From the NCBI RefSeq assembly GCF_900128885.1, contig NZ_FQTU01000002.1:1385-33384 (forward strand): a stretch of DNA of 32,000 nucleotides. The letters run 5' to 3'. The DNA comes from Alkalibacter saccharofermentans DSM 14828. Its GTDB lineage: Bacteria > Bacillota > Clostridia > Eubacteriales > Alkalibacteraceae. The position numbers were made by a program, and so were the translations under genes. Of the stretch, positions 1 through 32,000 are shown piece after piece. Positions within the stretch are counted from its first letter, which is position 1, and every line of letters starts with the position of its first letter. Under the pieces are notes generated by a model. That model had not been told where the DNA came from. It did not search any database and saw nothing but the letters and a program-made list of their open reading frames with translations.

Positions 1-3000
1 TCGTTTTTCCTTTCCCACTTTATAGTGATTTCCAAGTGGGTCAACTTGATATTTTTCTAAAGTTTTTAAAGTTTTTATACCTAAACTTTGTATTGTGTAT
101 GTATTATCATGATTAATAATTGTAATTACGCCACTATTAATTCCTGATTTAACATAATAAGCATGTATTTCTTTGCATATGTACTCTTTAGAGAGTGTTC
201 CCTTAATACTTATTGCAGATAGTTTCAATTCTTTTTTTCCTTCAATTCTAATCAAATCATTTGGGTATAATGAAAATATGAAATCTTTATCGTTCATTTC
301 TTTCCATTCCTTATAGGGTTTATGTGCAACTACCGCTTTACTAGGAAGTTCTTTTTTCATACGATCCGCAATATAAATCGGGATAAAATAGTATCCTTCA
401 CCTTCCACATGGAAAATGTCTATCCTTATCATGCTATCATTATATGCAACGCCTTTTCCATCATGCACATCGACTGTTAAAGATGCTTTTTCATAAACTT
501 TGACCTTCTTGACTACAGGTCCCTTTTCCCCATTTTTTGTAGGCTTATAGAATGGTTCTGAAAAAGCTTTCTTCCCATCATTATTATATTTCACCAATTG
601 TTCTTTTAATTCTTGGTACAGTTTTCGGTCACTGTTTGGATTGTAATAATTTTCTATCTCTCCATCTTTGTCTAGTTTCAATTTCTCCAATGGTCTTTTT
701 AGCAATATTAATCCTTCATCTTTTAGTTTTGGGCTAAAAATTGTCTCTTTGTGGGCAGCCCCTGTTATCTTTCTTTTTGGCATTCTTGATACAAATATCG
801 GTTTAATATTATCTTCTGTAAATTCTCCAATACTATTGAGAAATTTCATGGGATCATCCATCAACCTTATATCTAGTTCGTTTCGAAACCCTTCCCATGG
901 CATTGGAAATTTTTCTATAATTTCGCCTGTTTTTTTATCAACTACATGTTCATCTAGTTGAACATATCGTTTTTCTTTATAATCACAATGTCTTGACACT
1001 TTTTGTATCATCCCGTCAGATGTACACGCTACCACAAGTGCATCCACTGCATGATGAAGATCTCCATCTTCTCGAACTTTACTAATCCCCCAACGTTTTC
1101 TTAAATAACTTGTAACAGCTCCGTTTACAGCGGTTACTTTTTTCTTCTTGCCAGTATTATTTTCTGCAAACAGCAGGTAATCGTTTAAGTAATTGTACAT
1201 AAATCGAGAAACATGCTTCGTATCATTGAGATTTCTTTCCTTGAACCGCTTCCTGTCTTCTTCCGTGATATCTTCTTTAAGAAAATTCATTTTTTTATTT
1301 TTATCCCTAATGGTATTATTTACCCACACTTTAAACTTATCTGCCTTATCTCCTTTTAAGTAATGCAAAGGTAGCCTGTTTCCTTTTTGCCTGTTCTCAC
1401 TTGCTAAAACCACAACTTTATTGGCATAACTGTCATTGAACGAGATGCTGTATGGAATTATATGATCAATGTCCGCATAACCAACTTCAAATAGCCTATC
1501 TATTTGAATCTCTTTAAGTGAGTATGGGCATATGCCATCTTGCTGTTTCCAAAGCTTTAATTTCACAATATCTATTCCCGAGGGATATAGTACTCCTTGA
1601 TCACTTATTTCTTGCTTAATTCTTTCATTTTGAGCTTGATTTTCCTTCATCTCTTTTTCTATTCTATTTCTATCTGAGAAATCCTTCGCCATTTCTCTAG
1701 CCAACTCAATACCGATAAAAGTCGGACTTTCTCCATACTGTCTGATAATGCTATTAATTACTTTCCTAGTTTGAGCAATTGCCCTACGCACTACAGGGCT
1801 TGTAACTTCAGTAATTTCATCGATTTCTGCTGGCAGTAAAAGTTGCTTTTCTTTTCCGTCGTGGCCCTTAAAGTTATAATCTGCTTTTTCACAAGCTACA
1901 TTATATTTAAAGCCCTGTTCTAAAAATGGTATTATTTTATCTAAAGCTTTGGTGCTGAGATTTGCAAATTTGCTAAATCCTCCAACATGAAGCAGCAAAA
2001 CTTCTAGGTCCTTCCTGGATATGTTAAAATCATTGAGATAATCTGCTATCTTTTGATCTGTCTTGTAAACCGTAAAAGCATATCCAATCCCATTCAGTGC
2101 TTCAATACTATAATCGCATATACGGTTTTTTTCAATTTTATCCAGAGCCACTCTAACTTTATGGTAGTTTTTCAAGTAGTCAAATTTCGCGCTTTTTTCT
2201 ACATCGTTAATGGACTTGTTGCCATAATTTAGTGTTGAAAATAAAACTGATTCTGTGAACTTTAATTCTTTTCTGATTTTTGCGTACGTTAAAGCTGGAC
2301 TTTTAAAGGCCAACTCCTTAATAGCTCTTCTCTCTTCTCCAGTCAAAAATCTACTTTCTCCGTTTATGTTTACTCTGATATTGTTTATATTCTGTAATAA
2401 GTTGGCGTATTCAGCTGAAAATGCTGCTTTGGGAGCTCTCTTCTCTTTCTTTTCAAATCTGCACATACCAATCATCTTTTCAATCTGGTCCCCAGAATAA
2501 GGGCTTGGCAGTCCTGGACCATTATCAAATGACCGTTGTGTAAAAAGTATCTCAACGTACTTTGACTCAAACTCATCATTGAGTATTTCTGATCCATATT
2601 TTCTTTGACAATCAAAAATCATTTGTACTTCTTCCAAAACTAGATCTCTCCCTACCGTATGGGAATAATCATCGCTTTTGTTTCTTTTATGGTCCGCAAA
2701 TTTAGGATCTTTTAGAAGCATCTCACCAACAGTCCTATAGCCTTTTTCTAACATCAGTTTTTTATTTATTTCAACTGCTTTTAAAAGTTTACCCGATTCT
2801 TCCTCTGCTAGTTTTTCAGACTTTCTATTTGACTTAAACCCTCTGCGTTGAGCTAAGTGTATCAATAGTCGAGTGATTTCATCCTGATTAAGTAATCTAT
2901 CTAATGCTTCAACTCGTATCTCATATATATCTTTTAATTTTTTGTGACCAAACAAATTATTGAATTGGTCTTCAGTCAGTAAATCCTTGCTAAATATAAG

Positions 3001-3228
3001 TGCTCTAATTCTATCTAGTCGGTGTTTTTTCCTTCTAATTCGTCTTCTCGCACCCCTGGCTTCTCTTCGCGGCAACGCTAAAGATGCTCCATCTTTGGGG
3101 TTTTCAGCAGCATCAAATATTCTAACGCCCATATCAATAATTTTATAAGGTTCATCATTACTATCCAAATTCACTGTTGCCCATCCCACTGAAGTAATTC
3201 CAATATCCAATCCAATTTTATAATTCAT
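1..3228 (-). CDS. cas9: Cas9 endonuclease (compact, type II-C-like, about 1080 aa). The 3' end runs off the left window edge.
   Basis: Own translation of the reverse strand. ATG at 3228-3226 is preceded by GGGGTG (3240-3235), followed by 1076 sense codons to nt 1 with no stop, so it is absent from the closed-ORF track. Motifs: MNYKIGLDIGITSVGWA (RuvC-I, D8); Arg-rich bridge helix LPRREARGARRRIRRKKHRLDRIR; FIGIELAREM (RuvC-II, E508); DIDHIIPYSISFNDSYANKVVVLASENRQKGNRLP (HNH, H589 = nt 1464-1462, N612); DLHHAVDALVVA (RuvC-III, H726/D729). The C-terminal KYQVDPLGNHYKVGKEKR resembles the extreme C-terminus of NmeCas9, so only a few codons are probably missing. Confidence 0.95.
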   Translation of the reverse strand, partial: MNYKIGLDIGITSVGWATVNLDSNDEPYKIIDMGVRIFDAAENPKDGASLALPRREARGARRRIRRKKHRLDRIRALIFSKDLLTEDQFNNLFGHKKLKDIYEIRVEALDRLLNQDEITRLLIHLAQRRGFKSNRKSEKLAEEESGKLLKAVEINKKLMLEKGYRTVGEMLLKDPKFADHKRNKSDDYSHTVGRDLVLEEVQMIFDCQRKYGSEILNDEFESKYVEILFTQRSFDNGPGLPSPYSGDQIEKMIGMCRFEKKEKRAPKAAFSAEYANLLQNINNIRVNINGESRFLTGEERRAIKELAFKSPALTYAKIRKELKFTESVLFSTLNYGNKSINDVEKSAKFDYLKNYHKVRVALDKIEKNRICDYSIEALNGIGYAFTVYKTDQKIADYLNDFNISRKDLEVLLLHVGGFSKFANLSTKALDKIIPFLEQGFKYNVACEKADYNFKGHDGKEKQLLLPAEIDEITEVTSPVVRRAIAQTRKVINSIIRQYGESPTFIGIELAREMAKDFSDRNRIEKEMKENQAQNERIKQEISDQGVLYPSGIDIVKLKLWKQQDGICPYSLKEIQIDRLFEVGYADIDHIIPYSISFNDSYANKVVVLASENRQKGNRLPLHYLKGDKADKFKVWVNNTIRDKNKKMNFLKEDITEEDRKRFKERNLNDTKHVSRFMYNYLNDYLLFAENNTGKKKKVTAVNGAVTSYLRKRWGISKVREDGDLHHAVDALVVACTSDGMIQKVSRHCDYKEKRYVQLDEHVVDKKTGEIIEKFPMPWEGFRNELDIRLMDDPMKFLNSIGEFTEDNIKPIFVSRMPKRKITGAAHKETIFSPKLKDEGLILLKRPLEKLKLDKDGEIENYYNPNSDRKLYQELKEQLVKYNNDGKKAFSEPFYKPTKNGEKGPVVKKVKVYEKASLTVDVHDGKGVAYNDSMIRIDIFHVEGEGYYFIPIYIADRMKKELPSKAVVAHKPYKEWKEMNDKDFIFSLYPNDLIRIEGKKELKLSAISIKGTLSKEYICKEIHAYYVKSGINSGVITIINHDNTYTIQSLGIKTLKTLEKYQVDPLGNHYKVGKEKR

Positions 3229-3251
3229 TATGTTCACCCCTTTAATTAACA

Positions 3252-3280
3252 ATTATATACTTATATTTCCTTTTAATCAA
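3252..3280 (-). promoter_or_regulatory. Candidate sigma-A promoter of cas9
   Basis: On the minus strand: TTGATT (3280-3275), 17-nt spacer, TATAAT (3257-3252). It lies about 25 nt upstream of the cas9 RBS/ATG and immediately downstream of the tracrRNA terminator. Confidence 0.55.
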
Positions 3281-3284
3281 GTTT

Positions 3285-3322
3285 TTTGCATAAAGATAAC
3301 GCCTTGCATCATGCAAGGCGTT
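3285..3322 (-). terminator. Intrinsic terminator / 3' hairpin of the tracrRNA
   Basis: Perfect inverted repeat AACGCCTTGCA / TGCAAGGCGTT (3298-3322, 11-12 bp stem, 1-3 nt loop). On the minus strand it is followed by an interrupted U-tract, UAUCUUUAU. Confidence 0.6.
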
Positions 3323-3382
3323 AGAGCTTTTCGGTGTACTACCTTATTGTAGCAACCATATTAAGTTTTGGTATAATAGATT
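3287..3382 (-). ncRNA. tracrRNA: Candidate tracrRNA (about 96 nt), co-oriented with and upstream of cas9
   Basis: Minus-strand sequence: AAUCUAUUAUACCAAAACUUAAUAUGGUUGCUACAAUAAGGUAGUACACCGAAAAGCUCUAACGCCUUGCAUGAUGCAAGGCGUUAUCUUUAUGCA. It has a 36-37 nt anti-repeat ending GUUGCUACAAU, then an AAGG nexus, a GAAAAG..AACGC segment and a terminal GC-rich hairpin. This layout and the GUUGCUACAAUAAGG string match the NmeCas9 tracrRNA/sgRNA scaffold as I remember it. It has its own promoter and terminator. Both ends are predicted, not mapped. Confidence 0.75.
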
Positions 3383-3388
3383 AGTTAG

Positions 3389-3417
3389 ATGATACCACAT
3401 TTTTTCTTTCTTGTAAA
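3389..3417 (-). promoter_or_regulatory. Candidate promoter of the tracrRNA
   Basis: On the minus strand: TTTACA (3417-3412), 17-nt spacer, TGG-TATCAT (extended -10, 3394-3389). This predicts a start at A 3382/3381, exactly at the 5' edge of the anti-repeat. Confidence 0.55.
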
Positions 3418-3451
3418 CATTATTTAAACTTTTTTGAATTTAATTTACAGT

Positions 3452-4573
3452 CTACACCTCAAACGCTTTTGCCACATCTTTCAAACTTTTGATAATTTCT
3501 ATATGCTGTGGACAGCTCTTTTCACATTTTCCACATTCGATGCAATCAGAGGCTTTGCCAAACTTCTTAGTGTAATTTCCATAATAGACCTTTAAAATAT
3601 TAAACCCTTTGTCTTTAAATCGTTCCTTCGCATTGTACAGTGAAAAATAGTTTGGTATGGGGATGTTCATCGGGCAATCATCCACGCAATAATTACAAGC
3701 TGTACAAGGTACCGTTATCGATTCGTTGATTATCTTAACAGCTTTGTCGATAATATCGAGCTCTTCTTTGAAAAGAGGTTTAAATTCCTTCATATAGCCT
3801 GTATTATCCAACAGCTGTTCCATTGAAGACATTCCACTTAAAACGGTAATGACATTATCGAGACTGGCTGCATATCTTACTGCCCAGGATGCAACGCTCA
3901 TTTCCGAATCATGATTTTTGTATAGCTTTTCCACCTCTTCAGGAACCTGTGACAATATTCCACCTTTTACGGGCTCCATGATTATCACAGGTTTATTGTG
4001 CTTCATGGCGACCTCGTAGCATTTTCGAGACTGAATGCTTTCATTCTCCCAGTCAATATAATTGATCTGCAATTGTACGAAGTCCACTTCCGGGTTCTCG
4101 GTCAAAATTTCATCAAGCAAATCTGCTCTGTCGTGAAAGGAAAAACCTATTTTCTTTGCTTTGCCTTCCGCTTTTTTATTTTGAACAAATGAAAAAGCGT
4201 CAAATTTCTTAGCTAATTCATAATGACCTGCGCCTAGGTTATGTATCATATAATAGTCAAAATAATCTAGACCTGTCTTATCAAGCTGCTCATTAAATAC
4301 CTTCTCCAATTCTTCTTGCTCTTTAATAAGCATAATCGGGAGCTTATCTGCAACTGTATAAGCGTCTCTCGGATGGCGCTTTACCAACGACTCTCTCAAT
4401 GCATTCTCACTTACAAAGTTATGGTACATGTAAGCAGTATCGAAGTAATTAAAACCTCTTTCCAAGAAAGTATCTACCATTTTATTTAATTGTTCATAGT
4501 CGATGCTTGTTTGATCATCCTTATCTTTGATGGGTAACCTCATCCATCCAAATCCCAGTTTTTTTGTATCCAT
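3452..4573 (-). CDS. Aldo/keto reductase fused to a C-terminal 2x[4Fe-4S] ferredoxin domain (COG1453-like oxidoreductase)
   Basis: 373-aa ORF with RBS GAGGAG. The N-terminal AKR barrel has [13 protein letters not shown]. The C-terminus has [12 protein letters not shown] and [12 protein letters not shown] cluster motifs. Confidence 0.8.
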
Positions 4574-4613
4574 ATATATCGTCTCCTCTAGTTTTTTCTC
4601 AATCCATATATAT

Positions 4614-4644
4614 ACCTTACCACCTAGAGTACACTCTAAGTCAA
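4614..4644 (-). promoter_or_regulatory. MerR-type promoter/operator in front of the AKR-FeS gene
   Basis: On the minus strand: TTGACT (4644-4639), 19-nt spacer, TAAGGT (4619-4614). The overlong spacer contains the dyad TAGAGT-nn-ACTCTA (4625-4638). A 19-bp spacer with a central palindrome is the MerR-family operator architecture. Confidence 0.45.
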
Positions 4645-4983
4645 GATTTTTTTACAACTTGTTTTAAATATTACGTCATCTCATTCTTGATATGAGCGGT
4701 TTAATCTCTATGACAATTACCTAAGTTGATAAAAAACAAAATCACCTCTGATGACTGATATCTTACATGAGAATTGGTTTGATGCCACCAGCGCCAAAAA
4801 CTTAAAGTAGAGTGTTCAATTACGATCAAGATTCTCATAACAGATTTAATAGTCAAAGGAAAAGTCCCGCTAGACTTAGTTGCAGGATTTTCTATCTGGA
4901 TATTTGCAAAGACAAAATAAATGCCTTGGTAGATTGATGCAGATCTGTATGGCAATCTGAGTTTCTTATTTGCCCCTAGAGCA

Positions 4984-7428
4984 TTAAATGTTCTCTTTTT
5001 TAATGTTTTCCAACTGCTTTTTCAATTTTTTAATTTCACTTCTATTATTAAACCACGAGGATATTAAGTGAAACGCTCCTATAAAAAATTTCCCGTTCAC
5101 CATCTCTAAAACATCATCAATCATAGCCGCATCTACTTGCCCCACGGTCATTTTAGAAATCGCCCTAAAAGGCATATTATAAATATAGAGTATGTTTATA
5201 TTTGGCTCTCCCTTTTTTTCTGAACGATTTTTGATTCCGTCAAGAATTTTAAAAACAAGCCGACCTATCAATCCTTTAGCGTAATAAAGCTGAGAAATGG
5301 TGTCTTCACTTGTTAGCCTCTTAGTAGTATCCCAACTGGATTTTGGAATCGGGCGATTCAGCAATGATTCAAATTCTTCATCAGAAACGTTTCTCACATC
5401 TCCATTGTAGTAGGCTGATAACTTCACCACATCATAGGGACTATCAGCATTTGTTCCCACTAAATGCAAAGTTTCATTCAATGCTATATCCTCAGAAGAT
5501 GCACCAACCATAATCCGATATTCACCGGTTTCTAACTCAAATTTATGCGTTTTGATATTGTAATATCTGAAAGCTTTGTCATCAAGGACTATCTCTAATT
5601 CCTTTTTTTCTCCAGGTTCTAGATAAACTTTGCTGAACTCTTTAAGTTCTTTTGATGCCCTAAATATTTTACTGTCTTTTAACCCTACATATAGCTGCGC
5701 AATTTCTTCTCCTGGGATTTTCCCAACATTTTTTATTTTAAAGGCAACTTTATTATTTGAGCATACAAGGTCAGAATACTCAAACTTCGTATAGCTTAGT
5801 CCATATCCAAAAGGAAATCTAACTGGAATATCCTTTTTTTGATAGTATCTGTAGCCAACGTATATTCCTTCCCTGTATTCAGCAGTAAGCTCATTTCCCG
5901 GGAAATAATTATATGTAGGGGTATCCTCATGTTTAATAGGATACGTCTCGCTAAGTTTACCACTGGGGCAAATCCTGCCTGTAACGATATTGATAATTGC
6001 GCTTGCTCCCGCCTGTCCTGCCAAGCAGGAAAACAATAAAGACTTCGCATTGTCTAACCAAGGCATTTCAACGACAGAACCGGCGCTGAGGACAACTACA
6101 ATATTTTCATTAATATATCTTAACTCCGCCAACAGCTGAGTCTGATTTTCTCTAATCTTCATGTGTTTGCGATCTAAACCTTCCGATTCGTAGCTCTCGT
6201 CAAGCCCTAGATACAATAAGACAACATCTGCATTCCTAGCCAAGCTCAATGCCTCTTCTTTCATTCTTTCATTTGCCTTCCCGTATCGTTCGAATCCTTG
6301 GGCATAACCTATTAAATCCAGATGGCTATTTTCAATCATCTCCAAAGTGTCATCCATCTTAGTCGGGGTAACTTTGCTGGAGCCTGCCCCCTGATATCTG
6401 GGTATTACTGCAAAGTCTCCAATCACAGCTACTTTAATACCAGCTTTTAAGGGCAGCAACTTATCATTATTCTTTAATAGTACTATGGATCTTTCTGCTG
6501 CTATTCTTGCCATTTCATGGTGTGCATCCACGTCAAATTCATTTTCTCGTTTTTTCTGTTCTTTCTTGATTTTAAATACTGCACTGAGAAGCTCGTCAAC
6601 CCGCTCATCAAGTACTTCCATTGCGAGATTGCCATTCTTGACTGCTGCCACCACCTCTAAATCACTGACTCCCCCATTCGATGGCATCTCTAGATGGCTT
6701 CCTGCTTTAACAGCCTCTACATGGTCTTTACTTCCACCCCAATCTGTTACCACAAATCCTTCAAAGCCCCACTTATCAACCAATAGATCTTTCAACAAAT
6801 AAGAGCTCTCATTTGCATGAACGCCGTTAATCTTGTTGTATGCAGACATTATGGACATGGGTCTACCTTCTTTTACTGCTATTTCAAACCCTGTAAGATA
6901 TATCTCGTGTAAGGTTCTTTCATCCAAGACAGAATCGCTTGTCAGGCGCAGAAGCTCTTGGTTATTTGCTGCAAAGTGCTTGGGACAGGCTGCTATGCCT
7001 TTTGATTGAACTCCTTTTATTAACGCCGCTGCAAGCTTGCCCGATAGATAGGGATCCTCACTGAAGTATTCAAAATTTCTTCCACACAATGGGCTTCTTT
7101 TTATGTTAAGCCCTGGCCCAAGCCAAACGTCAACGTCATGTGATTTTGCTTCTTCACCCAATAGTTCCCCTACTTTTTCCACCAAGTTTTTGTCCCAACT
7201 GTTGGCTAATGTAGCTGCTGTGGGAAACGATGTAGAGGGATGCCCTGCATTTAGACCCAAATGGTCTGCGCTACCAATCTGCTTTCTGATTCCATGAGGA
7301 CCATCAGCCATTCTTAACGAAGGTATATTCAGTCTGTCTATAGATTTAGACATCCAAAAATCTTTTCCTGAAAGTAGTGAGGCTTTTTCTTCTAAAGTCA
7401 TATTATCTATTAAATTTTTGTATTTCAT
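4984..7428 (-). CDS. Glycoside hydrolase family 3 beta-glucosidase (BglX-like)
   Basis: Motifs: MTLEEKASLLSG at the N-terminus, GLNIKRSPLCGRNFEYFSEDP, the nucleophile region GFVVTDWGG, and a Fn3-like C-terminal domain. The track ORF starts at a TTG (7443). I place the start at ATG 7428-7426, 5 nt after GGAGG (7438-7434). Confidence 0.85.
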   Translation of the reverse strand: MKYKNLIDNMTLEEKASLLSGKDFWMSKSIDRLNIPSLRMADGPHGIRKQIGSADHLGLNAGHPSTSFPTAATLANSWDKNLVEKVGELLGEEAKSHDVDVWLGPGLNIKRSPLCGRNFEYFSEDPYLSGKLAAALIKGVQSKGIAACPKHFAANNQELLRLTSDSVLDERTLHEIYLTGFEIAVKEGRPMSIMSAYNKINGVHANESSYLLKDLLVDKWGFEGFVVTDWGGSKDHVEAVKAGSHLEMPSNGGVSDLEVVAAVKNGNLAMEVLDERVDELLSAVFKIKKEQKKRENEFDVDAHHEMARIAAERSIVLLKNNDKLLPLKAGIKVAVIGDFAVIPRYQGAGSSKVTPTKMDDTLEMIENSHLDLIGYAQGFERYGKANERMKEEALSLARNADVVLLYLGLDESYESEGLDRKHMKIRENQTQLLAELRYINENIVVVLSAGSVVEMPWLDNAKSLLFSCLAGQAGASAIINIVTGRICPSGKLSETYPIKHEDTPTYNYFPGNELTAEYREGIYVGYRYYQKKDIPVRFPFGYGLSYTKFEYSDLVCSNNKVAFKIKNVGKIPGEEIAQLYVGLKDSKIFRASKELKEFSKVYLEPGEKKELEIVLDDKAFRYYNIKTHKFELETGEYRIMVGASSEDIALNETLHLVGTNADSPYDVVKLSAYYNGDVRNVSDEEFESLLNRPIPKSSWDTTKRLTSEDTISQLYYAKGLIGRLVFKILDGIKNRSEKKGEPNINILYIYNMPFRAISKMTVGQVDAAMIDDVLEMVNGKFFIGAFHLISSWFNNRSEIKKLKKQLENIKKENI

Positions 7429-7681
7429 TACAACCTCCGCCAACTGTTATCTTGCACTGGTTTTATTATTTATATCCTTATAGAATTAATCTTACCAGTA
7501 TAAAAGAGCTTTCTGCAGATCAACCACAAAAAGCTTCTAAATTAAGTGCAATGTAATCAATTAGTTTTATATCTTACGAAGCAACGGTATCAATGTTTAA
7601 GCCGATAACTGTTATTTCCCATGATTAATTATGATTAAGCATATGTCCATTTGCTTTTATTTTATTTCACTCAAGTTTTTT

Positions 7682-8902
7682 CTATAGTCCTCTGCGCCTT
7701 GGCTTTAGCACCTTTGGCTTATTTCCCCATGTGTCAACATCCAAATAACCGTATTTAGCCCTTAAGTGGGTATTTACCTGAAGCTCACATCCGGTTTTAG
7801 TCTCACATTTTTTACATTCAAAACACTGCATGGATTCAAAGCCCCGGGTAAAAGGACATACTGCGATGCAGTTTGCACAACTTGCTCCATTTGTCTGCCA
7901 AAGTCTCAGGCACTTTTCTGCTGATATGTACCATTTTTTTATTCCAGAGTTGTTATTATCACATATCCCATCGTAGCTTTGCTCACCAAAGCTAATAGCA
8001 CTGGACGGACAATGCTCTGCACATAAATGGCAGTTATCACAAAATTCCGGTATCCCAAAGTCTATTGCATGGTCATTTTCAAGGGGCATATCTGTAAGTA
8101 CCTTCATCAGCCTGACATTCGGCCCGAACTCAGGTGTTATAAGGAGTCCCAGTCTACCCAACTGACCTAGCCCTGCCTCAACAGCCAAGGGTATGCTAAG
8201 TGCAGTATCATTCATGCAAGGGATTGCCTGGTATCCCAAACCCCTAATATACTCCGCAAGGGATACCGCCGTGATACCCATTCTGGAATAACCAAGAGAT
8301 GTAGCGGTGCTGGCATCTACCAAAGGTGATGTTTCTATCATTTCGTCATCCATGGCAACGGCCATTACTATGGCTTTGTTTACCTTCCTAGGTATTAAGA
8401 AGGCATCTTCCGTCTCTTGGGGGGAGCCTTCATCTACAATCTCAAAGGACTTGAATAGATCTTTTGAATAGACCCACTTGGGATCAAGACTGGCAATTCC
8501 CACTAGATCAGCTCCATATAAAACTGCTGCTTTTTTCACCATATTTGATAATTCATTGCTTGGCATATTGACGGGATGATTGGCAAGCATATCCGGCACA
8601 AACAGGGGACTCCATTTTAAGAATTGAAAATTCGGAAATCCGTACTCTCCTATAAGCAAGTTGAGTGCATTTGCCCCTAAGTCAAGAGCATTGTCTTCTT
8701 GCCTTCTTCCTTCTTCGCCGCTCATCATTCTTCTGACCATGTTTTCCATCATTTTGTTCATCCAGTGATTGTAACCGATTTCTCCCGCATCCTGAAAACT
8801 CACGGTCACAAATGCCTGCCTGGTAACAGGAAATCTTTCGTACACACCTTCTTTTATATCGATTGGACTTTCGCTTTTTTTCATCTCTTTTCTTGGTATC
8901 AT
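7682..8902 (-). CDS. Reductive-dehalogenase-like (RdhA/QueG superfamily) corrinoid/Fe-S protein. It has no Tat signal.
   Basis: 406 aa with RBS GGGGTGA. Motifs: AGLGQLGRLGLLITPEFGPNVRL, CDNCHLCAEHCP (CxxCxxCxxxCP) and CANCIAVCPF (CxxCxxxCP), as in RdhA and epoxyqueuosine reductase. The N-terminus MIPRKEMKKSESPIDIK has no RRxFLK twin-arginine motif. There is an extra C-terminal CFECKKCETKTGC motif. Confidence 0.65.
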   Translation of the reverse strand: MIPRKEMKKSESPIDIKEGVYERFPVTRQAFVTVSFQDAGEIGYNHWMNKMMENMVRRMMSGEEGRRQEDNALDLGANALNLLIGEYGFPNFQFLKWSPLFVPDMLANHPVNMPSNELSNMVKKAAVLYGADLVGIASLDPKWVYSKDLFKSFEIVDEGSPQETEDAFLIPRKVNKAIVMAVAMDDEMIETSPLVDASTATSLGYSRMGITAVSLAEYIRGLGYQAIPCMNDTALSIPLAVEAGLGQLGRLGLLITPEFGPNVRLMKVLTDMPLENDHAIDFGIPEFCDNCHLCAEHCPSSAISFGEQSYDGICDNNNSGIKKWYISAEKCLRLWQTNGASCANCIAVCPFTRGFESMQCFECKKCETKTGCELQVNTHLRAKYGYLDVDTWGNKPKVLKPRRRGL

Positions 8903-9082
8903 TTTTTCACCCCATATCCATGATTATCATTCTCGTTTAAGTATATCAAAGTTTTAATAAGATTACTTTATTATGCATATAATTATTGGCTTAACTTTAT
9001 TTTTATCAAATTAAATATATATGTTTGCTAAATATTATGATAGAATATATAACTGAGATATTCAATTGAAAGGCGTGAAAGC

Positions 9083-9766
9083 ATGAAAAAGATATCCGCT
9101 GCAGATAAGATTTATCAGGCTGCCAAAAGTTTGTTTTACGAGTCAGGTTATTACGGAACTACTACACGGGATATTACTACAAAATCTTCAACAAATCTGG
9201 GTTTGATTAAATATTACTTTGACAGTAAAAAAGTACTTGCTTACAAAATGATAAGCGAAATTTTTGATGAACTTTTGGGTTCTTTAAACAAATATATCAA
9301 AGCAGATGAAGATCCCTTGTTCTACGCCATGGTGTATACCCATGTATTCATGAGCATGCTCTTCAGTGACGAAAAGGTGGAATCGTTTATAGTAGAGTCT
9401 TTTTCAGATGAGATAATGGAAGAAATTGAGGATGCCTTCTACAGATCTTATCAGTACGACCTCAATTTAAAGATCTTGGAAACTCACGCCTTTTCCCCTG
9501 AGTACAATACGCATCAAACGATACAACTAAACCTATTTTCCTTTCACAATGCAATTAAATCCATCGGAAGGATGCGCCAAAGGGGCCGTATGGATATTAA
9601 CAACGATCAATTCAGGCTTTATATTTTTAAATTGATACTTTTCGGACTGGGCATAAACTTGGATGACGAACAAGAGAGAATGAAGGGTTCTTTTGATCTT
9701 AGCAACAAAATAATAAATGACAACGACCGTCTGAAGATTCCTAGTAAGATTTTTCTAGATGCTTAA
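9083..9766 (+). CDS. TetR/AcrR-family transcriptional regulator
   Basis: 227 aa. The N-terminal HTH region IYQAAKSLFYESGYYGTTTRDITTKSSTNLGLIKYYFDSKK is typical TetR_N. The gene is divergent from the RdhA-like gene. Confidence 0.8.
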   Translation: MKKISAADKIYQAAKSLFYESGYYGTTTRDITTKSSTNLGLIKYYFDSKKVLAYKMISEIFDELLGSLNKYIKADEDPLFYAMVYTHVFMSMLFSDEKVESFIVESFSDEIMEEIEDAFYRSYQYDLNLKILETHAFSPEYNTHQTIQLNLFSFHNAIKSIGRMRQRGRMDINNDQFRLYIFKLILFGLGINLDDEQERMKGSFDLSNKIINDNDRLKIPSKIFLDA

Positions 9767-9774
9767 AATACAAA

Positions 9775-9805
9775 CCCCTGCCAAAATATCTGGCAGGGGT
9801 TTTTT
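9775..9805. terminator. Bidirectional intrinsic terminator between tetR and the large oxidoreductase gene
   Basis: CCCCTGCCA (9775-9783) / TGGCAGGGG (9791-9799), followed by TTTTTT on the plus strand. On the minus strand the same hairpin is followed by TTTGTATTTT. Confidence 0.8.
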
Positions 9806-9808
9806 GAC

Positions 9809-12800
9809 TTAAAGTGTCTCTGTAATTTTTCCAAACTCTTTTTCCACAAAATCTGTAGAAATTCTCGGTTCGAACATCTTGCCTTCCTCTACAACTAAAA
9901 GGTTGGCTTTTTTATCTTCAGTAGCAAATCCATCCATATATAGCACATCAGATTCGCCAACCGGCCATATTGAACCGCTTTTTGCAAGGTATGCTCCTTT
10001 ATAAACAGGTATAGCCTTGGATAGCTCTTCCATTATGTCTTCAACTGATGCAAAGGGATTTTGTTCTCCCAACACAACCGTAAGGTTGGTCATTATCTCC
10101 CAATTTGACTTTCCGGACAGCGCCGTTATTGCAGGGGCTATCTTTTGAATCCTTCTTTCAGAGTTAGTAAAAGTTCCCTCTGATTCAGCCCAGCTGACAG
10201 CAGGAATTACCACATCTGCCTTTTGTGCAGTTGGTGTTAGGTACAGGTCTTGAACCATCAAGAATTCTAGATTATCAGTCTTTTTGCCTTCAACATCCTC
10301 TCCAAAAATCATAAGTCCTTTCAAGGTTTTATCTTCTATGGCTTTTTCAATTACCTTGTTATCTTTATTGACTCCCATATCCGAAAGACCTTGGCTGTTG
10401 TTTTTAGGCTTTAGCTGTATTATTCCCCTTCTGGGAAGTCCTATCTTTCCAGCCACTACGGCAATATCCGCAATTAGCCTTGCAGCTCCAGCCGTTACGT
10501 AATTTTGATCAAATACGATAATGGCTTTTTGAGCATCTTTGTATTCTTTTGCCATTGCTTTTGCATCACTAGAAACCTCTACTGCTGCAAGTGAGCTTTT
10601 CAGTTCTTCAAATCCTTCGGCATTTTTCGGTTCGCATCCCATATCTATAAGAGCTTTGAGCATCTCTTTAAGCAGGGTCAAGTCCTCTGTTTCAATCTTT
10701 CTGTTAGCCCATTCGTCAGCCTGTGTTTCTATGTTGTTCACGACAGTAAGCTTGGCACCGTTTCTGAGACCTTCCCTTACCTTTAAGGCGGCAATGGTAT
10801 GGTCCTTCATTATGTCTCCACCTACCAATAGAATCATATTGGTGGATTTTAACTCTTCAAAGGTATTTGTTGAAGCGTCCATGCCAAGAACTTCTTCAAT
10901 CCCTCCGTAATTTCTGTTAAATGATGTAATATTATCAGTAGACAGGTAATCCCTTGCCAGCTTCTTCGCCAGGTATATCTCTTCATTTGTATATCTGTCA
11001 GATACAGCTACCGCTACAGCATCCTTGCCATAAAGCATCCTTAGGCTTTGCATCTTTTTAGCTGCAGTCCTTATGGCTTCATCCCAGCTAACTTCTACCA
11101 GTTTGCCCTCTTTTTTAACCATTGGCTTAGTAAGTCTGCTCTTTTGGTTTGATGCATCGTAACCGAATCTTCCTTTGACGCATAGGAGGCCTTTATCGAC
11201 TGTACTGTCTTTATCCGGGAGCACTCTATATATCTTATCTCCCTTAGCCTGTACGCTTACGTTGCAGCCAACTGAGCAGAAGGAGCATACTGACTTTGTT
11301 TCTACCTGTTCAACAGGTACCGGTTTTGTCATTTGAAGTCTTTCCTGCAATGCTCCTACCGGGCAAACGCTTATGCACTGCCCACATGAGATGCAGTTCG
11401 TTTCAGCAAGGGGCAGATTAAGTGCCGGTTTGACTGCTGTATCAAATCCTCTGTCAACAAGGCCTAAAGCTCCATTATCCATTACTTCGTCACATACTCT
11501 CACGCAAAGTCCGCAAAGTATGCACTTGTCGGAGTTTCTGACGATAAATGGGTGGTTGTCATCATGTTCACGGGAGTGAACTTCTCCCTCGTATATTTCC
11601 GGACTTACGTCATAACTATTAGAATAATCTATCAACTTGCATTCGAATACGTCTCCGCAGCCACACTCAAGACATCTTTTTGCATCTTCCATTGCCTGCT
11701 CAGGAGTATATCCTGCAACAACCTCTTCGAAGTTTTTCTTCCTCTCTTCAGCAGACAGGTGCCCCATGTGAGGTCTCTTAGCCTTTTCCCTATCTTTGAA
11801 AGTCTCTTCTGTTATATCTTCTCTCTTAACCCAGTATGGCTCAGTGAATGAAATCTCTTGACCTTTTAAATATTCATCAATTACGATTGCGGCCTTCTTT
11901 GCATCGCCAATGGCTTCTATCGCTATTCCTGCGCCATCATTGATTGCATCTCCTCCCGCAAAAACCCCCTTCATGCTTGTTGTAAAAGTGGTCTCATCTG
12001 TAACTATTGTATTCCAATTGGTCGCCTTAAGGTTTTCAAACCCAGCAAGGTCCACACCCTGGCCTATGGCGCCTATTACAAGGTCTACGTCAATTGTTTC
12101 TTCTTCGCCCACAATCGGTACAGGTCTTCTTCTTCCGCTTGCATCAGGCTCACCAAGCTGCATTTTCTGCAATCTGACCTTCTTTGCCTTTCCATCCTCC
12201 TCAATTATCTCAACAGGCGCAACAAGGTATTTAAATATTACACCCTCTTCTTCCGCTTCGATAATTTCAATATCTTCTGCAGGCATTTCATCCCTGGTTC
12301 TTCTATATAATATGTAAACCTCTTTTGCTCCAAGCCTTACTGCTGTTCTGCAGGCATCCATTGCCGTGTTTCCCCCACCGACTACTGCTACCTTGCTGCC
12401 AATCTCAATCGGTTCATTTAAAGTCACTTTTCTTAAAAAATCTATCCCGCCAATTACTCCAGGAAGTTCTTCTCCAGGACATCTCATTTTTGAGCTTGTC
12501 CAGGCTCCTACTGCCACATATACTGCATCATACTGATTTTGAAGATATTCAAAGTCGATATCTCGTCCTATCTTCATGTTGTTCAGCATTTTTGCACCCA
12601 TCTTTTCGATGATTGCAACCTCTTGATCTACTATGTCTTTAGGTAGCCTGTATTGGGGTATCCCGTATCTAAGCATCCCTCCCATCTGTGGCATGGCATC
12701 GTAAATTGTAACATCGTGACCCATCCCGAGAAGGTAATATGCGGCGCTTAGTCCTCCTGGACCTCCACCAATTATACCGACTTTCTTGCCAGTCGATGGA

Positions 12801-13366
12801 GAAATCTCCGGTATGAATAGATCCTTGTCTTCAAGGTCTATGTCTGCTACAAATCTCTTAAGCCAAGCTATAGATATAGGCTCTTCTATAAGCTGTCTTC
12901 TACATGCTGTTTCGCATGGATGAGGACATACCCTTCCTATTGCCGCAGGAAGAGGCAGCTGTTCCTTGATAAGTTCCAAGGCTTCTCTAAACTGACCGTT
13001 CGCGATTAGTCCAACGTATCCCTGACAATCCGTATTTCCCGGGCATGCCAAGGTACATGGCGCCTTGCAGTCTCCTGTATGATCTGAAAGCAAAAGCTCC
13101 AAAGCGGTCTTTCTGCTTTCCTTTGTCCTATTGGTATTTGTTTTTATTATCATTCCATCTGACGCTTTTGTTGCGCAAGATCTTAAAAGCTTAGGCACTC
13201 CTTCAACTTCCACGACACACAATCCGCAAGAACCGTAAATCTCAACTCTCTCGTCATAACAAAGAGTCGGAATCTCAATGCCATTTTCCCTGGCGATCTG
13301 AAGAATCGTCTGATCGCTGGTGCCCTGGACTTCTATTCCATTTATATTCATTCGTATCAAAGACAT
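9809..13366 (-). CDS. Giant fusion subunit, in order: [2Fe-2S] ferredoxin, GltD-like FAD/NAD(P)H module, NuoG-type Fe-S clusters, degenerate formate-dehydrogenase-like molybdopterin domain
   Basis: 1185 aa with RBS AGGAGTG. N-terminal 2Fe-2S region: CYDERVEIYGSCGLCVV. GltD-like region: CPHPCETACRR, GKKVGIIGGGPGGLSAAYYL, VAVVGGGNTAMD. NuoG His-cluster: HPFIVRNSDKCILCGLCVRVCDE, followed by CISCGQCISVCP. Molybdopterin Fe4S4 motif: CSFCSVGCNVSV. The position aligned with the FDH [8 protein letters not shown] active site reads SFNRNYGG (nt 10901-10924). Confidence 0.75.
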   Translation of the reverse strand: MSLIRMNINGIEVQGTSDQTILQIARENGIEIPTLCYDERVEIYGSCGLCVVEVEGVPKLLRSCATKASDGMIIKTNTNRTKESRKTALELLLSDHTGDCKAPCTLACPGNTDCQGYVGLIANGQFREALELIKEQLPLPAAIGRVCPHPCETACRRQLIEEPISIAWLKRFVADIDLEDKDLFIPEISPSTGKKVGIIGGGPGGLSAAYYLLGMGHDVTIYDAMPQMGGMLRYGIPQYRLPKDIVDQEVAIIEKMGAKMLNNMKIGRDIDFEYLQNQYDAVYVAVGAWTSSKMRCPGEELPGVIGGIDFLRKVTLNEPIEIGSKVAVVGGGNTAMDACRTAVRLGAKEVYILYRRTRDEMPAEDIEIIEAEEEGVIFKYLVAPVEIIEEDGKAKKVRLQKMQLGEPDASGRRRPVPIVGEEETIDVDLVIGAIGQGVDLAGFENLKATNWNTIVTDETTFTTSMKGVFAGGDAINDGAGIAIEAIGDAKKAAIVIDEYLKGQEISFTEPYWVKREDITEETFKDREKAKRPHMGHLSAEERKKNFEEVVAGYTPEQAMEDAKRCLECGCGDVFECKLIDYSNSYDVSPEIYEGEVHSREHDDNHPFIVRNSDKCILCGLCVRVCDEVMDNGALGLVDRGFDTAVKPALNLPLAETNCISCGQCISVCPVGALQERLQMTKPVPVEQVETKSVCSFCSVGCNVSVQAKGDKIYRVLPDKDSTVDKGLLCVKGRFGYDASNQKSRLTKPMVKKEGKLVEVSWDEAIRTAAKKMQSLRMLYGKDAVAVAVSDRYTNEEIYLAKKLARDYLSTDNITSFNRNYGGIEEVLGMDASTNTFEELKSTNMILLVGGDIMKDHTIAALKVREGLRNGAKLTVVNNIETQADEWANRKIETEDLTLLKEMLKALIDMGCEPKNAEGFEELKSSLAAVEVSSDAKAMAKEYKDAQKAIIVFDQNYVTAGAARLIADIAVVAGKIGLPRRGIIQLKPKNNSQGLSDMGVNKDNKVIEKAIEDKTLKGLMIFGEDVEGKKTDNLEFLMVQDLYLTPTAQKADVVIPAVSWAESEGTFTNSERRIQKIAPAITALSGKSNWEIMTNLTVVLGEQNPFASVEDIMEELSKAIPVYKGAYLAKSGSIWPVGESDVLYMDGFATEDKKANLLVVEEGKMFEPRISTDFVEKEFGKITETL

Positions 13367-13384
13367 TTATTTCACTCCTATCCC

Positions 13385-15133
13385 TTATTCCACTATTACC
13401 GCATTAAATTTGCACACATCGTAACATTTTCCGCACTTGATACATAGCTCCTGGTCAATAATATGAACTTCCTTGCGACTTCCAGTAATGGCATCTACCG
13501 GACAGTTCTTAGCGCACAGCGTGCAACCTACGCAGTTTTCTTCGGATATTGTATAGGTAACGAGATTTTTACATTGTTTTGATGGGCACTTCTTATCATT
13601 TATATGAGCCTCGTATTCGTCCCTGAAGTATCTGATGGTACTTAAGACCGGATTGGGTGCTGTTTGGCCAAGGCCACATAAAGATCCGTCCTTTATCTGC
13701 ACTGCGAGGTATTCCAAAAGTTCAATATCTCCTTTTTTACCTTCGCCTTCAGTAATCCTTTCAAGTATCTCAAGCATCCTCTTTGTCCCCATACGGCAGT
13801 GGATACACTTTCCGCAGGACTCTTTCCTTGTGAAGTCTAGAAAAAACTTAGCCATTTCCACCATGCAAGTGGTCTCATCCATTACCACCATTCCGCCAGA
13901 ACCCATTATGGCACCGGTCTTTGTGATGGATTCGTAGTCTACAGACGTGTCCACCAGCTCAGCAGGAATACATCCTCCAGAGGGTCCGCCCATCTGAACA
14001 GCTTTAAATGCCTTGTCATTTAGTATTCCGCCACCGATATCAAATATGATATCCTTGATCGGAATCCCCATAGGAACTTCAACAAGTCCGCCTTTTTTTA
14101 TCTTTCCGGTAAGGGCAAAAACCTTTGTTCCCTTGCTCTTTTCAGTTCCCATTGCAGCGTAAGCTGCTCCACCGTTGTTAATTATCCAAGGTACGTTTGC
14201 AAAGGTCTCAACGTTATTTATATTTGTAGGCTTTGCCCAGTAGCCCTTTTGTGCGGGAAATGGAGGTTTTAGCCTAGGCATGCCCCTTTCTCCTTCCAAT
14301 GATGCTATAAGGGCAGTTTCTTCGCCACAAACGAAGGCTCCAGCACCAGCCTTTATCCTCATATCAAAGTCAAAGCCCATGCCAAGGATATTTTTGCCCA
14401 ACAAGCCTTTTTCTCTCGCTTGATCCATTGCCTTTTCAAGCCTCTTAATTGCAAGAGGATACTCCGCCCTTACATATATTATGCCTTCCTCTGACCCTAT
14501 TGCATAAGCTCCGATCATCATTCCTTCTATGAGGTTATGGGGGTCTCCTTCAAGTATGCTCCTGTCCATGAACGCACCAGGGTCTCCCTCATCAGCATTG
14601 CATACCATGTATTTTGGCGTCTCGTTTTGCTGATAAGCTGCATTCCACTTAAACCATGTAGGAAATCCTGCTCCACCACGGCCTCTAAGACCTGATACCT
14701 TCATCTCTTCTATGACTTCTTCGGGGCTCAAATCTTTAAGACATTTTTCAATGGCCTTGTACCCGCCATTTGCAAGGTACTCCTCTATGTCTTCAGGATC
14801 TATATAGCCACATCTTCCAGTGGCGATTTTTACCTGCTTTTCTTGAGACTCTTTATCTATTTGCGATATAAGATATCCTTCTGATTTGCCTTTATTTAAT
14901 ATATCGTCGAGGAATTCTGCTATCTTATCCGCAGGCACTTTTACATATCTGTGCATATTTCCCTCGTCGTCATATATGTCCACTATAGGTTCCAGGTGGC
15001 ACATACCTACACAGCCTGTTATTTCCAGGTTTATATTTAGGTTTTTCGCGCCGATTTCCTTTTCAAACTGCTCAAAAACCTTTCCGGCACCCGCCGCTAT
15101 GCCACAGCTTCCTAATCCTACTACAGCCTTCAT
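13385..15133 (-). CDS. NuoF/HydB-like flavin (FMN)/NADH subunit with an N-terminal thioredoxin-like 2Fe-2S domain and a C-terminal 2x[4Fe-4S] domain
   Basis: Motifs: GRGGAGFPT, ESCGKCIHCR, and C-terminal CVGCTLCAKNCP and CIKCGKCYDVC. The track ORF starts at 15157 inside the upstream gene. I place the start at ATG 15133-15131 (MKAVVGLGSCG), 6 nt after AGGAGG and 1 nt after the NuoE-like stop. Confidence 0.85.
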   Translation of the reverse strand: MKAVVGLGSCGIAAGAGKVFEQFEKEIGAKNLNINLEITGCVGMCHLEPIVDIYDDEGNMHRYVKVPADKIAEFLDDILNKGKSEGYLISQIDKESQEKQVKIATGRCGYIDPEDIEEYLANGGYKAIEKCLKDLSPEEVIEEMKVSGLRGRGGAGFPTWFKWNAAYQQNETPKYMVCNADEGDPGAFMDRSILEGDPHNLIEGMMIGAYAIGSEEGIIYVRAEYPLAIKRLEKAMDQAREKGLLGKNILGMGFDFDMRIKAGAGAFVCGEETALIASLEGERGMPRLKPPFPAQKGYWAKPTNINNVETFANVPWIINNGGAAYAAMGTEKSKGTKVFALTGKIKKGGLVEVPMGIPIKDIIFDIGGGILNDKAFKAVQMGGPSGGCIPAELVDTSVDYESITKTGAIMGSGGMVVMDETTCMVEMAKFFLDFTRKESCGKCIHCRMGTKRMLEILERITEGEGKKGDIELLEYLAVQIKDGSLCGLGQTAPNPVLSTIRYFRDEYEAHINDKKCPSKQCKNLVTYTISEENCVGCTLCAKNCPVDAITGSRKEVHIIDQELCIKCGKCYDVCKFNAVIVE

Positions 15134-15134
15134 G

Positions 15135-15671
15135 TTATGCCTCCTTTCCCGCTTCATGATCTGTCTTTATTTGCTTTAATATTTCTTTTGTCTTTTGGGG
15201 CGTTAGATTCCCGTAAGTCTCTCCGTTAATCATCATAACCGGAGAAAGGCTACAGCAACCTAGACATGCCACGTTGTTTAAAGTAAACAGTCCATCTGGA
15301 GTAGTTTCTCCCTCTTTTACACCTAGCTCTTCTACTATAGCTTCTTCGATCGTCTTGGCTCCGTTTACATGGCATGCCGTTCCCTGGCATAGCATTACAA
15401 GATTCTCTCCTACAGGCTCTAGCCTGAACTGAGTGTAAAATGTAGCTACTCCATATACTTTTGCACTGTTAACCTTTGTGACTTCAGCAATATAGTCAAG
15501 CATAGGCAAAGATAGATACCCATATACATCTTGAGCCTTTTGCAGTATTGTTATCAAGCTGCCCTTTACATCCTTGTATTTTGCCAGTATCATGTCAAGC
15601 TCGGCTAAGTCAACTTGGATGTCATTAAATCTCGACTTTAAATCTTGTGCTCCGCAACAATCCATATCCAT
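15135..15671 (-). CDS. NuoE/HydC-like [2Fe-2S] subunit
   Basis: Motifs CQGTACHVNG and CLGCCSLSPV of the thioredoxin-like 2Fe-2S fold. Judged by RBS AAGGAG spacing, the start may be the third codon (ATG 15665). Confidence 0.85.
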   Translation of the reverse strand: MDMDCCGAQDLKSRFNDIQVDLAELDMILAKYKDVKGSLITILQKAQDVYGYLSLPMLDYIAEVTKVNSAKVYGVATFYTQFRLEPVGENLVMLCQGTACHVNGAKTIEEAIVEELGVKEGETTPDGLFTLNNVACLGCCSLSPVMMINGETYGNLTPQKTKEILKQIKTDHEAGKEA

Positions 15672-15872
15672 AACTCCTTATTCTTTATTTTAATAAAAAT
15701 ATGCATTATTTCAATTATATCAAATCTTCCTTTTCTTAAAAGGTTTTTTTGCATTTATATGCTTTATTTTTTACCTTTGATTGCGTTTACATCTCTGCCG
15801 ACTGAGTATATATGCAAACCATCATTCTAAAATGCAAATATTCTCCAACTTATGCATTGAAGTCTTTCCATT

Positions 15873-15895
15873 AAAAAAAGACGGATTTCTCCGCC
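15873..15895 (-). terminator. Intrinsic terminator after ptsG
   Basis: On the minus strand: GGCGGA-GAAA-TCCGTC hairpin followed by TTTTTTT. Confidence 0.6.
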
Positions 15896-15901
15896 TTTAC
15901 T

Positions 15902-17899
15902 CTAATTAACCATCATTACATCAGATCCTATTTCCAGATATTCTATCTCCATATGTTCAATCTTTTGCACTTTATCCATGTTGGTCACTACTACAGGGGT
16001 TATCATGCTCTTTGCATTTTCCTTTAAAAACTCTAGATCGCATTCTATCAGAACATCTCCTGCTTTGACCTTTTGCCCTATGGCCGCTATTCTTTTAAAG
16101 CCTTCTCCTTTTAGCTTAACAGTATCTATCCCGATATGTACCAATATTTCCAAGCCATCATCAGTTCTTAAGCCTACTGCGTGATTTGTATCAAATATGT
16201 GCACTATCTCTCCATCTACAGGCGAACAAATTTCTTTGCTTTCCGGATAGACTGCAAATCCGTCACCTATCATTTTATTGGCAAACAGGGCATCCGGCAC
16301 ATCTTTTAAGGCTATTATCTTTCCTTTAGCTGGAGATTTGAGTATTGTCTGCTCAGTTGCTTCAGACTCTTTACTGTCTTTCACTTCTAATTCTCTATAT
16401 TCTTCAGGTTCAGTCCTATTTACCACATTTGGATTTGACATTATTCCTATTATATCATCCTTCAAGCTCTCAGCTTGAGTTCCAAACACTACTTGCACTC
16501 CGCCACCACCTATATCCCTTACTCCTGGCGACCCTAACTCTTTCAATCTATCTTTGTCTACTAATGCTGTATCTTTTACTTCAAGTCTCAGCCTAGTAAT
16601 GCAGGCATCGATATGAACAATGTTCTCACCACCTCCAAGTGCTTTAAGCACCTCATATGCTTTTTGAGATATATCGTGATCCTCAGACCCTTTTTCATCA
16701 TCGTTTCTTCCCGGGGTTTTTAAGTCAAGCTTCAGTATTAGGAAGTAGAATGCCCCGAAATACAGTGCCCCTATTACAAGTCCGATAGGTATCAGCATAA
16801 ATGGGTTTCCAGCATTTCCTGTAGATATGCTTACTAAATAGTCTATCAATGAGGAAGTAAAGGTTTCCGTAAGCCTAACATCTGCCAAATTTATTAAAAA
16901 TCCTCCAAAAGACGCAAGCAGTATATGCGTTATAAATAATGCCGGTGCTACAAACATAAAGGCAAACTCGATGGGCTCTGTAATTCCTGATACTATTGTT
17001 GCCAAAGATGCTGCAAACATAATTCTTCCTATTGCTTTTTTGTTTTTCTTAAATGCAGCCATGTACATTGCAAGCGCAGCTGCGGGAAGTCCAAATAGTT
17101 TAAATGGATATTCTGCAGCAGTTATAGATCCAGCAGTTGGGTCTCCAGCAAAAAATCTTGCTATTTCACCGGTAAATACCTCTCCTGTTTCAGTAATGGA
17201 ATATTGACCAAAAATCATTGTAAAAGGCGTCTTAAATATGTGATGCAGGCCAGTAGGAATCAATGCTCTGTTTCCGAGCGCGTATATAGCTCCTCCCAAT
17301 CGGAAATTTCCTATTTTCAGATTTATGGCATATTCCCCCATGTAGTTCACTCCGTTTTGAATTACAGGCCAAATTAATCCAAAGACTACTCCCAGAACAA
17401 GAGATATCACTACCATTAGAATGGGAACCAATCGTTTTCCTTCAAAGAAACCTAACATTGGATGGAGTTTCGTCTGATTAAACCTTTTATATATTAGAGC
17501 AGACATCAACCCTATCATTATCCCACCAATCACTCCCATAAATATAGGTGATTCAAGGTGTTGAATGGCACCCATGACATCCAACACCTTATCAAGTACT
17601 ATATATCCTATAAGTGAAGCAAGGCCCGCTACTGATTCTCCAGCAGTGAATCCAATAGCCACCCCCACCGCAAATATCAATGGCATATTTTCAAATATTG
17701 CCAGTCCTCCGCCGTTTAAAATCTGCACCAAACCGTTCAAAAGCGGATTGTTCTGGAGTACCTGCTCCCCAGATAACATTTGTATAATGCCCGATAAGGC
17801 AACCATCAATCCCGCTGCCGGCAAAACAGATGCTGGCAGCATGAATGATTTTCCAATCTTCTGCAGCAGCACAAAATTACCTTTCTTTATTTCGCTCAT
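15902..17899 (-). CDS. ptsG: PTS glucose-family permease, EIICBA fusion
   Basis: 665 aa with RBS AAGGAGG. It has a polytopic EIIC domain, the EIIB motif DACITRLRLEV and the EIIA motif HAVGLRTDDGLEILVHIGIDTV. It is preceded by glcT and a RAT element. Confidence 0.8.
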   Translation of the reverse strand: MSEIKKGNFVLLQKIGKSFMLPASVLPAAGLMVALSGIIQMLSGEQVLQNNPLLNGLVQILNGGGLAIFENMPLIFAVGVAIGFTAGESVAGLASLIGYIVLDKVLDVMGAIQHLESPIFMGVIGGIMIGLMSALIYKRFNQTKLHPMLGFFEGKRLVPILMVVISLVLGVVFGLIWPVIQNGVNYMGEYAINLKIGNFRLGGAIYALGNRALIPTGLHHIFKTPFTMIFGQYSITETGEVFTGEIARFFAGDPTAGSITAAEYPFKLFGLPAAALAMYMAAFKKNKKAIGRIMFAASLATIVSGITEPIEFAFMFVAPALFITHILLASFGGFLINLADVRLTETFTSSLIDYLVSISTGNAGNPFMLIPIGLVIGALYFGAFYFLILKLDLKTPGRNDDEKGSEDHDISQKAYEVLKALGGGENIVHIDACITRLRLEVKDTALVDKDRLKELGSPGVRDIGGGGVQVVFGTQAESLKDDIIGIMSNPNVVNRTEPEEYRELEVKDSKESEATEQTILKSPAKGKIIALKDVPDALFANKMIGDGFAVYPESKEICSPVDGEIVHIFDTNHAVGLRTDDGLEILVHIGIDTVKLKGEGFKRIAAIGQKVKAGDVLIECDLEFLKENAKSMITPVVVTNMDKVQKIEHMEIEYLEIGSDVMMVN

Positions 17900-17935
17900 T
17901 TCTTTCCTCCTTTGATTTTTTATGAAAAGTTACAA

Positions 17936-18037
17936 ACAAAAAGGCATGAACCTATAGGTTAACAAACAAAACAACTTCCTAGGTTGATCTGCTTCTTAAA
18001 CTACAAGCTCATGCCTGATCGAATCAGTTACACGCAC
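17936..18037 (-). promoter_or_regulatory. RAT (ribonucleic antiterminator) overlapping an intrinsic terminator, between glcT and ptsG
   Basis: Minus strand: GGTGCGTGTAACTGATTCGATCAGGCATGAGC (18037-18007) fits the RAT pattern (..ACTG..CAGGCA..) and resembles the B. subtilis ptsG RAT as I recall it. Its 3' part AGGCATGA can pair instead with TCATGCCT (about 17942-17949), which is followed by TTTTTG. Confidence 0.8.
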
Positions 18038-18041
18038 CGTT

Positions 18042-18875
18042 TTATCTGGTTTGATTTAATTTATAAATATGAAGGGCTATGTAGCCGACTTCACTCTCTG
18101 GTATCATAATATCAATATTTTGTTTTAAAATCAAGGCTATATTTTTAGAAAGTTTAAACTCAAAGGGAAAATCTTTTTTCAGCTTGTCTAAAAACATGTT
18201 CTCAATAGGCTTGTTTTTTTCACACCTCTCTAGAACTCCTTTTAAATGCGCAATCAATCTGACGCCGGAAAAGGAATCATTTTGAATCGAGATGCCTAAC
18301 CTTTCTTCTACATAATCAATGACCTGCTTCAAAGCATCCAGGTATTTTATTGGAGGTACGCCTTTTGTATGAATCCTAGCCCCATTTATATGCAGTGCTA
18401 TAAAACCAATTTCAGCTTCAGAAAAATCTATGAAAAGTCTCTTTCTCATCATCTCAATTGTTTTCTCCGCAATTTCATATTCTTTCTGATATATCATCTT
18501 AGTTTCCAAAATAAAAGGATTGACTATTTTCATTCCCTCTTTTATCCTTTTTACGGCAAAGGCTATATGGTCTGCCAAAGCTAAATGAATGTCTTGATGA
18601 AGATTCTCCGAAAGCTCATTTTCAGCTAATGTAACAATATCCTCGACGAGGGCAAATATCTTTTCATCAGTGTTCTCCAATAGACGTTCCATCTGAGACT
18701 TGTTTGTGGCGTCTACATGTATAAAAACATTTTCAACTCCTGCATCTTCAGCCAACTGGGATCCCCTTTTTTTATCGAACCCTATCCCTTTGCCTACCAA
18801 AACATATTCTTCCTGTCCCCTCTGTACTAAAAGGGCGTTATTGTTGAATACGCGCTTCACAGTATAGCCTTCCAT
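18042..18875 (-). CDS. glcT: BglG/SacY-family PRD antiterminator (GlcT-like)
   Basis: N-terminal CAT domain: MEGYTVKRVFNNNALLVQ. Two PRDs carry conserved His residues (ALADHIAFA, FIALHINGA, LIAHLKG, YIALHIYK). I place the start at ATG 18875, 7 nt after GGAGG. The track start at 18917 overlaps prmC. Confidence 0.85.
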   Translation of the reverse strand: MEGYTVKRVFNNNALLVQRGQEEYVLVGKGIGFDKKRGSQLAEDAGVENVFIHVDATNKSQMERLLENTDEKIFALVEDIVTLAENELSENLHQDIHLALADHIAFAVKRIKEGMKIVNPFILETKMIYQKEYEIAEKTIEMMRKRLFIDFSEAEIGFIALHINGARIHTKGVPPIKYLDALKQVIDYVEERLGISIQNDSFSGVRLIAHLKGVLERCEKNKPIENMFLDKLKKDFPFEFKLSKNIALILKQNIDIMIPESEVGYIALHIYKLNQTR

Positions 18876-18903
18876 CAAATCGCCTCCTTGCTTGCCAATA
18901 CCA

Positions 18904-19758
18904 TTAAGATAACACACCTGTAACTACCCTGTCCATTCCTGCAAGATCCTTCGTCGTTTTCACCTCAGAAAATCCGTTCTCTCTTATGATTTTTTCCACT
19001 GCATCCCCTTGGTCATAACCAATCTCAAAAGCAAGCAATCCGCCTTTTACCAGTTTATCGGGGGCCTGTTGTGAAATTTTTCTGTAAAAATCAAGTCCAT
19101 CAACGCCTCCGTATAGGGCAGTTTTCGGCTCGTACCCTATAACATTCTTCCCAAGAAGTTTCATTTCCCTTTCATCTATATATGGAGGATTTGAAACTAT
19201 CGCATCAAACTTAATATCTGAGGGAACTTTGTCGAAACAATCGCTTAAGATAAGCTCTACCTTGTCAGGTTCATCTAAAATATTGCCGGCGTTCTCAGCC
19301 GCAGTTTCAAGAGCACCTTTGTCTATATCGACGGCTAAAACCTTAACATCTTCTACATAATTTGCAATTGATACTGCTATGGCTCCGCTTCCTGTGCCTA
19401 TATCTAAAACCTGCTTGTTTCTGGGTATCTTTTTCAGATATTCTATAACCACTTCAACTAAGATTTCCGTATCCGGTCTTGGTATGAGGACCTTCGAGTT
19501 AAGTACAAAGTCAAGTCCCATAAACTCTTTTTTGTTTATAATATAAGCTACGGGCTCTCCTGAAAACCTTCTTTCTATATCTTTTAAAAAATCCTTTTCG
19601 ACATCATCGCTAACCTCTTCTTGCCAGTGCATAATTAGATAAGCTCTTTCTAAATTCAAGCGATTAGAAAGCAACACCTCCGCATCAAGCCTGGGATTGG
19701 AAATATCGTTTTTCTTTAAAGACTTGGTAGCCTCTATGAGCAAATTTTCTACGTTCAT
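18904..19758 (-). CDS. prmC: Release-factor glutamine N5-methyltransferase
   Basis: 284 aa with the SAM motif LDIGTGSGAIA and the catalytic motif VSNPPYI. Confidence 0.9.
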   Translation of the reverse strand: MNVENLLIEATKSLKKNDISNPRLDAEVLLSNRLNLERAYLIMHWQEEVSDDVEKDFLKDIERRFSGEPVAYIINKKEFMGLDFVLNSKVLIPRPDTEILVEVVIEYLKKIPRNKQVLDIGTGSGAIAVSIANYVEDVKVLAVDIDKGALETAAENAGNILDEPDKVELILSDCFDKVPSDIKFDAIVSNPPYIDEREMKLLGKNVIGYEPKTALYGGVDGLDFYRKISQQAPDKLVKGGLLAFEIGYDQGDAVEKIIRENGFSEVKTTKDLAGMDRVVTGVLS

Positions 19759-19828
19759 AATTACGTATAATCACCTCTAAATATATTTTTCATTCTAGTT
19801 TTTTATATCTGTCTTTGTTTTCATATGT

Positions 19829-19861
19829 CAAAAACCCCAACATCACTATACGATGTTGGGG
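19829..19861 (-). terminator. Intrinsic terminator after rpmE
   Basis: Stem CCCCAACATC (19835-19844) / GATGTTGGGG (19852-19861), followed by TTTTT on the minus strand. Confidence 0.8.
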
Positions 19862-19896
19862 TTAGTTTGATCTTTCCGTCAACCGAGTCAATTCGA

Positions 19897-20109
19897 TTAT
19901 TCCTGCTCTTCTTTGATACCGTATTTCTTATTGAATCTGTCTACTCTACCGCCTGTGTCTATAAGTTTTTGCTTACCTGTAAAGAATGGATGACACGCAG
20001 AGCAAATTTCCACTTTTAACTCTTCTTTTACAGAACCAGTTTCAAAAGTGTTTCCACACGCGCATTTAACGATTGATTTATTGTAATTAGGATGAATTCC
20101 TTCTTTCAT
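19897..20109 (-). CDS. rpmE: 50S ribosomal protein L31 (Zn-binding type)
   Basis: [26 protein letters not shown]...[14 protein letters not shown] place the start at ATG 20109, 6 nt after GAGGTG. Confidence 0.95.
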
Positions 20110-20211
20110 CTCATTCACCTCTTTTCTAAACTCCTATTTATATGCATCTCATACATTATAGCAAGGTTTGTAGAAAATATCAAACTTTTTCGTAGCAAAC
20201 CTTGCATTTTT

Positions 20212-22137
20212 TTATCGAACCTCCGTACCATCAGAGATGTCTCTGTCTACGGTGATGAGGTTCAAATCCTTTTTGTCTGCCGCTGCTAGTATCATCCCCT
20301 GAGATTCTATTCCGCGAATCTTGGTTTTTTTAAGATTGGTTATAACTACCACCCTTTTGCCTATCATATCTTCAGCAGAATAAAATTGTGCGATTCCTGA
20401 GACGATTTGTCTTCTCTCTTCTCCAATTTTCACCTGCAACACCAAGAGCCTGTCTGCATCCGGATGCTTATCACACTGAATGACTTCTGCGACTTTAAGC
20501 TTAACCTTGGCAAAGTCATCGATACTTATTGTGTCGTCTTCTTTCTTGCCTTTTTTCTGTTCGCTTTTTTTAATCTGGGACTTTGTTTCTTCCTTTTTTT
20601 CTTCAATTGCTTCTACCCTAGGGAAAAGGTTGTCTCCTTTTGACATTTTTTCCCCGAAGCCATATGCCCCATATTCACTAGCGCTTTCCCAAGTCAGTGC
20701 TTCTTCAGGGATATTGATTTGAGCCTGCATCTTTTTTGCTGTGGTAGGCATGAAAGGCTCAATCAGAACCGAAACTACTCTGAGAGTCTCAGCAAGATTA
20801 AACATTACCCCTGCCAGTCTTTCTTTCATTTCAGAATCTTTTCCCAAAATCCAAGGTGTAGTCTCATCTATGTACTTGTTAGCCCTGGAAACCAGTTTCC
20901 AAATAATCGCCAAAGCATTGCTAAGCTCCATTTTTTCCATATGGCTTGCTACATCTTTTGGAGTACGGCTGATCATTTCAAGCAAGCTTTGGTCTATGTC
21001 AGCAACCTGCTTCTCTGATGGTATTATCCCTCCAAAATACTTTTCAACCATTGCAACAGTCCTGCTCAACAGGTTCCCCAAGTCGTTTGCCAAATCCGAA
21101 TTGATTCTTGATACCAACGCATCTTCATTGTAGACCCCGTCTGCTCCAAAGCTCATTTCTCTCAATACGAAATATCTTAGTGAATCTACTCCATATTTTT
21201 GAGACAGCTCCACCGGATCTATGACGTTTCCTTTTGACTTTGACATCTTCCCTCCCTTTAAGAGTATCCATCCGTGTCCAAAAACCTGCTTGGGAAGAGG
21301 TAGATCTAGTGCCATAAGCATTATTGGCCAGTAGATCGTATGGAATCGCAAGATGTCTTTTCCAATCAAATGAACGTCTGCCGGCCAGAATTTTTCCATG
21401 AGCTGAGGCCTGTCGTTTAAGTACCCCAGAGCAGTTATATAGTTGGACAGTGCATCTATCCAAACATATACCACATGTCCCGGGTCGAAATCTACAGGTA
21501 CGCCCCAGTCAAAAGTCGTCCTGGACACGCAAAGATCCTGAAGCCCCGGCTTCAAGAAATTATTTATCATCTCATTTTTTCTGGATTCAGGTTGAATAAA
21601 GTGAGGGTTTTGTTCTATATGCTCTATCAATCTGTCCGCATATTTTGACATCTTGAAAAAATATGCTTCTTCTCTTTCTTGCTTGACTTCTCTTCCACAA
21701 TCAGGACACTTCTCATCCTCTAACTGTGTTTCAGTCCAGAAAGCCTCACATGGGGTGCAGTACCAGCCTTCATAATGAGACTTGTATATATCCCCTTTAT
21801 CGTATAGTTTTTTAAATATCTTTCTTACCGACTCTTCGTGATAAGGGTCGGTAGTCCTTATAAAGTGATCATAATCGATATCCATAAGCTCCCACAGTGA
21901 TTTAATTCCTTTCACTATTTCGTCTACGTATTCTTTAGGGGTCACTCCTTCTTCCTTTGCCTTTTCCTCAATCTTTTGTCCATGTTCGTCCGTACCGGTT
22001 AGAAAGAACACATCATATCCTGTCTTTTTTTTGTACCTTGCCATAGCATCCGCGGCAACAGTTGTATATGTATGTCCAATATGAAGCTTGCCGCTTGGAT
22101 AATAAATCGGTGTTGTAATATAATAACTTGGTTTCAT
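20212..22137 (-). CDS. metG: Methionyl-tRNA synthetase with a C-terminal tRNA-binding (Trbp111/EMAP-like) domain
   Basis: 641 aa with a HIGH motif (KLHIGHTY), a KMSKS motif (GKMSKSKGN) and a Zn knuckle CPDCG. RBS GAGGAGGA. Confidence 0.95.
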   Translation of the reverse strand: MKPSYYITTPIYYPSGKLHIGHTYTTVAADAMARYKKKTGYDVFFLTGTDEHGQKIEEKAKEEGVTPKEYVDEIVKGIKSLWELMDIDYDHFIRTTDPYHEESVRKIFKKLYDKGDIYKSHYEGWYCTPCEAFWTETQLEDEKCPDCGREVKQEREEAYFFKMSKYADRLIEHIEQNPHFIQPESRKNEMINNFLKPGLQDLCVSRTTFDWGVPVDFDPGHVVYVWIDALSNYITALGYLNDRPQLMEKFWPADVHLIGKDILRFHTIYWPIMLMALDLPLPKQVFGHGWILLKGGKMSKSKGNVIDPVELSQKYGVDSLRYFVLREMSFGADGVYNEDALVSRINSDLANDLGNLLSRTVAMVEKYFGGIIPSEKQVADIDQSLLEMISRTPKDVASHMEKMELSNALAIIWKLVSRANKYIDETTPWILGKDSEMKERLAGVMFNLAETLRVVSVLIEPFMPTTAKKMQAQINIPEEALTWESASEYGAYGFGEKMSKGDNLFPRVEAIEEKKEETKSQIKKSEQKKGKKEDDTISIDDFAKVKLKVAEVIQCDKHPDADRLLVLQVKIGEERRQIVSGIAQFYSAEDMIGKRVVVITNLKKTKIRGIESQGMILAAADKKDLNLITVDRDISDGTEVR

Positions 22138-22149
22138 CTTTATCCTCCT

Positions 22150-22436
22150 CGTTCATTTGTTCTTTCCCAACAAAAAAACTCCCATCCCAAAGGACGAAAG
22201 TCAACTTACGTGTTACCACCTTTTTTTATGCAGACTTATCAGACTGCACCTCATCGTGTATTTGCATACATCTCACTTTAACGCGTCACGCGTATCGAAC
22301 TACTCAGATTTCATCCGATCGATTCAAAGACCATCTTCCACCTGTTTTCAAAATCGATTCTCACCATTCTCGACTCTCTGTATAATTCCACAAGGCGTAC
22401 TCTTCTTATCATTATCTTTTCGTATTTTTTTGTTCA
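22150..22436 (-). promoter_or_regulatory. T-box riboswitch leader (Met specifier) of metG
   Basis: Minus strand: stem I elements AGAGAGTCGAGAATGGTGAGA; a specifier-loop candidate GGAUGAAA with AUG at 22314-22312, followed by A and an AGTA motif; the T-box sequence AAAGGTGGTAACACG (22223-22209); and a terminator ACTTTCGTCC-TTTG-GGATGGGAGT plus TTTTTTT (22201-22172). Confidence 0.85.
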
Positions 22437-22442
22437 TAATTA

Positions 22443-22470
22443 ATTATACATAAGTCACGTTAAAATTCAA
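22443..22470 (-). promoter_or_regulatory. Candidate sigma-A promoter of the T-box-metG transcript
   Basis: On the minus strand: TTGAAT (22470-22465), 16-nt spacer, TATAAT (22448-22443). Confidence 0.5.
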
Positions 22471-22688
22471 TACTTTTCTATCAAATAGAATTATGCGTCT
22501 GATTCCTCTTTTTTATACGATAAAACATAGTTTTTATAGTTTTCCAATAAAATTACAAAAATATCTGAAATACTATTTACTTATTGTATTCCTTTACATA
22601 TAATAGATACAGAGACTGTGACATATATCATCAGATTGATCAAATTCTCATTTGATAAAGTTTTCATGGTGCATTTTATTCCAAATCA

Positions 22689-22717
22689 TTGTGGAATTAG
22701 AAATCATCTGATACAAT
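22689..22717 (+). promoter_or_regulatory. Candidate promoter of abrB
   Basis: TTGTGG, 17-nt spacer, TGA-TACAAT (extended -10), about 45 nt upstream of the abrB ATG. A second candidate lies further upstream: TTTACT-17-TATAAT at 22576-22604. Confidence 0.4.
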
Positions 22718-22764
22718 GTCATTGAATAACAATTATATTTTTTTTTGAAAGGGAGAGATATTTT

Positions 22765-23004
22765 ATGAAATCTACAGGTATTGTTCGTAAGGTAGACGAA
22801 CTTGGAAGGATTGTAATTCCAATTGAATTAAGAAGAACTCTTGACATCAACATCAAGGATTCTTTGGAGATTTTTGTTGACGGTAATTATGTAGTGCTTA
22901 AAAAGTATGAGCCTGCATGCATTTTCTGCGGAAATGCAAAAGATGTCGTCAATTACAAAGGCAAAAACATTTGCCCTGATTGCATGACTGATATTAAGAA
23001 ATAG
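22765..23004 (+). CDS. abrB: AbrB-family transition-state regulator (SpoVT/AbrB swapped-hairpin domain plus a C-terminal CxxC..CxxC domain)
   Basis: MKSTGIVRKVDELGRIVIPIELRRTLDI is the canonical AbrB N-domain. RBS GGGAGAG. C-terminus: CIFCG...CPDC. Confidence 0.9.
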   Translation: MKSTGIVRKVDELGRIVIPIELRRTLDINIKDSLEIFVDGNYVVLKKYEPACIFCGNAKDVVNYKGKNICPDCMTDIKK

Positions 23005-23015
23005 CAAAATCAAAA

Positions 23016-23042
23016 GCATCCTGAACCTCAGGATGCTTTTTT
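23016..23042. terminator. Bidirectional terminator between abrB and rsmI
   Basis: GCATCCTGA-ACC-TCAGGATGC followed by TTTTTT on the plus strand. On the minus strand it is followed by TTTTGATTTT. Confidence 0.8.
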
Positions 23043-23054
23043 ACTTGAATATCT

Positions 23055-25182
<2,128 letters not shown>

Positions 25183-25196
25183 TTAATATTCTCCTT

Positions 25197-26594
25197 TCAA
25201 ACCCGATTGGATATTTTTCTGGCAGTATACACGCCATTTACAGATGCTTGCATCAAACCTCTAGTTATTCCTGCACCGTCTCCCATAACATAAAGGCTTT
25301 TTATATTTGTTTCAAAGTTTTCATCCACTTTTATCTTATTGGAATAAAACTTAACTTCCACTCCGTATAATAATGTTTCATCACTGGCGAGTCCCGGTGT
25401 CACATTATCAAGAGCTATTATCATTTCCTCTATGTCTTTCATTATTCTATAGGGAAGTACCAAACACAAATCCCCAGGCACTGCATCTTTTAGTGTTGGC
25501 TGTATATTGTTTCTGACCAGCCTGGTTTCGGTTGTTCTTCTCCCTCGTCTGAAATCGCCGTATCTTTGTACTATGATTTTATTTCCAGAGAGCATGTTTC
25601 CTAAACCTGCAATATATTTGCCGTATGCAATCGGCGATTTAAAAGGTTCTGTAAATCCTTTTGAAACAAGAAGCGCAAAATTTGTATTATTGGTCTTTAA
25701 AGTATCTGCCTTATAACTATGTCCATTGACAACCGCAAGATTATCATCGTATATTTCTGTGGCAACTACTCCCCCTGGATTTGAGCAGAAAGTTCTAACT
25801 TTATCGTCAAAAGTCTCCGTATAATATACGAGCTTTCCCTCATACATAACATCATTTATTTCCTTCATAATCTCATTTCTGCACTCTATCCTAACGCCGA
25901 TATCTACCTTTCCCACTTCTGTTTCTATATTTACTGTCCTGCATATCTCATCAAACCATTCAGAGCCGTCCCTCCCTACGCCAATGATAATATTGTCACC
26001 GTAGTACTCGGAATCAGCCTTTACTCCCATAGCCTTGCCTTCTTCAATAATAATCTCTTTTACAGGGTTTCTAAACTTAATCTCCACCCCTTTTTCCAAA
26101 AGATAGGCTTGAAGCTTAGTGTAGATGTCATATCCCACCTCTGTTCCTACATGCCTGATGGGGCATTCTATCAGTTTAAGGTTGCTTTGGATAGCTTTTC
26201 TTCTGATAACCGATATTTTGTCCATGTCGTCTATTCCGTAAATTTTGCTGTCTGCGCCAAATCCCAGATATACTTCATCCACATATTTGATTAGCTCTTC
26301 TGTCGTCTCATATCCTATGTATTCCGGCAGTTCTCCTCCAACCTCTGGAGAAAGAGACAGTTTGCCATCTGAATAGGCCCCAGCACCGGCAAAACCGGTA
26401 GTTATGTTGCAAGGCTTGCAGCCTACGCATTTATTTGTCCTTCTCTTAGGGCATATTCTCTTCTCAATGGAATTGCCTTTTTCAAGCATGAGAATATCTA
26501 TCTCCTGATTTTGCTTTATCAGCTCCATTGCACAAAAAATGCCCGCCGGACCTGCACCAACAATGATAGCATCGTATTTTTTCAAGTTTTCCAC
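25197..26594 (-). CDS. FAD-dependent oxidoreductase of unknown role (COG2509-like)
   Basis: N-terminal Rossmann motif YDAIIVGAGPAGIFCA. 465 aa. The start may be the TTG three codons downstream (26585), giving MKKYDAIIVG. The stop overlaps the purA RBS. Confidence 0.6.
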   Translation of the reverse strand: MENLKKYDAIIVGAGPAGIFCAMELIKQNQEIDILMLEKGNSIEKRICPKRRTNKCVGCKPCNITTGFAGAGAYSDGKLSLSPEVGGELPEYIGYETTEELIKYVDEVYLGFGADSKIYGIDDMDKISVIRRKAIQSNLKLIECPIRHVGTEVGYDIYTKLQAYLLEKGVEIKFRNPVKEIIIEEGKAMGVKADSEYYGDNIIIGVGRDGSEWFDEICRTVNIETEVGKVDIGVRIECRNEIMKEINDVMYEGKLVYYTETFDDKVRTFCSNPGGVVATEIYDDNLAVVNGHSYKADTLKTNNTNFALLVSKGFTEPFKSPIAYGKYIAGLGNMLSGNKIIVQRYGDFRRGRRTTETRLVRNNIQPTLKDAVPGDLCLVLPYRIMKDIEEMIIALDNVTPGLASDETLLYGVEVKFYSNKIKVDENFETNIKSLYVMGDGAGITRGLMQASVNGVYTARKISNRV

Positions 26595-26749
26595 TTCCTT
26601 AAATATATACCGGCACTTTATCCGGCGGATTCCATCAGCTTTTTGGAAACTAAGAATCCATTATAGATATTATCAAATTATACATGTGATATCAATACAA
26701 AAACGAACTTTATTTCTTACTTATATATAATTGTTCGTAAACTCTAGTG

Positions 26750-28087
26750 TCACTCCCTATATTCTACCAAATTGCCGAACTGTGTATATTCTTCATGCCA
26801 GGAAAGCTTTATTACCCCTGTAGAGCCATTCCTTTGCTTTGCAATGTTAAGTTCTGCAATATTTTTATCCTCGGGATCTTTTGAGTAGTAATGGTTCCTG
26901 AAAAGCATCATTACCACATCTGCATCCTGCTCGATTGCACCCGATTCCCTAAGATCCGAAAGAATAGGTCGATGATCTGTTCTGGCATCTGGAGCCCTGC
27001 TCAACTGTGACAGGGCAATTACTGGGCACTGCATCTCTCTAGCCAAAGCCTTTAAAGATCTAGATATTGCAGATATCTCCTGCTGACGGTTCTCGCTTCT
27101 TTTCGAACCCTCCATTAGCTGAAGGTAGTCTATGAGAATCATATCCAAACCATGCTCAAGCTTTAACCTTCTAGTTTTTGATCTCATTTCCATTACAGTT
27201 ACTCCAGGTGTATCGTCTATATAAATTTTACTGCTTGATAAAACAGAGGTAGCGTAGGCCAGCTTTTGCCAATCTTTATCCGTAAGATTTCCCGTCCTTA
27301 GATTCTGGCTATTGATATGTGCCTCGCTACAAAGCATCCTCTGAGTTAACAGCTCTTTGCTCATTTCCAGACTGAATATGGCAACAGACTTCTTTGCCTT
27401 TACCGCCGCATGTTGAGCTACGTTCAGTGCTAATGCAGTTTTTCCCATAGATGGTCTGGCTGCGATAAGCACCAAATCCGCCTTTTGCATTCCTGCTGTC
27501 ATATGATCCAAATCTGTAAATCCGGTAGGCACTCCGGTTATGGTATTGTTGTTTTTTTGAATATCTTCGATGCTCTCTAGCGTTCCTACAAGAGCTTCTT
27601 TTATATGGACAAAATCGCCGGTCTTCTGTCTTTGAGACAGCTCAAAAATATTCTTTTCAGCCATTTCAAGTACTTCATCCGCATCGTCTCCGTTTGTATA
27701 GCATTCGTTTATAACTTCCATAGACGAGCTTATAAGAGATCTCAGCAAGGCTTTTTCCTTGACAATGTCACAATATGTCCGCACGTTTGTGGATACCGGG
27801 ACATTATCTATAAGCTCCGCAAGATAACCTCTTCCGCCTACTTTTTCCAAAACATTTGTATCCTTCAGCTTGTTGGTCAATGTTATTAAATCAACAGGCA
27901 AGTCTTCCTTGAAAAGCTCAACTATTCCGTCGAATATGGCCTTGTGCTGCGCATTATAAAACATATCACTGTCAGTTATCAACTCCGTCGCTGTGGATAT
28001 TGCATCCTTGCTGACAAGCATGGCTCCTAAAACCGATTGTTCCGCATCGATATTATTCGGCGGAACTTTTATCATATTTTCTGACAA
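26750..28087 (-). CDS. dnaB: Replicative DNA helicase
   Basis: PPNNIDAEQSVLGAML at the N-terminus, Walker A AARPSMGKTALAL, and the RecA-like C-domain motif. TTG start lies 7 nt after GAGGTG. Confidence 0.95.
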   Translation of the reverse strand: MSENMIKVPPNNIDAEQSVLGAMLVSKDAISTATELITDSDMFYNAQHKAIFDGIVELFKEDLPVDLITLTNKLKDTNVLEKVGGRGYLAELIDNVPVSTNVRTYCDIVKEKALLRSLISSSMEVINECYTNGDDADEVLEMAEKNIFELSQRQKTGDFVHIKEALVGTLESIEDIQKNNNTITGVPTGFTDLDHMTAGMQKADLVLIAARPSMGKTALALNVAQHAAVKAKKSVAIFSLEMSKELLTQRMLCSEAHINSQNLRTGNLTDKDWQKLAYATSVLSSSKIYIDDTPGVTVMEMRSKTRRLKLEHGLDMILIDYLQLMEGSKRSENRQQEISAISRSLKALAREMQCPVIALSQLSRAPDARTDHRPILSDLRESGAIEQDADVVMMLFRNHYYSKDPEDKNIAELNIAKQRNGSTGVIKLSWHEEYTQFGNLVEYRE

Positions 28088-28105
28088 GTTTGTTCACCTC
28101 TAAAA

Positions 28106-28552
28106 TTATTTCCCTTTAACCGTTACAGTCAAATCTCCGGTAATACCAGCATGAGTCTTTATAGTAACTGTGAATCTGCCTATATTTCTTATAGGCTCGC
28201 TTAATTGGATCTTTCTTTTATCTATGTCAAATCCTAAGTCTTTCTTAATGGCTTCGGCCAAGTCCTTACTGGTAATCGACCCAAATAATCTTCCCTCGTC
28301 TGAAGCTTTTTCGGCAATTTCTAAGTTTGAATCAGATAATTTTTTTGCAAGTTCTTTTGCCTCTTCTATTTCTTTTTGTATAGCTGCCTGCTGCTTCTGT
28401 TTATCTTCATCATTTTTCTTTAAATTATCTTTTGTAGCTTCTACTGCAAGGTTCTTAGGAGCTAAAAAGTTTCTGAAGTATCCATCCTTTGCATTTACTA
28501 CATCTCCCTTTTTACCCATTCCTTTTACATCTTCAAGCAATATTACCTTCAT
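28106..28552 (-). CDS. rplI: 50S ribosomal protein L9
   Basis: [30 protein letters not shown]. The ATG overlaps the gdpP stop (ATGA). Confidence 0.95.
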
Positions 28553-30543
28553 TTATCTTCACCTTCCTTTAAGTATTCGTCTATTGCATTTTTCAACATC
28601 TCTCGGGCGGTTTCTATATCTGTGTCTGTTAGCTGTGCTCCAGCGACCGTCATATGCCCTCCGCCTCCAAGGGTTTCAAGTATCCGTTGAACATTTAATC
28701 CACCATAGGATCTGCCGCTAATTATAGCTGTATTGTCTCCCAAGGCTATAACGAAGGACGCCTCCACTCCCTGTATGTTCATTAACTCATCTGCTGTTTG
28801 AGCCGTGATCAAATTGGCCTTATCAGATTGATCGTTAACTATTGCAATTGCTATATTTCCCTTGATGAACTGCGCCTCTTTCAAAGCTTGGGATTTTGCA
28901 ATCAGCACCTCCCTGTCGTCTTTGAGAAGCTTTTTTGCTTTAAGGGTATCAGCTCCGTTTTTTCTTAAAAAAGATGCAGCCTCGAAAGTTCTCACCCCGG
29001 TTTTAATAGCAAAGTTTTTTGTATCCATATAAATCCCCGCTAAGAGCGCAGTCGCTTCAATTTCGGTCAGCTCCACGCCATCGTCAATGTATTCGATTAT
29101 TTCGCTAACTAGCTCGCATGTCGAGGAAGCATACGGCTCTAAATAGGTCAATACTGACTCTTCGATAAATTCAGCTGCCCTTATATGATGGTCTATGACA
29201 ATTATTTTGCCGACTTTATCTATCAGATCAGGATCCTGAACCAGGTTTCTCTTGTGAACATCGACTATTACCAAAACGGTATCTTCATTGGCAGCTTTCC
29301 TTGCACTTTCAGAAGAAGACAATGCGGTTTCGTACCCATTTTCCATCAATTCCTTATAAAGAACATCTATAGACGGATTGCTTTTATCCAATACTATCGA
29401 AGCTTCTTTCCCTAAAAACCGTGCACATCTAAAAATCCCGAGCGCAGCTCCCAATGAATCGATATCTGGGTTCTCGTGTCCCATCACAAGTACATTCTCA
29501 GAATTTTCCATCAGCTCTTTTATCCCATGAGCTTTGATCCTTGCCTTGACTTTTGTACGCTTTTCAACCGCCTGAGTTTTCCCTCCAAAATACGATAGCT
29601 TTCCGTCTTTTCTAAGTACCGCTTGGTCTCCTCCTCTAGCAAGAGCTATGTCCAACGCAGACTTTGAAAGCTCCTGTAATTGAGGAAAAGAAAGCTTCTG
29701 ATCCGATATCCCCACACCTATGCTGAGGGTTATTGGAATCTTGTTTCCCGATTGTGTTTCTCTCATTATATCCAAGATATTAAATCTTTTTTCTTCCATA
29801 ACTGATAAGTACTCATATTCAAACATCATGAGGTATTGATCCGGATCGTATTTATTTACGTATGCATTCATATCTTTGGCCCAAGCATTGATCTTCCTGT
29901 CTATGATTGCAGTAATCAAAGGCTTGTAGCTGTCTTTGCTGCTTTTAAGCACTTCATCGTAATTATCTACCTGTATAAAGGCTATCACGGGCCTTTCCAG
30001 CAGGTATCTATCCATTAGTTCCTCGTATTCCGTATAATCAATCCAGTATAGCATCCTGATTTTTTCACTATTAATATTCTTTACGCTATTAGTATATACC
30101 CTGTAGTGATTGCCTTCATAGTAATAGGTGATGAACTTATCTTCACGCTGATAGAATTTTTCAATGTCTAAGTCTTCAAAGACCTGTTTAAGGCTCTTAT
30201 TCAATAAATTTCTTCTATCACCCAAGATATTTCTAAAATCACTGTTGTACCACAATACAGTATCATCTTCTTTGAGAATCACAAGGGGAAAAGGCAACTC
30301 CAACAGAATGTTCTGGGTAGCTGTATCGATATCCAATGCCAGATTCTCCACCAGCTCTTTCCAACGCTCTTCGCTTTTGGTGGCGGCTTTAATTTTGTAA
30401 TATATTAGATAAATCAATATCAAGGTTCCCGTTATTGCTATTGCTAGGTTGAAAGCATATATTACTGCTACCAAAATAGCTATTATCCATAAGTATATAT
30501 TTGTATTGGGAATAAAAAAGTTTGTAAACTTTTTGTTGTCCAG
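28549..30543 (-). CDS. gdpP: GdpP/YybT-like c-di-AMP phosphodiesterase (2 TM helices, PAS-like domain, degenerate GGDEF, DHH/DHHA1)
   Basis: [13 protein letters not shown] (DHH motif I), VIDHH and [12 protein letters not shown] (DHHA1). The track start (TTG 30474) cuts the first TM helix and has no RBS. The frame stays open upstream to a TAA, and a CTG at 30543-30541 lies 6 nt after GGGAGGG. The 5' end is therefore given as the CTG and is uncertain. Confidence 0.85.
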
Positions 30544-30575
30544 ATTAATCCCTCCCTTAATGACATGGCATAAAT

Positions 30576-30603
30576 ATTATACCACATACACTATTCATGT
30601 ACA
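30576..30603 (-). promoter_or_regulatory. Candidate promoter of gdpP-rplI-dnaB
   Basis: On the minus strand: TGTACA, 16-nt spacer, TGG-TATAAT (extended -10, 30581-30576). Confidence 0.5.
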
Positions 30604-30688
30604 CGGATGATAGGCATAAAAACGGCTTATCTGATCCAACATTTCCAAATCACTATTTCATTTGATCAGTTTTCGTATGGTTGGCAAA

Positions 30689-30713
30689 TAAAAAGATCCC
30701 CGTTAAGGGATCC
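30689..30713 (-). terminator. Intrinsic terminator after rpsR
   Basis: On the minus strand: GGATCCC-TTAAC-GGGGATC hairpin followed by TTTTTATTT. Confidence 0.7.
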
Positions 30714-30722
30714 TACAGTTCT

Positions 30723-30950
30723 TTATTCAGCTGTATACGGCAACAAAGCGATGCTTCTTGCCCTTTTGATAGCAACCGTTAATTCTCTTTGGTGTTTAGC
30801 ACAATTTCCGGTTACCCTTCTTGGAAGGATCTTTCCTCTTTCTGACACGTATTTGCTCAATGTCTTAAGATCCTTGTAATCTATAGCTCCAGATTTGCTT
30901 TCGCAAAAGTTGCAAACTTTTTTTCTGCTTCTTCTGAAAGGTTTAGCCAT
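30723..30950 (-). CDS. rpsR: 30S ribosomal protein S18
   Basis: [17 protein letters not shown]...[29 protein letters not shown]. Confidence 0.95.
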
Positions 30951-30966
30951 GTTTTTCCCTCCTTAC

Positions 30967-31410
30967 TTAAAATGGAAGATCGTCATCTTCGTCTTCCAAC
31001 GGCTGGAAATCATCCATTGGAACTCCATAATCCTGGTCTTGTCTATTTTGATCCTGTCTGGCTGGAGAATAGCTTCCGCCTTGTCTTCCCTGCCCTGATC
31101 CTGAACTTAAGAATTCAATCTCTTCGCAAACAACTTCAGTTACGTACCTTTTGCTACCGTCGTTTGCTTCATAGTTACGGGTTTGAATTCTTCCGTATAC
31201 ACCGACCTGGCTACCTTTACCAACATACTTGGCTGCATTTTCACCTTGGTTTCCCCATGCGACACAGTTTATGAAATCTGCATCCGGCTGACCTTCTTGT
31301 TTAAACCTTCTGTTGACAGCGAGGCTGAAGGTAGCTACTGCTGTGCCCTTTTGGGTGTATCTCAATTCAATGTCTCTTGTCAGACGACCTATGAGTACGA
31401 TCTTGTTCAT
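30967..31410 (-). CDS. ssb: Single-stranded DNA-binding protein
   Basis: OB-fold N-terminus [19 protein letters not shown], Gly/Gln-rich linker, and acidic tail DEDDDLPF. Confidence 0.95.
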
Positions 31411-31425
31411 TGTTTATCACTCCGA

Positions 31426-31713
31426 TTAAGCATCTTTTTTTATTATCATGTGACGTACAAAGTTTTCAGATATTTTAAATCCGTGATCTAAATCAGCTAA
31501 AAGCTCATTGTTACCTTTAAAGTTGATTAAAACATAGTAACCTTCAGTGAACTTGTTCTTGATTTTGTACGCTAGTTTTCTTTTTCCCCACTCTTCAACT
31601 GTTTCAACTTCACCTTTTGCCGAAATCATACCTTTGATTTTTTCGATATTTTCTGAAATTTGCTCAGTAGAAAGTTCAGGATTGTAAATAATCACTGTTT
31701 CATAACTGTTCAT
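31426..31713 (-). CDS. rpsF: 30S ribosomal protein S6
   Basis: MNSYETVIIYNPELS...WGKRKLAYKI. RBS GGGAGGTG. Confidence 0.95.
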   Translation of the reverse strand: MNSYETVIIYNPELSTEQISENIEKIKGMISAKGEVETVEEWGKRKLAYKIKNKFTEGYYVLINFKGNNELLADLDHGFKISENFVRHMIIKKDA

Positions 31714-31769
31714 TTTTTCACCTCCCTTTGGACTTATGGCTCTCTAAAAGAGAGCAAGGATGCACGCAG
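31714..31769 (-). promoter_or_regulatory. Structured 5' leader of rpsF (candidate S6:S18 autoregulatory element)
   Basis: The minus-strand leader contains the hairpin GCUCUCU-UUU-AGAGAGC flanked by CUU/AAG, immediately upstream of the RBS. Firmicute rpsF operons are known to carry an S6:S18-binding leader. I cannot verify its conserved internal-loop nucleotides from memory. Confidence 0.35.
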
Positions 31770-31776
31770 TGTTTCT

Positions 31777-31804
31777 ATTATAACACAACCACATTTTAGT
31801 ACAA
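31777..31804 (-). promoter_or_regulatory. Candidate promoter of rpsF-ssb-rpsR
   Basis: On the minus strand: TTGTAC, 16-nt spacer, TGT-TATAAT (extended -10). Confidence 0.55.
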
Positions 31805-31818
31805 CTATATTTCAAAAA

Positions 31819-32000
31819 TTATTTGATATTGCCGATTATTTTTTTCACTCGTTTTTGAAATTTCTCCCTGTCGAGCATCACGATCCTGCCACAACCCGAA
31901 CATTTTATTTTAATGTCCATCCCTATCCTGACCACCGTCCACTTATTGCTTCCGCAAGGATGATTTTTTTTTGTCTCCACGACATCTCCTAGGTTGATGT
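31819..32000 (-). CDS. DUF951 (YyzM-like) small protein. The 5' end is cut by the right window edge.
   Basis: Own translation of the reverse strand: ..INLGDVVETKKNHPCGSNKWTVVRIGMDIKIKCSGCGRIVMLDREKFQKRVKKIIGNIK, stop TAA at 31821-31819. The HPCG..W...R.G.D....C..C pattern and the position just upstream of rpsF are typical of DUF951. It is not in the ORF track because the frame is open-ended. Confidence 0.75.
   Translation of the reverse strand, partial: INLGDVVETKKNHPCGSNKWTVVRIGMDIKIKCSGCGRIVMLDREKFQKRVKKIIGNIK

Follow-up and report, generated by a model that had tools for sequence, protein, structure and literature searches.

The window analysed here, a 32,000-nt stretch of the Alkalibacter saccharofermentans DSM 14828 genome, begins inside a cas9 gene read from the minus strand. 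On reverse-complement translation, an ATG at 3228-3226 opens a frame that runs through 1076 codons without a stop to nt 1; these are codons 1-1076 of a 1080-codon coding sequence (3228-1, minus strand), whose last four residues (MPLK) and stop lie beyond nt 1. The assignment draws on the frame itself, the TIGR01865 profile, the RefSeq protein WP_084116828.1, and an independent assembly described below. A ribosome-binding site, AAAGGGGTG, can be read at 3235-3243 (minus strand), its last base 6 nt 5' of the ATG, and a promoter-like site (TTGATT, 17 nt, TATAAT) is recognized by consensus match at 3252-3280 on the same strand. Further upstream, still on the minus strand, lies a tracrRNA candidate of about 95 nt (3290-3384), preceded by a promoter-like site of its own at 3389-3417.

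The length of the cas9 frame sets it apart from its surroundings. The remaining five frames of 1-3228 carry between 47 and 135 stops each, no stop-free run exceeded 118 codons in 200 shuffles of the same segment, and at its base composition 1076 sense codons in a row would arise by chance with a probability of about 1e-41. The gene is nevertheless missing from the program-made list of open reading frames, which has no minus-strand entry left of 3452, because the lister omits frames that run off the source; the sequence-only reading that first drew attention to the gene had blamed its open end, correctly, and the start codon and stop-free frame it described were reproduced on re-translation. 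The extension past nt 1 that it had called for is available from a Logan assembly (run SRR4096541, locus L009), which equals window nt 713-1 exactly and then continues ATG CCA TTA AAA TAA. The cas9 stop therefore lies 13-15 nt past window nt 1 and the protein has 1080 aa, matching the length of the RefSeq entry. A separate 6-kb Logan contig, holding the neighboring aldo/keto reductase, ends within cas9. The gene is under purifying selection: compared with three environmental contigs that share one cas9 allele (97.9% nucleotide identity), its dN/dS is 0.156, a value that covers selection along the compared lineages and says nothing of present function in DSM 14828.

Membership in the Cas9 family is clear from profile searches, which the sequence-only reading had proposed as a check. 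The protein scores 821.4 bits against the cas_Csn1 equivalog TIGR01865 (cut-off 100), with aa 3-1067 covering positions 1-1070 of the 1070-position model, and Pfam HNH_4, RuvC_III, Cas9_RuvC, and Cas9_a all exceed threshold (Cas9_a with 30.0 bits, cut-off 26.9). Full-length alignments to TIGR01865 and to solved Cas9s contain no frame-breaking gaps, and at least 3536 relatives at E <= 1e-50 were found among 8000 candidates examined.

All Cas9 signature motifs occur in canonical order, each at the residue where it had been placed from the letters alone. A split RuvC domain supplies the catalytic Asp, Glu, His, and Asp: RuvC-I is IGLDIGITSVGWA (aa 5-17; 3178-3216, minus strand), with catalytic D8 at nt 3205-3207; RuvC-II is IGIELARE (aa 505-512; 1693-1716, minus strand), with E508; and RuvC-III is DLHHAVDALV (aa 723-732; 1033-1062, minus strand), with H726 and D729, in the region matched by Pfam RuvC_III and Cas9_RuvC. 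Between RuvC-II and RuvC-III sits the HNH nuclease domain (aa 567-620; 1369-1530, minus strand; Pfam HNH_4, 77.6 bits), with its catalytic His and Asn: DIDHIIPYS (aa 586-594) contains D588 and H589, and NKVVVLASENRQKGNRLP (aa 603-620) contains N603 and N612. An Arg-rich bridge helix, RREARGARRRIRRKKHRLDRIR (aa 54-75; 3004-3069, minus strand), aligned to PRRLARSARRRLRRRKHRLERIR of ThermoCas9, accompanies an alpha-helical recognition lobe. The eight residues D8, E508, H726, D729, D588, H589, N603, and N612 are unchanged in 44 of 44 relatives, ThermoCas9 among them. The catalytically dead AtCas9 mutant is D8A/H617A/N640A (bioRxiv 10.64898/2026.01.30.702744), and D8, H589, and N612 of the Alkalibacter protein align to these three alanines, bearing out the catalytic roles assigned to them earlier. 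By these residues, the A. saccharofermentans Cas9 is predicted to be an active nuclease.

The C-terminal (WED/PAM-interacting) region, aa 884 onward (1-579, minus strand), matches ThermoCas9 residues 877-1064 with E 1e-53 and 48.7% identity over the domain. ThermoCas9 reads its PAM with N961, D1017, S1019, N1020, and R1035 (PMC13216068); the equivalents here are H969, G1029, N1031, S1032, and Q1047, so that none of the five is conserved. Gln1047 thus replaces the ThermoCas9 Arg reading G(-5), and Gly1029 the Asp reading C5 (contacts from PMC13216068). The sequence-only reading had held the region to be unmappable to a known specificity and the PAM unreadable from sequence: the region is in fact homologous to the ThermoCas9/GeoCas9 domain, while the specificity indeed does not transfer, since with none of the five PAM-reading residues kept, neither homology transfer of a PAM nor the assumption of an N4C-type PAM is valid.

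Variation at these positions extends to close relatives. In the Cas9 of Alkalibacter mobilis, three of the five contact-equivalent positions differ (N, T, and K versus H, S, and Q here), and even the environmental allele, at 97% identity, has other residues at positions 1031 and 1032 (K1031 and G1032), within a C-terminal segment whose divergence from that allele is several-fold higher. Close type II-C orthologues have been described as exchanging their PAM-interacting domains, and the pattern here is similar. Whether the DSM 14828 enzyme reads a PAM unlike the N4C type of ThermoCas9, GeoCas9, and AtCas9 is, judged from these substitutions, an evenly balanced question; if it does, position 5 of its PAM would be predicted to be other than C, and it may represent a compact enzyme with a new targeting range, from the non-thermophilic Clostridia genus Alkalibacter.

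The tracrRNA candidate is supported by its fold, terminator, and conservation. It comprises an anti-repeat (about 3381-3346), an AAGG linker, a small hairpin, a terminator hairpin at 3323-3297, and a U-tract, and folds at -28.8 kcal/mol (z = -5.3). It is kept in contigs L001-L003 and in the A. mobilis locus, with seven pairs preserved through two-sided changes. Its promoter-like site (TTTACA, 17 nt, TG-extended TATCAT) matches consensus at 10 of 12 positions and is conserved in L001 and L003. In A. mobilis, the duplex of anti-repeat and CRISPR repeat has an energy of -43.3 kcal/mol, compared with -11.6 +/- 2.9 for shuffled repeats; the anti-repeat in the window pairs with that foreign A. mobilis repeat at -29.7, compared with -9.9 +/- 2.7. 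No Rfam family fits the tracrRNA region, the best score (ROSE_2, 21 bits; gathering score 65) being noise.

Beyond the window, the L009 assembly places the start of cas1 12 nt past the cas9 stop, followed by the start of cas2, and the Cas1 it encodes is exactly that of DSM 14828. Cas1 is of the type II kind (TIGR03639, cas1_NMENI, 275 bits; cut-off 120), and the locus has the cas9-cas1-cas2 operon of a type II-C system, in which a mobile-element end breaks cas2. DSM 14828 Cas2 is 56 aa long, and of the 96 positions in the cas2 model it matches only 3-43. Translating a mobile-element terminus yields exactly the last 14 residues and the stop of this protein; the terminus adjoins an IstB/IS21 gene in L011, and its first 43 nt adjoin an IS256-family transposase gene in L010. 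The DSM 14828 assembly ends exactly 30 nt into the terminus, where a repeat present in several copies would be expected to break it. The short Cas2 was considered as a contig-end artefact, and this was rejected: the NCBI protein ends in a stop, and the mobile-element terminus encodes exactly the same tail. Because cas2 is interrupted in this way, the acquisition of new spacers has probably been lost in DSM 14828, and decay of the locus may have begun. No CRISPR array lies within the 32,000-nt window. Contig L012, the only match when a degenerate anti-repeat pattern was used to look for a CRISPR repeat, has neither cas genes nor an array and was set aside as chance.

The cas9 module looks recently transferred: cas9 dS is 0.068, versus 1.2-1.9 in the flanking genes, which points to recent arrival, and in long contigs from close relatives the same chromosomal slot is occupied by a type I-C system or lacks CRISPR-Cas. 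The recent arrival of the module in a variable slot, the higher divergence of the C-terminal domain, and the insertion-element damage to cas2 illustrate the known behavior of defense loci and do not challenge it.

Taken together, the evidence makes it very probable that the minus strand of 1-3228 carries cas9 from a type II-C locus, encoding a 1080-aa RNA-guided endonuclease with complete RuvC and HNH sites. In the mechanism envisioned, a tracrRNA of about 95 nt (3384-3290) would be transcribed independently, just upstream of cas9, and its anti-repeat would pair with crRNA repeats from an array downstream of cas1-cas2; the array of the nearest named relative, A. mobilis, is transcribed antisense to cas9. 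Once loaded with the RNA duplex, Cas9 would use its C-terminal domain to find a PAM on the 3' side of the protospacer and would then unwind the DNA, after which HNH would cleave the target strand and RuvC the other. The open frame, family membership, conserved catalytic residues, purifying selection, tracrRNA anatomy, and cas9-cas1-cas2 order are seen in the data; nuclease activity, guide pairing in DSM 14828, the PAM, and any present function of the system there are inferred.

Other explanations differ widely in plausibility. A chance open frame, or a pseudogene with hidden damage, could be entertained as long as the window ends before the stop and completeness is not provable from the window alone, but this has a negligible claim: it is already refuted by the shuffles and the minute probability of such a frame (longest shuffled run 118 codons; about 1e-41), by full-length alignments free of frame-breaking gaps, by the dN/dS of 0.156, and by the stop found 12 nt past the window in an exactly matching independent assembly that agrees with the 1080-aa RefSeq protein. 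Only slightly less improbable is that the protein does not cut both strands, and instead nicks DNA or binds it under RNA guidance without nuclease activity, for instance as a regulator. Nothing specific favors it, and against it stand the four RuvC and four HNH residues invariant in all 44 relatives, the same catalytic residues being carried by the biochemically active ThermoCas9.

Of more substance, although we regard it as doubtful, is the idea that cas9 is intact within a recently acquired locus that is decaying, with the array possibly lost or separated, leaving Cas9 guideless and idle, or at most limited to a fixed set of old spacers. The 56-aa Cas2 ending in a mobile-element terminus fits this account, as do the low cas9 dS relative to its neighbors and the presence of type I-C or no CRISPR-Cas in the corresponding slot of close relatives; however, cas9 itself is intact, together with its promoter and ribosome-binding site, and so are the tracrRNA and cas1, and an array may lie beyond the insertion element. 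Loss of cas2 blocks spacer acquisition and leaves interference in place, so that the damage seen would halt the former and not the latter.

On the main reading, a type II-C cas9, the enzyme is already known: the 1076 residues of the window are identical, 1076 of 1076, to WP_084116828.1, named Cas9 by NCBI (Alkalibacter saccharofermentans DSM 14828), and RefSeq and UniProt both hold the exact protein, correctly named. The earlier suggestion of an uncharacterised orthologue thus stands biochemically (a literature search found no publication on the DSM 14828 enzyme) and fails as to annotation. This is an ordinary type II-C enzyme from a very large, well-understood family, and its discovery value is small. 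Its practical value is modest and lies in being a compact (1080 aa), biochemically uncharacterised type II-C Cas9, with 46.5% identity to the nearest characterised enzyme, a clearly delimited tracrRNA, and PAM-reading positions that depart from those of characterised relatives; it could widen the PAM range of AAV-sized Cas9s.

The closest named relative is the Cas9 of Alkalibacter mobilis (P0002; GCA_015594845.1, L004), with 69% identity, likewise 1080 aa, and the terminus ...RMPLK; a literature search found no published characterisation of it. The two loci share a layout, with tracrRNA upstream of cas9, then cas1 and cas2, but the A. mobilis Cas2 is intact at 106 aa, unlike that of DSM 14828, and is followed directly by an array of 38 exact 36-nt repeats. 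The A. mobilis locus has no csn2 or cas4; the absence of csn2 after cas2 distinguishes it from type II-A. Its chromosomal neighborhood differs from that of the DSM 14828 locus.

Among solved structures, the nearest are compact type II-C enzymes, in keeping with the class proposed by the sequence-only reading. ThermoCas9 of Geobacillus thermodenitrificans T12 (PDB 9AR4) is the best match (E 1e-276, 46.5% identity overall), followed by GeoCas9 of G. stearothermophilus (PDB 8UZA, 8JTJ; E about 1e-270), with alignments spanning residues 1 to 1076. Sizes are close (1082 and 1087 aa, respectively, versus 1080 here), domain order is shared, and the catalytic residues are identical, ThermoCas9 D8 and H582 aligning with D8 and H589; the hosts differ, being thermophilic Geobacillus for those enzymes and Alkalibacter here. 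AtCas9 (PDB 21DZ) also aligns over the full length. Nme1Cas9 of Neisseria meningitidis (PDB 6JDQ, 6KC7 group) is a full-length homologue of the same size class (E about 1e-197 to 1e-198) but scores lower than the Geobacillus enzymes do (665 versus 924 bits) and is thus the more distant, with a much weaker match in the C-terminal domain (E 5e-22 versus 1e-53). Its HNH positions, H588 and N611, nearly equal H589 and N612, and the tracrRNA core GTTGCTACAATAAGG here and the start of the A. mobilis repeat, GTTGTAGCTCCCTT, resemble the corresponding Nme sequences. The N. meningitidis tracrRNA gene is situated downstream of cas9, unlike the upstream placement found here. Likeness to SaCas9 (275 bits) and to the type II-A SpCas9 extends to nuclease chemistry and the order of RuvC and HNH motifs, the SpCas9 match being weak (78 bits, residues 249-746) and falling mostly in the nuclease lobe.

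The minus-strand frame at window positions 1-3228 encodes an ordinary type II-C Cas9 that is already so annotated in public databases. Translation of the reverse complement bore out in full what the sequence-only reading had described, namely an ATG at 3228-3226 followed by 1076 codons without a stop, and its residue numbers for D8, E508, H589, N612, H726, and D729. Each of the other five frames of the same interval is broken by 47-135 stops, 200 shuffles gave no stop-free run longer than 118 codons, and 1076 consecutive sense codons would have a probability of ~1e-41 at this base composition. On the minus strand, 6 nt separate the ATG from an upstream Shine-Dalgarno-like AAAGGGGTG. As that reading had supposed of an open-ended frame, cas9 is unlisted (the minus-strand list is empty left of 3452) because the ORF lister omits ORFs that run off the source. 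Extension past nt 1, a check it had proposed, recovered the stop: a Logan assembly contig (L009, run SRR4096541) that carries the exact Cas1 of DSM 14828 is identical to window nt 713-1 and then reads ATG CCA TTA AAA TAA, so the window's cas9 lacks only MPLK and its stop codon.

In the search against Cas9 profiles, TIGR01865, the NCBIfam equivalog model for Cas9, aligned end to end with a score of 821 bits (cut-off, 100), and Pfam HNH_4, RuvC_III, Cas9_RuvC, and Cas9_a matched as well. The assignment of D8, H589, and N612 as catalytic positions also stands: the deposited AtCas9 chain is a dead mutant, D8A/H617A/N640A (bioRxiv 10.64898/2026.01.30.702744), whose three alanines align exactly with these residues, and D8, E508, D588, H589, N603, N612, H726, and D729 are invariant in 44/44 sequences of an alignment comprising the window Cas9, ThermoCas9, and 42 database relatives. 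We consider it very probable that this is a standard type II-C Cas9 in both identity and catalytic competence. The suggestion of an uncharacterised orthologue holds in part: our literature search found no paper characterising the Cas9 of DSM 14828 or any Alkalibacter, and the protein is absent from the supplements of a 79-orthologue catalogue (PMC7606464), but the frame is identical at 1076/1076 residues to WP_084116828.1 / SHE38695.1 / UniRef100_A0A1M4T2N7 (1080 aa), which NCBI names 'type II CRISPR RNA-guided endonuclease Cas9 [Alkalibacter saccharofermentans]'. The window also codes for seven complete proteins identical to DSM 14828 proteins. Its cas9 is a known gene with a correct annotation, but biochemically unstudied.

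A self-contained candidate tracrRNA unit precedes cas9 on the cas9 strand, with a promoter-like site (TTTACA, 17 nt, TG-extended TATCAT; 3417-3389, minus), a transcript of ~95 nt, and at its end a GC-rich hairpin of 12 bp plus a U-tract (3323-3297, minus). The predicted fold has an energy of -28.8 kcal/mol (z = -5.3 vs shuffles). The whole intergenic region is ~96% identical in three environmental contigs that share one cas9 allele (L001-L003), and the tracrRNA of the Alkalibacter mobilis type II-C locus is recognisably conserved, with 7 base pairs kept via changes on both sides. A search of the region against Rfam returned no matching family.

The 5' part of the candidate transcript contains a putative anti-repeat, ...TATACCAAAACTTAATATGGTTGCTACAAT and then AAGG (about 3381-3346, minus); neither a CRISPR array nor a second anti-repeat copy was found within the window. 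The A. mobilis locus reads cas9-cas1-cas2 and then 38 exact 36-nt repeats with a 66-nt period. Its repeat GTTGTAGCTCCCTTATGAATTTTGGTATATTAGACG, read antisense to cas9, has a pairing energy of -43.3 kcal/mol with the anti-repeat of that locus (shuffled repeats, -11.6 +/- 2.9; same-sense orientation, -7.0), and the window anti-repeat pairs with this foreign repeat at -29.7 kcal/mol (shuffles, -9.9 +/- 2.7). A perfect extended -10 box, TGGTATAAT, is present in the complement of the window anti-repeat, and the equivalent position of the A. mobilis repeat is occupied by TGGTATATT; CRISPR repeats of this system may therefore carry their own promoters, as those of N. meningitidis type II-C arrays reportedly do. 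In operation, the tracrRNA would pair with the crRNA repeats, the duplex would be bound by Cas9, the PAM would be read by the C-terminal domain, and HNH and RuvC would cut the two DNA strands. That the system operates in DSM 14828 is much less certain than the identity of its enzyme.

The adaptation genes bear on this question. In L009, cas1 starts 12 nt after the cas9 stop and encodes a 299-aa protein identical to WP_073269368.1, with a TIGR03639 (cas1_NMENI) score of 275 bits; the cas2 start overlaps the cas1 end. Whereas Cas2 of A. mobilis has 106 aa, the DSM 14828 Cas2 on record at NCBI has 56, and its match to the 96-position cas2 model is confined to positions 3-43. A mobile-element terminus (TGTGTTTGGCAATAGAAAAGTACAACTTTTGGCAATCAAAAAT...; L009 1633-1801, outside the window past nt 1) breaks the gene after about codon 42: after ...YGRVC the protein turns into LAIEKYNFWQSKIQ and a stop, a tail that is the exact translation of TTGGCAATAGAAAAGTACAACTTTTGGCAATCAAAAATACAATAG, so that the element itself encodes the final 14 residues. 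TTGGCAATAGAAAAGTACAACTTTTGGCAATCAAAAATACAATAG is also present in a Eubacteriaceae MAG (L011, 4360-4408), directly adjoining an IstB/IS21 gene (E 1.5e-60). From TGTGTTTGG on, the initial 43 nt of the shared terminus recur in an Anaerovoracaceae MAG (L010, about 935-977), where the gene beside them encodes an IS256-family transposase (E 3e-88). All three junctions turn identical exactly at TGTGTTTGG, and L009 stops exactly 30 nt into the terminus, as a 31-mer assembler would at a multi-copy repeat (we take k = 31 for the Logan assembler). We conclude from these junctions that an insertion-element end interrupts cas2. The element is probably IS21-like, since the DSM 14828 junction follows the L011 version; because one 43-nt terminus has different neighbours in the two MAGs, either the IS21-type or the IS256-type neighbour is probably a nested insertion. 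With cas2 interrupted, spacer acquisition has probably been lost in DSM 14828; interference need not suffer from loss of cas2.

The L001-L003 cas9 allele (the 97% allele) has 97.9% nucleotide identity to the window's, with 42 synonymous and 27 non-synonymous differences; at a dN/dS of 0.156, cas9 has evolved under purifying selection. We compared window 1-3451 (the tracrRNA-cas9 module) and window 3452-13366 (three flanking genes) against L001: dS of cas9 is 0.068, and in the same genome pair it is 1.53 for the aldo/keto reductase, 1.93 for the dehalogenase-like, and 1.21 for the formate-dehydrogenase-like gene. Such low cas9 dS beside its flanks is a signature of a recent exchange of the module between otherwise well-diverged lineages, by horizontal transfer or allelic replacement. 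The type II-C locus of DSM 14828 sits downstream of the aldo/keto reductase gene (window 3452-4573, minus). In one close relative (L006, 3671-12247) this slot holds a complete type I-C set (cas3-cas5-cas8c-cas7-cas4-cas1-cas2) along with a WYL regulator, and in two others (L007/L008, 11502-13096) only a GDSL lipase and then an ECF sigma factor, without CRISPR-Cas there; the slot is a variable, defence-island-like position among close relatives. A DSM 14828 locus recently acquired and already decaying is a tentative reading that we rate as somewhat doubtful; the low cas9 dS and the broken cas2 speak for it, the intact cas9 frame against it.

Additional features of the window merit record. A ~3.1-kb segment (4587-7678) between the dehalogenase-like and aldo/keto reductase genes of DSM 14828 is missing at that position in L001 and L002 (DNA comparison) and in L006 and L007 (gene order). 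Its 819-aa ORF (4984-7443, minus) is a glycoside hydrolase of family 3 in which both GH3 domains, N- and C-terminal, are accompanied by an Fn3-like domain; an 84-aa ORF (4701-4955, minus) has no family match. NCBI names the neighbouring 406-aa protein (7682-8902, minus) 'reductive dehalogenase'. Its match to Pfam Dehalogenase is limited to the C-terminal half of the model (38.7 bits), a 4Fe-4S dicluster domain is also recognised, and a fragment in its cluster carries the JGI name epoxyqueuosine reductase QueG; its functional label looks uncertain. A T-box leader (Rfam RF00230, 109 bits; 22187-22421, minus) lies directly upstream of methionine--tRNA ligase (20212-22137, minus).

Divergence of cas9 from the 97% allele is concentrated in the last ~225 codons (window 1-680, aa about 850-1076), at 13-14 differences per 300 nt vs 0-8 elsewhere (P = 0.002 for amino-acid and P = 3e-6 for synonymous changes), which suggests a mosaic or exchanged C-terminal, PAM-interacting domain. 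The sequence-only reading could assign the C-terminal region to none of the known specificities, yet its homology to the PAM-interacting domain of ThermoCas9/GeoCas9 is clear (E 1e-53, 48.7% identity); the view that the PAM is not readable nevertheless holds. ThermoCas9 contacts its PAM through Arg1035 (G-5), Asp1017 and Ser1019 (C5), and Asn961 and Asn1020 (A7:T-7) (PMC13216068). The alignment, gap-free in this stretch and with YY and HDN as anchors at its two ends, places Gln1047 opposite Arg1035, Gly1029 opposite Asp1017, Asn1031 opposite Ser1019, His969 opposite Asn961, and Ser1032 opposite Asn1020. With 0/5 of these residues conserved, the sequence does not reveal the PAM; two of the positions, 1031 and 1032, also belong to the 27 amino-acid differences from the 97% allele (N1031K, S1032G). 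As a weak prediction, the PAM may not be of the N4C type. Practical interest lies in a compact, uncharacterised orthologue whose PAM is not readable from its sequence, and anecdotal interest in the recent transfer, the variable defence slot, and the insertion element in cas2.

Among solved structures (enzyme names taken from papers citing the entries), the best match is ThermoCas9 (9AR4; full length, E 1e-276, 46.5% overall identity), with AtCas9 (21DZ) and GeoCas9 (8JTJ, 8UZA) also among the best and aligned full length. The Nme1Cas9 group, including 6KC7, aligns full length at E about 1e-197, and much lower scores were obtained for SaCas9 (275 bits) and SpCas9 (78 bits). The sequence-only reading of the frame as a compact II-C-like Cas9 was correct in both observation and interpretation.

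Follow-up and report, generated by a model that had tools for sequence, protein, structure and literature searches.

In the 32,000-nt stretch of Alkalibacter saccharofermentans DNA analysed here (hereafter the window), the DNA directly upstream of cas9 very probably encodes a tracrRNA of about 93 nt as a stand-alone gene of a type II-C CRISPR-Cas9 locus. On the sequence evidence we assign a probability of roughly 0.93 to this reading, which places the gene on the minus strand from position 3382 to about 3290. A tracrRNA is the helper RNA that is needed by every Cas9. In the proposed mechanism, the tracrRNA would be transcribed from its own extended -10 promoter and would end at a 12-bp hairpin. 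Its first 37 nt, the anti-repeat, would pair with the 36-nt repeat portion of the crRNA. The source of the crRNA would be an off-window array on the far side of cas1-cas2, transcribed toward cas2 and from the opposite strand to cas9. Predicted irregularities of the duplex are a 2-nt internal mismatch, which is conserved, a single bulge on the tracr side and a number of G·U pairs. Cas9 would bind a handle made up of the AA-GGUAGUACACC nexus, the GAAAAGCUCU linker, which is near-invariant, and the terminal hairpin, and the dual RNA would guide Cas9 to DNA. We infer transcription, processing and Cas9 binding, and also that the array of the window strain shares its repeat with the array of the close relative described below.

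Organization of the predicted tracrRNA gene

The tracrRNA element is located on the cas9 strand and has an aldo-keto-reductase/ferredoxin (AKR) gene on its 5' side. The gap from the AKR stop (3452) to the cas9 ATG (3228) is 223 nt, and the element ends about 60 nt 5' of the cas9 start codon. An earlier note on this DNA had listed a promoter, start, anti-repeat, AAGG, GAAAAG, AACGC, hairpin and U-rich tail on the minus strand, and all of these features were recovered where it had placed them (Table 1).

Table 1. Positions of the predicted tracrRNA gene, its parts and cas9 in the window.
Feature	Position	Strand	Basis
cas9, type II-C size, first 1076 codons	1..3228	-	translation; TIGR01865 821 bits
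cas9 promoter TTGATT-17-TATAAT, 3' of tracrRNA terminator	3252..3280	-	promoter scan
U-rich tail UCUUUAUGC, starting UCUUUAU (DNA TCTTTAT)	3288..3296	-	sequence
Terminal hairpin, perfect 12 bp, 3-nt loop	3297..3323	-	scan, fold, family alignment
AACGC	3322-3318	-	sequence
Linker GAAAAGCUC (DNA GAAAAGCTC)	3324..3332	-	with U3323, the first base of the hairpin, gives GAAAAGCUCU
GAAAAG	3332-3327	-	sequence, within linker
AA linker and nexus-like mini-hairpin GGU-AGUAC-ACC	3333..3345	-	AA, then GGTAGTACACC at 3343-3333
AAGG junction	3345-3342	-	sequence
Anti-repeat, 37 nt, DNA AATCTATTATACCAAAACTTAATATGGTTGCTACAAT, RNA AAUCUAUUAUACCAAAACUUAAUAUGGUUGCUACAAU	3346..3382	-	pairs with L146/L147 repeat
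Predicted transcription start A3382/A3381	3381..3382	-	promoter geometry; 7-8 nt past -10 box
Extended -10 box TGgTATCAT	3389..3397	-	10/12 score with TG motif; 17-nt spacer from -35
-35 box TTTACA	3412..3417	-	promoter scan; same anti-repeat distance in homologues

Consensus scans placed a promoter and an intrinsic terminator of the element's own at the sequence level, and the promoter boxes, hairpin and U-tract were conserved in homologues. The promoter scan returned five promoter-like sites in 700 nt where 2.7 were expected, and hence the match to the tracrRNA promoter is weak evidence when taken alone. The terminal hairpin was the sole terminator-like site found by the scan, with 0.5 expected. 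Furthermore, the 101-nt RNA folded with a free energy of -28.8 kcal/mol (z = -5.2), and none of 200 shuffled sequences was as stable. The hairpin is predicted to act as an intrinsic terminator, and probably also as a 3' hairpin bound by Cas9.

The tail UCUUUAUGC of the window was weaker than the tail UCUUUUUU of most homologues. Since no more than about 70 nt separate the hairpin from the downstream cas9 ATG, and the hairpin of the window strain has a weak U-tail, some read-through into cas9 is plausible. Both features would also suit an element that works chiefly in cis, as a leader or attenuator of the cas9 mRNA whose hairpin controls read-through, and not as a trans-acting RNA. We consider such an attenuator very unlikely, because it leaves 36 nt of repeat complementarity unexplained and because a separate promoter (TTGATT-17-TATAAT) is present between the hairpin and cas9. 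Owing to the position of this promoter, the tracrRNA unit and cas9 look like separate transcription units, and the homologous locus L004 has an equivalent TATAAT box. Minor read-through into cas9 is compatible with a tracrRNA.

In the minimum free energy structure of the free RNA, CUAC at the end of the anti-repeat (3349-3352) was paired with GUAG of the nexus (3339-3342). This pairing was kept in most of 30 homologues, with one compensatory change and several wobbles. It might represent a closed form of the unbound tracrRNA, which could keep the free RNA closed until crRNA is available, or it might be only a by-product of the repeat-like sequence. A long-form, self-targeting tracrRNA as in S. 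pyogenes was also considered and was rejected, as there is no repeat-like segment between the AKR stop and position 3382.

An Rfam scan of positions 1-8000 (E ≤ 10) gave two chance matches only, neither of them within the tracrRNA element. The curated families of Rfam include a streptococcal-type tracrRNA family. As tracrRNAs are too diverse for a single covariance model, the non-match is no argument against the proposed identity.

Cognate repeat from a near-identical relative

CRISPR-like tandem repeats were absent from the 32-kb window, as cas9 runs off the window start, and the rest of the locus (cas1, cas2, array) would be situated on the far side of position 1. In the protein collection, the nearest match to the window Cas9 was P0001 (1080 aa), with 97% identity. 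It is located on three contigs (L001-L003) with the same neighbouring genes as the window, and the tracr region of these contigs showed two differences from the window, at 3361 (A/G) and at 3310 in the hairpin loop. All three contigs end in or just past cas1. A Cas9-based locus search of genome_contigs and metagenome_contigs recovered no relatives; P0001 contains five of the six search peptides, which implies that these two collections lack this species. A look-up of the window AKR protein, aimed past the window start, gave a 6-kb Logan contig (L005) that ended inside cas9, as well as a match in a second contig of 50-200 kb. Searching with Cas1 found the Cas1 of this species on L002 only, and that contig ends just after cas1. 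A repeat-pattern scan of metagenome_contigs yielded 94 single matches, approximately the estimated chance level, and no array.

A query with the Cas2 of Alkalibacter mobilis led to P0253, which is encoded on the contigs L146 and L147. L147 contains the C-terminal half of cas9, followed by cas1, cas2 and an array; it was 100% identical to L001-L003 over about 2.5 kb and 97.2% identical to the window cas9 at the DNA level. L146, from a sample shared with L002, contains cas2 and 26 repeat copies with a period of 66 nt. In crRNA sense, the 36-nt repeat of both arrays is GTTGTAGTTCCCATGTAAGTTTTGGTATAGTAGATT (also given as GUUGUAGUUCCCAUGUAAGUUUUGGUAUAGUAGAUU). On the cas9 strand it reads AATCTACTATACCAAAACTTACATGGGAACTACAAC and resembles the anti-repeat itself, so that the crRNA must come from the strand opposite cas9. 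The earlier note had expected a repeat close to ATTGTAGCAACCATATTAAGTTTTGGTATAATAGAT. Its expectation was near the mark but inexact, with seven aligned differences from GTTGTAGTTCCCATGTAAGTTTTGGTATAGTAGATT (involving G1, T8, the UC/UU mismatch at 9-10, the 1-nt tracr bulge and a G·U wobble), and the repeat of the relative is one base longer at its 3' end.

The same note had made its tracrRNA reading depend on complementarity between positions 3346-3382 and the repeats of the associated array. Pairing was calculated with the array of the strain with a 97.2% identical cas9 (L147/L146), as the array of the window strain lies outside the window. The repeats of this relative were complementary to 3382-3346 along the whole 36-nt repeat (-40.9 kcal/mol), with the duplex beginning at the predicted +1 (3382), which upholds the tracrRNA identity. 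Shuffled anti-repeats reached -9.5 ± 2.8 kcal/mol, and the best of them -21.4 kcal/mol. When both strands of the 32-kb window were scanned, the best pairing sites occurred only at 3374-3395 on the minus strand, and no site in the window paired better than the anti-repeat. Like the duplexes of other type II-C systems, this one is imperfect: repeat positions 9-10 form a UC/UU internal mismatch, one tracr base is bulged out, and several of the pairs are G·U. Position 3361, the only anti-repeat difference between the window and L001, keeps its pair as either U-A or U·G.

Anti-repeats tracked the repeats of their own loci. Among 22 loci with both a tracr element and an array, cognate duplexes had a mean energy of -42.5 kcal/mol, versus -32.2 kcal/mol for non-cognate duplexes, and the divergent lineages L004, L020, L027 and L049 each ranked their own repeat first. 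The variants followed in this way include, for example, TATATC versus TATACC, TATAAC, CTATAA and ATTCC.

Features of the arrays

The arrays of L146 and L147 had most spacers in common and in the same order. They differed in the cas2-proximal spacer (L146 649-678 versus L147 3089-3118), and one internal spacer of L146 was absent from L147. Because of the difference at the cas2-proximal spacer, new spacers seem to be added next to cas2, even though transcription of the crRNAs has to run toward cas2. A mismatch between predicted and measured array polarity is likewise known from Nme and Cje (PMC3737331). At the cas-distal end of the array, degenerate terminal repeats were found in L146 (at about 2331-2366) and in the related locus L013 (11702-11737). 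The degenerate unit of L013 runs into ATAAAGTAGTTCAC, a look-alike of the tracr junction to which the covariance model gave no score. A comparison of the L146 spacers with 50,697 phage records produced matches only at E = 0.04-0.5, and thus neither a protospacer nor PAM information.

Every repeat of L146 (613-2299) and L147 (3031-3657) contains, in crRNA sense and 5 nt from its 3' end, the extended -10 motif TGGTATAGT, and most repeats of the related family end in TGGTATAAT. Repeat-embedded promoters have been described for some type II-C systems, among them Nme, Cje and Cc. The motif suggests that the repeats of L146 and L147 embed crRNA promoters as well, and the crRNAs may start inside each spacer.

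Conservation and covariation in homologues

A homologous element was present upstream of cas9, on the same strand, in 12 of the 12 loci that were fetched via Cas9 homologues. These loci include A. mobilis (69% Cas9 identity) and metagenomic relatives at 55-60%. L001, L006, L008, L009, L011, L012 and L013 shared the -35 box TTTACA at an unchanged distance from the anti-repeat, as did L004 with TTAACA, and the homologues had TGnTAT... equivalents of the -10 box. When species-representative genomes were searched with the core AAGGTNNNANACCGAAAAGCTCT, 38 loci were retrieved, comprising 33 true homologues and five chance matches. The genomes with true homologues were mostly Clostridia and Negativicutes (Eubacterium, Phascolarctobacterium, Oscillospiraceae, Lachnospiraceae, Faecalibacterium and others). 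Hence, the 3' module is kept in at least 33 species-representative genomes, with Cas9s that have diverged to about 55% identity.

Covariation was calculated from 30 distinct sequences. In the terminal hairpin, compensatory changes were found in nine of the 11 modelled pairs, with 99% of the cells paired. For the 3' module as a whole, 98.3% of the cells were paired and 10 pairs had changed on both sides, which was matched by none of 500 shuffles. The covariation score was 0.425; shuffles scored 0.160, and the slid controls no higher than 0.099. The nexus stem GGU/ACC was paired in all 30 sequences, with a variable loop, and covariation of this mini-hairpin amounts to one compensatory change, from G-C to A-U in L009. 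The linker ACCGAAAAGCUCU was identical in 29 of the 30 aligned sequences, the remaining one (L009) having ACUGAAAAGCUAU. Its AAAG may pair with the CUUU after the hairpin as a lower stem, at positions that were invariant. A covariance model of the 3' part, with the window sequence in its training set, matched the window once, at 3288-3355 on the minus strand (83.7 bits). According to this model, there was no second tracr copy in the window or beside the L146 and L147 arrays.

The anti-repeat is in effect a diverged copy of the repeat, and an origin of tracrRNAs from degenerate repeats was proposed by Chylinski 2013 (PMC3737331). The element could therefore be a silent relic, a degenerate orphan CRISPR repeat upstream of cas9 that is not transcribed, and degenerate terminal repeats do occur in related loci (L013). 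Such a relic would not co-vary with its cognate repeat. Moreover, the promoter at a fixed distance, the near-invariant 13-nt linker and the covarying hairpin were maintained across the 33 species-representative genomes, with Cas9s diverged to about 55%, and we regard the relic as extremely improbable.

The tracr gene directly adjoins an array in L015 and L026, with the crRNA sense on the same strand. In tracr-strand positions, the array of L015 spans 2237-2567 and its tracr core lies at 2778; the tracr core of L026 lies at 7559 and its array spans 7683-7947. These two loci imply that locus architecture varies within the tracr family.

Strand of the predicted tracrRNA

A U-tract follows the hairpin on the minus strand only. 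For the window lineage, the duplex in the proposed orientation had an energy of -41.1 kcal/mol versus -33.0 kcal/mol for the opposite strands, and the proposed orientation was the better one in 19 of 24 pairs. To first order, complementarity is symmetric, and a functional RNA could also lie on the plus strand and pair with crRNAs transcribed in the direction of the cas genes. The opposite-strand duplex was computed as equally or more stable in the other five pairs, and a weak promoter-like site occurs on the plus strand at 3233-3261. In a plus-strand RNA, however, the hairpin would precede the anti-repeat and would have no U-tract after it, and the G·U pairs of the hairpin (23 cells) and of the duplex would become A·C mismatches. 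The conserved -35 and -10 boxes are on the minus strand, and the plus-strand duplex is 8 kcal/mol weaker for the window lineage. We find a plus-strand RNA hardly credible; promoter, U-tract, G·U pairs and pairing energy together favour a tracrRNA on the minus strand.

This arrangement agrees with earlier work. Anti-repeats are mostly located upstream of cas9 in type II-A and II-C loci (Chylinski 2013, PMC3737331), and N. meningitidis and C. jejuni transcribe their arrays in the direction opposite to the cas genes (PMC3737331). In C. cellulolyticum, the array is also opposite to the cas genes and each repeat ends in an extended -10-like motif (PMC7038990).

cas9 and flanking genes

Of the cas operon, only cas9 lies inside the window, and the window edge removes roughly its last four codons. 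As a guideline for assignment to type II-C, we used a minimal cas9-cas1-cas2 operon lacking csn2 and cas4, together with a Cas9 size of about 1000-1100 aa. In L147 and L004, cas9, cas1 and cas2 are followed by the array, and P0001 has 1080 aa. The window Cas9 matched ThermoCas9 (9AR4), AtCas9 (21DZ) and GeoCas9 (8JTJ, 8UZA) over its full length with approximately 900-924 bits, and Nme1Cas9 with 665 bits. By these sequence scores, the group of ThermoCas9, GeoCas9 and AtCas9 is nearer to the window Cas9 than NmeCas9 is. CcCas9, the other clostridial enzyme considered below, is a different and smaller orthologue than the window Cas9.

Several genes further upstream were also noted. A GH3-type glycosidase gene (819 aa, NF041610-like; 4984-7443, minus strand) lies between the AKR/ferredoxin gene and a reductive dehalogenase homologue (7682-8902, minus strand; TIGR02486, 202 bits). 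In the 97% relative, AKR and dehalogenase are direct neighbours (L001 6236-8700), which represents a gene-sized indel between close strains. A TetR-family regulator gene (9083-9766, plus strand) is divergent from the adjoining reductive dehalogenase gene. The presence of the dehalogenase and TetR genes suggests an organohalide-related lifestyle of the host.

Implications and comparison with known systems

The analysis defines the guide-RNA parts of a 1080-aa type II-C Cas9 that is uncharacterised and comes from an Alkalibacter-related anaerobe with a reductive dehalogenase gene in its genome. These parts are the tracrRNA boundaries, the predicted crRNA polarity and the geometry of the imperfect duplex, with the cognate repeat supplied from the array of a relative. 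These parts suffice for the design of an sgRNA and a test of the enzyme. A conserved short tracrRNA module is furthermore documented in many gut and anaerobic Firmicutes. Our understanding of how type II systems function is unchanged.

Tentatively, the 3' module, with its 3-bp nexus, linker ACCGAAAAGCUCU and single hairpin, may be a distinct and unusually compact type II-C scaffold, but we hold this to be rather doubtful. The linker string (ACCGAAAAGCTCT/ACCGAAAAGCUCU) was not found in the main texts of the literature searched. If the module is indeed distinct and uncharacterised, it would permit an sgRNA as short as about 100 nt, which may be orthogonal to those of Nme and Geo.

The earlier note had called the anti-repeat and nexus Neisseria-like, on the grounds that a junction string and the subsequent spacing of GAAAAG and AACGC are shared with NmeCas9. 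The junction string GTTGCTACAATAAGG is indeed common to the Nme1Cas9 sgRNA (PMC6594998), and the two scaffolds have an identical 15-nt junction, GUUGCUACAAUAAGG. The likeness in spacing did not hold: AAGG and GAAAAG are separated by 6 nt in Nme and 9 nt in the window, and GAAAAG and AACGC by 9 nt in Nme and 4 nt in the window. The label thus applies to the 15-nt junction only, as GAAAAG is part of the linker here and not the tetraloop of Nme stem-loop 1. By inspection alone, GCUCU directly precedes the terminal hairpin in both RNAs and offers a better positional match. The repeats are alike as well: both have a 5' end of the type GUUGUAGYUCCC, a UC/UU mismatch inside the duplex and, toward the 3' end, an extended -10-like motif. 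In contrast, stem-loop 1 of Nme has 8 bp and a GAAA tetraloop and precedes a long stem-loop 2, whereas the predicted window tracrRNA combines a 3-bp nexus (5-nt loop) with the single-stranded linker GAAAAGCUCU and a lone hairpin of 12 bp. Set against the Nme1 sgRNA as printed, the window tracrRNA therefore differs from an Nme-type scaffold in stem-loop 1, stem-loop 2 and spacing.

The GeoCas9 scaffold (PMC12514136) has GGUUACUAUGAUAAGG in common with family members such as L012 and L013. It differs in its long 3' region with multiple hairpins (GGGCUUUCUGCCUAAGGCAGACUGACCCGCGGCG...), whereas the window family is much shorter and has a single hairpin. The CcCas9 locus (PMC7038990) resembles the window system as a type II-C locus of Clostridia, with an array that would be read opposite to the cas genes and an extended -10-like repeat end. 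With the tracrRNAs of type II-C as a class (PMC3737331), the window element shares a position upstream of cas9 and on the same strand, a promoter and terminator of its own and imperfect anti-repeat pairing, together with an array predicted to be read opposite to the cas genes and the minimal cas9-cas1-cas2 set seen in L147 and L004. There is no categorical difference from this class, and the window element is a lineage-specific sequence variant of it.
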